Shown in pieces: positions 1 through 64,000 of a DNA stretch of 64,000 bases (its first letter is position 1; every line of letters starts with the position of its first letter). Made by a program: the position numbers and the translations under genes. A model generated the notes under the pieces. That model saw nothing but the letters and a program-made list of their open reading frames with translations, ran no database searches and was not told where the DNA came from. Source of the DNA: Candidatus Latescibacterota bacterium (GTDB lineage Bacteria > Latescibacterota > UBA2968); assembly GCA_965116885.1 (NCBI GenBank), contig OZ220741.1, positions 2,240,001-2,304,000 of the forward strand, written 5' to 3'.

Positions 1-102
1 TAATAGTGAAGGAGAGGAGGACGGTATGATGTAATCTGTTTGAAGTGTGTGATTGGGATATAGTTTAAAATAACTTCTAAAATCCAATGAGAGGAAAAAC
101 TA

Positions 103-2103
103 ATGCGGAAACTGCGATTCTACACCTGTTTGGCGCAGGTTTTGATCTTTGCAAGCCTATCCATTTTTTTTCTAATTCAACCCCTTCAGAGCGCGTTACA
201 ATCGGGCTTCAATCCGGATTTTGATGGAAGCGGTGTTGTCGATTTTCCCGACTTTTTGCAATTTGTAGATAAGTTCGGGTTTAGTCGTGGCGATTCGGGG
301 TACGAAGCGAGGTACGATCTGAATGGCGATGGCGAGATTGCGTTTAACGATTTTCTGTTATTTGTCGGGGCATTTGGTCAAACAGTGTCTATGGAAAGTG
401 AAGGTGTTTTGCGTCCAACGGGAGAGTTACAACCCTATCCTCTTTCGCCCATTGTATCGGTTGAATCGGTTCGCTCTATGCCCATCGGTACACCTGTATT
501 TATGCGGACCGAATTTGCCAATGGACAGCTTGCAGATCTCGAAATGACGTTTATACAGGTGGTTGACGATTTTTTGGCACCAATGCCTGTTTATATGGTT
601 GAAGCTTCCGATCCCGTTTTGATACAACTCGGAGGGATTGCCAAAGGTATGAGTGGTTCGCCTATTTTCAATGAGCAAGGCACATGGGGTGCTATTGCTT
701 ATGGTTTTTCTTCTCAAGATAGCCCGCCGTACTATTTTTTTGCAACGCCGATAGAATGGGTGATTGGCAATAAGGGCGCGATGCCATTGGCTAAACGCCT
801 GACTACCTGGGAGGGGAACGGTATCACACCCCTGGATATTCCCCTGCTGGGTACGGGATTCAATCGCAGGCCCCAGCCAGATGATTCTTCCCGCCTGAGT
901 GAGGTGATGTCAGCCGGAAAAACACAGCAACATCAGATCAGTTTTGAGGCGGGTAGGCCACTGGCAGTTGGTTTGATGCTGGGTGAGGTTGCGATTGCCG
1001 CGTTGGGAACCATATCATACGTCGATGGCAATCGGGTATATGGTTTTGGACATCCGATGGATGGTGTGGGGATAGTCGAACTGCCCATTATAGAAGCCGT
1101 GGTGCTCGGTCCAATATCCAATCTCTCTGCGCCGTTTAAGTTTGCAACGCTGAATCCAACAGTGCGGGGAACGCTGACCGAAGATCGTTTGCCCTCGGTT
1201 CGCGGTGTGCTTGGCGAGGGGCCAGAGTTGATACCTGTCAAGAGCATATATACTTTTTCTTTAGGGCAGGTGCTTGAGCTTACGCACAGGGTGGCGGTTG
1301 GTCTTGACCCCTTCACGACAGCCAATCTCGTTGCGGAGGCTTTGTTCTCGCCTTTGGTTAACCGGGTTGAAAACGAGCCGAATCACAGTGTGCGCGTCAA
1401 GACGAATATTTCTTTTGTGGAGACAGATTCAATACTAACTCGCTCTCGGCTCTATGCAGAGCCGGAAGGGCAGCTTTTATTTTTGGTTGTAAATGCCGTT
1501 GGCGATTTGACAGATATACTCTCACGAATCATGACACGGGATGATTACGCTGTGCAGATGCGCGAGGCCGAGATTCATGTTGATATATTGCCCGAATCCC
1601 GCTTTGCAAAGATAGTAGGTGTTGCTGCGGATACGGTTGTTAGTGCTGGGAGTACGTTGTCTGTTGCGACTTCGCTGCGCGTGGGGCGGCGTGAGGACCG
1701 GGAAATCGAGATGGCATTTGGCATACCCGATACGCTTCCCGCAGGTGTTTATCAACTCGAAGTGGGTTCTGTAGCAACATTAGGGTCAGATTCTGCTGGT
1801 GAAGGTGGCGATCCTTTCGGATTTTTTGATCCTTTTGGGCGTGATGAAACGCTCGAAGATGTTTTTGCCAGCGCGAATAGAAGAGATGAAAATGTTATCT
1901 TAAAGGCGCGTTTGACATTTGTAGGGTCAGGTGAGGGAAGTGATCTGCCGCCTGATTCTTTCGATGGCCCGCCTGATTCTTTTGGTAGCCCAACGGATTT
2001 TTTGGGTAGTCGGACCGAGACTGTACCTGTTTCTATGGAGAAAGATGTCGATTTATTTTTGGAAGGTTTGGAAACGCTTCAGATACGCGTGATGGGGAAT
2101 TAA
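103..2103 (+). CDS. Secreted SpoIVB/peptidase S55-family protein with N-terminal paired EF-hand (dockerin-like) module
   Basis: Signal-like N-terminus; DFDGSGVVDFPDF...DLNGDGEIAFNDF repeats; GIAKGMSGSP serine motif; YGFGHP motif. Confidence 0.8.
   Translation: MRKLRFYTCLAQVLIFASLSIFFLIQPLQSALQSGFNPDFDGSGVVDFPDFLQFVDKFGFSRGDSGYEARYDLNGDGEIAFNDFLLFVGAFGQTVSMESEGVLRPTGELQPYPLSPIVSVESVRSMPIGTPVFMRTEFANGQLADLEMTFIQVVDDFLAPMPVYMVEASDPVLIQLGGIAKGMSGSPIFNEQGTWGAIAYGFSSQDSPPYYFFATPIEWVIGNKGAMPLAKRLTTWEGNGITPLDIPLLGTGFNRRPQPDDSSRLSEVMSAGKTQQHQISFEAGRPLAVGLMLGEVAIAALGTISYVDGNRVYGFGHPMDGVGIVELPIIEAVVLGPISNLSAPFKFATLNPTVRGTLTEDRLPSVRGVLGEGPELIPVKSIYTFSLGQVLELTHRVAVGLDPFTTANLVAEALFSPLVNRVENEPNHSVRVKTNISFVETDSILTRSRLYAEPEGQLLFLVVNAVGDLTDILSRIMTRDDYAVQMREAEIHVDILPESRFAKIVGVAADTVVSAGSTLSVATSLRVGRREDREIEMAFGIPDTLPAGVYQLEVGSVATLGSDSAGEGGDPFGFFDPFGRDETLEDVFASANRRDENVILKARLTFVGSGEGSDLPPDSFDGPPDSFGSPTDFLGSRTETVPVSMEKDVDLFLEGLETLQIRVMGN
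1948..2010 (+). repeat. In-frame 21-bp tandem repeat x3 (PPDSFDG/PPDSFGS/PTDFLGS)
   Basis: ccgcctgattctttcgatggc ccgcctgattcttttggtagc ccaacggattttttgggtagt. Confidence 0.75.
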
Positions 2104-2122
2104 CAATACCCGGGAGTTACCC

Positions 2123-2869
2123 ATGAAATGGACAGACGAACAACTCGCACGATACGATGAACAGGGTTATCTCTTTATGCCCGGTCTGCTTTCATCCGAC
2201 GAGGTTGATGTACTCAATGGCGATGTTCCGCTTTTGCTTAGTGGGGAGAATGACGGGTTGCATCGGGAACGCGAACGCGGTGGGGCTGTGCGTCAGGTTT
2301 ATCTCGCCCATCGGCGTGTTGACGCTTTTCAGGAGCTTATCAATCATCCGAAAATTTTGTATCCCGTTCGGCAGGTTCTCAAAGACGATGTGTATATCTG
2401 GCACTCGAAACTCAATGTCAAGGATGCTTTTGAGGGCACGGTCTGGCTGTGGCACCAGGACTATGGGTACTGGATGTGGGATGGGGTTGATCCGCGTCTC
2501 GTTTCCGCTATGGTTTTTCTGGATCGGGCCACGCTCAACAATGGCTGTTTGATGGTGGTATCGGGGTCTCATAAATGGGGACGTCAGGAGCACTATGCGG
2601 ATACGGTTACGACGAGCTATAAGCAGTGGTGTATTGATACAGATACTCTGAAAGAAAAAATTTGTGAGGAAGATATTGAGCATATTACGGGAAAGCCGGG
2701 CGATGTGCTGTTTTTTGATTGCAATATTGTGCATGGCTCTGGTCACAATATGTCGCCATTACCTCGCAAGACCTTTATTATTGCGTACAATGCCATATCC
2801 AATAAGCCCCGTGCGGTGGATAATCCCCGACCCGATTGGGTGGTGGCGCGTGCGTTTGATATCGTTTGA
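2123..2869 (+). CDS. Phytanoyl-CoA dioxygenase (PhyH) family Fe(II)/2-oxoglutarate dioxygenase
   Basis: WHQD iron-binding motif, NGCLMVVSGSH, GDVLFF...HGSGHN..R. Confidence 0.9.
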   Translation: MKWTDEQLARYDEQGYLFMPGLLSSDEVDVLNGDVPLLLSGENDGLHRERERGGAVRQVYLAHRRVDAFQELINHPKILYPVRQVLKDDVYIWHSKLNVKDAFEGTVWLWHQDYGYWMWDGVDPRLVSAMVFLDRATLNNGCLMVVSGSHKWGRQEHYADTVTTSYKQWCIDTDTLKEKICEEDIEHITGKPGDVLFFDCNIVHGSGHNMSPLPRKTFIIAYNAISNKPRAVDNPRPDWVVARAFDIV

Positions 2870-2870
2870 C

Positions 2871-2899
2871 TTGACATTGAAAAGGAAGTAATCTATTCT
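2871..2899 (+). promoter_or_regulatory. sigma70-type promoter for the amidohydrolase-Rieske genes
   Basis: TTGACA-17 bp-TATTCT; AGGAGG RBS follows. Confidence 0.7.
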
Positions 2900-2924
2900 C
2901 CTGACCATCACATAGGAGGTTGAT

Positions 2925-4037
2925 ATGTCTGCTACTACAACTGCTCCGCGTACCAATGGCAGGGCTAATGCGCTTACAAAATTCAAAATTGTAGATTGCG
3001 ATGTACACCATTCTCCGGGCAAGGGTGACGCGCTCTATCCGTATATGCCGCGCCACTTTGTCGAGTATATCAAAGATTTTGGTGCGATGATGCCGAGACT
3101 CGGATATACAAATATGCCGGGAGGCGGTGCGCGAAAAGATCTGTGGGAAGATCCAAAGGAAAATCCCGCCCATCAGCCACAGGTTTGTATTGAGAAGCAT
3201 CTCGATGTGTATGATATAGATTTCGCGGTTCTCACGGGTGGGCCTTATGCAGCAGCTGTTCACAACAATCCGGATTACGCATCGGCTTATTGCAGTGCGT
3301 TTAACGATTGGACAAAAGACCACTGGATCAGTGCCGATCCGCGGTTTCGGGCTTCGATTCATATTTGTCCTGTAGATCCGCAACTCGCGGTAAAGGAAAT
3401 TGACCGTCTGGGTCCCGATCCGGATTTTGTGCAGGTTATGATGCCCGCGGGCGCTCGCATGCCTTTTGGCAACCGCCACTACCATCCCATTTACGAGGCC
3501 TGTGAGAGACACGGGTTGCCCGTTTCGGTTCATTTTGGGGCTGAAGGCGCAGGTCTTGCAGCACCGCCCACTGCTGCGGGATATCCCACCTATTATCTCG
3601 AGATGCGGATGGCGCGGCCCCAAATTGCACAGGCTCATGTCACCAGTCTCGTTGTGGAGGGCGTGTTTGAGAAATTTCAAAATTTCCACTTTATATTTGT
3701 CGAGATGGATACTTTCTGGCTGCCGGGTCTTATGTGGCACCTCGATCTCGATTGGCGCGCGTTGCGCGACTATACGCCGTGGGTCAAACGCCTGCCCAGC
3801 GAATATATCCGCGAGCATATCCGTCTGGGTACGCAACCTATGCCCGATATACCCGGCGGAAAAGAAGATCTGGAGACGTATTTGCGCTGGATGCACGCCG
3901 AGGATACCCTTGTTTTTGCCAGTGATTATCCACATTGGGACTGGGATGAGCCCGGTCACGTCCTTCGCAATGTTGATCGCGATCTGAAGAAGCGTATTAT
4001 GGGCGAGAATGCCGGCGAAATATTTGGGCTTTTCTGA
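2925..4037 (+). CDS. Amidohydrolase_2 TIM-barrel protein (possible dinuclear oxygenase subunit)
   Basis: IVDCDVHH, NDW, PIYEAC..GLPVSVH, FASDYPHWD motifs. Confidence 0.85.
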   Translation: MSATTTAPRTNGRANALTKFKIVDCDVHHSPGKGDALYPYMPRHFVEYIKDFGAMMPRLGYTNMPGGGARKDLWEDPKENPAHQPQVCIEKHLDVYDIDFAVLTGGPYAAAVHNNPDYASAYCSAFNDWTKDHWISADPRFRASIHICPVDPQLAVKEIDRLGPDPDFVQVMMPAGARMPFGNRHYHPIYEACERHGLPVSVHFGAEGAGLAAPPTAAGYPTYYLEMRMARPQIAQAHVTSLVVEGVFEKFQNFHFIFVEMDTFWLPGLMWHLDLDWRALRDYTPWVKRLPSEYIREHIRLGTQPMPDIPGGKEDLETYLRWMHAEDTLVFASDYPHWDWDEPGHVLRNVDRDLKKRIMGENAGEIFGLF

Positions 4038-4411
4038 TGTCGAAACACAGGGTAGCGAAAATAGCGGATTTGTCCCCTGGCGAGCGCAAAATTGTGACGG
4101 TTAATAACCGGGAAATTGGCATTCTCAATGTGGATGGCAATCTCTATGCCCTGCGCAATATCTGCCCCCATCGCCTGGGTCCGCTCTGCAAGGGGCGCGT
4201 ACGTCCATTGGTCGTTTGGGAGGGCGAAGAGGTGGGCGGTGGGCGCTTTACCGATATCGGGCATGAACGCGAAAACGAAATTATCAAGTGCCCCTGGCAC
4301 AACTGGGAGTTTGAGCTGAAGACCGGTAAGTCCATTACAGATGACGATTTGCGCGTGCGTACCTATCGCGTGGAAGCAGAAGGAGATGATGTTGTGCTTT
4401 ATCTGAGGTGA
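4037..4411 (+). CDS. Rieske [2Fe-2S] ferredoxin
   Basis: CPH...CPWHNWEF motifs; TGATG overlap with upstream stop. Confidence 0.9.
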   Translation: MSKHRVAKIADLSPGERKIVTVNNREIGILNVDGNLYALRNICPHRLGPLCKGRVRPLVVWEGEEVGGGRFTDIGHERENEIIKCPWHNWEFELKTGKSITDDDLRVRTYRVEAEGDDVVLYLR

Positions 4412-4458
4412 GAGATAAGGCTCTATTATCTCTTATCTGTAGGGGAAGATGGGTGGGT

Positions 4459-4488
4459 ATGAGAATACATCAGTTGCTATGGCCTCAA
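4459..4488 (+). pseudogene. Possible N-terminal remnant of a BrnT-like toxin, in frame with the antitoxin
   Basis: MRIHQLLWPQ resembles BrnT-family N-termini; no toxin body present. Confidence 0.4.
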
Positions 4489-4755
4489 ATGAATCGTACA
4501 AAAATTCCACAAACCGATTCAATTGAAGAACTCGCTCGGTTCTGGGATACTCATGACTTAACGGATTTCGCTGATGAACTTGAAGAAGTGAATGAATCTG
4601 TTTTTGAGCGTCAAACCGAAGTCACTATTCGACTAGAGCCTCAAGATGCTTCCGCTGTTACAAAACTCGCTAAGTCACGGGGCGTTTCTCAAGCGAATCT
4701 TATACAAGAATGGGTTGTTGAGCGCATCCAGGCTTCGGCAAGCTCGATAGTTTAA
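4489..4755 (+). CDS. CopG/BrnA-like (RHH) antitoxin
   Basis: KIPQTDSIEELARFWDTHDLTDF followed by an RHH-like VTIRL...KLAKSRGVSQANLIQEWV. Confidence 0.75.
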   Translation: MNRTKIPQTDSIEELARFWDTHDLTDFADELEEVNESVFERQTEVTIRLEPQDASAVTKLAKSRGVSQANLIQEWVVERIQASASSIV

Positions 4756-4858
4756 CGTTTGTACCGAGATTAGCTTTGATCCGCATTCAACCTTTCTCTG
4801 ATTGCCCTTGGCTGGGAGTTGGATGACCCTCTCTCACCGATTTCAAAAGAGTGAATTT

Positions 4859-5629
4859 ATGCAACTTACTTTTAGCACGACTGTTTGTCCCGATTTACTT
4901 TTGCCCGATGCGCTGAACGTTGCTACAGAAGCGGGCTTTAATCGCATTGAACTTTTTCGCACGTTTAGCGAGAGTTCCCCGGTTCACGCGGATACGTCGG
5001 TGCGTATGGTGCGCGAGCGTCTGGACAATGCGGGCGTTACGCTTACGGGTCTCAATATTCGCAATATCACGGGACGCAATTCCAGCACGGACGAACGCGA
5101 TCTGAGATACAATATGCGTCAGGTCGAATGGGATATCCATCTTTCTCGCGCTCTGCGGCTACAGTGTGCCAATCTCAAAGGCGGTGATCGCACAGAGGAG
5201 GCGCGTGAGGATTTTATTACGGGTATTAATCACGTGCTCGATCGCATCCCCAATTTTACGCTCAATATAGGCAATCACAAGGGGAATTTGTTCGAGAATA
5301 TTGAAGATTATCAGGGTATTTTGCCCGAGCTTCCCGATCGCGCCAGGGTGCTGATGGATACAGGCCATCTCCTTTCAGCAGGCGTTGAAGTAAGGGCTTT
5401 TGCAGAAGCTTTTGCCGATCGCATTGGCCTTGTTCACCTGAGAGATCAGAAGGGGGAGACACCCGTGCCTTTTGGCGAGGGCGATTTGCCTTTTGAAGAT
5501 GTTATCGGTATTCTCGAGGGCGTGGGTTATGATGGCGAACTCGTTATTGAACTGGAAAAAGTCACCTGGGGTGAACCGGTCCAGGCTTGCGCTGCTGCGC
5601 GTGAATACGTCGAAAAAATCCTATCCTAA
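4859..5629 (+). CDS. Sugar phosphate isomerase/epimerase (xylose-isomerase-like TIM barrel)
   Basis: MDTGH, VHLRD, PFGEGD, GYDGELVIELE motifs. Confidence 0.85.
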   Translation: MQLTFSTTVCPDLLLPDALNVATEAGFNRIELFRTFSESSPVHADTSVRMVRERLDNAGVTLTGLNIRNITGRNSSTDERDLRYNMRQVEWDIHLSRALRLQCANLKGGDRTEEAREDFITGINHVLDRIPNFTLNIGNHKGNLFENIEDYQGILPELPDRARVLMDTGHLLSAGVEVRAFAEAFADRIGLVHLRDQKGETPVPFGEGDLPFEDVIGILEGVGYDGELVIELEKVTWGEPVQACAAAREYVEKILS

Positions 5630-5637
5630 ATGAGCCT

Positions 5638-6039
5638 ATGTCCCATGCACTGAGCAAACATCTGCTCGTCGATCTGTACGGTTGTCCCGCCGATCTGCTC
5701 AATGATGTCACTGGGCTTGAAACGGTTATGATCGAAGCCGCCCAACGCGCAGGTGCCACGGTTATCAATAGCATGTTTCATCATTTTTCGCCTTTCGGTG
5801 TATCGGGTGTTGTGGTCATTCAGGAGAGCCACCTGACTATTCACACCTGGCCAGAGCAGGGTTTTGCTGCTGTTGATCTGTTCACCTGCGGCACGCAGAC
5901 CAAACCGCAGCGCGCTTTGACTCACTTAAAACGCGCACTTCAATCCACACGGATCGAAGTGCGACAATTCAGGCGTGGGCAAGGTGATTCATTGGCTGTA
6001 AAGATCAACAGCAACTTTGGGAAAGATAGTGACCCGTAA
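5638..6039 (+). CDS. speD: S-adenosylmethionine decarboxylase proenzyme
   Basis: GVSGVVVIQESHLTIHTWPEQGFAAVDLFTCG with the E-S self-cleavage site. Confidence 0.9.
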   Translation: MSHALSKHLLVDLYGCPADLLNDVTGLETVMIEAAQRAGATVINSMFHHFSPFGVSGVVVIQESHLTIHTWPEQGFAAVDLFTCGTQTKPQRALTHLKRALQSTRIEVRQFRRGQGDSLAVKINSNFGKDSDP

Positions 6040-6057
6040 CTTTGTGAGATAAAAAGT

Positions 6058-6114
6058 AAACGCCCGTCATTTGGTGTACAACTGTGGTAGCAGTTGATCC
6101 CCCGACGGGCGTTT
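6058..6114. repeat. Nested inverted repeat
   Basis: AAACGCCCGTC(6058-68)/GACGGGCGTTT(6104-14) enclosing CAACTG-TGGTAG-CAGTTG. Confidence 0.7.
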
Positions 6115-6161
6115 TAGTTGCGAGGCTATTTTTTAACGATTCTAAATACAATGGAGGGCGT

Positions 6162-6413
6162 ATGACCATAGATCAAGCTACAGATATTCGATCTACACTT
6201 ATTGCGATGTTTGAGGCTATTGAGAAAAAAGAAAATATCGCCGAGCATTTGCTCAAACTCGACGATATTCAGCGCAGCCTTGATCGGGATACGCCAGCAC
6301 AACTCAGACATTTTCTCGAGCGTCGTAGTTATACCAAAGCTCTCGAATATCTCGATACGGGCACTTTCACTGACGATCCCAACCGCCCCGACTGCGACGA
6401 CCACCCCCATTAA
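6162..6413 (+). CDS. Small hypothetical protein
   Basis: GGAGG RBS before ATG 6162; helical 83-aa ORF with LRHFLERRSY motif. Confidence 0.65.
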   Translation: MTIDQATDIRSTLIAMFEAIEKKENIAEHLLKLDDIQRSLDRDTPAQLRHFLERRSYTKALEYLDTGTFTDDPNRPDCDDHPH

Positions 6414-6430
6414 TTTTCAGGAGTTCAGCT

Positions 6431-6736
6431 ATGTCTGTCACAACCCGTACTGATATCAAGGGCATTTCTCGGTTTTTATTTACCGAAGGCACGGATGCCG
6501 ACCGTCTGCACTTGCATGTTTCAGAAGTTGGTCCCGGTCAGCGCGCCCACCCGCCACACCGGCACGATGGGTGGGAGATTTTCTACGTCATCAAAGGTAA
6601 TGGCGAAGTTCTTTACGGAGATCAAACACATCCGGTCAATACGGGTGAAGCCATGCATCTCGAATGCAGTATTTTGCACGGAATAAAAAATATTGGCGAT
6701 GGCCCGCTTCAATACGCCGTGATTATTAGAAAATGA
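6431..6736 (+). CDS. Cupin-domain protein
   Basis: HPPHRHDGWEIFYVIKG...HGIKN cupin motifs; AGGAG RBS. Confidence 0.85.
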   Translation: MSVTTRTDIKGISRFLFTEGTDADRLHLHVSEVGPGQRAHPPHRHDGWEIFYVIKGNGEVLYGDQTHPVNTGEAMHLECSILHGIKNIGDGPLQYAVIIRK

Positions 6737-6743
6737 ATGGGCA

Positions 6744-7883
6744 TCAGTAGCGTTTTCGCAACACATCCATAATGTGTGCTGAGAGCGATTGCACGGTTTC
6801 GTCAAAATTTGCATTCTCAACGGTTATGATGCGATGGGCTTCGCCCACCTCTAAGATATGTTGCTGAATCTGTAAAATGGCATCGAGGTTTTCTACATAG
6901 TGGTGCGACGTTCTTTGCGTTGCTTCTTCACTGCGAAATTCAAAGCGCTCGGCATATTGCTTTTTGTCATCCAGGTACAGGGTCATCCAGATAAATGTTG
7001 CCTGATCTTTATAGGTGCTCAAATCGATCAAATCGGGCAGGAGATGTACCCCGTCAATTATCAGGTTGACATGCTCTTCAATGGCGCGCTCTATCATTGC
7101 TCGCACGCCAACGCCAACGCGAACAGCTTGTTCGCGAAATGCCTGTACAACCGGTGGGTGCTCACCGGCCAACTCCGCGCCCGTATGTTGCCAGGCAGAA
7201 AATGAAGAGGCGTGTAATGCAGGCATCAGGTCGGGTGAGATCATCAATCGCATAATCTGTCGAATGGCGTCGGTGGATGCGACGCGCGAAATTTTTAGCT
7301 GGTTGGCCAATGCCACTCCCACGGATGTTTTGCCCACCCCGGTTGCGCCGCTGATGAGAATAATGAGTGGCTTGTGCTGTCGATCCTTGCGAAAACGATA
7401 CCATGCCTCATAGCGCTCGGCATACTGAGATCCATAGCCGTCTTTTAAGCTTTTCAGTGTGATTTTAAAAATCTGCGATCGCTTAATTACTGTGCCCTGT
7501 GACCGCGAAAGTTGTTGCTCGACCTCTGAGGCAATCTGGTGTGTGAGGTCGTGATCCAGCCCAATGGCTTCGAGCGAATCGGCGAGCCGCTCCAGAGAAA
7601 ATAGTGTTCTATCTTCGCCTTCTTCGATAAAAATTTGCCGCGATGTGGGTTCCCAAAAGATGGCATCGCCAATTATCCGATCACCAAATTCGCGCTTCAC
7701 CTGTTTCCGCACGAGGTCGGCCATGTCTTCGGCGTTGATGTCTTTCTCTTTTTGAAGTGACCGACGGATGCCATCTGCGAATTTGTACGCCTCTTGAAAT
7801 GCGAATCCATGCTCGATTAAATAATGCGCCAGCATGCCCCGCAAAAATGGAATTCTTTTTTTGCCATCAACAATTGTCGCCAT
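6744..7883 (-). CDS. 2-phosphoglycerate kinase-like P-loop kinase with tandem ATP-cone-like N-terminal domains
   Basis: PFLRGMLA and FSLERLADSL ATP-cone-like segments; PLIILISGATGVGKT, STDAIRQIMR, LHASSF, IIDGVHLLP. Confidence 0.75.
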   Translation of the reverse strand: MATIVDGKKRIPFLRGMLAHYLIEHGFAFQEAYKFADGIRRSLQKEKDINAEDMADLVRKQVKREFGDRIIGDAIFWEPTSRQIFIEEGEDRTLFSLERLADSLEAIGLDHDLTHQIASEVEQQLSRSQGTVIKRSQIFKITLKSLKDGYGSQYAERYEAWYRFRKDRQHKPLIILISGATGVGKTSVGVALANQLKISRVASTDAIRQIMRLMISPDLMPALHASSFSAWQHTGAELAGEHPPVVQAFREQAVRVGVGVRAMIERAIEEHVNLIIDGVHLLPDLIDLSTYKDQATFIWMTLYLDDKKQYAERFEFRSEEATQRTSHHYVENLDAILQIQQHILEVGEAHRIITVENANFDETVQSLSAHIMDVLRKRY

Positions 7884-7927
7884 GGCAGTCTCCCATAAAA
7901 CGCAGCTTCTTTAAAAACCTGTATCCG

Positions 7928-7956
7928 AACTTAGCGAACCTTTTGCACGGTGTCAA
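7928..7956 (-). promoter_or_regulatory. sigma70-type promoter for the kinase gene
   Basis: Minus strand TTGACA-17 bp-TAAGTT. Confidence 0.6.
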
Positions 7957-8016
7957 GTCTGTGTATTACGGCTCGATAGAGAGACTGACAACCTACACCC
8001 AAAATGTGAGGAATTT

Positions 8017-9492
8017 ATGTCTGTACAACCAAACGTCTTGTTAATTTCGACAGATCACTGGCCTGCCAACCTTTTGGGATGTGATGGTCATCCTGTTATT
8101 CAGACGCCGACGTTGGATGAATTGGCGCGAAGTGGTGTGCGTTTTTCCAATTGTTATGCCGAATGCCCGGTGTGTATTCCGGCACGGCGCACGTTGATGA
8201 CGGGTACCACGCCGCGAACGCACGGAGATCGCGTGTTTAAAGAGACCCTCGATATGCCCGATATGCCAACGATGGCGCAGACGTTTCGCAATGCGGGATA
8301 TCAGGCGTATGCCGTGGGTAAGTTGCATGTGTTTCCGCAGCGGGATCGCATTGGGTTTGACGATGTGATTTTAGACGAAGAGGGACGCACGCAGTACGGG
8401 GTTCTCGACGATTACGAGCTTTTTTTAGGCGATCAGGGCTATGCGGGCGAGCACTTCAATCACGGTATGAGCAATAACGAGTATAGTGCGATACCCTGGC
8501 ATTTGTCCGATGAAACCCATGCGACGAATTGGGCGACTCAAAATATGGCGCGATTTATTAAAAGGCGAGATCCCACGCGCCCATCGTTCTGGTTTATTTC
8601 CTATCGGCATCCACATCCGCCGATTGTGCCGTTGCAGAAGTACCTGGATTTTTATCGGGATATGGAGATGGATACGCCGTTTATGGGCGATTGGGTTCGG
8701 TCTGAGAATCTTCCCTATAGTCTTCAATCGATGACTGCACGAGGGGACAAGCACAGTGCGGTTCAAATCGAGATGGCGCGGCGTGCGTTTTATGCCCTGT
8801 GTACTCATATTGACCATAGTCTGCGCGTGTTGATTGGGACGCTGAGGGAGGAGGGATTGCTCGACAATACGATTATTTGTTTTACGTCGGATCACGGCGA
8901 TATGTTGGGCAATCACAATATGTTGGCGAAGCGTCTTTTCTACGAGGGGTCGGCCAATATCCCGATGATTTTGTTGGGGACTGCTGGCGATGAGCGGGTT
9001 GGGGTCAATCGCGTGGATGATCGCCTGGTGGGTTGGCAGGATGTGATGCCCACGTTGTTGGATCTGGCGGGTGTAGATATTCCCGATACTGTGGAGGGAA
9101 TGTCGATGGTTGGCGAACAAGAGCGGGATTGGTTTTACGGCGAGGTTGGCGAAGATGCCCATGCGACGCGGATGATTTGCGATGGTCGCTACAAGTTGAT
9201 TTACTATTCTGTGGGAAATTACCGGCAGCTTTTTGATCTGGAAAATGATCCCTGTGAACTCGTGGATTTGTCGTCCGATCCGCAATACGCCGAGACCCTG
9301 TCGCGGTTGACCGCGCTCTTGATTGGCGAACTTTACGGCGAGGATGAAGCATGGGTCGAGAATGGACAATTGGTGGGTCTGCCAGACCAGCCGTATCACT
9401 CCGGCCCCAATCGGGGGCTGACCAGCCAGCGCGGGCAGCACTGGCCCCCACCACCAAAATCCGATATGCCTCAGATTCAATGGTATGCGTGA
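8017..9492 (+). CDS. Formylglycine-dependent sulfatase (family S1)
   Basis: PNVLLISTDH, CIPARRTLMTG (CxPxR), GKLH, TSDHG. Confidence 0.9.
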   Translation: MSVQPNVLLISTDHWPANLLGCDGHPVIQTPTLDELARSGVRFSNCYAECPVCIPARRTLMTGTTPRTHGDRVFKETLDMPDMPTMAQTFRNAGYQAYAVGKLHVFPQRDRIGFDDVILDEEGRTQYGVLDDYELFLGDQGYAGEHFNHGMSNNEYSAIPWHLSDETHATNWATQNMARFIKRRDPTRPSFWFISYRHPHPPIVPLQKYLDFYRDMEMDTPFMGDWVRSENLPYSLQSMTARGDKHSAVQIEMARRAFYALCTHIDHSLRVLIGTLREEGLLDNTIICFTSDHGDMLGNHNMLAKRLFYEGSANIPMILLGTAGDERVGVNRVDDRLVGWQDVMPTLLDLAGVDIPDTVEGMSMVGEQERDWFYGEVGEDAHATRMICDGRYKLIYYSVGNYRQLFDLENDPCELVDLSSDPQYAETLSRLTALLIGELYGEDEAWVENGQLVGLPDQPYHSGPNRGLTSQRGQHWPPPPKSDMPQIQWYA

Positions 9493-9504
9493 GAAGGAGG
9501 AATT

Positions 9505-10515
9505 ATGCCATCGCGTTTGTTCAATTCACATCCAGACCACGGGATTCGCGTGCCAGGTGAGGTGGTGGAGGCATTCGTTCGTGAGCTTTTTCTCGCTGTG
9601 GGTACGTCTGAAGAACACGCACAGCATATGGCGGTTACGTTGACGGCAAATGATTTGCGCTGTGTGTTTAGCCACGGTACGCGGCAGGTGCGCGACTATA
9701 TATCGCAAATGAAGAATGGGCATACCAATCCGCGGCCCAATGTGACGGTGGTGTTCGAGTCAGAGGCGACGGCTATACTGGATGGGGATGGTGGGTTGGG
9801 GTATTTCCCATCGCATCGGGGAACGGAGATGGCGATTGAAAAGGCGTTAGAAGTGGGGGTGGGTACGGTGACGACGCGGAATCACTTCCACTTTGGCGCA
9901 GCGGGCAATTATTCCCGTATGGCGCTTGCCAGCGATTGTATTGGGATGGCGCTGTCTTCTCATCGCTATCGCCCGCGTCCAGATGCGACGGTTATGAGTG
10001 CGTCGGGTGGGTCGCCGATTAGTATTGCCGTGCCCACTGGGGAACAACCCCCTCTAATTATGGATATGGCGGCGCACTTTATCCCTTATAGTGAAGAATC
10101 ATTTGAGAAGTTTCCCGCGGCAGTTTTCAAGGGTTTGGGGCTGGCGGCTGTGCTTCAGGCGATGGGGGGAATTTTGGCCGGTATTTGGAATGAGGGGTAT
10201 GAGTTTACAGGTGAAGGCGAGGGGGCGGCACCACATCAAGGTGCGTTTATTGCGGTGTTTGACGTGAAGCGATTTGCCGATGTGGAGATGTTTAAGCGAG
10301 AGATGGATCGCTATGTCGGCGAGGCGCGTGCCACAAAACCGCTGCCGGGGCACGATCGCGCCGAGTTGGCCGGCGGCATGGAATGGCAATGGGAGAGAGA
10401 GCACCGCGAGATCGGTATTCCCATGACTGATGATCATCGCGATTTGCTGGAGAACGTGGGCGATGATGTCGGGGTTTCGTCGCCGTTTGGGGAATTTGAA
10501 GGGTCGCGGTTTTAG
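9505..10515 (+). CDS. Ldh_2 family (malate/L-lactate/sulfolactate dehydrogenase-like) oxidoreductase
   Basis: SHG, LDGDGGLG, NHFHFGAAG, PISIAVP, MDMA, KGLGLA motifs. Confidence 0.85.
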   Translation: MPSRLFNSHPDHGIRVPGEVVEAFVRELFLAVGTSEEHAQHMAVTLTANDLRCVFSHGTRQVRDYISQMKNGHTNPRPNVTVVFESEATAILDGDGGLGYFPSHRGTEMAIEKALEVGVGTVTTRNHFHFGAAGNYSRMALASDCIGMALSSHRYRPRPDATVMSASGGSPISIAVPTGEQPPLIMDMAAHFIPYSEESFEKFPAAVFKGLGLAAVLQAMGGILAGIWNEGYEFTGEGEGAAPHQGAFIAVFDVKRFADVEMFKREMDRYVGEARATKPLPGHDRAELAGGMEWQWEREHREIGIPMTDDHRDLLENVGDDVGVSSPFGEFEGSRF

Positions 10516-10545
10516 AAAGGTATTAACCAACACAAGGAGCAATAG

Positions 10546-11838
10546 ATGAGCGATAGACCGAATATTCTTTTTCTTTTTGCCGATCAGATGCACGCTTTTG
10601 CGATGGGGTGTATGGGGACGGAGGATATTCATACGCCAAATCTGGATAAGCTGGCGCGTGAAGGGGTTTTGTTTCGCAATTGTTATTCCAATGCACCGGT
10701 TTGTACGCCGTTTCGCGCGACGCTCATTTCGGGGCAATACGGGTCGCAGACAGATACGTTGCGCAATGGGCGGTATATTCCCGAGGGGACACGCACATTG
10801 GCAGGTGCGCTGAATGACGCGGGGTATCGAACCGGTTGGGTGGGCAAGTGGCATTTGGGCGCAACGGGGAATGTGTGGATTCCACCCGAGTTGCGGGCGG
10901 ATTTTACGGAGTTTATCGGGTATCAGTGCTATAACGATTTTTTGCACAGTGTGAAATTTTACGATGAAGTGGGTGATGAGCATTGGTATGATGATCACAG
11001 AACGGATGTGACGAGTGATATTGCGATTGAGCGCATGGAGAAGATGGCGGAAAACACACCCTTTGCGCTGTTTGTGTCCTATCAGAATCCGCATTATCCC
11101 GAGCAACCGGGATATGAATACGACGAGATGTATCGGGGCGTGACCCTTGCGCGACGTCCAAATTGCGTGGATGTTGATCCCTATACGAGAACGCATAGCC
11201 CGCCGAGTCCCAAGCCGCAGGAGAACGATCCGGTTTATCAACGCTATGGCAATGATCTCGATGAATATCTGCGCGCGTATTACGCGATGGTGACGCAGTT
11301 GGATGCAAATGTGGGGCGGATGATGGATGCCCTGGATCGCCTGGGGTTGCGAGATAATACGGTGGTGATGTTTACGTCGGATCACGGGGATTTGCAGGGT
11401 AGCCACGGAGAGACGAATAAGGGCAAGGCCTGGGAGGAGTCGAGTCGCATTCCCCTGATTGTTCGCGCTCCGGGGGGTGCGGCAGGTGCGGTGGTGGATG
11501 ATCTGGTGTCTGGCGTGGATTTTTTTGCGACGTGTGTAGATTACGCGGGGCAATCCCCCGTTCCTTCGGTTGAGGGCGACAGTTTCGCGCCTGTGGTGAG
11601 CGATCCTTCTCAGACCTTAGACCGACCGGTGTTTTCAGAGATGCAGCCCTGGTGTATGGTGCGCGAAGGCGCGTTTAAGCTGGTGGCGGAAAAAGAAGGC
11701 TTTGAAGCAACACATCTGTTCGATTTGGAAAATGATCCCTACGAGATGAATAATCTGTTGGGCGATCCCGCAAATGCTGAGAAACAGGCGCATTTGTACG
11801 ATGTGTTGCAAAACTGGTACAGGCGCGTGAAGAGGTGA
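10546..11838 (+). CDS. Formylglycine-dependent sulfatase (family S1)
   Basis: PNILFLFADQ, CTPFRATLISG, GKWHLG, TSDHG. Confidence 0.9.
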   Translation: MSDRPNILFLFADQMHAFAMGCMGTEDIHTPNLDKLAREGVLFRNCYSNAPVCTPFRATLISGQYGSQTDTLRNGRYIPEGTRTLAGALNDAGYRTGWVGKWHLGATGNVWIPPELRADFTEFIGYQCYNDFLHSVKFYDEVGDEHWYDDHRTDVTSDIAIERMEKMAENTPFALFVSYQNPHYPEQPGYEYDEMYRGVTLARRPNCVDVDPYTRTHSPPSPKPQENDPVYQRYGNDLDEYLRAYYAMVTQLDANVGRMMDALDRLGLRDNTVVMFTSDHGDLQGSHGETNKGKAWEESSRIPLIVRAPGGAAGAVVDDLVSGVDFFATCVDYAGQSPVPSVEGDSFAPVVSDPSQTLDRPVFSEMQPWCMVREGAFKLVAEKEGFEATHLFDLENDPYEMNNLLGDPANAEKQAHLYDVLQNWYRRVKR

Positions 11839-11900
11839 TTGTGGATGGTGCTGGGGATGCAGAGAGGAGCAAGGGAGATCCGACGTGGAGAGATCAAAGG

Positions 11901-11994
11901 GTAAAGGTACAGATTTGAAATTCTGGGAGCGCTTTTCGAGCTACAAAGTAAAGGTACAGATTTGAAATTCTGGGAGCGCTTTTCGAGCTACAAA
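11901..11994 (+). repeat. Perfect 47-bp tandem duplication spanning the channel start codon
   Basis: gtaaaggtacagatttgaaattctgggagcgcttttcgagctacaaa at 11901-11947 and 11948-11994. Confidence 0.95.
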
Positions 11995-12630
11995 TACACT
12001 ATTCTCGCCCTTTCTGTGGTTTTTCTTTTTTTTACAATGCCGTTGTTAGAGCGCGAGGGAGAGTATTTTTTACCGTTTCTTTTTTTGCCGATTATGGCCG
12101 CGGTGCTCTGGACGTTGAGACTTCATAGAGGGCTATTGGCGTTGTGTTTGTCGCTCGGATTTCTGGGATTTGGTTTTCATTTGGTTGTCGAGGCTATTGA
12201 TCTGCCTGAGGAAATATCCAGAGTGCTTGAGATGGCAGAGACGAGTGTTTATAAACTGTTTTACGGGATATGTCTTCTGGTCTTTTTGCACCGGATTTTT
12301 TCTGAGACGACGGTCACAGCAGATACCATCCAGGGGGGGATAGCCGTTTATTTTTTGAGCGGCTTGTTGTGGGCATTTTTTTATGAAACTCTGTTGTTAT
12401 TTAATCCAGATGCGATTTTGTTTTCGGATCATATTTCGGGTGAGTTTTCAGATCTCATTTATTTTTCTTTTGTAACAATAACCACCCTGGGCTATGGGGA
12501 TATAACGCCTGTGAGCCGGATGGCGAAAAATCTGGCGCTTTTGGAAGCTGTTTGGGGGCAAACCTATCTGGCGGTGCTGGTTGCGCGTCTGGTGGGATTG
12601 CATTTAAGTGGCAGCGGTCGATTCGATTGA
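11962..12630 (+). CDS. Potassium channel family protein (Ion_trans_2)
   Basis: Multiple TM segments; YFSFVTITTLGYGD selectivity filter. Confidence 0.85.
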   Translation: MKFWERFSSYKYTILALSVVFLFFTMPLLEREGEYFLPFLFLPIMAAVLWTLRLHRGLLALCLSLGFLGFGFHLVVEAIDLPEEISRVLEMAETSVYKLFYGICLLVFLHRIFSETTVTADTIQGGIAVYFLSGLLWAFFYETLLLFNPDAILFSDHISGEFSDLIYFSFVTITTLGYGDITPVSRMAKNLALLEAVWGQTYLAVLVARLVGLHLSGSGRFD

Positions 12631-14724
12631 GGATGGTGTTTGGGCAAAGAAGTCCGGGATATCGACGGGTTCACCCAGAGATAGATTCATGAGCATGTCG
12701 TGCATGCAGAATGCAGGTTCGTTTTGGGCGGGTTCAATGTGACGGTCTGTGCCATCGGGGAGTATTTCGCGCGATTTGACATTGTCGGCAAAACATGCAC
12801 TGAGGAGTTCTGATTTTATCCGATTGATCAGGTCTGGATCTTCGATGGGGCAAAGCGTTTCGACGCGGCGACGCAAATTTCGAGGCATCCAATCCGCACT
12901 GCCAATGTACACATCGGGTTTCCCGTCATTTTCAAAGTAGTAGATGCGGCTGTGTTCCAGAAATCGTCCGATGATGCTGCGCACTCTGATGTTGTCGCTT
13001 ATACCGGGGACACCCGCACGCAGACAGCATATACCGCGCACAATCAGGTCAATTTGTACGCCGTTTTGCGATGCGCGATACAGCGCGCGGATCACTTTGG
13101 GGTCTTGAAGTGAATTCATTTTCGCGACAATACGGGCTGTGCGCCCTTTGCGGGCATGGTGGATTTCGCGGTCGATTTTTTTGAGGATGGAATCGAGCAT
13201 GGTAGAGGGTGCAATGAGAAATTTGCTGACCTGGGGATGTGCAGATTGCGTGGTGAGCAGGTTAAAAACTTCCGCCACATCATTTGTGATGTCTTCGCGT
13301 GCTGTGAACAATCCCAGGTCCGTATAAAGTCGGGCTGTTGAGGGATTGTAATTGCCCGTGCCGATGTGGGCATAGCGCCGCAGACCATTGTTGGTTTCGC
13401 GCCTGACCACCAGCGAGAGTTTGCAGTGCGTTTTAAGGCCCACGACGCCATATACGACGCATACACCCGCATCCTGAAGGCGGCGCGCCCATCGAATATT
13501 GGATGCCTCGTCAAATCGCGCTTTGAGTTCAACGACCACAGTAACTTCTTTGCCCGTCTCTGCTGCGCGAATCAGTGCATCGATAACGGGCGAATCTTCG
13601 CTGGTGCGATAGAGCGTCTGTTTGATGGCGAGCACATCGGGGGCGGTTGCTGCTGAATTGACGAATTGAACAACGGGTGTAAAAGCATCGTAGGGATGGT
13701 GGAGCAACATATCTTTTTGTCTGATCTGATCAAAGAGTGTCTCGATTTCTTCATAAGTCTGGTCGGGCGGGTGATAGGGCGAATATTTCAAATCGGATCT
13801 GGGGATCGCGCTATAAAGTCCCATTAAACGGTTGAGATTCACAGGTCCGTTGACCTGATACACCTGATTGTTTTTTAGACTGTATGTCGATTGTAAACGC
13901 TTGACAAGTGCCTTGCTCGCATCGGCTTCAATTTCGAGGCGGACCGTGTCGCCTTTGCGTCGATTTCGCAATTCGTCTTCAATGGCGAGCAATAAGTCGT
14001 CGGCTTCTTCTTCGTCCAGGTAGAGATCGCTATTTCGGGTGATGCGGAATGCAGCCGAGTCGAGAATTTGATATCCCCGGAAAAGTTCGGGAATATGTGC
14101 CTGAACAATATCGGCGAGGAAGACAAAGTCGGTGCGTTGGCTGTCTTCTTCATGGGGCAAGCGAATTAGACGCGGCAATAGACGGGGAACCTGTACGACG
14201 CCGAGCAGTGTTTCGCCTTCGCGATTTTTGAGCAAAAGGGCGATGCAGAGGGCTTTGTTGATCAGGCGCGGTAATGGGTGTGCGGGGCTGATGGTGAGTG
14301 GGGTTAATACCGGGTAGAGTTCTGCGTGGCAATAGTCGTCGAGAAAGGCTTTTTCGCATTTGGAAAGCGTGCTGATGGTGCGTATGTGAACATCTGCATC
14401 GCGCAATGCGGGAAGGAGTTCGTCATTCCAGCAGGCGTATTGCTCATCGACCATGCGATGGGCTTCTTTTGCAATGGCCGAAATTTGTTCTTCGGGCAGG
14501 AGGCCATCGGGACCGTAGTCGGAAATGCCCGCTTCTACTTGCTGGAGCAGTCCCGCTACGCGCACTTCAAAAAATTCGTCGAGGTTGTTGGCTACAATGC
14601 CCAGGAATTTGACCCGTTCCAGGAGGGGATTTTCGGGGGTACGGGCTTCTTGTAATACGCGCTGATTAAAGCGCAGCCATGAAAGTTCTCGATTGAGATA
14701 TAGACTGGTATCGCCGAGGTCCAT
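12604..14724 (-). CDS. ppk1: Polyphosphate kinase 1
   Basis: NRELSWLRFNQRV, NNLDEFFEVRVAGL, HHPYD, LKARFDE, KTHCK, GRFLEHSR, SADWMPRN. Confidence 0.97.
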   Translation of the reverse strand: MDLGDTSLYLNRELSWLRFNQRVLQEARTPENPLLERVKFLGIVANNLDEFFEVRVAGLLQQVEAGISDYGPDGLLPEEQISAIAKEAHRMVDEQYACWNDELLPALRDADVHIRTISTLSKCEKAFLDDYCHAELYPVLTPLTISPAHPLPRLINKALCIALLLKNREGETLLGVVQVPRLLPRLIRLPHEEDSQRTDFVFLADIVQAHIPELFRGYQILDSAAFRITRNSDLYLDEEEADDLLLAIEDELRNRRKGDTVRLEIEADASKALVKRLQSTYSLKNNQVYQVNGPVNLNRLMGLYSAIPRSDLKYSPYHPPDQTYEEIETLFDQIRQKDMLLHHPYDAFTPVVQFVNSAATAPDVLAIKQTLYRTSEDSPVIDALIRAAETGKEVTVVVELKARFDEASNIRWARRLQDAGVCVVYGVVGLKTHCKLSLVVRRETNNGLRRYAHIGTGNYNPSTARLYTDLGLFTAREDITNDVAEVFNLLTTQSAHPQVSKFLIAPSTMLDSILKKIDREIHHARKGRTARIVAKMNSLQDPKVIRALYRASQNGVQIDLIVRGICCLRAGVPGISDNIRVRSIIGRFLEHSRIYYFENDGKPDVYIGSADWMPRNLRRRVETLCPIEDPDLINRIKSELLSACFADNVKSREILPDGTDRHIEPAQNEPAFCMHDMLMNLSLGEPVDIPDFFAQTPSSIESTAAT

Positions 14725-14771
14725 AACACACTCCGGGGGAAGAGACGACGGAATTGCGCTATTTGTCTGAT

Positions 14772-14801
14772 ATTATAATGCGATTTGAGGCAGATTGTCA
14801 A
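14772..14801 (-). promoter_or_regulatory. Consensus sigma70 promoter for ppk1
   Basis: Minus strand TTGACA-18 bp-TATAAT. Confidence 0.75.
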
Positions 14802-14819
14802 ATGAAAACAACAGTGTAC

Positions 14820-15087
14820 CTATGGTGCAAAGCCCTTCAAAAAGGCCATTACCGCTTGAAGATTTTCGGTTTCTCCATTGCGGCGAAGGGCTGTGGCATA
14901 GGCGCGGGCAAAGTCGCGGGTGAGACGTCGATATCGCGCATCTTCTGGGTGGATGAGGTGAGCGGCTAAGGCATATTGGAACGCGATCAGGTGTATAGAG
15001 TTGGGCATTTGTCGCAAATAAAAAAAACAGGCTGATGCTTGCACACACCAGCCCGGTAAAAGCAATTTTTGAGAAGTTAGTCGTCAT
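14820..15087 (-). pseudogene. Small membrane-anchored protein, apparently frameshifted in a T8 tract
   Basis: N-terminal TM frame (15087 start) joins the 14820..15065 frame if one base of the run at 15020-15027 is removed. Confidence 0.45.
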
Positions 15088-15580
15088 AACTCAACAAGCG
15101 GTAGTATCGCTCTTTTTCGACAATAGAACCCAGGATGTGCAGGTCGCGTTCGTCGCCTTCGGGCGTTTTGACGGTGAGGACCGTGCCTCCGCGCAGTTTA
15201 AATTTTTTGTAGTCGCGCGTGGGCCTGGTGAATCGAATGCGCACAAAATCGTAATTTTTGCCACCGTAATTTCGCACCCATTTTGGTATGCCTTTCAAAT
15301 TCCTTTTGTTGAGATTGCTCCAGGCAAATTCACCGGTGAAACCGGGGTTTTGTGGAAATTCTGGCCAGAGTTCGTCGATGTACTGGTCTTTATCTACGCT
15401 CAGGTGGAAGAGTTGTTCGGCTGATTTGGTGTTGAGTGCCACAACAACGGCGCGTCCCAGTTCTTCGGGCGTTTCACCATAACCGCGTTGGAGTGTGGCG
15501 TCACTACAGGCCCATACGGCAAGCGTGCAACATGCGGCAATAAGTTTAAGACATTTCATGTGATACTTCAATCCTTTCAC
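15077..15580 (-). CDS. Hypothetical lipoprotein (start may be 15559)
   Basis: MKCLKLIAACCTLAVWAC lipobox-like signal; coding-like body. Confidence 0.65.
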   Translation of the reverse strand: MKGLKYHMKCLKLIAACCTLAVWACSDATLQRGYGETPEELGRAVVVALNTKSAEQLFHLSVDKDQYIDELWPEFPQNPGFTGEFAWSNLNKRNLKGIPKWVRNYGGKNYDFVRIRFTRPTRDYKKFKLRGGTVLTVKTPEGDERDLHILGSIVEKERYYRLLSYDD

Positions 15581-15636
15581 AGCAGTGATTCTTGAAACTG
15601 AAAAAATATAACGATTTTAATTTTTAAAGTCTATGG

Positions 15637-15684
15637 TTCACAAAAAGGTCGGATGAATTTTCGCTCATCCGACCTTTTTGTGAA
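15637..15684. terminator. Bidirectional intrinsic terminator
   Basis: TTCACAAAAAGGTCGGATGA...TCATCCGACCTTTTTGTGAA long perfect inverted repeat just past the 15700 stop. Confidence 0.85.
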
Positions 15685-15699
15685 TCGGCTACGGCAGTT

Positions 15700-17484
15700 T
15701 TACTGACTTGAGGGTCTTTCATTGGTCGTCCAGCCGGCCAACCAATTTCTCAGGGGATCAACGCCGCCGATAAAGTTGACAGGTGTAAAAAATCCATCGT
15801 CGGGTGGCGAAGCCACAGGCACTGTGCCGTCAACAGCAGGAGAAGTAGTTGCGGGTGTGAAGTCGGGTGTAGATGTACTGTAGGGTGCCATGAGCATGGG
15901 ATCGATTTCAGCGTTGTTGAAAGATGGCATTCTCGCCCAGGCCGCTTCTTCAATGTCATCACTATCGACTTCAAAGTTACCCGGCACCTTCTCGCCTTCA
16001 GCCGCACCATCAACCTTGTTGTTGTAGAAGATGGTGTTCTGTACCGACAATTCGCCACTGTTGGCCAGTTGAATTGAGGAGCCAGTATCAATGTCCAACC
16101 CACCCTTGTTGAAGCCAATTACGATGAAGTTGCGCAAGGTGGCTGCTGTGCCTTCGCGCAGCAAGAGGCCCGTGTCTGATTCGGGACCATTGGGATCGCC
16201 GACCAGGGTTACGTTGTAGATGGTGGGATTGGATCTTGGCATGGCTTCGTTGTTGTCGCCTTCGTTGTCAGATTCGAAGCCGTTGTCTGCGTCATCGCCG
16301 CGCTGTTGTGCGACCCAGAACTGACCTTTGCCCGTCCATCCGTCTGTCCAGTCGAAGGAATCATCGCGGATGCCGGTGCAGTAGAGGTGTTTGGCATTGA
16401 CTGTGCCCCCGAAGAACTCGATGCCGTCGTCCTGATTGTAGTGAACCTGTACATAGTCAACGACTGTGCCAGAGCCGACGCCCTGGAAAGCGATGCCGTT
16501 GAGTTCGTTGTCTGGTGAAAATTCGATGCCGGCGAACTCGACGCGTACATAGCGCAGGATGCCCGAGTTGTCCTCTGGGTCAGAGCCGCCGTATGATCCC
16601 GTGTCGCCTTCGCCTTGTGCGACAGCACCTGTGTTGACGGGTGCGCGGCCGTTGATGATGAGACCGCCCCACTGTCCGCGGTCACGCTGGTCTTCTAATG
16701 CGTCAGAGGTGAAGACGATGGGTCTGTCAGCGCGGCCATTGGCGATGAGTTTTCCGCCCTGGGCGACGATGAGTGCGCCGTTTGTCGCACCTTCACCGAA
16801 GAGGGTCGTGCCAGGCTCAATGGTGAGTGTGGCACCGTCTTGTACGAAGACCGCGCCGGATAGGAGGTAGTATTTGTCAGATGTGAGGAGGCGACCAGAG
16901 GTGATCATGCCTGTGAGGATTTCGGGCATACCAGATGCCATGCCCGAAGGTGTGGTCATTGCCGTAGCGGCTGAACCCGGTGCCGAGGGACCTGTAGCAC
17001 TGATGACTACAATGCGATAAGCATAGTCGGTTCCGGGAACCAGATCTGTATCTGTATAACTCGTACTTGTCACATTTTCGGCAACGGTTGTGAAGTCGGG
17101 CAAACCCTGCATCCTGCGCTCTACATTATAACCTGTTGCATCAGCAATGGCTGCCCAACTCACGGCAATGGACATGTTGCTTTCTACGGCGAGTGTAGGG
17201 GTAAGACCTGCAGGGGTTATCCCGGATGATTGCCCGAAAACGGATACAAACTGGAGAAAGTCGGGAAATTCAATCGTTCCATTGCCATCAAAATCCATTC
17301 TGCCATCAAAATCTGGGTCTGCTGAATTCTTGTTGAAAACAGAGACAAATAGGAGAAAATCGTTAAAGTCAACTGTTCCGTCGCCATTAAAGTCAGCGCG
17401 TGCCGGGTCTGTTTGTGCATGAGCAAAACCCGCCAGACCATAAGTCAATCCCAGAACGAGGCATACGCGGAAAAAACGTCTCAC
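15700..17484 (-). CDS. Secreted protein: dockerin-like EF-hand pair + fibronectin type III + parallel beta-helix domain
   Basis: Signal peptide (AHA-Q); DFNGDGTVDFNDF/DFDGNGTIEFPDF; VSWAA..GYNVER..YTDTDL.PGTDYAYRI (FN3); LTIEPGT, GQWGGLII, DNSGILRYVRVEFAG, DDGIEFFGG. Confidence 0.8.
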   Translation of the reverse strand: MRRFFRVCLVLGLTYGLAGFAHAQTDPARADFNGDGTVDFNDFLLFVSVFNKNSADPDFDGRMDFDGNGTIEFPDFLQFVSVFGQSSGITPAGLTPTLAVESNMSIAVSWAAIADATGYNVERRMQGLPDFTTVAENVTSTSYTDTDLVPGTDYAYRIVVISATGPSAPGSAATAMTTPSGMASGMPEILTGMITSGRLLTSDKYYLLSGAVFVQDGATLTIEPGTTLFGEGATNGALIVAQGGKLIANGRADRPIVFTSDALEDQRDRGQWGGLIINGRAPVNTGAVAQGEGDTGSYGGSDPEDNSGILRYVRVEFAGIEFSPDNELNGIAFQGVGSGTVVDYVQVHYNQDDGIEFFGGTVNAKHLYCTGIRDDSFDWTDGWTGKGQFWVAQQRGDDADNGFESDNEGDNNEAMPRSNPTIYNVTLVGDPNGPESDTGLLLREGTAATLRNFIVIGFNKGGLDIDTGSSIQLANSGELSVQNTIFYNNKVDGAAEGEKVPGNFEVDSDDIEEAAWARMPSFNNAEIDPMLMAPYSTSTPDFTPATTSPAVDGTVPVASPPDDGFFTPVNFIGGVDPLRNWLAGWTTNERPSSQ

Positions 17485-17841
17485 AAGTGTGTCCTTTCAT
17501 TTTGAGTGATGAGCCTGTGCAGATCGGATATTGACGATGTACAGTATATAGACAGGAATAGGGGCTATTCTGTCTTATTGTCTATCGCCAGGTTAATGAT
17601 TGTGTTCGATGGCGCCCGCGACTACGCCATCTGCGATGATCTGCTCTGGCCCGATGGTGTAAATTCTTAAAAAGCAACCACAGGCCTGTCCCTGTGAAAA
17701 CAGGGATAGACACCGATGGTTGTGGGTTCTTGCTTATCTCAAAATATGTACAAAAAATCCGTCTGTGTGCATCTGTGTAAAACGCTCAAATGAACTGGCC
17801 TGACACCAGTTGTACACCGCTCGCTCGCGTTTTTTCTGTGG

Positions 17842-20640
17842 TTAGTATTCATAACTTATGCCAAGTGAGAAGGAACGCCCCATCTTGTATTCCCGGAAAA
17901 CGCCTTCCTTTTGCTTAAAGAGTACTTTGCTATCGAGCAAGTTTTTCGTCGAGACCTTCAATGCGAAGTGACCGAACTTTTTCTTTATATTAAAGTCGAG
18001 TTGATGCCGGGGTTGTTCAAAGACATCGGGCAATCCCTGTGCGCCTACTTCGCTGATCCGCCTGCCAAATACGTTGTAGAGCAGGTTGGCTTGAAAATCC
18101 CGATCGGGTTTGTCGTAGCCGAGGGTTACGTTGACTGCGTAAGGAGATTGGCCCTGAAGCGCGCGTTCGTTGGAGGTCTGCACACCAATGTCGGGATTGA
18201 TTTCAATCTGCGATTTGACCAGCGTGACGTTGGTGTTGATAGATAGCGGCTCGAGTGATGGAGACAGCGCGTCGAGGCGTCGCCGAAATTCAAATTCGAC
18301 ACCGTAATTCGTTGCAGCTTTGGCATTTTGAAATGTGACACTGAGTTGTGCGGTGGGGCGAATGATTTGCTCGATGGGATCGTGAAATTTTTTGTAGAAT
18401 GCACTGATCGCCACGAGTTCGCCCAGGCGGGGGAACATTTCGAATCGAAAATCAAAATTGTCGATGGAACCGCGCTGGAGTTCGGGATTGCCAGAAACTG
18501 CCCGCCCGCCGATAAAGTCCGTAAATTCAAAAGGTGCGAGTTCTCGGAAATCCGGACGCGCCAATGTGCGCGAATAAGCTGTGCGGAAATTGGTGCGGTC
18601 ATTTAGTTTATAGACCAGATTGAGTCCGGGCAGGATATCTGTGTTGTCCAGGGTCACGTCAATAGGATCAACAGTGGTGCTAAAAGGATTAAAGGATGTA
18701 AGTTCCTGTTTGGATTGCTCAACGCGTAGTCCTCCCACAAAACGCCATTGGCCCGAGAGCTGAAGGTCGGTCATTGCGTAGGCTGCCCAGGTTTTTTGGG
18801 AGGCACTGTAGTTATCGACATTGCGGGTGGTTTCGCGCAGTTCAAATCGACCGGGCGCGATATTGTCTGAAATAAAAATTTCCTCGGGATCGAGTGTCAG
18901 ATCAACGTGTCGCTGGATGCCACTGGATTGCTCAAAGCGAAAGCGGCGGGCATCAAAGGTGCGGTCTTTGGAGAGGGTTTTGCCGCCCAGTTTAATTTTA
19001 GAAGAGAGGCTATTAAAACCCGTAAAGGGAATTGTCCAATCGATTTTGCCGCTTTGGGCATTGTCAACGAGGTCAAAGAAGAAGCGGCTGCCGCTTTGCG
19101 TGATGTCAAAAAAGGTCCAGTCACCATTGCGGTCTTCGTAGAGTACTTCGCGGTTATCGGGTTCGTCGCGCGTGGCTTTGGATAGACTGTATAGCCAATC
19201 GATATTGGAATTGAGAAGCCATCCAAAGTGATGCTCTCCAGACAGTTGGCCCGTGAAAATACCGCGTTCGACAAATCGCAAGCGGAAGTCGCGCAGGTCA
19301 GTGCCCCGGTCAGAATTGTAACCGGTGTACGTGCGTGCTTCGTTGTCGGTGTTGCGATTAAAGAGGGTTTTTAAGCTGATTTTGTGGAGCGGTGACAATC
19401 GCAGGCTGCTGTTGAACAATAGCCCCCACAGGATATTGTTGGTCGTGCTGTTTACGGTATATGTGGTAAAAGGCGTGAGCACTTGTTCGCCCGATGCGTC
19501 AGCAGTTATGCGGAAGGAGCTCCAGTTTTCGCTTCTGTTGTTGAAGCTGTTGTCATAAGTAAATGAGAAGACGTAGCCGAGTTCTCGCTCGCCTTCGCCA
19601 ATGGCATTGCCAATGCTGATGCTATAACCTTGATTGACCGGAGCAGTTTTGGTTCTGGGCTGCCACACGTTGGCAAAAGCCTGTCCAAATTGCTGAATCT
19701 CCTGGGTGGAAAATCCGATTTCTGGCGTAAAACGCCCACTTTTACGCACTGGTTCCTCAGCGGCCTGAGTTTTGATCATTTTGGGCAGGGCACGCGTGCC
19801 GTCGTCAACACCCAAAAAGTCCCAGGAGCCTCCATCGTAGGTCTGGATATCTTTGAAACTGGTTTGGCTGTGATATCCGGCTGATGTCGAAACCGAAAGC
19901 GTAAATTTGCTGGGAAAGTCTCGGGTTTTGATTTGTACGGAGCCGCCTGAAAAATCTCCTGGTTGATCGGGGGAGAAGGTTTTGGATACCTGGATATTTT
20001 CGAGCAGGCCTGCGGGGAAGATGTCCATGGGGACAACGCGCTTATTTGGCTCGGGGCTGGGAATATCTGCGCCATTGACTTGCGTGTTGCTGTAGCGTTC
20101 GCCCAGGCCGCGCACGTACACGTATTTGTCACCCACAACTGTGATACCGGTTACGCGCTTGAGTGCATCGCCCGCATCGGAAGACGCGGCGCGGCTCATC
20201 AATTCGGCGCTGATGCCGTCCGTGACCACAGGTGCTTTTTGCTGGATGCCCAGCATCGAGACTTCGCTGTCCTGTACGGCTCTGGCTGTGACGACAATTT
20301 CATCGGCCTGCATGGCCTCGGGCGGCAGTGAAACACTGAGTGCTGTGGGTTCGTCGGTTTTGACCTCGACGCCTGTGACTGTTTTTGTGGTATAAGAGAT
20401 ATAGCTAAATTCGACATTGTGCGTGCCTATTGGCGCAGTGAGGGCAAAGCGACCGTCGAGGTCGGTAGAGGTGCCATATACAGGCATACCCGTTTCATCT
20501 TTGATGACGATATTGGTGCCAATGAGCGGTTCACCGGTTTCTGCATCCACGACGATGCCCTGAATTTTGCCCATGTCCTGTGCATGGATTGAAATGCCTG
20601 TGAAGGCAAAGGCAAACAAGAGCAATAACATTCTTTTCAT
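17842..20640 (-). CDS. TonB-dependent outer-membrane receptor
   Basis: Signal peptide; CarboxypepD_reg-like N-domain; plug DAGDALKRVTG..VRGLGERY; ARPDFRELAPF; NLLD...SLGISYEY C-terminus. Confidence 0.92.
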   Translation of the reverse strand: MKRMLLLLFAFAFTGISIHAQDMGKIQGIVVDAETGEPLIGTNIVIKDETGMPVYGTSTDLDGRFALTAPIGTHNVEFSYISYTTKTVTGVEVKTDEPTALSVSLPPEAMQADEIVVTARAVQDSEVSMLGIQQKAPVVTDGISAELMSRAASSDAGDALKRVTGITVVGDKYVYVRGLGERYSNTQVNGADIPSPEPNKRVVPMDIFPAGLLENIQVSKTFSPDQPGDFSGGSVQIKTRDFPSKFTLSVSTSAGYHSQTSFKDIQTYDGGSWDFLGVDDGTRALPKMIKTQAAEEPVRKSGRFTPEIGFSTQEIQQFGQAFANVWQPRTKTAPVNQGYSISIGNAIGEGERELGYVFSFTYDNSFNNRSENWSSFRITADASGEQVLTPFTTYTVNSTTNNILWGLLFNSSLRLSPLHKISLKTLFNRNTDNEARTYTGYNSDRGTDLRDFRLRFVERGIFTGQLSGEHHFGWLLNSNIDWLYSLSKATRDEPDNREVLYEDRNGDWTFFDITQSGSRFFFDLVDNAQSGKIDWTIPFTGFNSLSSKIKLGGKTLSKDRTFDARRFRFEQSSGIQRHVDLTLDPEEIFISDNIAPGRFELRETTRNVDNYSASQKTWAAYAMTDLQLSGQWRFVGGLRVEQSKQELTSFNPFSTTVDPIDVTLDNTDILPGLNLVYKLNDRTNFRTAYSRTLARPDFRELAPFEFTDFIGGRAVSGNPELQRGSIDNFDFRFEMFPRLGELVAISAFYKKFHDPIEQIIRPTAQLSVTFQNAKAATNYGVEFEFRRRLDALSPSLEPLSINTNVTLVKSQIEINPDIGVQTSNERALQGQSPYAVNVTLGYDKPDRDFQANLLYNVFGRRISEVGAQGLPDVFEQPRHQLDFNIKKKFGHFALKVSTKNLLDSKVLFKQKEGVFREYKMGRSFSLGISYEY

Positions 20641-20741
20641 GCGACGTATCCTTTCGGCGTGTGTAAATAATTGTTCCGCGACAGGAGTTGAGCACCCCTA
20701 CACAATTGCGTGCGAATTTAGTTTGACCATGTTGAGTTCGA

Positions 20742-20768
20742 GTTACAAATGAGTTACGATTTTGTGAC
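20742..20768 (-). promoter_or_regulatory. Pho-box-like direct repeats upstream of the TonB receptor
   Basis: Minus-strand GTCAC, GTAAC, GTAAC at an exact 11-bp period (plus-strand starts 20764, 20753, 20742). Confidence 0.7.
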
Positions 20769-20879
20769 AACGCAATGATCCCTGTTCCCTTTTCTTTTCA
20801 GAAGAGGGTTAGAGACATGTCGAGGTCAGAAGTTTGAATTCGTGGGAAAAACCTCTTGAGGCTGGAGGAAAGAGGGTGC

Positions 20880-20941
20880 TTGTAACACAACTGTCACAAT
20901 TCTGTGACCGAACCGTAACGGTTTTGTAGGTAATTTGTAAC
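20880..20941 (+). promoter_or_regulatory. Six-unit Pho-box-like array upstream of porin-pst operon
   Basis: GTAAC/GTCAC/GTGAC/GTAAC/GTAGG/GTAAC at 20882, 20893, 20904, 20915, 20926, 20937. Confidence 0.8.
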
Positions 20942-21000
20942 ACTATGGCGATGTCTTGTCGCGGAGAACGTCGTTTATCCGCTAATTCGGAGGGGAGTAC

Positions 21001-21954
21001 ATGCGCATTTGTAAAGCAATCTGGGGAATACTGTTGTGTTTGGGTTTTGTATTGGCGGGACGGGGTGAAGCTGTAGATACTGAGCTCAAGGGTGTTATGT
21101 TTGCCGATTATTATATCGTCAGCGGAAATGGAAAAGAAGAGAATGGCTTTCGGTTTCGACGCATTTATCTCACCCATGATCTGAGGTGGAACGACGCATT
21201 CTCTGGACGGGTTCGGCTGGAAGCCAGGGATGCGGGATTTAATAGTGGGAAAAAAATGGAACCTTTTGTAAAGCACGCGTATTTGCGCTATCGCAAAGAT
21301 CGCCACGCGATCTATATGGGGCTGTCGAGTACGCTAACGTGGAATGTATCGGAGTCTGTTTGGGGTTATCGCTCGGTCGAGAAGACCATCATGGATCGAA
21401 AAAAAATTGCCTCGTCGGCCGATATAGGCATTGCATATTACACGCGATTGGATGAAGATGGAAAGGTGAATGCCCGGCTTATGCTGGCCAATGGCAGCGG
21501 GCAAAGTTCTGAGGCAGATAAATACAAGAAAGTTTACGGGTTGTTGCACTTTGAGCCAGGCCCACTGAATTTGACGGCTTATGTAGATTGGGAAAAACGC
21601 CCAGATAATCGAGGTCGCACGACTTTTGCTACGTTTATCGGGTTAAAAAAGAAAATTTTCCACGGTGGTTTGGAAGGCTTTGTGCAATGGCGCAACCATT
21701 CCGCACAGGTGCGGGGGCTTTCACTGTTTGGCGCAGGACAGATTAGCGAGAAGATAAAGGTGTTTGCTCGCAGCGATTTCTTCGATCCAGACGATAAGTC
21801 TGGCGACGATGGGGAATATTGGTTTCTCGGGGGGCTTGATATTGAGCCGGTAAAGGATATTCACATTATGCCCAATGTGATGGGCACAAGTTTTCAGGCT
21901 CCAGATGTAGATATGGAAGTGATTCCACGGCTGACGCTATATGTTAAGTTTTGA
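21001..21954 (+). CDS. Outer-membrane porin, probably phosphate-selective (OprO/OprP-like)
   Basis: Signal peptide; GFRFRRIYL, FVKHAYL, SSADIG; amphipathic strands; C-terminal Phe; directly upstream of pstS. Confidence 0.7.
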   Translation: MRICKAIWGILLCLGFVLAGRGEAVDTELKGVMFADYYIVSGNGKEENGFRFRRIYLTHDLRWNDAFSGRVRLEARDAGFNSGKKMEPFVKHAYLRYRKDRHAIYMGLSSTLTWNVSESVWGYRSVEKTIMDRKKIASSADIGIAYYTRLDEDGKVNARLMLANGSGQSSEADKYKKVYGLLHFEPGPLNLTAYVDWEKRPDNRGRTTFATFIGLKKKIFHGGLEGFVQWRNHSAQVRGLSLFGAGQISEKIKVFARSDFFDPDDKSGDDGEYWFLGGLDIEPVKDIHIMPNVMGTSFQAPDVDMEVIPRLTLYVKF

Positions 21955-21963
21955 GCAGGGGTT

Positions 21964-22033
21964 ATCACATGAATGTCGTGCTTTCGTCACACAGTTGTAA
22001 CGCGATACAGGTTTATTTTTCACATCCTGTGAC
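21964..22033 (+). promoter_or_regulatory. Pho-box-like repeats upstream of pstS
   Basis: ATCAC 21964, GTCGT 21975, GTCAC 21986, GTAAC 21997 (11-bp period); TTCAC 22019, GTGAC 22029. Confidence 0.65.
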
Positions 22034-22079
22034 ACTGCAATACTACGTCTTGCAAGTCGCCTAACAGAAGGGAGATTGA

Positions 22080-23039
22080 ATGACCAAATTTATTTGTACG
22101 ATTGCATGTATGGCTGTTTTGATACCGGCTGCGGCTCAGGCACAACAAGAGTCGCCTGTTTCCGCGTATCAAAAAGTGAGTGGGGTTTCCGGAAGTGCCA
22201 ACAGCATTGGGTCAGATACGATGAACAATTTGATGACGCTGTGGCTGGAGGGGTTCCGCAAGTACTATCCCAATGTAACGATTCAGGTTGAGGGCAAGGG
22301 GTCGAGTACTGCGCCTCCTGCGCTGATTGAGGGGACTGCACAATTCGGGCCGATGTCGCGTCCGATGAAGGCTTCGGAAATTGATAAATTTGAAAAGCAT
22401 TTTGGATATCCGCCAACATTGTTGCGCACCTCGCTGGATGCACTGGCTGTTTTTGTCAATAAAGACAATCCCATAAAAGGGTTGACTTTGCAGCAGGTAG
22501 ATGCGATTTTTTCCAAGACGCGACGCGGTGAGTACAGAGAAAATATTGCGAGATGGGGGCAGTTGGGTTTGGATGGCGATTGGAAAAATGCCGCATTCAG
22601 CCTTTACGGGCGCAATTCCGCGTCGGGCACTTATGGGTTTTTCAAAGATCACGCGTTGTTTAAGGGCGATTTTAAAGATGAAGTAAAAGAGCAGCCCGGG
22701 TCTGCTTCGGTTGTGCAGGGCGTGGCCGAAGACAGGTACAGCATGGGTTATAGTGGCATTGGTTACAAGACCTCTGGTGTGCGTGTCGTACCTCTGGCGC
22801 TGGAAACAGGCGAACCCTTTAGAGAGGGCACGATCGAAAATGTGATAGATGGGTCTTATCCCCTGGGGCGTTTTTTGTATTTGTACATCAACAAAGCACC
22901 CCATAAATCTCTCGATCCACTTGTGAGAGAATTTTGTAAGTTCATTTTTTCCAAAGAAGGGCAAGAGATTGTGGTAAAAGATGGCTATATGCCCGTGCCC
23001 TATCAGGTGGTTAAAGAGGAACTCGAAAAATTACAGTAG
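22080..23039 (+). CDS. pstS: Phosphate ABC transporter substrate-binding protein
   Basis: GSDTMNNL, GKGSSTAPPAL, GRNSASGTYGFF, YPLGRFLYLY. Confidence 0.95.
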   Translation: MTKFICTIACMAVLIPAAAQAQQESPVSAYQKVSGVSGSANSIGSDTMNNLMTLWLEGFRKYYPNVTIQVEGKGSSTAPPALIEGTAQFGPMSRPMKASEIDKFEKHFGYPPTLLRTSLDALAVFVNKDNPIKGLTLQQVDAIFSKTRRGEYRENIARWGQLGLDGDWKNAAFSLYGRNSASGTYGFFKDHALFKGDFKDEVKEQPGSASVVQGVAEDRYSMGYSGIGYKTSGVRVVPLALETGEPFREGTIENVIDGSYPLGRFLYLYINKAPHKSLDPLVREFCKFIFSKEGQEIVVKDGYMPVPYQVVKEELEKLQ

Positions 23040-23063
23040 TTAGCCATTCAAATACCCAACTTC

Positions 23064-23186
23064 AAAGGTGAGACGTTAGACATTAGAGGGCTACACGGCT
23101 TCTATTTTAGAAGCGAGAGAAAGTCCCCCGTCCTTAGCCCCCAGCCTCTGTCTCTTACGTCTCACCTTTTGCGTTTCACCTCCTTA
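23064..23186. repeat. Long inverted repeat with heptamer-like degenerate repeats between pstS and pstC
   Basis: AAAGGTGAGACGT(23064-76)/ACGTCTCACCTTT(23157-69); inner GCTTCTA-TTT-TAGAAGC hairpin. Confidence 0.7.
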
Positions 23187-23188
23187 TT

Positions 23189-25429
23189 ATGGCACTTCCT
23201 ACAGAACCCACATCAAAGCGACAATTGCCCGGTATTACGCCAGGCGCGCGCCTGATGGACCGCGCTGGGCGGTGGATAATCACTGCTGGCGGCATCGGGG
23301 TGATCCTGTCGGTGCTGGGCATTTTCCTTTTTGTGTTGATGGAGTCCTATCCCCTGTTTTTGAAGCCGAGCGTGTCCAGGGTGCATACCTTTGATTTTTC
23401 GCACCGTCAGCCCGTCCTGTGTACGGGGGTTGATCCCTATCAGGCGGTGATGTTTGTCGTGCATGACTCGGGGATTGATTTTGTGGATATGACCACAAAG
23501 TCGGTGACAAAGTCCGTATCTATTCCCGAACTACAGGGACGGCGTATCCGGACAGCTTATCGCGCCCTGGATAATACGCATGTTGGTCTGGGCCTGGACG
23601 ACGGTACAATGCTGGGTTGCCGCGTGAATTTTGCCGTGGATTACGATGCGGAGGGAAAGCAGATTGTGACGCCGTCTTTTTCTGTTGAGTCGGCGATGGA
23701 TTTAACGGATGAAGCTCTTGTGCATCTCGTATTTCGGCACGATGGAAAATCCCGAGGTACAGTACTTGGCATTGCGGATTCCGGGCAGCTCGTTCTGGGA
23801 ATTTCCGACAGACAGCGCGGGCTTTTGGGCGGTGGCAAAACGACCATTCGCAGATATGATTTGACCGATGAGATCAAAGGGCGCGCCAGGGTGGGTGCTG
23901 TGGCGAAGTCGGGACGCTATGTTCTGGTGGGCACAGACCGCGGTGAAGTATTTCGATGGGAAATTGGACGTGCGGGTTCCAATCCCAGGCTGTTGGATTA
24001 TTTTCGGGTTTCCGATCAGGCGGTGTCTGCGCTGGATTTTGTGCTGGGTGATGTGTCGCTCGTCGTGGGTGATGTGGGTGGTCGCGTATCTGTCTGGATG
24101 CCGGTCAGGACGGGCGAGGGCGACAATAAAAAGATGTTCAAAAAGATCCACACTTTGCAGCCTCATCCGGCGGCGGTGACTGCACTGGCGTCGTCTGCTC
24201 GCGACAAACAGTTTTTATCGGGCGATGTATCGGGGATGGTCGCGTTGCATCACATGACATCGGAACAGACGTTTTTTCAATTGCCCGGTGATAGACCCAT
24301 TCAATCCCTGTCTTTTGCGCCAAAAGCAAATGGCTTTTTGACTGTGAGTAAGTCGGGACAGGTAACGGATTTCGGTCTTTACAATCCACATCCCGAAGTG
24401 ACGTTACAAACGCTTTTTGGCAAAGTGTGGTACGAGGGATATACGGAGCCTCAATACGTGTGGCAATCTACGGGCGGGTCCGATGATTTTGAACCCAAGC
24501 TTGGTATTGTACCTTTGATATTTGGCACATTTAAGGGTACACTTTACGCCATGTTATTCGCGCTGCCTCTATCTGTTCTGGCTGCGATTTACACATCGGA
24601 ATTTGCCTCTCCCAGCGTGCGTGGTGTGGTCAAACCCGTGGTGGAGTTGATGGCCTCGCTTCCCAGCGTGATTTTGGGCTTTTTGGCGGGTTTGTGGTTG
24701 GCACCGGTTCTGGAAACGAGAATCGTCGGAGCACTTTTACTGTTGCCCTGTGTGCCCATTGTCGTGGTGATATGCGCGTGGGCGTGGGGGCAGATGTCCG
24801 AAGATTTTGTGCGCAGAATACCGGATCACTGGATTTTAACTTTGCTGGCGGGCATCGCGTTGTTCGCGCTCTATCTGTCGTTCGCGCTCGGTCCGGTAGC
24901 CGAGTCGCTTTTGTTTGGCGGCAATTTTCAAAGCTGGTTGCTCGGCACAACGGGTACGCGCTATGATCAGCGCAATTGTCTCGTGGTGGGTTTTGCAATG
25001 GGATTTGCCGTGGTGCCCATTATTTACACGATTTGCGAAGATGCTCTGTCGAGTGTGCCGCAGCATCTGCGCGCGGGGTCACTCGCGCTTGGCGCAACGC
25101 CCTGGCAAACCGCTATCCGCGTGGTGTTGCCCACGGCGAGCCCGGGTATTTTTTCCGCGACTATGATTGGATTTGGCCGCGCTGTGGGCGAAACGATGAT
25201 TGTGTTGATGGCTACGGGCAATACGCCGATTCTGGACTGGACCATTTTTAATGGCATGCGCACGATGTCGGCCAATATCGCCGTGGAGATTCCCGAAGCA
25301 CCCCATGAAGGTACGCTTTATCGCGTGTTGTTTTTGACAGGGGTTTTGCTGGCGGCGATTACTTTTTTGGTGAATACACTGGCAGAAGTGGTGCGGCAGC
25401 GTTTGCGCGAGAAGTATAGCAGGATTTGA
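23189..25429 (+). CDS. pstC: Phosphate ABC transporter permease, long form with WD40-like periplasmic domain
   Basis: KVWYEGY..P.YVWQSTGG.DDFEPK, ELMASLPSVILG, SLALGATPWQT, GRAVGETMIV. Confidence 0.93.
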   Translation: MALPTEPTSKRQLPGITPGARLMDRAGRWIITAGGIGVILSVLGIFLFVLMESYPLFLKPSVSRVHTFDFSHRQPVLCTGVDPYQAVMFVVHDSGIDFVDMTTKSVTKSVSIPELQGRRIRTAYRALDNTHVGLGLDDGTMLGCRVNFAVDYDAEGKQIVTPSFSVESAMDLTDEALVHLVFRHDGKSRGTVLGIADSGQLVLGISDRQRGLLGGGKTTIRRYDLTDEIKGRARVGAVAKSGRYVLVGTDRGEVFRWEIGRAGSNPRLLDYFRVSDQAVSALDFVLGDVSLVVGDVGGRVSVWMPVRTGEGDNKKMFKKIHTLQPHPAAVTALASSARDKQFLSGDVSGMVALHHMTSEQTFFQLPGDRPIQSLSFAPKANGFLTVSKSGQVTDFGLYNPHPEVTLQTLFGKVWYEGYTEPQYVWQSTGGSDDFEPKLGIVPLIFGTFKGTLYAMLFALPLSVLAAIYTSEFASPSVRGVVKPVVELMASLPSVILGFLAGLWLAPVLETRIVGALLLLPCVPIVVVICAWAWGQMSEDFVRRIPDHWILTLLAGIALFALYLSFALGPVAESLLFGGNFQSWLLGTTGTRYDQRNCLVVGFAMGFAVVPIIYTICEDALSSVPQHLRAGSLALGATPWQTAIRVVLPTASPGIFSATMIGFGRAVGETMIVLMATGNTPILDWTIFNGMRTMSANIAVEIPEAPHEGTLYRVLFLTGVLLAAITFLVNTLAEVVRQRLREKYSRI

Positions 25430-25439
25430 TGCTCTGGAG

Positions 25440-27047
25440 ATGGACGTGAAAAATTTTTGGAAAACAGGTGTGCCATTTATCTGGTTGACCGGGAGCGCGC
25501 TGGCGCTTTGTTTGCTCATGATTACAGGGCTGGTCGCACTGGTTATGTACAATGGCACTGGATTTTTTTGGCCCTCGGATATCGAAGCCGTGGTATTCAA
25601 AGATGGTCGGAAAGCGATGGGGCAGCGGTGGGATAAGCAGGAGATTCCGGCGTCGAATCGGACGGGGTCCGGGCAATTTCGCATTCAGCTCAAAGTGGGC
25701 AATCGCGATGTGTATGGCAGCGATTTTCAATGGATAGATGAATCGGATATTCAATCGACGGATTATCCCGTAGATGCGGTGGTTTTTGAACGGCGCGAGT
25801 GGGGCAATTTTTACGGGTTTATCGAAGCGCTATACGAAGGTGAAACCCAGGTGCCGAATACATGGGATGTGCTACAAGCACAATTGGATAATACCCGGGA
25901 ACGACACGAACAGATTCGGCGAATTGAAAAAGATGCGATTGGCGACTTAAATCGGCAAATTGAAAGCCTGCGATTAAAAAAACGCGAGATAGAATTGGGG
26001 GGTGGAGATGCCGATGAAATTGACGCGATTGATCGAGAGAGCAGATCCTATTGGGAAGCTTATGAACAATTGGCCGACGAACTGGCGCAGTTGCGGGCGG
26101 CCAACGAGATTTACCGCATAGATGTGCGGTTAATTGGCGGTGAGGTGCGGCAGATTGCCACGGCCGATATCGTGCGCGCCTATCGACCCAACCGACTGGG
26201 AATTTTGGGAAAAGCGAGCGTTTATTTTTCGCGCGTCGCGGAATTTTTATTTGATGAACCCCGTGAGTCCAATACAGAAGGCGGGGTATTTCCCGCGATC
26301 TTTGGCACTGTTATGATGGTTTTTTTGATGAGTTTGGCGGCTGTGCCATTTGGTATTTTAGCCGCGCTCTATTTGCGCGAATACGCTAGGCAAGGTATCT
26401 TGGTCAGAGTGATTCGCATTGCGGTTAATAATCTGGCGGGTGTACCTTCTATTGTTTTTGGGATGTTTGGGCTGGGGTTTTTTGTTTATGGCATTGGCGG
26501 AAGTATTGATCAACTCTTTTTTCCCGAAGCGTTGCCCACGCCCACGTATGGTACTGGTGGCATTTTGTGGGCTTCGTTGACCCTGGCATTGCTGACGGTG
26601 CCGGTGATGATTGTTTCAGCCGAAGAAGCGCTTTCCGCCGTGCCGAGTGATGTGCGTGCCGGGTCGCTGGCACTGGGGGCGACCAAATTGCAGACCATTT
26701 TGCGCGTGGTTTTGCCCGGTGCGTTGCCGGGCATTCTCACGGGGATTATTCTCGTGATTGCACGCGGTGCTGGCGAGGTGGCTCCGCTGATGATTACTGG
26801 CGTTGTGAAATTGGCTCCCGCATTGCCCGTAGATGGTATCTGGCCCTTTTTTCATCTGGAACGCAAGTTTATGCATCTGGGTTTTCACATTTACGATGTG
26901 GGTTTCCAGTCGCCCAATGTCGAGGCGGCTCGCCCCATGGTATATACGACGACTTTATTGCTGATGGGAATTGTACTGGCTCTGAATCTGGTGGCGATTC
27001 TGGTTCGCAATCGGCTACGCAAGCGCGTTGGTGGTGCGACGTTTTGA
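25440..27047 (+). CDS. pstA: Phosphate ABC transporter permease
   Basis: PRESNTEGGVFPAIFGT, NLAGVPSIVFG, SLALGATK, ARGAGEVAPL. Confidence 0.95.
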   Translation: MDVKNFWKTGVPFIWLTGSALALCLLMITGLVALVMYNGTGFFWPSDIEAVVFKDGRKAMGQRWDKQEIPASNRTGSGQFRIQLKVGNRDVYGSDFQWIDESDIQSTDYPVDAVVFERREWGNFYGFIEALYEGETQVPNTWDVLQAQLDNTRERHEQIRRIEKDAIGDLNRQIESLRLKKREIELGGGDADEIDAIDRESRSYWEAYEQLADELAQLRAANEIYRIDVRLIGGEVRQIATADIVRAYRPNRLGILGKASVYFSRVAEFLFDEPRESNTEGGVFPAIFGTVMMVFLMSLAAVPFGILAALYLREYARQGILVRVIRIAVNNLAGVPSIVFGMFGLGFFVYGIGGSIDQLFFPEALPTPTYGTGGILWASLTLALLTVPVMIVSAEEALSAVPSDVRAGSLALGATKLQTILRVVLPGALPGILTGIILVIARGAGEVAPLMITGVVKLAPALPVDGIWPFFHLERKFMHLGFHIYDVGFQSPNVEAARPMVYTTTLLLMGIVLALNLVAILVRNRLRKRVGGATF

Positions 27048-27070
27048 ATAGGTGAGGGAAAGGAATCACG

Positions 27071-27880
27071 ATGGCTGAAGCAGAACTTGCAAATACACGG
27101 TCCGAAGCAATTGTTCCAGATATTCAGAATCCCATTGTCACCATATCGAATCTGAGCTTGTATTACGGCGAGACGCAGGCCCTTTTTGACATTGACATGC
27201 AGATTCCCGAGTATCAGGTAACGGCTTTGATCGGTCCTTCGGGGTGCGGGAAGTCAACGCTGTTGCGGTGCATGAATAGGCTGAACGATTTGATCGATTC
27301 GGTGCGTATCGAGGGTGCGGTTGAAATTGATAATGACGACATTTACAGTTCTGGATACGATGTGATTTCGTTGCGCCGTCAGGTCGGTATGGTGTTTCAA
27401 AAGTCCAATCCCTTTCCCAAGTCGATCTATGAGAATCTCGTTTACGGTTTGAGAATTGCAGGTGAAAATCGGCGGGCAGTACTCGATGAGGTGGTGGAAC
27501 GCAGTTTGCAAGCTGCCGCACTTTGGGATGAGGTAAAAGACCGACTCGATGACAGTGCTCTGGGTCTTTCAGGAGGACAACAGCAGAGGTTGTGCATTGC
27601 GCGTGCAATTGCCGTTGAGCCTGCAGTGATTTTGATGGATGAACCCTGCTCGGCACTGGATCCAATTGCGACGGGACGCATTGAAGAGACAATTGAAGAG
27701 CTCAAAAAGCAATATACGATTGTGATTGTAACACACAATATGCAGCAGGCATCGCGCATTTCGGACTATACGGCGTTTTTCTATTTGGGGCGTTTGATTG
27801 AGATGGCCGAAACGAGTGAGATGTTTACCAATCCGCAACTCAAACAAACCGAAGATTATGTGACGGGGCGGTTTGGCTAA
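27071..27880 (+). CDS. pstB: Phosphate ABC transporter ATP-binding protein
   Basis: [42 protein letters not shown]. Confidence 0.97.
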
Positions 27881-27897
27881 TAACCGGAGTGATTATT

Positions 27898-28575
27898 ATG
27901 GAGCGTACTCTTGACCAGCATCTCGACCACCTCAAAGGTGAGTTGTTGAAGATGGGCAGTGCGGTAGAAGAGTCGATTGAACAGGCAGTACAATCGCTTG
28001 TAGAACGCGACAATCACCTCGCCGATGTGGTTGAAGAAGGTGGGGATCACATCGACGATTGGGAAGTGGCGATAGAAGAAGAGTGTTTGAAGTTGCTGGC
28101 TGTGCAGCAACCCGTGGCTGGCGATTTGCGCCTGGTGGCGAGTATGATAAAGATCAATTACGATCTCGAGCGCATCAATGATCAGGCGGTGAATATCGCG
28201 CAGCGCGCCCGTTTGCTCAATCAGATGCCGCAATTGAAACCGCTGATCGATATTCCGCGGATGGCCGAGTTGGCACGGGGTATGGTCAGGGATGCACTGG
28301 ATGCTTTTGTCAATCGCGATGTGGAATTGGCCAATGAGGTGCGTAAAATTGACGATACAATGGATGCGTTGCGCAATCAAATTTTTCGCGAGTTGTTGAC
28401 GTACTTAAACACGGGTATGCCCTCGACTGTGGATCAGGCAATTTTGCTCATTCTCGTGTCCCGACATCTGGAGCGCATAGGCGATCATTCATCCAATATT
28501 GCCGAAAATGTCGTCTATCTCGTTCAGGGACGCATTGTGAGGCATCAACAGGAGGAATTGCGCACAGAAGAGTAA
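27898..28575 (+). CDS. phoU: Phosphate signalling/transport regulator
   Basis: QQPVAGDLR, DLERINDQA, HLERIGDHSSNIAE. Confidence 0.95.
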   Translation: MERTLDQHLDHLKGELLKMGSAVEESIEQAVQSLVERDNHLADVVEEGGDHIDDWEVAIEEECLKLLAVQQPVAGDLRLVASMIKINYDLERINDQAVNIAQRARLLNQMPQLKPLIDIPRMAELARGMVRDALDAFVNRDVELANEVRKIDDTMDALRNQIFRELLTYLNTGMPSTVDQAILLILVSRHLERIGDHSSNIAENVVYLVQGRIVRHQQEELRTEE

Positions 28576-28596
28576 TCTCTTTTTGTGGCGAACACT

Positions 28597-28639
28597 GTCG
28601 CGTAAACGACACGCGATTGTAACACGGCGATGATATCAT
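28597..28639 (+). promoter_or_regulatory. Pho-box-type promoter downstream of phoU
   Basis: GTCGC 28597, GACAC 28608, GTAAC 28619 (11-bp period), 10 bp, then TATCAT -10 at 28634-39. Confidence 0.55.
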
Positions 28640-28645
28640 ACCTAA

Positions 28646-28702
28646 AGCACGACGTATTCTCCCTCTTGGGAACCGGCCCGCGACCCGGTTCCCATTTTTT
28701 TT
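28646..28702 (+). ncRNA. Candidate ~55-nt Pho-regulated sRNA
   Basis: Lies between a Pho-box promoter and a terminator; single-stranded CU-rich UUCUCCCUCU segment. Confidence 0.4.
28667..28702 (+). terminator. Intrinsic terminator of the pst-phoU operon
   Basis: TGGGAACCGG-8 nt-CCGGTTCCCA followed by T8. Confidence 0.9.
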
Positions 28703-28731
28703 GTCCCGAATTCAAATTCGGGGCTTTTTCG

Positions 28732-28760
28732 TTGACCCAAAATTGGTACCTGTGTATTTT
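28732..28760 (+). promoter_or_regulatory. sigma70-type promoter for the NUDIX-cox operon
   Basis: TTGACC-17 bp-TATTTT. Confidence 0.5.
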
Positions 28761-28809
28761 ACTATCTGGAGATGCTACTATATTATATTAGTATTAAAGA
28801 ATAAGGTGG

Positions 28810-29358
28810 TTGACCTCTTTGCCCAATTGCATAAAATCCGAAGCCCGGTTTTGCGAGCGCTGTGGGACTTTGCTGGTTGTAAAAGCAGTTGAAGATCGGG
28901 AGAGACCGTGTTGTCCGGCGTGTGGATTTGTGGCCTATCTCGATCCCAAGGTAGCAGCCGGGGTTATTGTCACTCTCGATGGTGGCGTTGTCCTGCTCAA
29001 ACGCAATATTGATCCCGGGTTTGGCAAGTGGGTGTTCCCCGGCGGATATGTAGATGCGGGCGAGCCTACCGATGTCGCTGCTGTGCGCGAAACCCGTGAG
29101 GAAGTGGGGTTAGAGGTCGAGATCGGCGAGTTGCTCGGCGTGTTGTCTTATGAAGGGGAGCGGGTGGTGCTGATTGTTTATACCGGACGGGTTGTGGGCG
29201 GAAAGTTGGAAGGCAATTTTGAATCGCAGGCTGTGGCTACATTTGCCCCTCGGGACATTCCCTGGAATGATCTGGCTTTTGACACGACGAGAGAGGCATT
29301 GCAAATTTGGGTGGCGCAGTATGGCGAAGTGTACGCAAAAGAAAGGTTATTATGCTGA
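28810..29358 (+). CDS. NUDIX hydrolase with N-terminal zinc ribbon
   Basis: FCERCG...CPACG; PGGYVDAGEPTDVAAVRETREEVG Nudix box. Confidence 0.9.
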   Translation: MTSLPNCIKSEARFCERCGTLLVVKAVEDRERPCCPACGFVAYLDPKVAAGVIVTLDGGVVLLKRNIDPGFGKWVFPGGYVDAGEPTDVAAVRETREEVGLEVEIGELLGVLSYEGERVVLIVYTGRVVGGKLEGNFESQAVATFAPRDIPWNDLAFDTTREALQIWVAQYGEVYAKERLLC

Positions 29359-30263
29359 ATTCTATTGAAGATGTTGAAGAGCGGTTTGCCGAGCAGGGTT
29401 ATATCACGGACCGCACATTGGCAACGACGATTTTTTTGGCGCAGTCGCTTGGCAAACCGATTTTTCTGGAGGGGGAACCAGGCGTTGGAAAGACAGAAGT
29501 GGCCAAAGTTATGGCCGGTATTTTTAATACCGAGTTGATTCGGTTGCAGTGCTATGAAGGCATTGATGCCAATACGGCATTGTACGAGTGGAACTATCCG
29601 CGCCAGATGCTGGAGCTAAGGCTCGAAGAGGCGCGAGGCATCGACAAGGCCGAAATTGGTCAAAATATTTTCCGCGAAGATTTTTTGCTCAAGCGTCCCC
29701 TTTTGTCGGCTCTTGAGGGCAGCGCGAAAAAACAACAGGTGTTGTTGATCGATGAGGTGGATCGATCGGATGAAGAGTTTGAGGCGTTTTTGCTGGAGGT
29801 GTTGTCCGATTTCCAGATTACGATTCCCGAGATTGGTGCGATAAAAGCGATGCAAGTGCCGTTTGTCGTGCTTACGTCCAACCGAACGCGCGAGTTGCAC
29901 GATGCGCTGAAGCGCCGGTGTTTGTATTTGTGGATTGACTATCCCACATTTACCAAAGAAATGGATATTGTGCGGTCGCGGGTGTCGGGTGTGCAGGACG
30001 AGTTGGCACAACAGGTTTGCGGGTTTATGCAATTGTTGCGCAATCGCGATTTTTACAAAAAACCCGGCGTTGCCGAAACGATTGATTGGGCACTGGCTTT
30101 GATGGCTATGCAAGTTGAAGAACTGGATCCTCAGATAGTTGATGCGACATTGGGATGTGTTTTGAAGTATAAAGAAGATATTGAAAAAATTCAGGAAGAC
30201 GGCCTGCCACAACTGATTGAGAAGGCTCGATTGTTAAAAGAACGCACGCAAGTTGGTGTTTAG
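29352..30263 (+). CDS. MoxR-family AAA+ ATPase (CoxD-like)
   Basis: LEGEPGVGKT, RLQCYEG, LYEWNY, LLIDEVDRSDEEFEAFLLE, HDALKRRC. Confidence 0.9.
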   Translation: MLNSIEDVEERFAEQGYITDRTLATTIFLAQSLGKPIFLEGEPGVGKTEVAKVMAGIFNTELIRLQCYEGIDANTALYEWNYPRQMLELRLEEARGIDKAEIGQNIFREDFLLKRPLLSALEGSAKKQQVLLIDEVDRSDEEFEAFLLEVLSDFQITIPEIGAIKAMQVPFVVLTSNRTRELHDALKRRCLYLWIDYPTFTKEMDIVRSRVSGVQDELAQQVCGFMQLLRNRDFYKKPGVAETIDWALALMAMQVEELDPQIVDATLGCVLKYKEDIEKIQEDGLPQLIEKARLLKERTQVGV

Positions 30264-30271
30264 GAGATCAC

Positions 30272-31408
30272 ATGCCAAGAACCATGCTGGGGCGAATTGT
30301 CGGTTTTTCAAGGGCTTTGCACAATGCAGGCGTTGAAGTCAATGCTGGCAATCTCATCGATTTGTGCGATAGTTTTCAATATATCAGCCTGCATAATCGA
30401 AGCGATTTTTATGCTGCTGCGCGGGCAACACTGGTGTCGCGCTATGACGATCTGGAGACTTTTGACGAGGTTTTCAGGGCTTTCTGGGCGCGGCCGATTT
30501 TGCCCGATGATATGACGCTGACCGATACGGATGCCGGTGGAGATCCGGATCTCGATGTTCAGGCAGATGTCAATGAGGTGGTGGATACCGCAGATTTGCA
30601 GGAAGAGGCCGATGGGGAGGGCGAGTCCGAGGAGGTTGGATATAGCCCCGATGAGGCTTTGATGGGAAAAGATTTGGCCGCAATGTCCGATCGCGAGATT
30701 GAGCAAGCCCGAAAGGTGATTCACGAGATTGTGAATATCATTGCCAATCGCCGCAGTCGCAGGCGCGTGCCCGAGAATCGGGGGGCTGAACTGGATTTCA
30801 GGCGCACATGGCGGCGCAATGCGCTATATGGTTCTGATGGTGTAGAATTGATGATGAAGCGGCGGCGCATCAAAAAGACCAAGCTGATGTTGTTGTGTGA
30901 TGTGAGCGGGTCTATGGATTGTTATAGCCGTTTTCTAATCCGCTTCATCTACGCGCTCAAGCGCGAAATCCGAGATGTGGAGGTCGGGGTGTTTTCCACG
31001 CGAATGACCGCGATTTCGCGACTGCTCAAAACAAAAGGCATTGAAGAATCGCTCGTAGAAGTGGCTGATACAGTACACGACTGGGCGGGTGGAACAGATA
31101 TTGGCGGGTGTTTGCGCGAGTTTAACGATCAGTTTGCGCGCGATATGCTGCACTCGCGCACTGTGATGATTATTGTGAGCGATGGCTGGGATCGGGGCGA
31201 TCCCGATTTGATGCGACAAGAGATGGCGCGTTTGCGAAAGCGCGTGCATAAGTTGATGTGGCTCAATCCGCTTTTGGGCACGCCGGGATATCAGCCCCTG
31301 TGTTTGGGGATGAAGACAGCACTTCCCTATTTGGATTATTTTTTACCCGCACACAATCTGGAGAGTTTGATCCAACTTGCCCGAACACTGCGGTCCGTTT
31401 GGAAGTAG
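30272..31408 (+). CDS. vWA domain protein (CoxE-like)
   Basis: LCDVSGSM MIDAS, WAGGTDIG, IVSDGWDRGD, WLNPL. Confidence 0.9.
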   Translation: MPRTMLGRIVGFSRALHNAGVEVNAGNLIDLCDSFQYISLHNRSDFYAAARATLVSRYDDLETFDEVFRAFWARPILPDDMTLTDTDAGGDPDLDVQADVNEVVDTADLQEEADGEGESEEVGYSPDEALMGKDLAAMSDREIEQARKVIHEIVNIIANRRSRRRVPENRGAELDFRRTWRRNALYGSDGVELMMKRRRIKKTKLMLLCDVSGSMDCYSRFLIRFIYALKREIRDVEVGVFSTRMTAISRLLKTKGIEESLVEVADTVHDWAGGTDIGGCLREFNDQFARDMLHSRTVMIIVSDGWDRGDPDLMRQEMARLRKRVHKLMWLNPLLGTPGYQPLCLGMKTALPYLDYFLPAHNLESLIQLARTLRSVWK

Positions 31409-31417
31409 GGGGATGTT

Positions 31418-32509
31418 ATGGCTGGTCGCGATGTTTTTCAAGAGGCTTTGACCCTGGTTTCACAGGGGGAAAAGGCTGCGTTATCGACAATTGTGTCGAG
31501 CAAAGGGTCTTTGCCGATGAGCAAAAAGGCCAAGATGCTCGTGCGTCCCGATGGCAAAATTATAGGTACGGTGGGCGGCGGGTGTTTGGAAGCCGATGTG
31601 TGGGCAGAAGCTCGTCATGTGATGGAAACCGAAGCACCGACATTGCAGAAGTTTATTTTGACGGAAAAACACGCGGGCGAAAATGGCCTCAACTGCGGCG
31701 GCAATGTCGAGATTTTTACCGAGCCTCTACTGCCCGATCGCGCAGATGATATGCTCGCCGAGATTGCTCGGGTTCGCAAAGTGCGCGGTTCGGCTGTGTT
31801 GGCAACGCTGGTTTCGGGCGGCGATCAGGTGGGTGCGAAGTTATTGGTCCATTCCGATGGCAGAACAGTGGGTAGTCTGGGCCATGATCTTGCCGAAGCC
31901 TGTGTGCGCGAAGAGGTGGCGGCTTTTGAGGCGATTCCGGAGAGTTTGCTCAAAGTTATAGAGATCGGCTCGGAACCCGTTGTGGTCTTTTTGGAGTCTA
32001 TTTGTCCCGAGCCCACACTGTTTTTGTTTGGCGGGGGGCATGTGTCCTTTGCCATCGCGCAGATCGCGCATTCGGTTGGGTTTCGGATTGTGGTTATTGA
32101 CGACCGGCCCATGTTTGCCAACAAAGAGCGGTTCCCCATGGCGAGTGAAACGCTGACGCTGGAGATGGAGACGGCTTTTGATCATTTAATTGTTGACGAT
32201 TTGTCTTATGTGGTGGCTGTGACGCGCGGGCACCAGCACGACAAGCCGGTTATTGAGCAGGCGATTAATACCCAGGCGGCGTATGTCGGTATGATTGGCA
32301 GCCGTCGGAAGATCGCATTGATGTGGAAAGAATTTGAAGCCAAAGGCATTCCGCGAGAAAAATTGGATGCGGTTCACGCGCCGATTGGATTGGATATCGG
32401 CGCAGATACGCCCGAAGAAATCGCCGTGAGTATTGTGTCAGAACTCATTCGGGTGCGCCGGTCACAGGGGAAACCCATTCATCGGGGTATGTCGCTGTCA
32501 TCGGTGTGA
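31418..32509 (+). CDS. XdhC/CoxF-CoxI family molybdenum-hydroxylase accessory protein
   Basis: GTVGGGCLE, CGG, LFGGGHV, DDRP, VTRGHQHD, GMIGSRRK, APIGLDIGADTPEEIAVSI. Confidence 0.9.
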   Translation: MAGRDVFQEALTLVSQGEKAALSTIVSSKGSLPMSKKAKMLVRPDGKIIGTVGGGCLEADVWAEARHVMETEAPTLQKFILTEKHAGENGLNCGGNVEIFTEPLLPDRADDMLAEIARVRKVRGSAVLATLVSGGDQVGAKLLVHSDGRTVGSLGHDLAEACVREEVAAFEAIPESLLKVIEIGSEPVVVFLESICPEPTLFLFGGGHVSFAIAQIAHSVGFRIVVIDDRPMFANKERFPMASETLTLEMETAFDHLIVDDLSYVVAVTRGHQHDKPVIEQAINTQAAYVGMIGSRRKIALMWKEFEAKGIPREKLDAVHAPIGLDIGADTPEEIAVSIVSELIRVRRSQGKPIHRGMSLSSV

Positions 32510-32643
32510 GGTTAGCTAATGGTTTATTGTCGGGGGAGAACAAGGAGGTGATGTAGTAGCGACATAGCTGAGAACAATTTATGTGAGGGGGATGAACGTC
32601 TTTTAAGTCTGGTTTTCGAAATTATTTCTGAAGGGAGTTAACC

Positions 32644-35532
32644 ATGACAAGATGGATAATCGCACTTGTTGCGATGTCGTTTTTATCCGCATCGGCAATG
32701 GCCGGGGTGACGGGTAAAATTGCGGGTCAGATTGTTGACAAAGACGACGGTGGCGGATTGCCCGGTGCCAATGTGGTGGTTCTGGGGCTGCACAGTGTCT
32801 TTGGTGCGATATCAGATACCGAAGGCAATTTTGTAATTTTGAATGTGCCAGCAGGTACTTTTGACGTAAAATGCAGCTTTATCGGGTATCGCGACGTGGT
32901 GATTAAAGGCATCAAAGTATTGCCCGATTTGACCACCGAAGTAGATTTTGTGCTCACTGAACAAGTTCTGGAAGCCGAAGCTATCGAAGTGGTGGCGGTT
33001 CGTCCGCTGGTGCAGAAAGACAAGACCAGCTCGATGCGCCTCGTAACCAGCGAAGAACTCGAGTATATGCCGGTTCGCGGGTATGCAGCGGCCACGTCCT
33101 TGCAGGCGGGGGTGACGAACCGGAACGGCACACTTTATATACGCGGTGGGCGGTTTGCAGAGGTCGATTACATTGTAGATGGGGTATCGCAGAAGGATTT
33201 GCAATTTGGCTCATCGACCACGACCCTGAGCAATGGTGCTATAGATCAGGTATCTGTAATTGTGGGTGGGTTTGAAGCGGAGTACGGGCGCGTAATGTCT
33301 GGCGTTGTCAAGGTGGTGACGCGCGAAGGCGGGCAGAACTATTCGGGTTCTGTGGAACATATCACCGATGAGATGAATGACCGCAGTTGGATCGGTGCGC
33401 CTTCTTATGGGTATAACACGACCGATGCGACACTGGGTGGTCCTCTCATTCCCGGGACAAACGGGCCTTCGTTTTTTGTCTCTGGAGAACGCGTTGATCG
33501 CCTCGACCGCAGCCCGAAGTGGGGAGTGGAAGTCCACGAATGGGAAAAAGACCTGTTGTCACAGGAAGAGTACGATTTGCTCAGCGAGGGCATATTGCCG
33601 CACTATACGCTCGAAAGATGGGGCTGGCAGGGTAAGCTCTCGTTGCGATTGTCCGACGAAATCGATCTGAAAGCCGGGCTTGTAGGCTCAAAAACGGATC
33701 GCTTGAGCTATATTCACTCGTATCGCTATAATTTGCGGCATGCGCCGCGTGTAAAAAGAAATAACTATTCGGCGTTTGCTCGCGTGACCTACACGCTCGG
33801 CGCAAAGACCTTCTTCACCTTGCAAACAAGTATGTTCGACCAGAATTTCAAGGCGGGCGATGGGGTTCATTTCGACAATTTGCACGACTATGCCCGTCCC
33901 CAGGGCAATCCGCGTTATGACGCGGAAAGTTTGTTTGCACGGGGCGATGTGGATTCCACTGAGATTACACAGACAACGGAAACCATCAATGACCGCTCTA
34001 TAACGTATTTTGAAGGCGATGAAGGGCGCATATATAATAGCTTTGAGCAAAGTAGCTCATTTTATCTTACGCCTATCGATTTTGATTTGACCAGTCAGGT
34101 CAGCCGCAATCACCAGTTCAAGCTCGGTTTTGATGTGCAGATGCATCGGTTGCGTTATTATCGTCATCTGGTCCCCAGTTTGATCTTTCGCGGTCCATTT
34201 GTCAGCCCAGATGACAGGGGTGGCTTTCAGGATGTGAACCGCTACGGGTATGATTACAACTGGAATAATCAGGTAATCGAGCCTCTGGATTCGACCCGCG
34301 ACGCGCTAAAAGAACCCATTTTGGCTTCTTTTTACGTGCAGGACAAGATGGAATACGACGGGTTGATCATCAATGCGGGAATTCGGTACGATTATTTGAA
34401 TGCGAGTACCGATGTGCTGGCGAATGAAGGTGTGCCATTGGGAGGCGATTCCACGCTGGATCCATCGGATCTGGCAGGCAACAGCGTGTATCACAAGATC
34501 AGCCCGCGCCTGGGCGTTGGGTTTCCCGTTACAGATAAGACCGTGTTTCACATGAATTACGGCATTTTTTACCAGCAACCCAAGCTGGAAGACCTGTATG
34601 TAGGTCTGGATTATCTGGAATACAAAGCGCCTTTGGGGGGATATTATTTTGCCTTTGGCAATCCGAATCTCAGGCCGGAAAAAACCACGGCTTACGAAGT
34701 GGGTGCGGTACAGCAGATGGGCGATCATGCCAGTATCGATGTCACTGCTTATTACAAAGCTGTGGAAAACCTCGTTCAGGTGACGACCATTCCGTCTGAT
34801 CCCGCGGCTTTTGCCTCGTTCCGCAACACCGATTACGGAACCATCAAGGGGTTGGACTTTGGTTTGCTCATGCGGCGCACAGGGCGCACGACAGCACGTC
34901 TGTCTTATTCACTGGCTTATGCGACGGGCACGGGATCATCGCCACAAACTCAGCGGCGGATCGCCTGGACATTCCAACCCGGCGTGACCGAGCCGCCCAA
35001 ATCGACCTCACCGCTCGACTTTGATCAACGCCACAAAATTTCGGCATCAATCGACTATCGCTTTGTAGATAAAGACGGCCCGAGGTTCCTGGGTGGTTAT
35101 CCGCTATCCAATGCCGGAATCAATGTGTTGTTCGAAGCTGGGAGTGGGTTCCCCTATACCCCCACGTTTACGTATAATGAAGTGACCACAGGGGCTTCTT
35201 CGTCACGTCCTTCGGGGCCGGTGAATTCCAGCTATGGTCCCTGGACATTCAGGACCGATATGAAGGCGAATAAGCGCTTCAAAATTATAGGGCTTCAGGG
35301 CGACCTGTACGTGTGGGTGCTCAATTTGTTCAACCGCGCCAATGCAACCAGTCCCGTGTATTCGAGCACGGGCAACCCGACGACTTCGGGCTGGTTGAAC
35401 ACAGACGAAGGCCGCGAATTTGTGGCTCGCTTTGGTCAACTGGGCGAAGACAAATACAAGCTCAAAGAGAAAAGCCCATTCAACTTTGGCACGCCGCGGC
35501 AGGTTCGCTTCGGACTCGCGCTCAGCTTCTAA
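32644..35532 (+). CDS. TonB-dependent outer-membrane receptor
   Basis: Signal peptide; GKIAG..LPGANV; YIRGGR..YIVDG; GGFEAEYG; ISPRLG; GNPNLRPEKT; PRQVRFGLALSF. Confidence 0.92.
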   Translation: MTRWIIALVAMSFLSASAMAGVTGKIAGQIVDKDDGGGLPGANVVVLGLHSVFGAISDTEGNFVILNVPAGTFDVKCSFIGYRDVVIKGIKVLPDLTTEVDFVLTEQVLEAEAIEVVAVRPLVQKDKTSSMRLVTSEELEYMPVRGYAAATSLQAGVTNRNGTLYIRGGRFAEVDYIVDGVSQKDLQFGSSTTTLSNGAIDQVSVIVGGFEAEYGRVMSGVVKVVTREGGQNYSGSVEHITDEMNDRSWIGAPSYGYNTTDATLGGPLIPGTNGPSFFVSGERVDRLDRSPKWGVEVHEWEKDLLSQEEYDLLSEGILPHYTLERWGWQGKLSLRLSDEIDLKAGLVGSKTDRLSYIHSYRYNLRHAPRVKRNNYSAFARVTYTLGAKTFFTLQTSMFDQNFKAGDGVHFDNLHDYARPQGNPRYDAESLFARGDVDSTEITQTTETINDRSITYFEGDEGRIYNSFEQSSSFYLTPIDFDLTSQVSRNHQFKLGFDVQMHRLRYYRHLVPSLIFRGPFVSPDDRGGFQDVNRYGYDYNWNNQVIEPLDSTRDALKEPILASFYVQDKMEYDGLIINAGIRYDYLNASTDVLANEGVPLGGDSTLDPSDLAGNSVYHKISPRLGVGFPVTDKTVFHMNYGIFYQQPKLEDLYVGLDYLEYKAPLGGYYFAFGNPNLRPEKTTAYEVGAVQQMGDHASIDVTAYYKAVENLVQVTTIPSDPAAFASFRNTDYGTIKGLDFGLLMRRTGRTTARLSYSLAYATGTGSSPQTQRRIAWTFQPGVTEPPKSTSPLDFDQRHKISASIDYRFVDKDGPRFLGGYPLSNAGINVLFEAGSGFPYTPTFTYNEVTTGASSSRPSGPVNSSYGPWTFRTDMKANKRFKIIGLQGDLYVWVLNLFNRANATSPVYSSTGNPTTSGWLNTDEGREFVARFGQLGEDKYKLKEKSPFNFGTPRQVRFGLALSF

Positions 35533-35547
35533 ATGGGAGATCAGGAC

Positions 35548-38500
35548 ATGAAAAGCTTTTTGAATATTTTGACGCTGGCTTTGATGAGCGTGAGCATGGT
35601 CGGCACTGCACTGGCTGTATCGCCCACGCAAAAGCCGCGATTGGGTAAAATTAGCACTGATCAATTCTTCGATGTGAACAATATTTCAATGAGAGTGACA
35701 AACCAGGGATCATTTGCCTTTGATCCCGCGACCGGGGGGCCGGGCCTTGAATTTCCCAAGGGCACGGGCAAAACCGCAGTCTATGCCGCCGGTCCGTGGA
35801 TTGCGGGCAAGGTCAATGGCGAGATTCGCGTGGCGATTGCCGAGTATTCGTTTGAGTATGCACCCGGGCCAATTTTGCCCGACGGCACGCCTGCTGACCC
35901 ACAACTCGACCGCTATCGGGTGTATAAGATCAACAAAGGCGATAGCATGGAAAACCCGGATTACGCGCAGTGGCCGGTTGAAGACGGTGCGCCGGTCAAT
36001 CCCGACGGCACGCCGATGGTGCTGGGCGATCAGACGCTGTGGGCGGTGTATAACGATGCCGATCCCGGTGTTCATGTCAATATGCAGACCGCGCCTTTGG
36101 GCCTTGAAATACAGCAGACGACATTTGGGTTCGACCGCACGGGTCCACTGGGCAATGTGGTATTCGTCAAATTTTTGATCATCAACAAGGGTGGCAATAC
36201 CATCGATAGCACGTATGTGTCGCTGTGGTCTGATCCCGATCTGGGGCAGTTCGATAACGATCTGGTGGGCTGCGATGTGGAGACCAGCTTTGGGTTTTGT
36301 TATAACGGGTCAAACGTAGATGCGCAGTACGGTTCGTCACCTCCGGCCGTGGGGTATGACTTTTTCAAGGGTCCGATTGGCGACGACGGTGTGGAATTGC
36401 CGATGACGTCGTTTAACAAATACATCAATGGCACGGATCCTCGTACTGCATTAGAGACCTATAATTATATGAAGGGTCTTGATCCAGATGGCGGCGTGGC
36501 CGATCACACCGATCCGATTACGGGGCAGGTGAAGGCTTTTATGGTCGATGGAGATCCGGTTACGGGTACGGGTTGGCTTGACGAAAACCCGGCTGATCGC
36601 CGCTTGATGCTCACGGCGGGTCCGTTTACTTTTGCGCCCGGCGATACACAGGAAGTGGTAGGTGCCATTATTATAGGGCAAGGTCAAGATCGTCTCACGT
36701 CGATTACGGCTGCGCGTTTTAACGATACATTTGCACAATCGGCTTTTGATGCCAATTTTGAATTGCCATCGCCTCCGCCTGCACCCAAAGTATCCGTGGG
36801 GGTAACGGGCGATCACGGGGGCAATGGCAAAATTCAGTTGACCTGGGGTGATGACTCAGAAGTCGCTTCGGGCGATTATGCATTTGAAGGTTATAATGTG
36901 TACCAGGGCGAGTCGGTTGCGGGTCCCTGGCGGCGTCTTGTGACTTATGACGTGGTCAATGGTTCGGCCATTATTTTTGACTATGAATTCAATGAAAGTG
37001 CCGGTGTGGTGGTCAATTCGCCCGTGCAATTTGGCGGTGACTCGGGCATTCGGCGCTTTATCGAACTGACCGAGGATAAAATTTCGGGCGGTAGGCTGGT
37101 GACGGGTAAAACCTATTATTTTGCGGTGACAGCCTATTCGTTGAATGAGAACAGGTCGCCCAGAACACTCGAGACATCCATCACACCTCTGGCTGATGGG
37201 CGCATGACGTTTAAGCCTCTTTCGGATGAGATGATTCCAGCCAATGGCATTGTGCCACGCGGACCCATTGCGGGTACGCGCTTCAATACCGTGGAGGTGG
37301 ATAGTGTCGTAGAGCACACATCGGGCGTAAGCGATGGTATTGTGGCTGTGGAGGTGGTTGACGATACACAGGTTACGGGCGCGTCTTACGAAGTGCGCTT
37401 CCGCGATACCGAGGCCGGAACAGTGTGGGATCTGATCAATCTGTCGAGTGGTCAGGCGGTGCTTTCAGATATGGAGCAGCACGCAAATATAGATGATGCG
37501 ATTACCAATCCAATTGTCGAGGGTCTGCTCGTGCGCGTGACAGGTCCTCCTCTCGGCATGAAAGATTGGGATATTCCATCGGGCGAGCGGTGGATAACCC
37601 CGGCGAATGCCAATCCCCATTTGGCTGGTTTTTCTTCTGAAGGCTTCGGTGGTGGGATAACGGGCGATGTTGCCCATAGTTGGTTTGGTCCCACGAGTGT
37701 GTCGCCTGCGCGTTTGGTCAATGTAGAATTGCGATTTTCGAGTGTGATTGAGGATGATGGCGAAGATCAGTACAAACCCCTTGACCTGACGAATCCCAAT
37801 GTGTCGTGGGGATATCGGTATTTGCGCAGTGCGGGCAGACCTGCACCCGCTCCCGATGAACTAACTCTGTCCAAAGTGCCTTATGACTGGAGTGATTACA
37901 TCGTCAATACAGAAGGTCCGGGTGTTTATGTGTATCAAGACCGGAGGCCCGTTGCACTGTCGGCATGGGATGTTGAAAATAATCGGCGTCTTGAAGTGGG
38001 TTGGCTGGAAAACAATCTGCCCAGCGGCCTGGTCAATGGGGCCTGGGGCCCGCCATTTTACGAAGATGTGCCCCATACGTTTGTCGCCCGTGAGTGGCTG
38101 TTCATTTTTGATCGGGATTATACCGAGCGGGATGATGATTCGAATTTGGCGGAGTTGTCTCAGGGCTTGATCAACGATGCGCCGGCACCGCCCATTATGT
38201 ATATCCTTTTTGTTAATCGCCGCGCGTTAGATCGGTTCCCGCAGGATGGCGATTCGTTTTTGATGATCGCCAATAAAATCAATACTCCCAACGATGTGTT
38301 TTCATTTAGCACGCAGGGGACTCTCCGCGATGATCAAGAGATGGCGGTGGAGGATTTGACAAAAATTCTGGCGGTGCCCAATCCGTATCTGGGACGTTCG
38401 TCTTATGAATTTAGCTCTCTTGCACGCCAGATGCGTTTTACCAATCTGCCCGCGCAATGCACGATCCGAATTTTCAGTCTGTCGGGCGATCTGGTGCGAA

Positions 38501-38670
38501 CGATTGAGCACAACAACGGTCTGTCGTTTGATACCTGGGATCTGAAAACAGATCAGGGTGTGCTGGTTGCCAGCGGCATTTATATCGCGCATTTTGACGC
38601 GCCAAATATCGGTACGCATTTTATTAAGTGCGCGGTGTTCATGGAAGCTGAGACGCTGAACTCATTTTAA
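35548..38670 (+). CDS. Large secreted protein with FN3-like domain and C-terminal T9SS-CTD/FlgD-like Ig domain
   Basis: Signal peptide; DVNNI..TNQG..GLEFPKG; FEGYNVY..YYFAVTAY; AVPNPY..RFTNLP.CTIRIFSLSGDLV..WD...VASGIY. Confidence 0.75.
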   Translation: MKSFLNILTLALMSVSMVGTALAVSPTQKPRLGKISTDQFFDVNNISMRVTNQGSFAFDPATGGPGLEFPKGTGKTAVYAAGPWIAGKVNGEIRVAIAEYSFEYAPGPILPDGTPADPQLDRYRVYKINKGDSMENPDYAQWPVEDGAPVNPDGTPMVLGDQTLWAVYNDADPGVHVNMQTAPLGLEIQQTTFGFDRTGPLGNVVFVKFLIINKGGNTIDSTYVSLWSDPDLGQFDNDLVGCDVETSFGFCYNGSNVDAQYGSSPPAVGYDFFKGPIGDDGVELPMTSFNKYINGTDPRTALETYNYMKGLDPDGGVADHTDPITGQVKAFMVDGDPVTGTGWLDENPADRRLMLTAGPFTFAPGDTQEVVGAIIIGQGQDRLTSITAARFNDTFAQSAFDANFELPSPPPAPKVSVGVTGDHGGNGKIQLTWGDDSEVASGDYAFEGYNVYQGESVAGPWRRLVTYDVVNGSAIIFDYEFNESAGVVVNSPVQFGGDSGIRRFIELTEDKISGGRLVTGKTYYFAVTAYSLNENRSPRTLETSITPLADGRMTFKPLSDEMIPANGIVPRGPIAGTRFNTVEVDSVVEHTSGVSDGIVAVEVVDDTQVTGASYEVRFRDTEAGTVWDLINLSSGQAVLSDMEQHANIDDAITNPIVEGLLVRVTGPPLGMKDWDIPSGERWITPANANPHLAGFSSEGFGGGITGDVAHSWFGPTSVSPARLVNVELRFSSVIEDDGEDQYKPLDLTNPNVSWGYRYLRSAGRPAPAPDELTLSKVPYDWSDYIVNTEGPGVYVYQDRRPVALSAWDVENNRRLEVGWLENNLPSGLVNGAWGPPFYEDVPHTFVAREWLFIFDRDYTERDDDSNLAELSQGLINDAPAPPIMYILFVNRRALDRFPQDGDSFLMIANKINTPNDVFSFSTQGTLRDDQEMAVEDLTKILAVPNPYLGRSSYEFSSLARQMRFTNLPAQCTIRIFSLSGDLVRTIEHNNGLSFDTWDLKTDQGVLVASGIYIAHFDAPNIGTHFIKCAVFMEAETLNSF

Positions 38671-38696
38671 CGAACCGCTGAATGGAGGAATAACTT

Positions 38697-39752
38697 ATGT
38701 TCAGGCAGATGATCTTTCTGTTTGCCGCGCTGGCATTGATTGCTCAGGATGCCCGTGCAGGCGATGAGAGCCGCATCGGCACAGCCGCAGCACAAGAGTT
38801 GCGCATTCCAATTGGATCGCGCGGTACAGCACTTGGGGGTGCCATACTGGCTCATGTAAAAGGTGCGGAGGCATTGCAGTGGAATCCTTCGGGATTGGTA
38901 TTTGGAACGCATAAGCGCGAAGCCGTATTTTCATATCTGGATTATATCGCGGATATGAATGTGAATTATTTTGCGATTACTACACGTCTAAGGGACGATA
39001 TTTCGGTGGGGATCAGTGCCCGCGTGTTTGCGGTGGGCGATATTATTGTGACGACCGAGGAATCGCCCGAAGGCACGGGTGAGATACTTTCGCCGAGGTT
39101 TTCGTGTGTGACATTTACGTATTCGCAATTGTTGACAGATCGCGTGTCGTTTGGCACCACGATTAAATATATCCACGAGGCGATTAAGCGAGAGGTCGCC
39201 AATGGTCTGGCGTTTGATTTTGGTTTCCAGTACAAAACCGCACTCAAAGGTTTGACGCTGGGTATTGCCATGCGAAACTATGGTCCAGACCTGCGGTTTG
39301 ATGGTCCGGATTTGGATCGGGTGGTGAAATTGCAAGACGCGGTTCCAGAGGCTGATCCTCAAGCTGGGTCGCGCACTTTTCGCACGTCGCTGGCAGCCGC
39401 CGAGTTGCCCACGTCCATAGAAATTGGTTTTTCCTATAATTTCTATGAAGACGCGCTGGGCAAGGCCATTTTTTCTGCGACCTTCCGCAATAATAATCTG
39501 GCGACTGATGAGTATCAGGCTGGCGTTGAGTATTCGATGAAGCAAGTTCTTCAGTTGCGCGGAGGGTATGTGACGTCTCCAACGGGCGATGCCCTGCCCA
39601 ACGGGTTTAAGAAGGAATATATTCTGGGCCCGACGTTTGGATTTGGTCTAAATGTGCCCATGGGCAATATGGCTTTTCAAGTGGATTATGCCTATGGCAG
39701 AACCGAGTACTTTCAGGATAATCATTGGGTGACTGTAGGGCTTGGGTTCTGA
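38697..39752 (+). CDS. PorV/PorQ-family outer-membrane beta-barrel
   Basis: LRIPIGSRGTALG, WNPSGL, AFDFGFQY, NYG, LRGGY, VDYAY, terminal Phe. Confidence 0.8.
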   Translation: MFRQMIFLFAALALIAQDARAGDESRIGTAAAQELRIPIGSRGTALGGAILAHVKGAEALQWNPSGLVFGTHKREAVFSYLDYIADMNVNYFAITTRLRDDISVGISARVFAVGDIIVTTEESPEGTGEILSPRFSCVTFTYSQLLTDRVSFGTTIKYIHEAIKREVANGLAFDFGFQYKTALKGLTLGIAMRNYGPDLRFDGPDLDRVVKLQDAVPEADPQAGSRTFRTSLAAAELPTSIEIGFSYNFYEDALGKAIFSATFRNNNLATDEYQAGVEYSMKQVLQLRGGYVTSPTGDALPNGFKKEYILGPTFGFGLNVPMGNMAFQVDYAYGRTEYFQDNHWVTVGLGF

Positions 39753-39770
39753 CTTGTAAGGCGGTAAATC

Positions 39771-39808
39771 AAAAAGCTCAGAGATCGCAATGATTTCTGA
39801 GCTTTTTT
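39771..39808. terminator. Bidirectional intrinsic terminator between convergent genes
   Basis: AAAAAGCTCAGAGATC-GCAAT-GATTTCTGAGCTTTTT. Confidence 0.85.
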
Positions 39809-39817
39809 GTATGTACT

Positions 39818-40831
39818 TTAGCAGTTGTAATATTCTTTGATCTTGCGCTGGAGGGTGCGAAGGCTAATGCCCAGCCTTTTTGCTGCATGTGTGCGGTTGC
39901 CATTGACGCGGTTGAGGGTGTAGTCTATGATGAGTTTTTCAACGGTGTGTAGGGATAGTCCTTCGAGCATGCTCAAATCGATGTTCACAGCATTTGAATC
40001 CTCGCGCTGAGGCGTATAAATATCGGAGGGCAGATCAGTCGGTAATATGGTGTCTCTTTTGACCATAACGGCGAGACGTTCGAGGATATTCTTGAGTTCG
40101 CGCACGTTGCCTGGCCATGAATAGGTCATGAGATACAGGATCGTCTCGGGAGCGAGTTCTTTAGGTGCGAGGTCGTTGTCCTGAGCAAAGTTTTTGAGAA
40201 AATTGGTTGCCAGTGCGGGGATGTCTTCGGGATGTAGCCGCAAAGGGGGCATATCAATGTGAAGGACATTGAGGCGATAGTAGAGATCTTCGCGGAATGA
40301 GCCATTGGCAACGGCCTTTTTGAGGTCGATATTTGTGGCGGCAATAATCCGCACATCGATTTCGATAGGGTCTGTACTGCCCACGCGTACTATCTGTTGG
40401 CTTTCAAGAACACGCAGCCACTTGGCCTGTACGTCAAGGGAGAGGTCGCCGATTTCATCGAGAAATAGAGTGCCGCGATGGGCTGCTTCAAACACACCTT
40501 GCCGGGTTGTGGTCGCGTTGGTAAAAGCCCCTTTAATATGGCCAAAAAGATGACTTTCGGTCAGATCGCGGGGAATCGCAGAACAATTTACGGCAATAAA
40601 AGGGTGGTCGGCTCTGGGGCCAGTTTCGTGGAGTGTTTTTGCAGCCAGTTCTTTGCCTGTACCGCTTTCTCCTGTGATGAGCACAGTTGTCTTAAAAGGA
40701 GCAAGGTATTGAATCTGGTCTCTGATTTTCGCTATGCAGGTCGATGCACCTTGAAGCAAGTGTTCTGTTTTGTCCTTTGCGTTTTCGTTCTGCTCATCTC
40801 TGGGTTCAGTAATCAGTATCTGTGTTTTCAT
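39818..40831 (-). CDS. sigma54-dependent enhancer-binding protein (AAA+ and Fis HTH) lacking a sensory domain
   Basis: GESGTGKE, ESHLFGHIKGAFTNA, LFLDEIGD, FREDLYYRL, WPGNVREL, GNRTHAAKRLGISLRTLQRK; only ~25 aa before the AAA+ domain. Confidence 0.92.
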   Translation of the reverse strand: MKTQILITEPRDEQNENAKDKTEHLLQGASTCIAKIRDQIQYLAPFKTTVLITGESGTGKELAAKTLHETGPRADHPFIAVNCSAIPRDLTESHLFGHIKGAFTNATTTRQGVFEAAHRGTLFLDEIGDLSLDVQAKWLRVLESQQIVRVGSTDPIEIDVRIIAATNIDLKKAVANGSFREDLYYRLNVLHIDMPPLRLHPEDIPALATNFLKNFAQDNDLAPKELAPETILYLMTYSWPGNVRELKNILERLAVMVKRDTILPTDLPSDIYTPQREDSNAVNIDLSMLEGLSLHTVEKLIIDYTLNRVNGNRTHAAKRLGISLRTLQRKIKEYYNC

Positions 40832-40951
40832 AGACCTCCTCGCGATAGGAGATGGTGTTTGGGTAGCTTTGTTAGTAAATGTTTACTATTGCTTAGACTA
40901 TACTGTACTTGTTTGGTTCCGCACTGAATTGAAAATTTTCCCTGAGCCTTG

Positions 40952-40989
40952 AGGCGCGATCTGTTTTTTGATCGCGCCTTTTTTGTTTT
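40952..40989 (+). terminator. Terminator-like hairpin in the divergent intergenic region
   Basis: AGGCGCGATC-8 nt-GATCGCGCCT followed by a T-rich run. Confidence 0.55.
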
Positions 40990-40993
40990 CAGG

Positions 40994-41028
40994 GCGACAC
41001 TATGACGCACTTGGCGACATTCTGACGC
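40994..41028. promoter_or_regulatory. Tandem upstream activator sites
   Basis: GCGACA-CTA-TGACGC (40994-41008) and GCGACA-TTC-TGACGC (41014-41028), 20-bp period. Confidence 0.7.
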
Positions 41029-41176
41029 GGTTAGCGCGGTTGATTCTTCCCGTGTTTTAAAAAATAAAAATAATTTTTACGCTCAAGACAGTGTATAGAG
41101 TTGGCTTAAAAACCCGTGAGTAATTGCTTAGATATTTTGATAGACTTTTGCTGATTTCATGGGTGATTTGTCTATA

Positions 41177-41189
41177 AATCAATGAGTTA
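41177..41189 (+). promoter_or_regulatory. IHF-binding site
   Basis: AATCAATGAGTTA matches WATCAANNNNTTR; lies between the UAS and the sigma54 promoter. Confidence 0.7.
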
Positions 41190-41307
41190 GACATATATAA
41201 AAAAGATCTATGTGTATCGAAAAACGCCAGGGCAAAAAGATATTTCACATTTGCGCCCTGGGCGATTGAAAAAAATTAAGTGAATCCCAGTGCTCTTAAA
41301 GCAAGAA

Positions 41308-41325
41308 CTGGCACTCATTTTGCTT
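41308..41325 (+). promoter_or_regulatory. sigma54 (-24/-12) promoter
   Basis: CTGGCAC-TCATT-TTGCTT matches TGGCAC-N5-TTGC. Confidence 0.85.
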
Positions 41326-41334
41326 AAGGTATGA

Positions 41335-41440
41335 CTGATGTTTGATGACATCTTTGCTACCAGGCGAGCACTGCTATGGAGAAGTGCTGACCTTTAGCAA
41401 AATCGTGTGAGGGGGGAGACGCACCCCCCTCACATATTAA
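41335..41440 (+). ncRNA. Candidate sigma54-dependent structured leader or sRNA
   Basis: TTTGCTA/TAGCAAA stem enclosing an AGCACT/AGTGCT stem with ATGGA in the loop, then TGTGAGGGGGG/CCCCCCTCACA hairpin. Confidence 0.4.
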
Positions 41441-41566
41441 GCATTGAGAACATGAGTAGAGATTGAAAAGTCTATACTGAAAGGAGGGTACGGGGAAATA
41501 GAAAATGCGCTGGAGTAATTGTAGAAGAAGTCGATCGTAAACACATTTCACAAAGGAGCAGTATCC

Positions 41567-44227
41567 ATGTCCAAAAAGCTCTGGTTTTACGCTTCCGGAT
41601 TTTTCGCCGGAGTTGGCATGTGCCTGGCGGGTCTGGTCACACAGGCTCAGGCTCAATGGCCCGGCAATGCCAGAATCTCGATGTCCCGGGGTCAAATCGG
41701 TCACACGCTCCACAATCCGGGCATGACGGGAAAGAAAGATAACACGACAAAGTTGGCACAGTCTTCGTTTTCGTATCCTCAGGGCCGCAATATCAAGGTG
41801 TATTCGGGCGGTTCTGAGCGCGAAGGCTGGAATGCCAAGTCAAATACAGGTGGTGAAGGCTTCTGGGTGCTTTCCAATACGGGTGGCAGCCCCCAAGGTA
41901 CGTATGCAGGTCCGCGTATTACGTCTTCAGACCTGATTGGTCGCCCCCACGATATGACGCAGATGCCCGAGGCTTATGTAGGCGTTGTAGAAAACGGTGG
42001 CTGGGCAATGGCGATTCGCAGAGATAGTGGTGCGGACGCACCCAATATCGCGGGGTCAACAGTTCATGACCGCACGACCAACTGGTGGCCCGAAGCCCAC
42101 GGCATATCCAGTCCAGGTCCTGGAACGAATATCGCTGTTGTGGTCTGGAACTTCCGTTTTGGTCGCTACAACAGCAATGAGCCTTTTGCCAATCGCATTG
42201 GTTCTGGAGAATTGCCACAGTACAGTGCGCCTTCGTGGGTGGAATCTCTGTCTGAAGATGATTTTCCCGAGTTGATCGGTATTCAAGAAGGCGGTTCTTC
42301 AGCCACGGGTCTGGAGTGGACGCGCAAGTGGTTTTCCACGGCGCATCCCGATCACGATGAGTATTTTGTCGTTGACAACGAAGTGGTGAACAATTCGGGT
42401 TCGACGGCTGAAGGTGTGTATATCACCTTTGCCAACCGCTTCCACGCGGGTCAGGCTTCTGGCTGGCGGGGTCCGACCTCGTGGAATCACGCTTTCGATT
42501 GGACGCGCGATGATTATTATCGCAATACATTGGCACCCAATTACCTCAACGGCGTCAGCCGTGGGGATTACACCTCTGCGCTTGGTCGTTCTGCTGGTTT
42601 GCAGCGGGGTGTTGATCTTGCCAATGACGGTCATTTTATGACGTATTACCACGATGGGGACTCCGATCACATTTCCAATTTGATCAATGATCTGGGCGAT
42701 CCCTATCGCTATGCTATCGCCAAAGAGCGCTATACCCGCGAGCAGACGTGGGTGCGCGAAGGGATGATTCAGCACGGTCAGTATTTTGGTCTGGGCACTG
42801 TGGATGCCTTCCCGCCGTTTATGCGCTATGGCGGTGTGGATGATGCGATGTATGTGGCACCCCACGACAATCCAGCCACAGGGCACGATGAGAGCATGCA
42901 ACAGCCCGCTTCGGTGCTTTTCCACGGCTATCGCGGTACGAATGATTTTGACTATCCCTCGCCAGACCGTGCGGGCGATGCTCAGATTTACGACGCGGTT
43001 GCCAATGGCGGCTATACTGCTGAAAATGAAACGCCTGGGCATTATACCACGCTGGTATCTTATGGACCTTACACGCTGGCACCAGGTGAGAAGGCCAAAG
43101 TGGTGGTCGCCTATGTGGCGGGATTGGCAGCAGATCATGCCAAGTATGACGATTACAAGAAGTATGCCATGCCCTTTAACATGGGGTGGATGAACCACTA
43201 CGGTGGCAGGGGATCTGAGCCTACGGAATTGGCAGATCGCCAGCCCGAGATTCCCCTTGGTGAAGATGTGCTGTTCGATCACTTTGAGAATGCGATTCAG
43301 TGGTATAACTGGGGTTATGATCTTCCCAATCAGCCGCCGAATACCAAGGTGGCGTGGGATTCCAACCTTCAGGGTAAGACGCAGATTCGGTGGAGTGTCT
43401 TTGGCGAAGAGGCAATGGATCCAGATTATTCTGGCGCCGGGGCACAGGATTTGCGCGGGTATCGCATCTATCGCTCCAATGTGGAGTATCAGGGCGAGTG
43501 GGAGTATGTGACGGAGTTTTCATTCGAAGATGCGCGTGCGGGCAATTTGCCCACGGGTGTTTCGTATGAACCTTCTCGTACGTGGACAACGGTGAAGAGC
43601 GGTTCCTGGCCAACGGGTATTCCGCTGACGACCAATCAGTATGTCCATCCCGGTGTGCACGGTGGTCTTGATCCCGCTGCTGGTGCTGAGATTCCCGGCA
43701 CATATCTGTTTGACGATCAGGGTACCAATGCTGGTTTTCCCAACTGGTATAGTGTGCGTATGTATGACTCTGGTCACGGTGATTGGAATGGCGTGAGTAG
43801 CGTCGATGTCCTTGAAGCCTCGCAGAGCACCTCTCTGGGTTCTGTGTATGGTTCTCGTACGGGTATTGTTCCCGTTGTTCCTGGTGCAGCGGTGTTTGAT
43901 CGCCTCGAAGAGCAGGTTCGCGTGGTACCCAATCCGTTCAAGGTGGATAGCGATTTGCATACGTATAACCGCCAGCAGAATATGCGGTTTACGAATCTGC
44001 CAGGTCGCTGTCAGATCGACCTTTACGATGTGACGGGTCAGCGGATCTGGACCTTCTACAATCAGGATCCTCTGAAGGGCGAAGTGACGTATATCCAGCT
44101 TGCGGAGAATCGTCCCTCCAACTTTGGCGAGGCGATGTTCCCGGGTATTTACTTCTGGAAAGTCACCTCTCTGATGCCGGGATCAGAAGGCAAAACGCAG
44201 ACCGGCACATTCGTGATCATCAAGTAA
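41567..44227 (+). CDS. Large secreted protein with FN3-like and C-terminal T9SS-CTD/FlgD-like domain
   Basis: Signal peptide (AQA-Q); YGPYTLAPGE; LRGYRIYRS; VVPNPF..RFTNLPGRCQIDLYDVTG..PGIYFW; AAGGAG RBS. Confidence 0.75.
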   Translation: MSKKLWFYASGFFAGVGMCLAGLVTQAQAQWPGNARISMSRGQIGHTLHNPGMTGKKDNTTKLAQSSFSYPQGRNIKVYSGGSEREGWNAKSNTGGEGFWVLSNTGGSPQGTYAGPRITSSDLIGRPHDMTQMPEAYVGVVENGGWAMAIRRDSGADAPNIAGSTVHDRTTNWWPEAHGISSPGPGTNIAVVVWNFRFGRYNSNEPFANRIGSGELPQYSAPSWVESLSEDDFPELIGIQEGGSSATGLEWTRKWFSTAHPDHDEYFVVDNEVVNNSGSTAEGVYITFANRFHAGQASGWRGPTSWNHAFDWTRDDYYRNTLAPNYLNGVSRGDYTSALGRSAGLQRGVDLANDGHFMTYYHDGDSDHISNLINDLGDPYRYAIAKERYTREQTWVREGMIQHGQYFGLGTVDAFPPFMRYGGVDDAMYVAPHDNPATGHDESMQQPASVLFHGYRGTNDFDYPSPDRAGDAQIYDAVANGGYTAENETPGHYTTLVSYGPYTLAPGEKAKVVVAYVAGLAADHAKYDDYKKYAMPFNMGWMNHYGGRGSEPTELADRQPEIPLGEDVLFDHFENAIQWYNWGYDLPNQPPNTKVAWDSNLQGKTQIRWSVFGEEAMDPDYSGAGAQDLRGYRIYRSNVEYQGEWEYVTEFSFEDARAGNLPTGVSYEPSRTWTTVKSGSWPTGIPLTTNQYVHPGVHGGLDPAAGAEIPGTYLFDDQGTNAGFPNWYSVRMYDSGHGDWNGVSSVDVLEASQSTSLGSVYGSRTGIVPVVPGAAVFDRLEEQVRVVPNPFKVDSDLHTYNRQQNMRFTNLPGRCQIDLYDVTGQRIWTFYNQDPLKGEVTYIQLAENRPSNFGEAMFPGIYFWKVTSLMPGSEGKTQTGTFVIIK

Positions 44228-44263
44228 GGCGCGAAGCGTCAGACATAAAAAAGGAGAAAGACA

Positions 44264-45280
44264 ATGTTTAAGAAAGCACTGCTCTTCGGTCTGGCTGTTG
44301 CGCTTGCCCTGCCGATGTATGCACAGGCTCAGGAAGAGCGGCCGACTCAGGATTCATTAGGACCTTTTCCCGTGGATAGGACGCGCGTCCCCCCGGAAAC
44401 AGATCTGATTAAGTATGCTCGTGTTACGACGACGTCTTATGGATTTTTGAAGCTGACGGGCAATGCGCGCTCAGCAGGTATGGGCGATGCGTATTCGTCT
44501 GTTGGCAATGATCTGTCGGCGGTCTTTTACAACCCTGCAGGGGCAACGCAGATAGAGCGCTACGCGCTGACAGCATCTTATCTGAAGTGGATTGTGGGGT
44601 CTTCAATGGGGACGTTTGCCATTGGTGCCAAGACGAATGTGGCGACCTTTGCCGTCAACTTTGCGTATTTTACCACGGATGAGTTTGAAGAGACGACCTC
44701 ATCTCAACCCGGTGGCACGGGACGTATGGCCACCGCAGGCGACATGGCTGTTGGGTTGACCATTGCCAAGCAGGTGACGGATAAGTTGAGTGTGGGTGGT
44801 AATCTTCGCTGGGTTCAGGAAGACCTGGATTTGCAGTCGTATTCGTCTTATGACATAGATTTTGGAACGCTCTTTTACACGGGATTCCATTCGACGCGTC
44901 TTGGTATGTCGATGCGCAACCTGGGCGGCGACCAGGACGTGATTGGTCAGAAGGCGCGTTTCCCGATGGTGTTCAACCTGTCGGGTGCTGCTGAAGTCTA
45001 TGGGAATCTGGGCGATCCGCTGTCCGTGACAGTGGCAGTAGAACAGATGTTCTTCACAGACTCGATTAACCGTTATCACTTTGGCGCGGAAGCATGGGTA
45101 CAGAACATGCTGGCGTTGCGTGGTGGCTATAAGATCGGTTATGATTCCGAGTCTTGGACAGTGGGTGCAGGCTTGCGTCAGAAGTTAGGCGATCAGAGTG
45201 TGGGTGTGGATGTATCGTATTCAAGGGCTGAGGCGCTTGATGAATATCCCATTCGCGTTTCTGTTGGCGTTGGCTTCTAA
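44264..45280 (+). CDS. PorV/PorQ-family outer-membrane beta-barrel
   Basis: FLKLTGNARSAGMGDA, FYNPAG, DFGTLF, RNLG, LRGGY, VDVSY, terminal Phe. Confidence 0.8.
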   Translation: MFKKALLFGLAVALALPMYAQAQEERPTQDSLGPFPVDRTRVPPETDLIKYARVTTTSYGFLKLTGNARSAGMGDAYSSVGNDLSAVFYNPAGATQIERYALTASYLKWIVGSSMGTFAIGAKTNVATFAVNFAYFTTDEFEETTSSQPGGTGRMATAGDMAVGLTIAKQVTDKLSVGGNLRWVQEDLDLQSYSSYDIDFGTLFYTGFHSTRLGMSMRNLGGDQDVIGQKARFPMVFNLSGAAEVYGNLGDPLSVTVAVEQMFFTDSINRYHFGAEAWVQNMLALRGGYKIGYDSESWTVGAGLRQKLGDQSVGVDVSYSRAEALDEYPIRVSVGVGF

Positions 45281-45304
45281 GTGAAGCTTTCCCATTAGCT
45301 ACAC

Positions 45305-45341
45305 AAAGGGCTGCGGTCGTAAGATCGTAGCCCTTTTTTTT
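45305..45341 (+). terminator. Intrinsic terminator
   Basis: AAAGGGCTGCGGTC-GTAA-GATCGTAGCCC followed by a T-run. Confidence 0.85.
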
Positions 45342-45403
45342 GATCGCGGATTTTCGCGGATTTTTGGATTTCGCTGATGAAAGGCGAAAAAACACGCGTT
45401 CAG

Positions 45404-45440
45404 CGGTGTATTTAACCATCTGGAATGGTTTCTTTTACCA
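45404..45440. promoter_or_regulatory. PspF-type upstream activator sites for pspA
   Basis: CGGTGTATTTAACCA (45404-18) and TGGTTTCTTTTACCA (45426-40), imperfect palindromes 22 bp apart. Confidence 0.55.
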
Positions 45441-45515
45441 ATATCAGGTGGTTTTTTTGTGCCTTAAAAATATTTATTTGTATAAAAAACAATAAGATAG
45501 AATCTGGAGGATATT

Positions 45516-45533
45516 TTGGCACGGATATTGCAT
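45516..45533 (+). promoter_or_regulatory. sigma54 (-24/-12) promoter of pspA
   Basis: TTGGCAC-GGATA-TTGCAT. Confidence 0.85.
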
Positions 45534-45578
45534 AGAGATAGATGTGATCAATAACCAAAAATCGAAAGGAGATATTCC

Positions 45579-46250
45579 ATGGGTACTTTTTCAAGAATAA
45601 GCAATGTGGTCCGCGCTGAGGTTGACGATGTTCTGAATAAGATAGAGGATCCAAAGAAGATGGTGCGGCAGATGGTTCTGGATATGGAGGATGCGCTGGA
45701 TGATGCGGTGGTTGCCGTGGCACAGGCGATGGCCAGTGAGAAGTTGCTGGCACGTCGGATTGCACAGAAGCGGGAAGAGTCGGCTTTGTGGGCGCGCAAG
45801 GCAGAGGATGCTATGGACGCTGGTGAGGAGGAACTGGCGCGCAAGGCACTGTTTCAGAAGGTGGCGGTTGATGAGGCGGTTAATACACTGCAAAAAGTAC
45901 GGGAGGATGCGGAGGAAGTGACGGCGACGCTGAAGCAGCGACTTGCAGAGCTGAAGGCCAAATTGGCGTCTGCCCGCGCACAACAAAGTACTCTGGCGAT
46001 TCGCAAACAGGTGGTGGTGCAGGAGATGCGACAAGATGCGCGCGTGGCGGCTTATGATCGGTTTGTTCGGGATGTGGCGCGCGAGGAAGCGACTGCTGAG
46101 GTCTATGCGGAGATGGCGGACGATGCACAGTTGCAAGAAGAGTTTGATCAACTGGAGCGAAAGCAGCGCGTCGAAGCTGAGATGCAGGCGTTGAAGGAGA
46201 AAGTGAAACAGAGCGTGCGCCAGGATGAGGAATCTGAGGAGGGGAAGTAA
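45579..46250 (+). CDS. pspA: Phage shock protein A (PspA/IM30 family)
   Basis: MGTFSRISNVV, EDPKKMVRQMVLDME, W..KAE.A..AGEEELARKAL, coiled coil. Confidence 0.9.
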   Translation: MGTFSRISNVVRAEVDDVLNKIEDPKKMVRQMVLDMEDALDDAVVAVAQAMASEKLLARRIAQKREESALWARKAEDAMDAGEEELARKALFQKVAVDEAVNTLQKVREDAEEVTATLKQRLAELKAKLASARAQQSTLAIRKQVVVQEMRQDARVAAYDRFVRDVAREEATAEVYAEMADDAQLQEEFDQLERKQRVEAEMQALKEKVKQSVRQDEESEEGK

Positions 46251-46252
46251 TT

Positions 46253-46441
46253 ATGTTCGCAAAATTGTTTGGCATCGCCTTGCTGGTCGTCGGCGGGTTT
46301 GTTGCATTTTGTTTGCTGATGGCTCTCGTTGGAACGATTTTTAATATTTTGATTTTTGCGTTGAAGGTGGCAATCCCCGTGGTGCTGGTGTATCTGGGAT
46401 ATCGGTTGATTACGAGAGATAGACATCAGGTTACGTATTAA
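46253..46441 (+). CDS. Small two-TM membrane protein, probable PspA partner (LiaI-like position)
   Basis: 62 aa, hydrophobic; starts 2 nt after the pspA stop. Confidence 0.7.
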   Translation: MFAKLFGIALLVVGGFVAFCLLMALVGTIFNILIFALKVAIPVVLVYLGYRLITRDRHQVTY

Positions 46442-46452
46442 AAATTGGCTGA

Positions 46453-46575
46453 CTGCCGGGACGGCACAGGGGCCGTCCCCTACGATGGTATTTGTTAATC
46501 TGCCGGGACGGCACAGGGGCCGTCCCCTACACAGACACGATCATTACATGTAGGGGCGACCCCCTGTGGTCGCCC
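46453..46575. repeat. Three GTAG-family REP elements
   Basis: GGGACGGCACAGGGGCCGTCCCCTAC at 46458-83 and 46505-30; inverted variant GTAGGGGCGACCCCCTGTGGTCGCCC at 46550-75. Confidence 0.85.
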
Positions 46576-46595
46576 GCTGCACGCGAATGAATAGG

Positions 46596-46629
46596 AAGCC
46601 CCGGACGTTATCTAACGCCCGGGGCTTTT
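46596..46629 (+). terminator. Intrinsic terminator of the pspA operon
   Basis: AAGCCCCGG..CGTTA-TC-TAACG..CCGGGGCTTTT. Confidence 0.7.
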
Positions 46630-46641
46630 GTGTACAAATGC

Positions 46642-46671
46642 TTGACAGAGAGACTTATTGGAGATTATTTT
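46642..46671 (+). promoter_or_regulatory. sigma70-type promoter
   Basis: TTGACA-18 bp-TATTTT upstream of the channel operon. Confidence 0.55.
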
Positions 46672-46713
46672 TTTCCATTCAGTGTTATGATTAATAAAAA
46701 AAGGTAGCTTGTA

Positions 46714-48687
46714 TTGGAAAATCTTTTTTTTAAACTGCGATCGCGAACTACTGACCCGTTTGCGCGAGTAAAAAATTACCTGAAATTTCGCGTTGAGCGA
46801 TTGTTGTTGAGCGGAGCACATTCTCGATTGCTATTTATCGCATCCTTAATTGGCATTGTCGCCGTTTGTGGCGGTTTGCTGGTGCAGGCTACGGACGTGC
46901 CTTTTGATGATCGCGAAACAGCTATCTGGTGGGCTTTTTTGCGTTTGACCGATCCGGGTTATTTGGGGGATGATGAAGGGCTTGCCCGCCGCGTGATTTC
47001 AACGGTGGTGACAGTGCTTGGGTACGTGCTTTTTATGGGGTCTCTGATCGCGATTATGACGCAGTGGCTCAATCAGACGATTCGCGATTTTGAGCGCGGG
47101 CTTACGCCCATTGTGCGTCGCAATCACATTTTGATTTTGGGATGGACCAATCGCACATCCGAAATTGTCAGCGAGTTGATGCGCGCCGAAGGTCGCGTGC
47201 GCCGGTTTTTACAACTGCGCGGTGCGCGTGGGTTACACGTGGTGATTCTTTCCGAAGATGTGAGTTTGGAGCGCACAATGGAATTGCGGAGGGCACTGGG
47301 TCCTCTGTGGAATCCTAAAAAGATCACTTTTCGGTCGGGGATACCCCTGCGGATAGAACATCTGGAGCGCGTGGATTTTCAAAATGCGAGTGCCATTATT
47401 TTGCCCGGTGCTGATTTTGCCTATGGCAGTGCGGATGAATCGGATACGCGTATCATAAAAACACTGTTGTCAATAGCGAATCAACGAGAAAAAGAAGATG
47501 GGATAGAAGTTCTACCCCTGCTGGTGACAGAAATTTTTGATTCCGACAAAGTGTTTATGGCTAAAAGGGCTTATAGAGGCATTTTAGAGATTTTGGCGAG
47601 TGATCTTTTTATTACGCGATGTATGGCGCAAAATGTGCGTCATCCGGGATTGTCACAGGTGTTCCACGATATCTTGTCGCACGGGGTTGGCAATGAGGTC
47701 TATGTGCGAATGTGCGAGGAGTTTACGGGTTTTCGTTTTGGCGATCTATCGGGTGCGTACCCCAAAGCGATTTTGCTGGGCGTGGTGCGTCCTCAAGGTG
47801 AAACTTTTTGCCCCCTGCTCAATCCGCCCGAGGATCTGATTTTGGAATCAGAAGACCGGCTGGTCTTTTTGGCAGAAGATTACGGGGATTGTGAACCTCT
47901 GAGAAATTATCAGTTAGAACGCGTATCGCGTAAATTTCAAGAGGTGCCCCATGTGAGGGAAAAAGGCAAACGACGCATCTTAATTTTAGGATGGAATCAC
48001 AAAGCTGCGGTTTTGCTTAAAGAATTCGGCAGGCAGGTGCGCGAACAATTTGAGGTCGCGGTTTTGTCTCTTATACCCTTGGCACAAAGAGAAGCTGAAG
48101 TGGCGCAAAAAGGTATTGACCCGCGCCGAGTCGTTGTCACCCATCGCGAAGGCGATCCCACTTCTCTATCAGATTTAAGAGAAATGGAGCCAGGTGGGTA
48201 TGACAATGTGGTGATTTTGGGCAGTGACTGGGTAGAGACACAGGAAGAGTCGGATGCGCGGACGATTGTGGGACATCTGGTGCTGAGGAATGTGCTGGAT
48301 GAGGGCACACATAAACCAGAAATTCTGGTCGATTTGATGGATTTCGAAAATGTAGTGTTGTTTGAAGATTGCGATACCGAGGTTCTGGTTACGCCCATGA
48401 TCGCAAGCCATGTGCTGGCACAAGTTGCGTTGCGTCGGGAGATCAATGTTGTTTATGAAGAGTTGTTTGCCGCCGGTGGTGCAGAGATTTGCTTTCGCCG
48501 GGTTCCAGATTACGGCATAGCAGGTCTAAATATGAGTTTTGAAGAGCTAAAAGAGATGTCGGCATGTCGGGGCGAAATCGCGCTGGGTATTCGCCAAAAC
48601 GGCGGGGTTGTGCTCAATCCGACGCGTGATGAACCATATATGCTAAGTGAATCGGATGATCTTATTGTATTGGTTCGGGAGGATTAA
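46714..48687 (+). CDS. CASTOR/POLLUX (DMI1)-like cation channel with tandem RCK domains
   Basis: WWAFLRLTDPGYL pore motif; two ILILGW RCK starts; HPGLSQV; LLNPP. Confidence 0.8.
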   Translation: MENLFFKLRSRTTDPFARVKNYLKFRVERLLLSGAHSRLLFIASLIGIVAVCGGLLVQATDVPFDDRETAIWWAFLRLTDPGYLGDDEGLARRVISTVVTVLGYVLFMGSLIAIMTQWLNQTIRDFERGLTPIVRRNHILILGWTNRTSEIVSELMRAEGRVRRFLQLRGARGLHVVILSEDVSLERTMELRRALGPLWNPKKITFRSGIPLRIEHLERVDFQNASAIILPGADFAYGSADESDTRIIKTLLSIANQREKEDGIEVLPLLVTEIFDSDKVFMAKRAYRGILEILASDLFITRCMAQNVRHPGLSQVFHDILSHGVGNEVYVRMCEEFTGFRFGDLSGAYPKAILLGVVRPQGETFCPLLNPPEDLILESEDRLVFLAEDYGDCEPLRNYQLERVSRKFQEVPHVREKGKRRILILGWNHKAAVLLKEFGRQVREQFEVAVLSLIPLAQREAEVAQKGIDPRRVVVTHREGDPTSLSDLREMEPGGYDNVVILGSDWVETQEESDARTIVGHLVLRNVLDEGTHKPEILVDLMDFENVVLFEDCDTEVLVTPMIASHVLAQVALRREINVVYEELFAAGGAEICFRRVPDYGIAGLNMSFEELKEMSACRGEIALGIRQNGGVVLNPTRDEPYMLSESDDLIVLVRED

Positions 48688-48689
48688 GT

Positions 48690-49580
48690 ATGAAGCCCTG
48701 GGATAATTTACGCACGGTATTTGAAGAACCAATCGTTTCTTTTGGTGAAATAGAAATAACGCCAGCCATTTTGCTGACGGCTGCGCTGATTATTCTTATT
48801 GCGTATGGGATATCGCGGTTGTTGCAGCGCATGTTGCGGCGCAATGTGTTTGAACGGATACATTTAAACGAGGGTTCGCAGTCGGCTATTTGTCGCCTAT
48901 TGCACATTGTTATTATGTGCATCGGCGTATTTATCGCCATAGAATATACCGGGATTAATCTGACGACATTGGCTGCGGTTAGTGCGGTATTGCTGGTGGG
49001 GATTGGTTTGGGGTTGCAAACTATTACTCACAATTTTATCAGCGGACTCATTATGTTGTTTGAGCGCCCCGTGCAGGAAGGAGATTTTGTGGAGGTGGGC
49101 GGTGTGCAAGGGAGTGTGCAGGCGGTCAATGCATATAGCACAAAGGTCGAGACCCTGGATAATGTGACGATTATTGTGCCCAATTCAAAATTTCTATCTG
49201 AAAATGTCACAAACTGGAGCTTTCAAGAGTCAAAAGTGCGTATTCATGTGTCTGTCGGTGTGTCTTACGGTTCCGATGTGGAACTGGTCGCGGAGACGTT
49301 GTTGGAGGTGGGGCAGGCGCATCCAGAGGTTTTGTCCGACCCCGAACCGCAGATCCAGTTCCTGACATTTGGCGATAGTTCTCTGAATTTTGATTTGCTG
49401 GTTTGGATTGAGGATCCACCCCGTCAGTATTTTGTGATTAGTGATTTGAATTTTGCTATCGTCCGGGCATTCCGAGAGCGGAATATCGAGATTCCATTCC
49501 CACAGCGGGATTTGCATGTGCGAAGTGCCGTGCCAATGAGTGTGGCTACACAATCGGATGGTAATGAAAAAAAAGAATAG
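48690..49580 (+). CDS. mscS: Small-conductance mechanosensitive channel (MscS family)
   Basis: GIGLGLQ..NFISG..LFERP..GD, IIVPNS, VGVSYGSD, IEIPFPQRDLH. Confidence 0.9.
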   Translation: MKPWDNLRTVFEEPIVSFGEIEITPAILLTAALIILIAYGISRLLQRMLRRNVFERIHLNEGSQSAICRLLHIVIMCIGVFIAIEYTGINLTTLAAVSAVLLVGIGLGLQTITHNFISGLIMLFERPVQEGDFVEVGGVQGSVQAVNAYSTKVETLDNVTIIVPNSKFLSENVTNWSFQESKVRIHVSVGVSYGSDVELVAETLLEVGQAHPEVLSDPEPQIQFLTFGDSSLNFDLLVWIEDPPRQYFVISDLNFAIVRAFRERNIEIPFPQRDLHVRSAVPMSVATQSDGNEKKE

Positions 49581-49589
49581 GAAACGAAT

Positions 49590-51785
49590 TTGCAAAAACC
49601 AATGAGCTTTGTGCAGCAGCGGGGTATTTATTGCGTCCTCGCTTGTTTTTTGTTCGCTTCTTCATTGTGTGCAGAAGATATACGGCTTACGGTGATTCAC
49701 AGTAACGATGTGTCCGGGCAATTGACGCGGCAAGGAGATCGCGGGGGGATGGCTGCGCGCGTGGGGTTGATTCGCAAATTGCAGGCTTCTGAACCGGCGA
49801 TTGTTCTGGATGCGGGGGATGCTCTGGGTCCCAATGCGATGTCGCGGTTTGACGGGGGCACGACGATGTGCGCGGCGATGAATCGCGCGAATTATGCGGC
49901 TATGGCGGTGGGGAATCACGATCTGTCTTTGGGGTGGGATGTTTTGGAAGCGCGGCAAAAGGAAATTGATTTTCCGATGCTGGCGGCGAATCTCGTGCGA
50001 AGAGATGGTGGGAAGCCTCCTTTGCGGGGTTATATCCTGGTAAAGGTCGGCGATGTTCAGGTAGGGATCATTGGTGTGTTGGGGCCAGAGGTCGCAGATA
50101 AAATTGACCCGGGTCATCTGTCGGGTCTGAGGGTTGGCGATCCCGCTAAAGTTGTGGATTCATTGGCTGTTGTGTTGCGCGGTAAAAAGGCGCAGTGCGT
50201 TATTGTTTTGGCGCATATGGATGAAACGAGTGCTTTGAATTTTGCCCGCGGGGTTGAGGGCGTTGATCTGGTTGTCGCTGGCGGATTTAGCGATCTGGAC
50301 CGCGGTTTACAGGTGCCGGGTCTGATCCGTCTGGTGAATGGTCTGACGCTGGTCGTCACGCCGAGTAATGGGATGTCTGTTGGCCGCGTTGTGCTCCATT
50401 TTTCGCAAGATTCAGAGGGCAATATGAAGGTGGTGGATGTTGTGGCGGAGCAGATACCAGTGGATCGGTCTGTGGCGCGTGACCCGGAGGTAGAGCAATT
50501 GGTCAACGATCTCAGGCAAAGATACGAACAGGTCGCGAATCAGAGGATAGGGCGGATTGTGGGAAAGACATATCGAGATCAAGGGCGTGTTGTTGCAGGG
50601 GTGATGCGCCGATATTTGGATGGCGAGGTGGGCATTATCAATCGGGGGGGATTGGGGCTTGTGCCTTCAAATCGCGTGCTCAAAGTGGGGCATATCGATC
50701 GTTTGATTCCTTTTGATGATCGTCTGGTGAAGATGAGACTGACGGGTGCGCAACTTTTGAGTATTGCCCGACGCAGCCAAAATGCGCTGGGGGAAGATGC
50801 GCAGTTGATTTTTTCCGGTTTGGGAAAAAATACAATTAATGGGCGTCCCATTCAAAAGAACGAATTGTATCGCGTTGTAGTTGTCGAGTTTTTGGCGAAT
50901 GGCGGCGATGGATATGGCGAGTTTCGCAAGGGAACAGATGTTGTGTTTACGGGTATGCCGCTCCGACAAATGGTCGTTTATGCACTGCGAGATACGCAGA
51001 CTGTGCTGGTGCCTGGCGAGTTTGCCACTCTGAGATCAAATGGAATTTGGCACGTGAATTGGACTGTCAAGGGCGCGTTTAATCGCAATTATATCGATGG
51101 TACAACACTTGCGTATCGCGCGCAGAGAGAACGGGTATCATTTCTCAGCGGTAAGACCAGTCTGGCATGGAATACGACGATGAATTTGACAGTTGTAAGA
51201 GATATGGGAAAACAATTGCTTACGCTTGACCAGAGTCTGGTGATTGGGCAAGTTGGAACGGCGTTTGACAATTTAACGCGGTCAGAAGATCAATTGGAAA
51301 CGGATTTGATATATCGCTATCGCACGCAATCTGTGGCTGATCCTTTTGTTTTGGCGGGATATAGCACCGCATTGCGCGAAGTCGAGGGACACCGGCCCAG
51401 GCTTCTGCGCGGTAGTGCTGGTTTCCAACGGCGTTTTGGGAGGACCCTTACCGTCAGGTTGGGTGCCCGCGCACAGCGCGATCTGGCGGTTGACGCAAAT
51501 GACATAGGGGCTGAAGTGTATTTGGACTATCGGCGATCATTGGGCAGCGGCAAATTGCGGTCGCGGTTGCGCAGTTTTACGGGGTTTACAGATCGGCAGG
51601 TGGTGTCTTTAGAGAATTATAATTCGCTCGCTTTTCCATTGGTTGGCGAGTTGAGTTTGTCTGTGCAGCAGAGCAATTTTTTGTATCGCGTGAATAAAAT
51701 TCGCAATACGCCTGTTGATGGCATTGCCAATCGGTGGAATCTGACGCTCGGTCTGGTGTATGATTTGGGGTGGAAGTGGTATTGA
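49590..51785 (+). CDS. 5'-nucleotidase-like (metallophosphoesterase + 5_nucleotid_C) protein fused to a C-terminal outer-membrane beta-barrel
   Basis: Signal peptide; HSND, LDAGD, GNHD, FPMLAANL, LAHM, INRGG, FLANGGDGY; last ~245 aa amphipathic strands ending LGWKWY. Confidence 0.8.
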   Translation: MQKPMSFVQQRGIYCVLACFLFASSLCAEDIRLTVIHSNDVSGQLTRQGDRGGMAARVGLIRKLQASEPAIVLDAGDALGPNAMSRFDGGTTMCAAMNRANYAAMAVGNHDLSLGWDVLEARQKEIDFPMLAANLVRRDGGKPPLRGYILVKVGDVQVGIIGVLGPEVADKIDPGHLSGLRVGDPAKVVDSLAVVLRGKKAQCVIVLAHMDETSALNFARGVEGVDLVVAGGFSDLDRGLQVPGLIRLVNGLTLVVTPSNGMSVGRVVLHFSQDSEGNMKVVDVVAEQIPVDRSVARDPEVEQLVNDLRQRYEQVANQRIGRIVGKTYRDQGRVVAGVMRRYLDGEVGIINRGGLGLVPSNRVLKVGHIDRLIPFDDRLVKMRLTGAQLLSIARRSQNALGEDAQLIFSGLGKNTINGRPIQKNELYRVVVVEFLANGGDGYGEFRKGTDVVFTGMPLRQMVVYALRDTQTVLVPGEFATLRSNGIWHVNWTVKGAFNRNYIDGTTLAYRAQRERVSFLSGKTSLAWNTTMNLTVVRDMGKQLLTLDQSLVIGQVGTAFDNLTRSEDQLETDLIYRYRTQSVADPFVLAGYSTALREVEGHRPRLLRGSAGFQRRFGRTLTVRLGARAQRDLAVDANDIGAEVYLDYRRSLGSGKLRSRLRSFTGFTDRQVVSLENYNSLAFPLVGELSLSVQQSNFLYRVNKIRNTPVDGIANRWNLTLGLVYDLGWKWY

Positions 51786-51798
51786 GATCACAGAATAG

Positions 51799-53082
51799 AT
51801 GGGAAGAATAATGTCAGTAATGGAAGAAGATAGACGACCTGTTGCCGGTGCATTGATGGTTGGATTTGCTGCGGGTTTTTTGTTGTGTGGCTATGAGTTT
51901 GTGCGGAGTGTATCCACGTCGTTGTTCATCGGCGCGTATGGGGCGCACAATTTGCCTTTTGTTATGATGCTGGCGCCTCTGGGTACGTTTGGTATGGTTT
52001 GGGGGTATGGGGCGTTGTTGTCGCGGTTTGGGTCGCGGCAGACTTTGTTTTTGACGTCGGTGCTTTCGGGGGGAGGTATTCTGGCGTGTTATGGGGGGAT
52101 TGTGTCTGGTTTTCATCCGGCAGTCGGGGTGTTATATGTGCTGCGCGAAGCGTATATTGTGCTGATTATTGAACAGTACTGGTCGTTTATCAATAGCGTC
52201 TTGCGCGATGATCAGGGGCGAAAGTACAATGGTCCGATCTGTGGGATTGCGTCGGTGGGTGCGATTTGTGGGGGTTTGATTGTAGGGCAAACGGCGAAGG
52301 TGATAGGCAGTGAACATCTGCTGATTTTTGCAGGGTTATCCCTGTTGCCAGCAGCCGTTCTGGCGTGGTGGGCTTATGGTCTTGGAGGGGTGCCAGTTCA
52401 GGAGCCGGAAAAGCGAGGTAAGCTGGCGTTGGGTTTGTTTCGGGAAATTCCGACTTTGCGCTATCTCGCGGGATTGATTTTTGTGACGCAGATGGTGTCG
52501 GCGGTGTTGGATTTGCGGTTCAGTGGGCTGGTGGAGACGGCTTTGCCGATGCAGGACGAGCGCACCGCTTATTTGGGGCATTTTTATGCGTTGTTGAATG
52601 CATGTGCATTTGTGTTTCAGTTTGGCGTCGCGCCCCTGTTGCTGCGCTTTGTGTCGTTGCGAACTGCTCATCTCGGTATTCCGGTGGTTCATTTGATAAC
52701 GTGTGGGGTGTTGTTGGCATATCCGACTCTGACCACTGGTGCATTGGCCTATCTGGTGTTTAAGACACTGGATTATTCGGTGTTTCGAGCTGCAAAAGAG
52801 TTGCTCTATATTCCGCTTTCGTTTGATGCGAGGTACCGGGCCAAAGAAGTGATCGATGCGTTTGGCTATCGCGCGTCAAAGGGAATGACTTCGGGATTGA
52901 TTGCACTGGCGGGGACCATTTCTTACAGGGTTTTCAATATTGGGCGATTGCCGGGGTCAGTATATCCGCTTGTCGCATTGGGCGCGTTGGGTGTATGGAG
53001 TTGGCTCGCGTGGGCAATTACAAGATCGGGGGATGATAGGGGTCGGCGACCATTGGTCTCAGAGGAAGTTGCCGATTTGTAG
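51799..53082 (+). CDS. NTT/TLC (Npt1/Npt2, ATP/ADP translocase-like) MFS transporter
   Basis: ~12 TM; QYWSFINS; LDYSVFRAAKELLYIPL..RYRAKEVID..YRASKG signature. Confidence 0.8.
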   Translation: MGRIMSVMEEDRRPVAGALMVGFAAGFLLCGYEFVRSVSTSLFIGAYGAHNLPFVMMLAPLGTFGMVWGYGALLSRFGSRQTLFLTSVLSGGGILACYGGIVSGFHPAVGVLYVLREAYIVLIIEQYWSFINSVLRDDQGRKYNGPICGIASVGAICGGLIVGQTAKVIGSEHLLIFAGLSLLPAAVLAWWAYGLGGVPVQEPEKRGKLALGLFREIPTLRYLAGLIFVTQMVSAVLDLRFSGLVETALPMQDERTAYLGHFYALLNACAFVFQFGVAPLLLRFVSLRTAHLGIPVVHLITCGVLLAYPTLTTGALAYLVFKTLDYSVFRAAKELLYIPLSFDARYRAKEVIDAFGYRASKGMTSGLIALAGTISYRVFNIGRLPGSVYPLVALGALGVWSWLAWAITRSGDDRGRRPLVSEEVADL

Positions 53083-53090
53083 ATGAATGC

Positions 53091-53119
53091 TTGACACAAA
53101 ATGTCAAAACCTCTATTTT
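53091..53119 (+). promoter_or_regulatory. sigma70 promoter of the ileS leader
   Basis: TTGACA-17 bp-TATTTT. Confidence 0.7.
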
Positions 53120-53149
53120 TAACCGCGCTGATAGGAAAAGGATAAAAAT

Positions 53150-53287
53150 ATGACTACAACCCATCAAACATCTCCACAACTGAAAAAGGGTCCTGCCCAG
53201 GTGACAGGTTATCTGACACCGGGCAGTGCCATTGGGGTTATACGTATATATGCCGCGGAGGCGCTTGTGGGGTGTTGTTTGTCTTAA
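53150..53287 (+). CDS. Putative ileS leader peptide (45 aa)
   Basis: MTTTHQTSPQLKKGPAQVTGYLTPGSAIGVIRIYAAEALVGCCLS*; AAGGA RBS; Ile codons ATT, ATA, ATA clustered at 53231-53248. Confidence 0.65.
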   Translation: MTTTHQTSPQLKKGPAQVTGYLTPGSAIGVIRIYAAEALVGCCLS

Positions 53288-53310
53288 GCTATATACTTTT
53301 TGTATGACAC

Positions 53311-53343
53311 ACCGCCAGGGCGTTTGCCGTGGCGGTTTTTTTT
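53311..53343 (+). terminator. Attenuator terminator upstream of ileS
   Basis: ACCGCCA..GGC-GTTT-GCC..TGGCGGT followed by a T-run. Confidence 0.8.
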
Positions 53344-53392
53344 GCAGTAATTTGGGGCGGCATTTAACCTGATGGGTGGTGGGGTTGGGGGT

Positions 53393-53433
53393 ATCCTGTT
53401 CATCCTTCCATCCTGCCCATCCTGATTCTGACA
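53393..53433. repeat. Short degenerate ATCCT tandem repeat
   Basis: ATCCTGTTC ATCCTTCC ATCCTGCCC ATCCTGATTCTGACA. Confidence 0.7.
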
Positions 53434-53443
53434 GGAGTTTTTA

Positions 53444-56400
53444 ATGTTTGAGAAAGTAGATACAAATGTGAATTTTCCCAAAGAGGAAGAGAAGGTGCTC
53501 GCTTTTTGGGATGAGATCAGAGCATTTGAAAAGTCGCTCGAGATCAGAAAAAATAACGATGAATACGTTTTTTACGATGGGCCGCCTTTTGCGACGGGTT
53601 TGCCGCATTACGGACACTTGCTGGCCGGGACGATTAAAGATGTGATCCCGCGCTATCAGACTATGAATGGCAAATACGTAGATCGCGTCTTTGGATGGGA
53701 TTGTCACGGTTTGCCCGTAGAATACGAACTCAGCCAGGAATTGGGCTTGAATAGCAAGCACGAGATTGAAGAGTACGGGATTGCGGAATACAATGAGGCT
53801 TGCCGGAGTATTGTTTTGCGCTATACTGCCGAGTGGCGACAATTTGTCAAGCGCATTGGGCGCTGGGTCGATTTTGAGAATGGGTACCGCACGATGGACC
53901 GCGATTACATGGAGTCTATCTGGTGGGTGTTCAAACAGCTTTGGGATAAGGGCTTGATCTACGAGGGACACAAAATTTTGCCTTATTGTCCCCGGGATGC
54001 GACACCTTTGTCCAATTTTGAAGCCAATCAGGGTTATGAGATGGTGCAGGATCCGGCTATTACTGTTGCGTTTAAGCTCAAAGATGAACCGGATACATAT
54101 CTGCTGGCGTGGACGACAACGCCCTGGACATTGCCGTCGAATCTGGCAATGACTGTGCATGAAGATATAGATTATGTGTATGTCAAAGATGAGGATGTGA
54201 CTTACGTTCTCGCTGAGGCGCGTGTGGATACCTATTATCCCTCGGGCAGACCCGAGATTGTCAGGACCGTAAAGGGGAAGGAACTTCTGGGTCTGCAATA
54301 CGAACCGCTTTTTCCCTATTTTGAAGATTTGCGCGCGGAGGGGGCGTTCCGCATTATCACAGCCGAGTTTGTTACTACTGAAGAAGGGACGGGTATTGTC
54401 CACACGGCACCCGGATTTGGCGAGGACGATGCCGAAGCCGGTCGCGTTCACGGCGTTCCGGCTGTATGTCCGATTGATGCCGAATGCCGTTTTACGTCTG
54501 AGGTGAATGACTACGAAGGGCGTTTTGTCAAGGACTGTGATAGCGATATTGTGAATCGCTTAAAGGAGGAGGGCAAGCTCGTTCATCGCTCTACACATCA
54601 CCACAGTTATCCCCATTGCTGGCGTTGTGAGGCTCCCCTTATTTACAGGGCGATTTCGACGTGGTTTGTCAATATTGAGAAGATTAAAGAGAAGATGCTC
54701 CGTGCAAACGCGCAGATCCATTGGGTGCCCGAACATATCAAAGCGGGGCGTTTTGGCAATTGGCTGGAAAATGCGCGGGATTGGGCGATTTCCCGCAATC
54801 GCTATTGGGGTTGCCCGCTTCCCCTGTGGCGAAATGAGGAGACGGGTGAGACTGTGTGTGTTGGTTCTATCGGCGAGCTGGAGGAACGCACGGGGGGAAA
54901 GTTTGACGATATTCACAAGCATTTTATGGATCCCGTAATTATTGAGGGAGAAACCGGATCTCTTACCCGCGTGCCCGAAGTGCTCGATTGCTGGTTTGAG
55001 AGCGGTTCTATGCCTTATGCACAACGCCATTATCCGTTTGAAAATAAAGATTGGCTGGACGCACATTTTCCGGCGGATTTTATCGCCGAGGGATTGGATC
55101 AGACGCGGGGCTGGTTTTACACGCTTGTGGTGCTCGGTGCTGCCCTTTTTGACCGTCCGCCGTTCGAGAATGTGGTCGTTAATGGTATGATTCTCGCCGA
55201 AGATGGGCGCAAGATGTCCAAGCGGTTGAAGAATTACCCCGATCCGATGCATATCATGGATACTTATGGTGCCGATGCCTTGCGTCTCAATATGTTGTCT
55301 TCTCCTGTGGTGCGCGGGGAAGATCTCGCGTTTTCGGAACAGGGGGTTCAAAAGACGATGCGCAGCGTCTTGTTGCCTTTGTGGAATGCGTACAGTTTTC
55401 TCGTTACTTATGCGCGTGTTGATAACTGGCAGCCTACATCGGAACGGTCAGATCATCCGCTCGATCGCTGGATCCGCGCGCGCTTGAATCATCTGGTGCG
55501 CGATATTCGCCAGGGTCTGGATCGCTGTCATTTGCAAACAGCGGCCACGCGTTTTGCGACATTTATCGATGATATGACCAACTGGTATATCCGGCGCAGC
55601 CGACGGCGATTCTGGAAGAGCGATAATGATAGCGATAAATTGTCTGCTTATGCGACGCTTTATCATGTGCTTTTGACGCTGGTCAAAGCACTGGCGCCTT
55701 TCGCGCCGTTTATCACGGAAACGATCTACCGGAATTTGCGTGCGAGCGATATGCCGGAGTCCGTTCATTTGTGCGATTATCCCGATGTAATTGAGGCCGA
55801 TCTGGATGAGAGATTGGAACAGCAGATGGCGCGTACGCGAACAGCGGTGGGGTTGGGCAGGTTTTTGCGGAGTCAGGCCAATGCCAGGACCCGGCATCCG
55901 TTGCGTACGGCGATTCTGGTGTCTATGCAGGAGGATGTGCGTGCAGATCTCAGGGCATTACAGGATATTATCGCGGATGAGTTAAATGTGAAAGAGGTGG
56001 ATATTCGCGACGATGAAGAGGCAGTGGTGACGCTTTCTGCAAAAGCCAATTTCAGAGCGTTGGGTCCGCGTTTGGGGAAAAATATGAAGGTGGCAGCGGG
56101 GAAGATTGCGGGTCTGAGTTTTGAGGAAATTCAATCTTTGCGCGAAGGCCATGCGATTATATTAGAATTAGATGGTGCGGATCCCCTGGAACTCACAGTT
56201 GATGATATTTTGATTCAGCGCGAAGAGAAAGAAGATATGCCTGTGGCAAATGAAGGCGATATTACGGTGGCGCTGGATTTATATCGGGATGAAGATTTGG
56301 TGCGCGAAGGTCTGGCGCGTGAGATTGTTCATGTTATTCAAAATATCCGCAGGGAGAAGGAGCTGGATGTTTCAGATCGGATCACAGTGACTTATGGCGT

Positions 56401-56554
56401 GCCTGATGAAGTGGCACCTGCTTTCGAGCAGTTTCGGGATTATATCATGGGTGAGACGCTCTGTACGACATTGGTTCGCGCAGATGCGGTGGCTGGCGAT
56501 GCGGTTGATATAGAAGGTCACACAGTGATGTTAAAGATTAAAGTTGAGCGATAA
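53444..56554 (+). CDS. ileS: Isoleucine--tRNA ligase, type 2 (eukaryote/archaea-like)
   Basis: DGPPFATGLPHYGH, GWDCHGLPVE, WTTTPWTLPSN, ISRNRYWG, EGLDQTRGWFY, KMSKR; IleRS2-type C-terminus. Confidence 0.97.
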   Translation: MFEKVDTNVNFPKEEEKVLAFWDEIRAFEKSLEIRKNNDEYVFYDGPPFATGLPHYGHLLAGTIKDVIPRYQTMNGKYVDRVFGWDCHGLPVEYELSQELGLNSKHEIEEYGIAEYNEACRSIVLRYTAEWRQFVKRIGRWVDFENGYRTMDRDYMESIWWVFKQLWDKGLIYEGHKILPYCPRDATPLSNFEANQGYEMVQDPAITVAFKLKDEPDTYLLAWTTTPWTLPSNLAMTVHEDIDYVYVKDEDVTYVLAEARVDTYYPSGRPEIVRTVKGKELLGLQYEPLFPYFEDLRAEGAFRIITAEFVTTEEGTGIVHTAPGFGEDDAEAGRVHGVPAVCPIDAECRFTSEVNDYEGRFVKDCDSDIVNRLKEEGKLVHRSTHHHSYPHCWRCEAPLIYRAISTWFVNIEKIKEKMLRANAQIHWVPEHIKAGRFGNWLENARDWAISRNRYWGCPLPLWRNEETGETVCVGSIGELEERTGGKFDDIHKHFMDPVIIEGETGSLTRVPEVLDCWFESGSMPYAQRHYPFENKDWLDAHFPADFIAEGLDQTRGWFYTLVVLGAALFDRPPFENVVVNGMILAEDGRKMSKRLKNYPDPMHIMDTYGADALRLNMLSSPVVRGEDLAFSEQGVQKTMRSVLLPLWNAYSFLVTYARVDNWQPTSERSDHPLDRWIRARLNHLVRDIRQGLDRCHLQTAATRFATFIDDMTNWYIRRSRRRFWKSDNDSDKLSAYATLYHVLLTLVKALAPFAPFITETIYRNLRASDMPESVHLCDYPDVIEADLDERLEQQMARTRTAVGLGRFLRSQANARTRHPLRTAILVSMQEDVRADLRALQDIIADELNVKEVDIRDDEEAVVTLSAKANFRALGPRLGKNMKVAAGKIAGLSFEEIQSLREGHAIILELDGADPLELTVDDILIQREEKEDMPVANEGDITVALDLYRDEDLVREGLAREIVHVIQNIRREKELDVSDRITVTYGVPDEVAPAFEQFRDYIMGETLCTTLVRADAVAGDAVDIEGHTVMLKIKVER

Positions 56555-56600
56555 AAAAAGAGCGTCGGGAGAGGGGTAGTTTATACCCATTCCCGACGCT
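56553..56600 (-). terminator. Intrinsic terminator between convergent genes
   Basis: AGCGTCGGGA...TCCCGACGCT with a 5' A-run (U-tract on the minus strand). Confidence 0.75.
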
Positions 56601-56621
56601 TGATTAAAGATTTGAAGTGCT

Positions 56622-56864
56622 TCATTTTTTGTTTTTGTACAATCCCAAAATCCCCACTGCGATCAATACGCCCGCTGTTGGTCCCGCTATGTCCAATCCC
56701 AACCAGAACCCTTCTTTCCACTCGACGCTCTCAGTGCCAAACATTTCATCTACGACCACTACTTGCTGCTTGTTTTTCGTGAAGATCTGAGTTCCGTCTA
56801 TGATCCACTTTGCACCTATACCTATCGCGAGTATAAATGTGATTACGCTGATAATTTTCCACAT
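56622..56864 (-). CDS. Small two-TM hypothetical membrane protein
   Basis: GGAG RBS; two hydrophobic segments flanking DEMFG..VEWKEGFWLGLD. Confidence 0.7.
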   Translation of the reverse strand: MWKIISVITFILAIGIGAKWIIDGTQIFTKNKQQVVVVDEMFGTESVEWKEGFWLGLDIAGPTAGVLIAVGILGLYKNKK

Positions 56865-56883
56865 GGGCTACTCCATACAGGTG

Positions 56884-58026
56884 TTAATAAAACACATGCA
56901 GTTGTAATGCATAGCGCGATGAGCGGAAGGTCTCTGTGTCGAGGATGCGATATTCGGGGCGCAGTTCAATTTGCGGCGTTAGAAAAACTTGTATGCCAAA
57001 TACAGCCTGCCGGGTCATCAAATCAACAGCGCGCGCTGATGCGCGGATATGCGTTACTTCGCCGGTTTCTCCCCGTGCGAACAAGAGCAGTCCGGGTATT
57101 GCTTGAAGCGTGATATCAACCGAGGCGGTTTTTGCTTCTCGCACACCTTCCTTATCGGATAGGACATATTCGGCCATGAGGGCGATCCTGTCCTGCAATC
57201 CGACGCCCGCAAAGAGATTTGTCATCAAAAAATCGCCGTTTTTGAGCCACGATCCTCCCAGGTAGAAATTCATTTTTTGTTCGACTAATTTGGGCCACAA
57301 GACTATACGCCCCAGGAATGAGGGTTTGTCGCGGTTTTCGATCAAGGAGGCGTTTTGTACGGTGTTTTCGGAGAGTGCGCGGGCATTATAAATACCTGCG
57401 GTTAGCGATAGCCACAATTTTTTATAATAGTGTACTTCTGCGCCGTATTCTGCGTAATTGGGCGCGACCAGTGATGTGGCTCCGGCAACGTCGGGTGTTT
57501 GGCGCACGAGCATGGTGTGGTCGTCATACCGCATGCCAATGGTTGGCTGAAAATGTCCCACGCGCAATGCGGGCCAGTTGTAATTGGGTTGATAAATCGC
57601 CGATGCTGTCCACGCGCGCTGTCCCGCGTATTTTTCGGGACCAAAATTATAAGAGCCTTCGATCTTCAGGGCATTTGAGGGGCGGACAACACTGTATAGC
57701 GCGACTTGCATCGGGAATATTTTGCGCTCGGCTTCTGGCGATGTATGAGATCGCGCCATTTGTCCGCGGATATCTGCACCCATGAGTACCAGGCCATCGG
57801 CATAAGCGGTTTTGCCCGGTAAGACGTAATTGGGCGCGAGCAATCCCACGCCGTCCATTGAATACTGCCCCAATTCGTCCCGCTGCGCCCCGCCCTGCGC
57901 GGTGATGTGACAGTTCACACACCGATTGGCAGTCAGCAATGCAAACTGCGAGAGGGCATCCGCCTGTCCCGTAGCGCACAGCAGGATTAACAATCCCAAC
58001 AACCGAAAACGCTTTGTATTGGTCAC
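56884..58026 (-). CDS. Cyc2-like monoheme cytochrome c-porin fusion
   Basis: Signal peptide (ADA-L); CVNCH ~12 aa into the mature protein; remainder amphipathic beta-strands ending LQLHVFY. Confidence 0.65.
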   Translation of the reverse strand: MTNTKRFRLLGLLILLCATGQADALSQFALLTANRCVNCHITAQGGAQRDELGQYSMDGVGLLAPNYVLPGKTAYADGLVLMGADIRGQMARSHTSPEAERKIFPMQVALYSVVRPSNALKIEGSYNFGPEKYAGQRAWTASAIYQPNYNWPALRVGHFQPTIGMRYDDHTMLVRQTPDVAGATSLVAPNYAEYGAEVHYYKKLWLSLTAGIYNARALSENTVQNASLIENRDKPSFLGRIVLWPKLVEQKMNFYLGGSWLKNGDFLMTNLFAGVGLQDRIALMAEYVLSDKEGVREAKTASVDITLQAIPGLLLFARGETGEVTHIRASARAVDLMTRQAVFGIQVFLTPQIELRPEYRILDTETFRSSRYALQLHVFY

Positions 58027-58050
58027 GCTTCAATCCTCGGATTTTGAAGT

Positions 58051-58608
58051 CTAAAAAGTCTGCCCGTCTCCGGGCGGATTGCCGCCGAAGGTGACTGGCA
58101 GGCCGGTCAGGTCGCGCAGGAAGATCTGCAGGCGGATGATGTGTACATTGCCTGCTCCCATGCGCATATTCAGGCCATCAAGAACGTCTTGCGTTATAAA
58201 ATCGAGATTTTGCTGAAGAAAAGTGGCCCCGTCGAGGTAATCTGCGAAGGCGGCTTCAAATTCCTCGGTGTGCAATCTGAGCAGGTACGGATTTTCAGGA
58301 CGCATGCCGTGTAAGGTAGATTGAATGGCGTGAATCCGCGCGATCATGGTGTTTATAAATTCCCGCGACCAATAGGTAGGGATCAAGTTATTCGTAACCT
58401 CGGCGGTTACGCCGCTGTATTCTATAAAAAAGACATCAATAGATGTAAACGCCTGTTGGATATCGGCGACATAGGCGTCGGCCTCATCCACGGTGACGTG
58501 GTCATATGCCTGTTCAGCAGATGGTTCGGGCGCGGGTGTCACGGGGTTGGACGAACCACATCCCGTGTACAACGCCAGCAGTGCAAAACACAAAAGCCAT
58601 CGTTTCAT
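58051..58608 (-). CDS. Hypothetical lipoprotein
   Basis: MKRWLLCFALLALYTG-C lipobox; helical body. Confidence 0.7.
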   Translation of the reverse strand: MKRWLLCFALLALYTGCGSSNPVTPAPEPSAEQAYDHVTVDEADAYVADIQQAFTSIDVFFIEYSGVTAEVTNNLIPTYWSREFINTMIARIHAIQSTLHGMRPENPYLLRLHTEEFEAAFADYLDGATFLQQNLDFITQDVLDGLNMRMGAGNVHIIRLQIFLRDLTGLPVTFGGNPPGDGQTF

Positions 58609-58616
58609 AAAATGCC

Positions 58617-59132
58617 TCATTCGTGTTGTCCCATATAGAGCAGACGCCGTTTCTGATATCTTCTGGTATTGTTCAAGAAGCGCGCGATTTCGCCTTCTGA
58701 CAATGTGCGACGCGGTTTGGCGGGTACTCCGGCGACAAGTGTGCGCGGCGCGACCTCTGCGCCTTCCAATACCAGCGCGTGGGCAGCCACCAGTGCAGAT
58801 TCGCCCACTGCCGAGCCAGTTAACACGGTTGCTCCCATTCCAATGGTCACGCCCTGTTCTATTTGACAACCGTGCAAGATCGCATTGTGCCCCACGGTTA
58901 CATTTTTACCGACATTACAGGGATAGCCCGGGTCGGTATGCACGACAGTGCCGTCCTGGATATTCGATCCTTTACCGATTACAATGGGTTCAACATCGCC
59001 CCGAATCACGGCGTTGAACCAGATACTCGCGCGAGCACTGATTACCACATCGCCGATTACAACAGCACCGGGCGCGATATAAGCCGACGGATCTATGTGA
59101 GGGTTTTTGTCCTTATAAGGCAAAATTGTCAT
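58617..59132 (-). CDS. Gamma-carbonic anhydrase family protein (YrdA/PaaY-like)
   Basis: IGDV, IWFNAVIRGD, SNIQDGTVVH, VTVGHNAILHGC hexapeptide repeats. Confidence 0.92.
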   Translation of the reverse strand: MTILPYKDKNPHIDPSAYIAPGAVVIGDVVISARASIWFNAVIRGDVEPIVIGKGSNIQDGTVVHTDPGYPCNVGKNVTVGHNAILHGCQIEQGVTIGMGATVLTGSAVGESALVAAHALVLEGAEVAPRTLVAGVPAKPRRTLSEGEIARFLNNTRRYQKRRLLYMGQHE

Positions 59133-59136
59133 TGCG

Positions 59137-60096
59137 CTATCTCCGCTCGTCACCCTCAACAGGCCCCAGCGTGAATGTCTCGCCGCTTTGCGTGGCTCTG
59201 GCACCTGTCACCAGCCCGCTTACAAAACCAAAGATGCCAAAAATTGCTGCGGCCCAGATTGTTGTCTCTTTGACGTCGGCATTGGCCTGCCAGGCGGCAA
59301 GTGCCCCGGTTAATGCGCCCATTGCGGCACCTCCAATCCCCTGTAAAATTGCCCGTTCCATCGCTACTGTGCCGCGTTCCCCAAAGAATTGCACTTTGTG
59401 AATTTCATCTATAGGGACCTTTTGAACGTTCAATTCCGTCTCGATCAAAATGTTATTATCCTCATAGGCGGGCAAAAATTCGCCTTTGATTTGCTTTTGA
59501 TCCTTCAGGGTGACCATTCCGGGAAAGCGTGTTTGTATCCGAAAACGCACCCTGCGTTCTTCAAAAGAGATGGCATCCTCGGTATATTGCGGGTAAGTAT
59601 CGTCTATTTTGGAGGAGTCTGCAATTGTGTACTCGCCTTTTACGATTTCATCGAAGTGTTCGATGTATTCTCTCAAGCGGCGCAGATCATTTTCACTTTG
59701 CACATTCACCAGCCGCGTTTCAATGCGAGGACCTGATCGATACTGAATTTTTATGGCGAGTTTACCGTTGTCTTGTTTCATAAATTCGGCAAATTGAAAT
59801 CCCGCTACGCCCAGATGTAAGATCGAAAGATCTATTTTTTGGGTATAAATGGTTGCTCCCTGAAACAAAGCGTAGCGATTGCTTTCTTCTAAGTCGATTT
59901 GAGGACCCACCCGAGAGCTTAACATGATGCGCGTGCCCGATACCTGCCGCACATCGACAATCTCCCAGCCCTCATGTCCCAATTGGTAAATCCCGCGCTC
60001 GTATTGTGTTTTCTTTTCGCTTTCTGCTGCCCGAACAGGACAAACCGCAAGCAAAAAGCTCATCGCAGTGATTAATGAAATCGATTTTTTAATCAT
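59137..60096 (-). CDS. Hypothetical exported/membrane protein
   Basis: Signal peptide; C-terminal glycine-zipper-like TM hairpin; GGAG RBS. Confidence 0.65.
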   Translation of the reverse strand: MIKKSISLITAMSFLLAVCPVRAAESEKKTQYERGIYQLGHEGWEIVDVRQVSGTRIMLSSRVGPQIDLEESNRYALFQGATIYTQKIDLSILHLGVAGFQFAEFMKQDNGKLAIKIQYRSGPRIETRLVNVQSENDLRRLREYIEHFDEIVKGEYTIADSSKIDDTYPQYTEDAISFEERRVRFRIQTRFPGMVTLKDQKQIKGEFLPAYEDNNILIETELNVQKVPIDEIHKVQFFGERGTVAMERAILQGIGGAAMGALTGALAAWQANADVKETTIWAAAIFGIFGFVSGLVTGARATQSGETFTLGPVEGDERR

Positions 60097-60107
60097 AAAA
60101 TTCTCCT

Positions 60108-60728
60108 TTACTCACCACAGATTGCCTCGGAAATGCCATCTAAAATATATGGGCGATACTTGCGAAATTGCAGGCGGGGGTGAAACCATGTACCTTCGGG
60201 ATCTGCTGTGCCGGGGATCGGGACCATGCTGGTCAGATCAATTCTGGACAATGTCGCCTCTCCCAAAAACCATTCTGCAATTTGTCTGGCCGTGCGATTT
60301 GGCCGACCATTTTCGATGGTAATTTCTCTGTCCATAGGAAAAAATAGCGCGCCATCTCCCAACACAGATACATCGTTTTGATATGCCTGTGCGGCTTCGG
60401 TTATTTGGCCGGGTTCTGCTGTGACGACACCTGTTACACACGCAATATCCTCTTTGGATACCACGTCGCTAAATAGCGTGCGAATGCGATTTAGCAGACC
60501 GCCATAGTCATTTAAAAGATGTGATGACCGGGGGTTCACACCAGCTTGAAGAAGGCCCAGTGTATTGTAGCGCGAACACTCGGATACAAAATCGTCTTCG
60601 TTGTCAAATAGTCCCACGCCAATCAGATTTTCGTCATCCATCACATTGAGTTGCGTGAGGCCCAAATCTGGTTTGTGCTGAAGCAAATCGTAAAAACGCC
60701 GCACATCCCGTTCGTGAAAACGCTTCAT
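60108..60728 (-). CDS. Hypothetical protein, possibly a degenerate AEP/RepB primase-like fold
   Basis: AGVNPR...EDI...LGDG...DLTSMVPIPGT pattern; ATGA overlap with argH. Confidence 0.6.
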   Translation of the reverse strand: MKRFHERDVRRFYDLLQHKPDLGLTQLNVMDDENLIGVGLFDNEDDFVSECSRYNTLGLLQAGVNPRSSHLLNDYGGLLNRIRTLFSDVVSKEDIACVTGVVTAEPGQITEAAQAYQNDVSVLGDGALFFPMDREITIENGRPNRTARQIAEWFLGEATLSRIDLTSMVPIPGTADPEGTWFHPRLQFRKYRPYILDGISEAICGE

Positions 60729-62134
60729 CCAGACGCCTCTCCATCGGTCAGCAAACGCCGCCCTGCTTCGATCTGTCTCAAAACAGAGTCGCGTCCTGTT
60801 CCGCCATCCAGATTGCGCTGTGCTGTACTGGCTTCTGCGGACAAAATTTCTTGTATATCGGTGTCGAATACTTCAGATGCTGCGCGCAATGTCGGCAGGT
60901 CCAATTCTTCCAATTTTTGTCCGCGCTCCAGAGCGGTTTTTACCAGTTCTCCAACGATGCGGTGACACCGGCGAAAAGGTACGCCTTTTCGCACCAGATA
61001 ATCGGCCAGATCGGTGGCTAAAATGGTGCCGTCTATGGCATTGGCCATCCGCTCGTCTTTAATTTTCATGGTCTGCCATACACCCGCAAAGACCGATAGA
61101 GACATCTGTACGGTTTCTGCGGTATCAAAGACGGGTTCTTTGTCTTCTTGCATGTCTTTGGCATAAGCCAGTGATACGCCCTTCATCACGGTGAGCAGAG
61201 ACATCAGATTGCCGTACACACGTCCGGTTTTGCCGCGTACCAATTCCAGTGAATCGGGGTTCTTTTTTTGCGGCATCATGCTCGATCCGGTGCTGAAGGC
61301 GTCGTCCAGTTCGACAAACCCAAATTCAGAAGATGACCAGATAATCAGGTCTTCGCAGAATCGGCTCAAGTGTGCCATCAAGATGGATGATGCCGATAAG
61401 TATTCGAGGAAATAATCGCGATCACTGACTGCATCGATGCTGTTTTCAGTGATGCGATCAAACCCCAGTTCCTCGCGCAAAAATTCTCGGTCAACGGGAT
61501 ATGCACTTCCCGCCAGTGCGCCCGATCCGAGGGGCATGGCATTTGCGCGTTTCCAACAGTCTTCAAATCGCGAGCGGTCGCGTGACAACATCCAGAACAG
61601 GGCCATAGCATAATGCGAAAACCGGATCGGTTGTGCCTGTTGGACGTGCGTATATCCCGGCATCAGGATATCGAGGTGTTCTTCAGCAACGTCTAATATT
61701 ACGCCCATTAACCGCTCGATCTGCACGAGGGTGTTGGCGACTGTTTCGCGCAAGAACAGACGCTCGTCCAGGGCGATTTGATCGTTGCGGCTGCGTCCCG
61801 TGTGAATTTTTGCGCCGGCATCGCCGATCAGTTCCGTCAAGCGCTTTTCCACTGCGGTGTGTATGTCTTCCAGATCATCCGTCAATGGCAAGGTGCCCGC
61901 GTCGAGTTCACGCGCCACACGATTTAGACCTTCGAGTACGCGTTCCAGTTCCTGTTTTGTTAAGACACCCATTCGGGACAATGCGCGGGCTTGCGCTCGG
62001 CTGCCTTCAATGTCCATTTTGTACAGACGCCGATCAAAACCAATGGATGCATTGAATTTTTCCATTAGTTTTTCAGTCGATCCCGCAAATCGCCCTCCCC
62101 AGAGCTTTTCGGATGATTTTGATGATTCATTCAT
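60725..62134 (-). CDS. argH: Argininosuccinate lyase
   Basis: KLWGGRF, HTGRSRNDQ, MPGYTH.QQAQP, GSSMMPQKKNPD. Confidence 0.97.
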   Translation of the reverse strand: MNESSKSSEKLWGGRFAGSTEKLMEKFNASIGFDRRLYKMDIEGSRAQARALSRMGVLTKQELERVLEGLNRVARELDAGTLPLTDDLEDIHTAVEKRLTELIGDAGAKIHTGRSRNDQIALDERLFLRETVANTLVQIERLMGVILDVAEEHLDILMPGYTHVQQAQPIRFSHYAMALFWMLSRDRSRFEDCWKRANAMPLGSGALAGSAYPVDREFLREELGFDRITENSIDAVSDRDYFLEYLSASSILMAHLSRFCEDLIIWSSSEFGFVELDDAFSTGSSMMPQKKNPDSLELVRGKTGRVYGNLMSLLTVMKGVSLAYAKDMQEDKEPVFDTAETVQMSLSVFAGVWQTMKIKDERMANAIDGTILATDLADYLVRKGVPFRRCHRIVGELVKTALERGQKLEELDLPTLRAASEVFDTDIQEILSAEASTAQRNLDGGTGRDSVLRQIEAGRRLLTDGEASG

Positions 62135-62144
62135 GGCGTTGTAC

Positions 62145-63392
62145 CTACAGAGCACTTTGTCCTGCTGCGTGTTGGGCTTTTGCGCCGACGCCGAGTACGT
62201 TTAGGAAGCCTTCGGAATCGCGGTGGTCGTAGTCGCCGATGTCTTCCATTGAGGCGGTTTCTTCGGAATAGAGAGAGTGCGGCACATTTTCCGATGATTG
62301 AAATAATACCGTGCCTTTGTATGCGGCGACTGTTATCGTGCCCGTCAATAGCTTTGCTATGGGCGCGAGCGCGCCTTGCATCATTTGGGTGGATAGGTCG
62401 CAGTAATATCCCTGGTAGATTTGTTCGGCGAGGGATGAAGATATCGAATCGTAAAATTTTCGCGCGCGTCTGTCCAGAACTTGTTGGAGCAAGAACTCGT
62501 AACACGCGCCGAGCAGACAAAGCCCCGGGCTTTCATACACGCCGCGCGATTTGATGCCGACAAAGCGATTTTCTACGGTGTGAATCCCAATGCCCACGCC
62601 GTTTCGTCCGCCTACTTCATTGGCTTTTTGGATCGCGGTTACGGAATCGGTATCTGCGCCATTGATTTGTACCGGGAGGCCCGCGTCTATTCTGACGCTA
62701 AATGATTCGGGTTTGTCCGGCGCTTGTGCGGGGAATACGCCCATGCCCGGTTCGATAAAATCGGCTGCGACATCGAGGTATTCGAGTTTGCCCGCTTCGT
62801 GTGTGAGGCCCAGAAAGTTGGCGTCGGTAGAATAGGGTTTTTCGTACGTGGCTGTAATTGGCAAATTGTATGCATTGCAAAAATCGATCATTTCTTTGCG
62901 CCCGCCAAATATGTCGAGAAATGCGGGATCGCGCCAGGGAGCATATACGGTTACGCTGGGCTTGAGCATGTTGGCGACGAGTTGAAATCGCACCTGGTCG
63001 TTGCCGCGTCCGGTTGCGCCGTGCGCGAGTACGTCGATATTGCGCCGGTCCATTTCCTCCAATAATCCCCGCGTGGTGACATAGCGCGCGATGCCCGTTG
63101 TATTCCAATATCCGCCTTCGTAACGCGCTTGTCCAATCAGCATTGCTATGCCCGCTTCTGCCAGGTCGGTTTTTAGATCGATCAGCACGGCTTCACGCGC
63201 GCCACAGGCGAGCATGCGTTTGGATATGTCATCGATATTTTCCTCATCGGGTTGTCCGATATCGGCGGTTAAACTCACGACATTTACGCCGCGATCAGCC
63301 AGCCATTTTGTCACGGTGCAACTGTCCAATCCTCCCGAGGATGCCAGTGCTACTGTTTTTCCACGCAGTTCATTAAGCGTCATAGTTTTCAT
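62145..63392 (-). CDS. argG: Argininosuccinate synthase
   Basis: ASSGGLDS, HGATGRGNDQVRF, YSTDANF, ENRFVGIKSRGVYESPG. Confidence 0.95.
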   Translation of the reverse strand: MKTMTLNELRGKTVALASSGGLDSCTVTKWLADRGVNVVSLTADIGQPDEENIDDISKRMLACGAREAVLIDLKTDLAEAGIAMLIGQARYEGGYWNTTGIARYVTTRGLLEEMDRRNIDVLAHGATGRGNDQVRFQLVANMLKPSVTVYAPWRDPAFLDIFGGRKEMIDFCNAYNLPITATYEKPYSTDANFLGLTHEAGKLEYLDVAADFIEPGMGVFPAQAPDKPESFSVRIDAGLPVQINGADTDSVTAIQKANEVGGRNGVGIGIHTVENRFVGIKSRGVYESPGLCLLGACYEFLLQQVLDRRARKFYDSISSSLAEQIYQGYYCDLSTQMMQGALAPIAKLLTGTITVAAYKGTVLFQSSENVPHSLYSEETASMEDIGDYDHRDSEGFLNVLGVGAKAQHAAGQSAL

Positions 63393-64000
63393 CCTTCATC
63401 TAAAGAAAATCCTGCACTATTCAGTAAATCTATCACATTCTCGCGTGCGTGTCGGATGCGAATGTCGATTTCTTCAGCGGTAAAATCGCCACCCGTGCCG
63501 TTTACGCGCTCGACGACCACTGGGCCGTCAAAGCCCGCTTCGAATGCTGTGGCAAAGATGCGCTCAAAATCTACATCTCCTTCACCGGGAATGGGGAAGT
63601 TGTTTTCTGCTTTGGGGCCAATGTGATCTTTGGCGATTATTTTACAGGTTTGGGCTGCAATATGGGGAAAATCGTCTTCGGGAGATATGCCTTCGTAATA
63701 ATGGACATTTCCCGGGTCGTAACAGGCTCGCACCGAGGTCCGATCAATTTCGGGGAGAAGGCGGGCGAGGTGTTTTGCGGTCGCGGTATTGCCCGTATGC
63801 GGTTTGGGGGCGAGGATAATGTTTTGATTTTGTGCATGGGTTCCCGCTTCTTTCATGTCTGCGACATAGGCTTCATGGGCAGATTGAAAGACTTCGGGGG
63901 CGAGTGGTTCATGGGGAAAACGCCGGTATCCGCCCACGCCTGCCATCTGAATTGTTTCGGCGCCGAGTGCCCGACACACATCAATTCTGCGCATCAGATA
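63389..64000 (-). CDS. Sugar phosphate isomerase/epimerase TIM barrel (5'-truncated by the window edge)
   Basis: CYDPGN, AKDH, PGEGDVDF, GFDGPVVVE. Confidence 0.8.
   Translation of the reverse strand, partial: YLMRRIDVCRALGAETIQMAGVGGYRRFPHEPLAPEVFQSAHEAYVADMKEAGTHAQNQNIILAPKPHTGNTATAKHLARLLPEIDRTSVRACYDPGNVHYYEGISPEDDFPHIAAQTCKIIAKDHIGPKAENNFPIPGEGDVDFERIFATAFEAGFDGPVVVERVNGTGGDFTAEEIDIRIRHARENVIDLLNSAGFSLDEG

Follow-up and report, generated by a model that had tools for sequence, protein, structure and literature searches.

What role can be assigned to a gene that encodes a 5'-nucleotidase-like domain with altered catalytic motifs fused to an outer-membrane barrel, and does its product act with the carrier encoded just downstream? 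This locus lies in a 64,000-nt stretch of DNA (positions 2,240,001 to 2,304,000 of contig OZ220741.1, hereafter the window) belonging to the 5.56-Mb genome of a sponge-associated Latescibacterota bacterium. The preliminary description had proposed that a pore, a tethered nucleotide-binding pseudo-enzyme and an inner-membrane carrier together import intact nucleotides. In silico analyses support this interpretation in part, since the pseudo-enzyme and the barrel hold while the import partnership is not supported. We favor, at about even chances, a reading in which the protein, here named NT5bar, is a non-catalytic, outer membrane-anchored periplasmic binding or scaffold protein tied to K+/osmotic-homeostasis clusters. 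The features concerned are as follows (positions in the window).

46596-46627, 14-bp hairpin located 5' of the promoter match
46642..46671, + strand, sigma-70-like promoter match (TTGACA-18-TATTTT) preceding the four genes of the cluster, consensus match only
46714..48687, + strand, RCK ion channel of the CASTOR/POLLUX type, 657 aa, opening the cluster
48690..49580, + strand, MscS-family mechanosensitive channel, 296 aa
49590..51785, + strand, NT5bar, barrel-fused putative pseudo-5'-nucleotidase, whole gene, 731 codons from TTG 49590
49590..49673, + strand, predicted Sec-type signal peptide of NT5bar, with a putative cleavage site after Ala28 (..SSLCA/EDI)
49680..50489, + strand, metallophosphoesterase-like N-domain with degenerate motifs NDVSG, DAGD, GNHD(LS), LAH and GGFSD
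50490..50984, + strand, 5'-nucleotidase C-terminal (substrate-binding) domain
50985..51044, + strand, 20-residue linker (residues 466-485), no helix in the DSSP strings of the AF2 models
51045..51785, + strand, 12-stranded outer-membrane beta-barrel predicted by AF2 (residues 486-730, about 245 residues)
51799..53082, + strand, distant TLC/NTT-family carrier, 427 aa, single domain
53312..53343, + strand, terminator-like hairpin (CCGCCA..TGGCGG then T8) within the 360-nt spacer that precedes ileS

In this genus, the genes encoding the Castor channel, the MscS channel, NT5bar and the TLC carrier are tightly packed. The first occurs as a single copy in the genome (tblastn) and matches the Pfam models Castor_Poll_mid (1.6e-20) and Slo-like_RCK (2.3e-7), and the second is one of two MscS-family genes in the genome and matches MS_channel_2nd (2.1e-22) and MS_channel_3rd (1.1e-18). 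An AGGA is found 7 nt upstream of the TTG start of NT5bar, and most homologues use the ATG at 49602. The 13-nt gap that had been reported between NT5bar and the carrier gene is confirmed, with the stop codon ending at 51785 and the next ATG at 51799, both genes having the same direction. The scan that covered the promoter match returned 11 promoter-like sites versus 9.2 expected. The hairpin at 53312..53343, a putative terminator, was read directly from the sequence, its loop of more than 8 nt being the reason why it is missing from the hairpin scan. All four genes are covered by sponge metatranscriptome contigs from three studies, and the NT5bar/carrier junction is spanned by one contig of 303 nt from an RNA library (94% identity). 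This contig and the 13-nt spacing both fit co-transcription, so that a local functional tie between NT5bar and the TLC carrier may exist in this genus.

NT5bar is not a chance ORF, because 46 of 68 database matches span at least 90% of its 731 residues and because N-domain, C-domain and barrel alike are under purifying selection, with dN/dS values of 0.12-0.36 in 11 pairwise comparisons. Its N-terminus is hydrophobic in every row of the family alignment, with no conserved Cys position, and the AF2 helix at residues 8-24 has low pLDDT. The full-length AF2 model (pLDDT 86.2, pTM 0.73) displays a two-domain fold that matches UshA, c4898 and CD73 (Foldseek E 1.6e-32 to 1e-30; TM on target 0.68-0.76). 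The C-domain is recognized by Pfam 5_nucleotid_C (6.7e-12, 46.2 bits vs a 23.6 cut-off), and the N-domain reaches 17 bits with Pfam Metallophos, under the 21.5 cut-off. The motifs listed in the preliminary description are all present, namely the altered NDVSG (residues 39-43, nt 49704-49718) and GGFSD (231-235) together with the conserved DAGD (74-77), GNHD (108-111) and LAH (207-209).

Alignment with E. coli UshA revealed that H43, H252, Q254 and D120 are replaced in NT5bar by S, F, D and S, respectively, while Asp41, Asp84, Asn116, His117 and His217 are still present. When the seven UshA metal ligands were considered (D41, H43, D84, N116, H217, H252 and Q254), the NT5bar set was thus incomplete, with five remaining (Asp41, Asp84, Asn116, His217 and, in a loose sense, the Asp that occupies position 254). 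The changes extend beyond those previously noticed: Arg410 is a Gly and the loop bearing Arg375 and Arg379 is deleted, these three residues being the phosphate-binding arginines of UshA. The nucleoside clamp of UshA (F429 and F498) and its ribose-binding D504 are kept as Phe375, Phe434 and Asp440. Because two of seven metal ligands, the Asp of the catalytic His117-Asp120 dyad and the three phosphate arginines are lost and the aromatic clamp and its Asp are kept, the N-terminal part is read as a probable non-catalytic binding or scaffold module. Judging from the residues left, NT5bar may nevertheless hold a mononuclear metal site with some hydrolytic activity, and the kept Phe, Phe and Asp may serve structure alone.

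The same positions were followed in 41 barrel-fused relatives (UshA numbering), and degeneracy proved to be family-wide. His43 is found in none of them, His252 and Gln254 in two each, and the Arg375/Arg379 loop is deleted in all 41, with Arg410 and Asp120 each kept in 19. Other metal-site residues are frequent (Asp41 35/41, Asn116 34/41, His217 36/41), as are those of the nucleoside clamp (F or Y at Phe429 in 36/41 and at Phe498 in 32/41, Asp504 in 34/41). His117 is kept in 29 members, and the 12 others have Ile, Gln, Arg, Lys, Pro or Ser in its place. In the most divergent clade (5/41), every catalytic residue is gone and the architecture is kept. His43, His252 and Arg410 are each kept in the four non-barrel relatives (4/4). 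Loss of catalytic and phosphate-binding residues is a family-wide trait, which agrees with the earlier designation of NT5bar as a likely degenerate pseudo-enzyme. In the collections searched, hardly any members of the family occur outside Latescibacterota.

The C-terminal barrel of ca. 245 residues, previously placed from about position 51040, was recovered as 12 AF2 strands starting at nt 51045 (pLDDT of the domain 84.3), with a fold matching solved outer-membrane barrels and a C-terminal end (..GWKWY) whose aromatic residue is typical of beta-signals. VIA-align gave Z scores of 13-15.6 to the 12-stranded barrels Tsx, AaaA, KdgM, NanC, PcoB, OMPLA and NalP. The top match was Tsx (Z 15.6; 204 residues aligned with an rmsd of 3.2 A), at 9% identity and with a margin of only 1.3 Z over the next 12-stranded barrel; Foldseek matched OmpG, EstA and NalP. 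In the AF2 model, consecutive strands are connected by 18, 3, 11, 6, 9, 3, 4, 2, 3, 2 and 2 residues, the first loop of 18 being conserved. Long connections thus fall at odd positions, which fits extracellular loops and a periplasmic N-terminus, and the loop and turn lengths of the model are consistent with the periplasmic location formerly suggested for the N-terminal domain.

Among 19 family barrels, DUF481 matches ten, weakly (best E 5.6e-4), and DUF3078 matches five, with scores that fall short of the family cut-offs or lie close to them; the barrel of this locus has no Pfam match to either. PF03797 (Autotransporter) matches one of the 19 (E 0.0076). When 1.84 billion representatives were searched with the barrel profile, 97 proteins were retrieved at E<=1e-3. 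Eight of the 12 long matches examined carry 5_nucleotid_C, so that fusion to a nucleotidase-like domain is the rule among long matches, and 12 of the 19 stand-alone matches examined carry DUF3078 and/or DUF481. It is through these stand-alone proteins that the barrel is tied to the DUF481/DUF3078 group.

The downstream gene had been described as a stand-alone NTT. It does encode a 427-aa single-domain protein, in one copy in the genome, for which Kyte-Doolittle hydropathy suggests a 6+6 arrangement of ca. 11-12 hydrophobic segments. Its match to Pfam TLC (PF03219; 7.8e-8, 32.0 bits vs a cut-off of 21; 21.8 bits in the genome-wide scan) is restricted to residues 308-364, i.e. 57 residues, and NCBIfam TIGR00769 (NTP/NDP exchange) scores 23.6 bits for a cut-off of 387.2. 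With so short a match and a score so far under the cut-off, the product is a distant TLC-family member and not a canonical NTT. With phmmer, residues 112-412 match the plastid NTT1 chain 9j3j_A (E 1.1e-6). The carrier is one of a large group of proteins of 400-430 aa (746 matches) found in free-living or symbiotic phyla, among them Planctomycetes, Poribacteria, Hydrogenedentes and Armatimonadetes. Import of intact nucleotides by NTTs, on which the proposal is built, is established for one characterized clade only, and at least one homologue outside that clade is reported to have failed to transport nucleotides (Major et al. 2017, PMC5381601).

Distribution of the two genes was analyzed in 151 Latescibacterota genomes, of which 48 have the full-length barrel protein, 28 the carrier orthologue and only 15 both. 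Adjacency was found only in the genus of the window (12 genomes), where all 12 genomes with both genes have them at most 1 kb apart. Four other genomes of this genus lack an intact barrel gene, yet their carrier stays 95-97% identical; the barrel gene is cleanly absent in G073 and G045, where the MscS gene abuts that of the carrier, and reduced to a remnant in G039 and G083. In two relatives (L002 and L007), a higBA module occurs on the opposite strand between the two genes, and in genus g5 the carrier is paired instead with a K-Cl-cotransporter-like gene. The NT5bar-carrier link is genus-specific and dispensable, and the single import system first envisaged is not upheld.

The recurring neighbors of NT5bar are MscS, K+ channels and the K-Cl-cotransporter-like gene; the TLC carrier is not among them. 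MscS and/or a K+ channel occur in the fetched flanks of five of 14 genera (g1, g5, g7, g15 and g16), which span three families and differ in gene order, and the K-Cl-cotransporter-like gene is adjacent to or near the NT5bar homologue in three of 14. The fetched flanks of nine of the 14 genera contain no ion-channel neighbor, and synteny that related genera have in common does not count as independent evidence. Other surroundings were observed in genus g3, with a PorV-family OMP and a protein of ~880 aa encoded upstream of the NT5bar homologue, and in the most divergent clade, with a TonB-dependent receptor and a Wzi-like protein upstream.

Scavenging of nucleotides from the sponge host or the environment by a barrel pore, a tethered nucleotide-capturing pseudo-nucleotidase and a TLC/NTT-like importer is a poorly supported combination that we consider quite unlikely. 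It would account for the close, co-directional arrangement of the two genes in this genus and the RNA contig across their junction, for the loss of catalytic residues with retention of the base clamp, for a nucleoside channel (Tsx) being the best structural match of the barrel and for the presence of sequences of the organism in sponge metatranscriptomes. However, 33 of 48 barrel genomes lack the carrier orthologue and 13 of 28 carrier genomes lack the full-length barrel, the carrier remains nearly unchanged where the barrel gene is lost or decayed, higBA splits the pair, and in g5 the carrier is coupled to another gene. Furthermore, absence of the three phosphate-binding arginines speaks against binding of nucleotides as opposed to nucleosides, the carrier is remote from the NTP/NDP exchange model, the lead of Tsx is narrow, and all three markers searched for de novo purine and pyrimidine synthesis are present in the genome.

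Two further readings concern NT5bar alone. It is unlikely to be a phosphoesterase that is tethered to the outer membrane, has a remodelled metal site (mononuclear, perhaps, or with a Tyr ligand) and attacks something else than 5'-nucleotides. Asp41, Asp84, Asn116 and His217 do rank with the most strongly conserved positions in the family, the N-domain is under purifying selection, the His117-Asp120 pair occurs in 19 of 41 members, and Tyr, a metal ligand in purple acid phosphatases, occupies position 43 in 14 and position 252 in 12 of the 41. Yet these positions are Ser and Phe in NT5bar and its genus, neither of which replaces His or Tyr as a ligand; His117 is replaced in 12 members, the most divergent clade retains the architecture without any catalytic residue, and Metallophos stays under its cut-off. 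Export of the domain to the surface by the barrel, as in type V autotransporters, where it would act towards the host sponge by adhesion or by trapping ligands, seems equally improbable as the import system. The parts follow the type Va order, from a signal peptide through a globular passenger to a 12-stranded barrel at the C-terminus, the best fold matches include autotransporter barrels (AaaA Z 14.3, NalP 13.2, EstA 13.2; Foldseek E 4e-7 for EstA), and EstA exemplifies a globular enzyme fold as passenger. Against this, no helix is predicted in the linker or before strand 1, a single family barrel matches the Autotransporter model, the barrel is closest in sequence to stand-alone DUF3078/DUF481 proteins, and 12-stranded barrels of other kinds score as well.

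In the favored reading of a non-catalytic binding or scaffold protein, NT5bar would be exported by Sec to the outer membrane, where the DUF481/DUF3078-like barrel would anchor it and perhaps provide a small channel. The first 440 residues, with their UshA/CD73-type fold, would most likely lie on the periplasmic side and bind a nucleoside-like or other planar ligand without hydrolyzing it. The most likely role would be that of an envelope component tied to K+/osmotic homeostasis. Fold, motif loss, barrel, selection, phyletic pattern and synteny are shown by the analyses; we infer periplasmic location, ligand binding, absence of catalysis and any ion- or osmolyte-handling role.

When compared to known systems, the carrier resembles NTT/TLC proteins (plastid NTT1, chlamydial and rickettsial Npt/Tlc) by a score above the Pfam TLC cut-off, a common ..K-E-x-x-Y-I-P-L.. 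segment and an alignment to 9j3j_A across 300 residues, but is ca. 70-100 residues shorter and falls far under the TIGR00769 cut-off. Type Va autotransporters such as EstA and AaaA share with NT5bar an N-terminal globular domain and a 12-stranded barrel (fold Z 13-14); unlike them, NT5bar has no predicted pore-spanning helix and essentially no Pfam Autotransporter signal. Tsx, KdgM, NanC and PcoB have 12-stranded barrels of like size, although Tsx, the closest in structure, has no attached periplasmic domain and little sequence identity. The nearest sequence relatives of the barrel, stand-alone DUF481 (YdiY-type) and DUF3078 proteins, are of similar size but lack a periplasmic enzyme-like domain. 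UshA, CD73 and NadN share with NT5bar the two-domain fold (Foldseek E 1.6e-32), an extracytoplasmic or periplasmic place implied by the signal peptide, the DxxD/GD/GN/H scaffold and the nucleoside clamp with its Asp (F429, F498 and D504). They differ from NT5bar, which has lost His43, His252, Gln254, Asp120 and Arg410 by substitution and the Arg375/Arg379 loop by deletion, and none of the solved relatives matched carries an outer-membrane barrel. The combination of a putative pseudo-nucleotidase with a 12-stranded barrel is a real and conserved architecture, apparently undescribed.

The genome that contains the window consists of a single contig of 5.56 Mb (98% complete), and every one of its relatives is labelled as a Latescibacterota MAG. 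In this genome, the gene encoding NT5bar, a protein composed of a signal peptide, a 5'-nucleotidase-like domain and a C-terminal outer membrane (OM) barrel, occurs within a series of four co-directional ORFs that extends from 46714 to 53082 with spacings of 2, 9 and 13 nt:

46714-48687, + strand, CASTOR/POLLUX-type RCK channel (first gene)
48690-49580, + strand, MscS channel (second gene)
49590-51785, + strand, NT5bar, 731 codons (third gene)
51799-53082, + strand, TLC-family protein of 427 aa, hereafter the carrier (fourth gene)

The Castor-type gene is preceded by a strong hairpin and by a promoter-like match and, as read from the sequence, a hairpin followed by T8 is found 3' of the TLC gene, before ileS. 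Each of the four genes has contigs on it from sponge metatranscriptomes (four runs in three studies); several stretches of 166-273 nt are identical to the window and one contig of 303 nt, with 94% identity, spans the junction between NT5bar and the carrier gene. Since these are assembled contigs, they indicate presence in RNA libraries and not transcript ends, strand or level, and bins devoid of contigs (e.g. 49505-49771) have no meaning for expression.

Two other features of the area deserve mention. The 360-nt spacer before ileS (53083-53443) contains, besides the hairpin with T8 (53312-53343), a possible ORF of 45 codons and a promoter-like match (53091-53119), and may represent a leader or an attenuator; in one contig from a sponge RNA library, 27 other bases occur in place of 53345-53432. 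Ca. 5 kb 5' of NT5bar (41567-45280), an 886-aa protein without family match is encoded together with an OM protein of the PorV/PorQ family (NCBIfam 153 bits vs a cut-off of 90). According to tblastn, the large protein has 9 loci in this genome and the PorV/PorQ-family protein 15, and a second pair (G000:C1:210090-213797) is 97.5-100% identical to that of the window, suggesting a recent duplication.

In Pfam searches, NT5bar is matched by 5_nucleotid_C (6.7e-12) and, below threshold, by Metallophos, and among solved structures the nearest in sequence are 5'-nucleotidases from bacteria and vertebrates (E of 2e-23 and weaker). With 41 family sequences as input, AlphaFold2 gave a model (pLDDT 86.2) that matched UshA, c4898 and CD73 in Foldseek with E of ca. 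1e-32 over ca. 500-520 columns. The family was further aligned to E. coli UshA (K-12 record), whose residues we assume to have the roles assigned to them in UshA and CD73. In NT5bar, His43 is replaced by Ser, His252 by Phe, Gln254 by Asp, Asp120 by Ser and Arg410 by Gly, and the 10-residue loop holding Arg375 and Arg379 is deleted; Asp41, Asp84, Asn116, His117 and His217 are retained, as are the nucleoside-binding residues Phe429, Phe498 and Asp504. The altered metal-ligand motifs reported in the preliminary description were thus correctly read, with damage that extends further than had been seen, and losses at these positions recur across the family, most strictly at His43, His252, Gln254 and the arginine loop.

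Retention of UshA residues (UshA numbering) in the 41 barrel-fused members
His43: 0/41
Arg375/Arg379 loop: 0/41, deleted in all 41
His252: 2/41
Gln254: 2/41
Asp120: 19/41
Arg410: 19/41
His117: 29/41
Asp84: 30/41
Phe498 (F or Y): 32/41
Asn116: 34/41
Asp504: 34/41
Asp41: 35/41
His217: 36/41
Phe429 (F or Y): 36/41

In the most divergent clade (five members, L065-L069, in genera g38, g41 and g44) every catalytic residue is gone. His43, His252 and Arg410 are all present in four relatives devoid of a barrel. In pairwise comparisons with 11 orthologues, dN/dS lies between 0.12 and 0.36 for the N-domain, the C-domain and the barrel alike, which shows that selection maintains the degenerate nucleotidase-like domain. 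The sole other 5'-nucleotidase-family gene of the genome is located outside the window (G000:C1:3793666-3795090), is conserved genus-wide and encodes a protein of 474 aa with a signal peptide. Its NDTHG motif is intact, GNG replaces GNH and GGDTH replaces GGHS, so that the genome seems to lack a fully canonical 5'-nucleotidase.

The C-terminal part of NT5bar, proposed earlier from the sequence to be a beta-barrel, is indeed predicted as such: the full model has 12 strands in residues 486-730, as does a model of the domain alone that was made from 19 sequences (pLDDT 84.3), and the fold matches that of OM barrels. Foldseek retrieved OmpG, COG4313 and the barrels of the autotransporters EstA and NalP (E of 3e-7 to 1e-5), and VIA-align, which is independent of Foldseek, gave Tsx as the top match (Z 15.6, rmsd 3.2 A, 204 residues aligned) followed by AaaA, VhGalP, COG4313, KdgM, NanC, PcoB, OMPLA, NalP and EstA (Z 13.2-14.3). 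Most of these matches are 12-stranded and their identities are of 5-11%, a level at which they inform on the fold and not on the function. Homology with Tsx found no support by sequence: the families listed by Pfam for 19 family barrels (E<=10) are DUF481, DUF3078, OMP_b-brl, DUF6666, OprF, Autotransporter and PSF1_C, with no Tsx family among them, so that the Tsx fold match was taken as reflecting a shared strand number only.

By sequence, DUF481 is weakly detected in 10 of these 19 barrels and DUF3078 in five. When run against 1.84 billion representatives, a barrel profile retrieved 97 proteins at E<=1e-3, the strong matches being proteins of 700-800 aa with a C-terminal barrel, or fragments of these. 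Among 32 matches scanned with Pfam, 5_nucleotid_C was found in 8 of the 12 long ones and DUF3078 and/or DUF481 in 12 of the 19 stand-alone barrels (230-305 aa). Together, these data indicate that the barrel is a remote offshoot of the DUF481/DUF3078 group found essentially only in this fusion. The clusters nearest to the barrel part in the ESM Atlas, which serve as leads only, are hypothetical proteins bearing 5_nucleotid_C (score 0.91) and DUF3078/DUF481 OM proteins (0.82-0.85). Connections between the predicted strands alternate between long (18, 11 and 9 residues) and short (2-6 residues), a register that would fit a periplasmic N-terminus and hence a periplasmic nucleotidase-like domain. 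The first long loop (residues 504-523) ranks with the best-conserved stretches of the family, has a low pLDDT and may fold into the pore.

In a collection of 5.8 billion proteins, 46 of 68 NT5bar matches align to 90% or more of its length, with identities down to 22%. All 22 taxon-labelled genome loci belong to Latescibacterota, one further locus being labelled "uncultured bacterium", and the few matches outside the phylum are very distant (e.g. a Persicimonas protein and Atlas clusters labelled Myxococcota). Of the 151 Latescibacterota genomes sampled, 48 have NT5bar as a full-length match within a single open frame.

The preliminary description had further paired NT5bar with the downstream gene, seen as a stand-alone nucleotide translocase (NTT), in a system importing intact nucleotides. 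Membership of the carrier in the TLC family is supported, since it passes the Pfam TLC cut-off on a stretch of 57 residues and aligns to the plastid NTT1 (9j3j_A) over residues 112-412 (E 1.1e-6), but it falls far under the NCBIfam cut-off for NTP/NDP exchange. It belongs to a set of 746 matches of 400-430 aa whose sources include Planctomycetes, Poribacteria, Hydrogenedentes and Armatimonadetes. No canonical NTT sequence was obtained from 14 control genomes, and all three markers searched for de novo purine and pyrimidine synthesis are present in the window's genome. According to Major et al. (2017, PMC5381601), NTT homologues are common in free-living bacteria, one Latescibacteria sequence being included in their set; all but three of the characterised NTTs fall in one clade, and one homologue outside that clade showed no nucleotide transport. 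A different TLC arrangement exists in many Latescibacterota, in which a TLC-like ORF of ca. 450 aa lies beside one of ca. 900 aa with a TLC-like N-terminus, with 25-29% identity to the window's carrier (e.g. G007:C1:2153950-2156355, and genomes G028, G051, G059, G085, G102, G108, G109, G117, G119 and G009). The larger ORF may be of the NTT-HEAT type that the same study (PMC5381601) describes.

Whether the two genes form one system was addressed by counting both in the same 151 genomes, some of which are incomplete, with a threshold of E<=1e-100 for carrier orthologues. The carrier occurs in 28 genomes and together with NT5bar in 15; no orthologue of it is seen in 33 of the 48 NT5bar-bearing genomes, and no full-length NT5bar in 13 of the 28 carrier-bearing ones. 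Close spacing of the two genes is confined to the window's genus, in which all 12 genomes with the genes less than 1 kb apart are found; elsewhere they are 4.2 kb apart (G114) or on separate contigs (G117 and G077). Within this genus (20 genomes including that of the window), 12 have both genes and three have neither. NT5bar has undergone an internal deletion and a frameshift in G039 and is reduced to its last 95 codons in G083, while in G073 and G045 MscS directly abuts the carrier with nothing in between; all four have a carrier with 95-97% identity to that of the window. In G018 the carrier is missing and the only barrel protein is a divergent one. In two relatives of the same genus, a 0.7-kb insert on the opposite strand, absent from the window's genome by blastn, separates the two genes:

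L002:9215-9766, - strand, HigB-like toxin (Pfam 2.4e-14) and HTH_3 antitoxin pair, between NT5bar and the TLC gene
L007:9182-9846, strand opposite to NT5bar and the TLC gene, same toxin/antitoxin insert

In genus g5, the carrier gene overlaps instead the end of a K-Cl-cotransporter-like gene. Altogether, each gene repeatedly does without the other, and a single import system is poorly supported; the proposed system might be an elaboration specific to the window's genus, and we regard this as improbable. Tight spacing of two genes in one genus had here suggested a system that the phylum-wide comparison does not support, and a TLC/NTT Pfam match in a prototroph with a large genome should not be taken as a sign of ATP or nucleotide scavenging.

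The neighbours of NT5bar were examined at loci from 14 genera (L052 of G102 by tblastn only). MscS and/or a K+ channel, either Castor-type or Kch-like (TrkA_N/Ion_trans_2), occur in the fetched flanks of five of these (g1, g5, g7, g15 and g16), which represent three families and differ in gene order. A K-Cl-cotransporter-like permease of 750 aa adjoins NT5bar in g7 and g16 and is nearby in g5, and a GspE-like ATPase with an HTH accompanies the channel-type neighbours in g15, g16 and g5. Since MscS-family genes number just two in the window's genome and the Castor-type channel is single, chance adjacency to NT5bar is unlikely, with the caveat that related genera are not independent. In g3, a PorV-family OM protein and a protein of ca. 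880 aa are encoded directly upstream of NT5bar, a pair that corresponds to the one found ca. 5 kb upstream in the window. At four of the five loci of the most divergent clade (L065-L068), genes for a TonB-dependent receptor and a Wzi-like protein lie ahead of the NT5bar-type gene, and in this clade the latter precedes an LPG_synthase_TM or a radical-SAM/SPASM gene. No informative neighbours were found in the remaining genera among the 14.

The ATPase, GspE/PilB-like with an N-terminal HTH_17-like segment, stands beside MscS and NT5bar in three genera (L054-L056, L060, L063 and L012), with no other secretion or pilus genes in the flanks of these loci. Separately, a 762-aa open frame at L017:12316-14604 combines LNT_N and CN_hydrolase (apolipoprotein N-acyltransferase) with a complete TatC; this frame may represent a genuine fusion, or the ORF caller may have run two genes together.

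These data solidly establish NT5bar as a conserved, selected and phylum-restricted OM protein in which a catalytically degenerate 5'-nucleotidase fold is joined to a 12-stranded barrel. Its nucleotidase-like domain is likely periplasmic and non-catalytic, with an ancestral nucleoside pocket that likely still accommodates some ligand, and the role of NT5bar likely relates to the K+/osmotic channel cluster and not to the import of nucleotides. Beyond this, we can offer only a speculative scheme, which we think has a small chance of being right, in which NT5bar would be the ligand-gated or ligand-capturing OM element of an unrecognised envelope module. The ligand would be a nucleoside-type signal or metabolite, such as adenosine or a breakdown product of a cyclic dinucleotide set free in the course of osmotic adjustment, and its binding in the periplasm would be coupled to solute passage via the Tsx-like barrel, the module acting beside MscS, K+ channels and K-Cl cotransport. 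In the sponge-associated genus, the TLC-type carrier would extend the module by taking the same nucleotide-like compound over the inner membrane.

In other bacteria, c-di-AMP controls K+ and osmolyte transport; a diadenylate cyclase domain is encoded in the window's genome, making c-di-AMP signalling available to this organism. In a candidate phylum without cultured members, NT5bar represents an ancient fusion on which selection acts, and it recurs beside the few mechanosensitive and K+ channels of the cell. If its domain binds a nucleoside-like ligand, it would provide a handle on how small molecules are sensed or moved across a poorly understood envelope, including that of sponge symbionts. 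A search of the literature at title and abstract level, outside subscription content, found no description of a pseudo-nucleotidase joined to an OM barrel. Intracellular pseudo-enzymes repurposed for binding or as scaffolds are well known; to our knowledge, such modules have rarely been described as integral parts of OM proteins.
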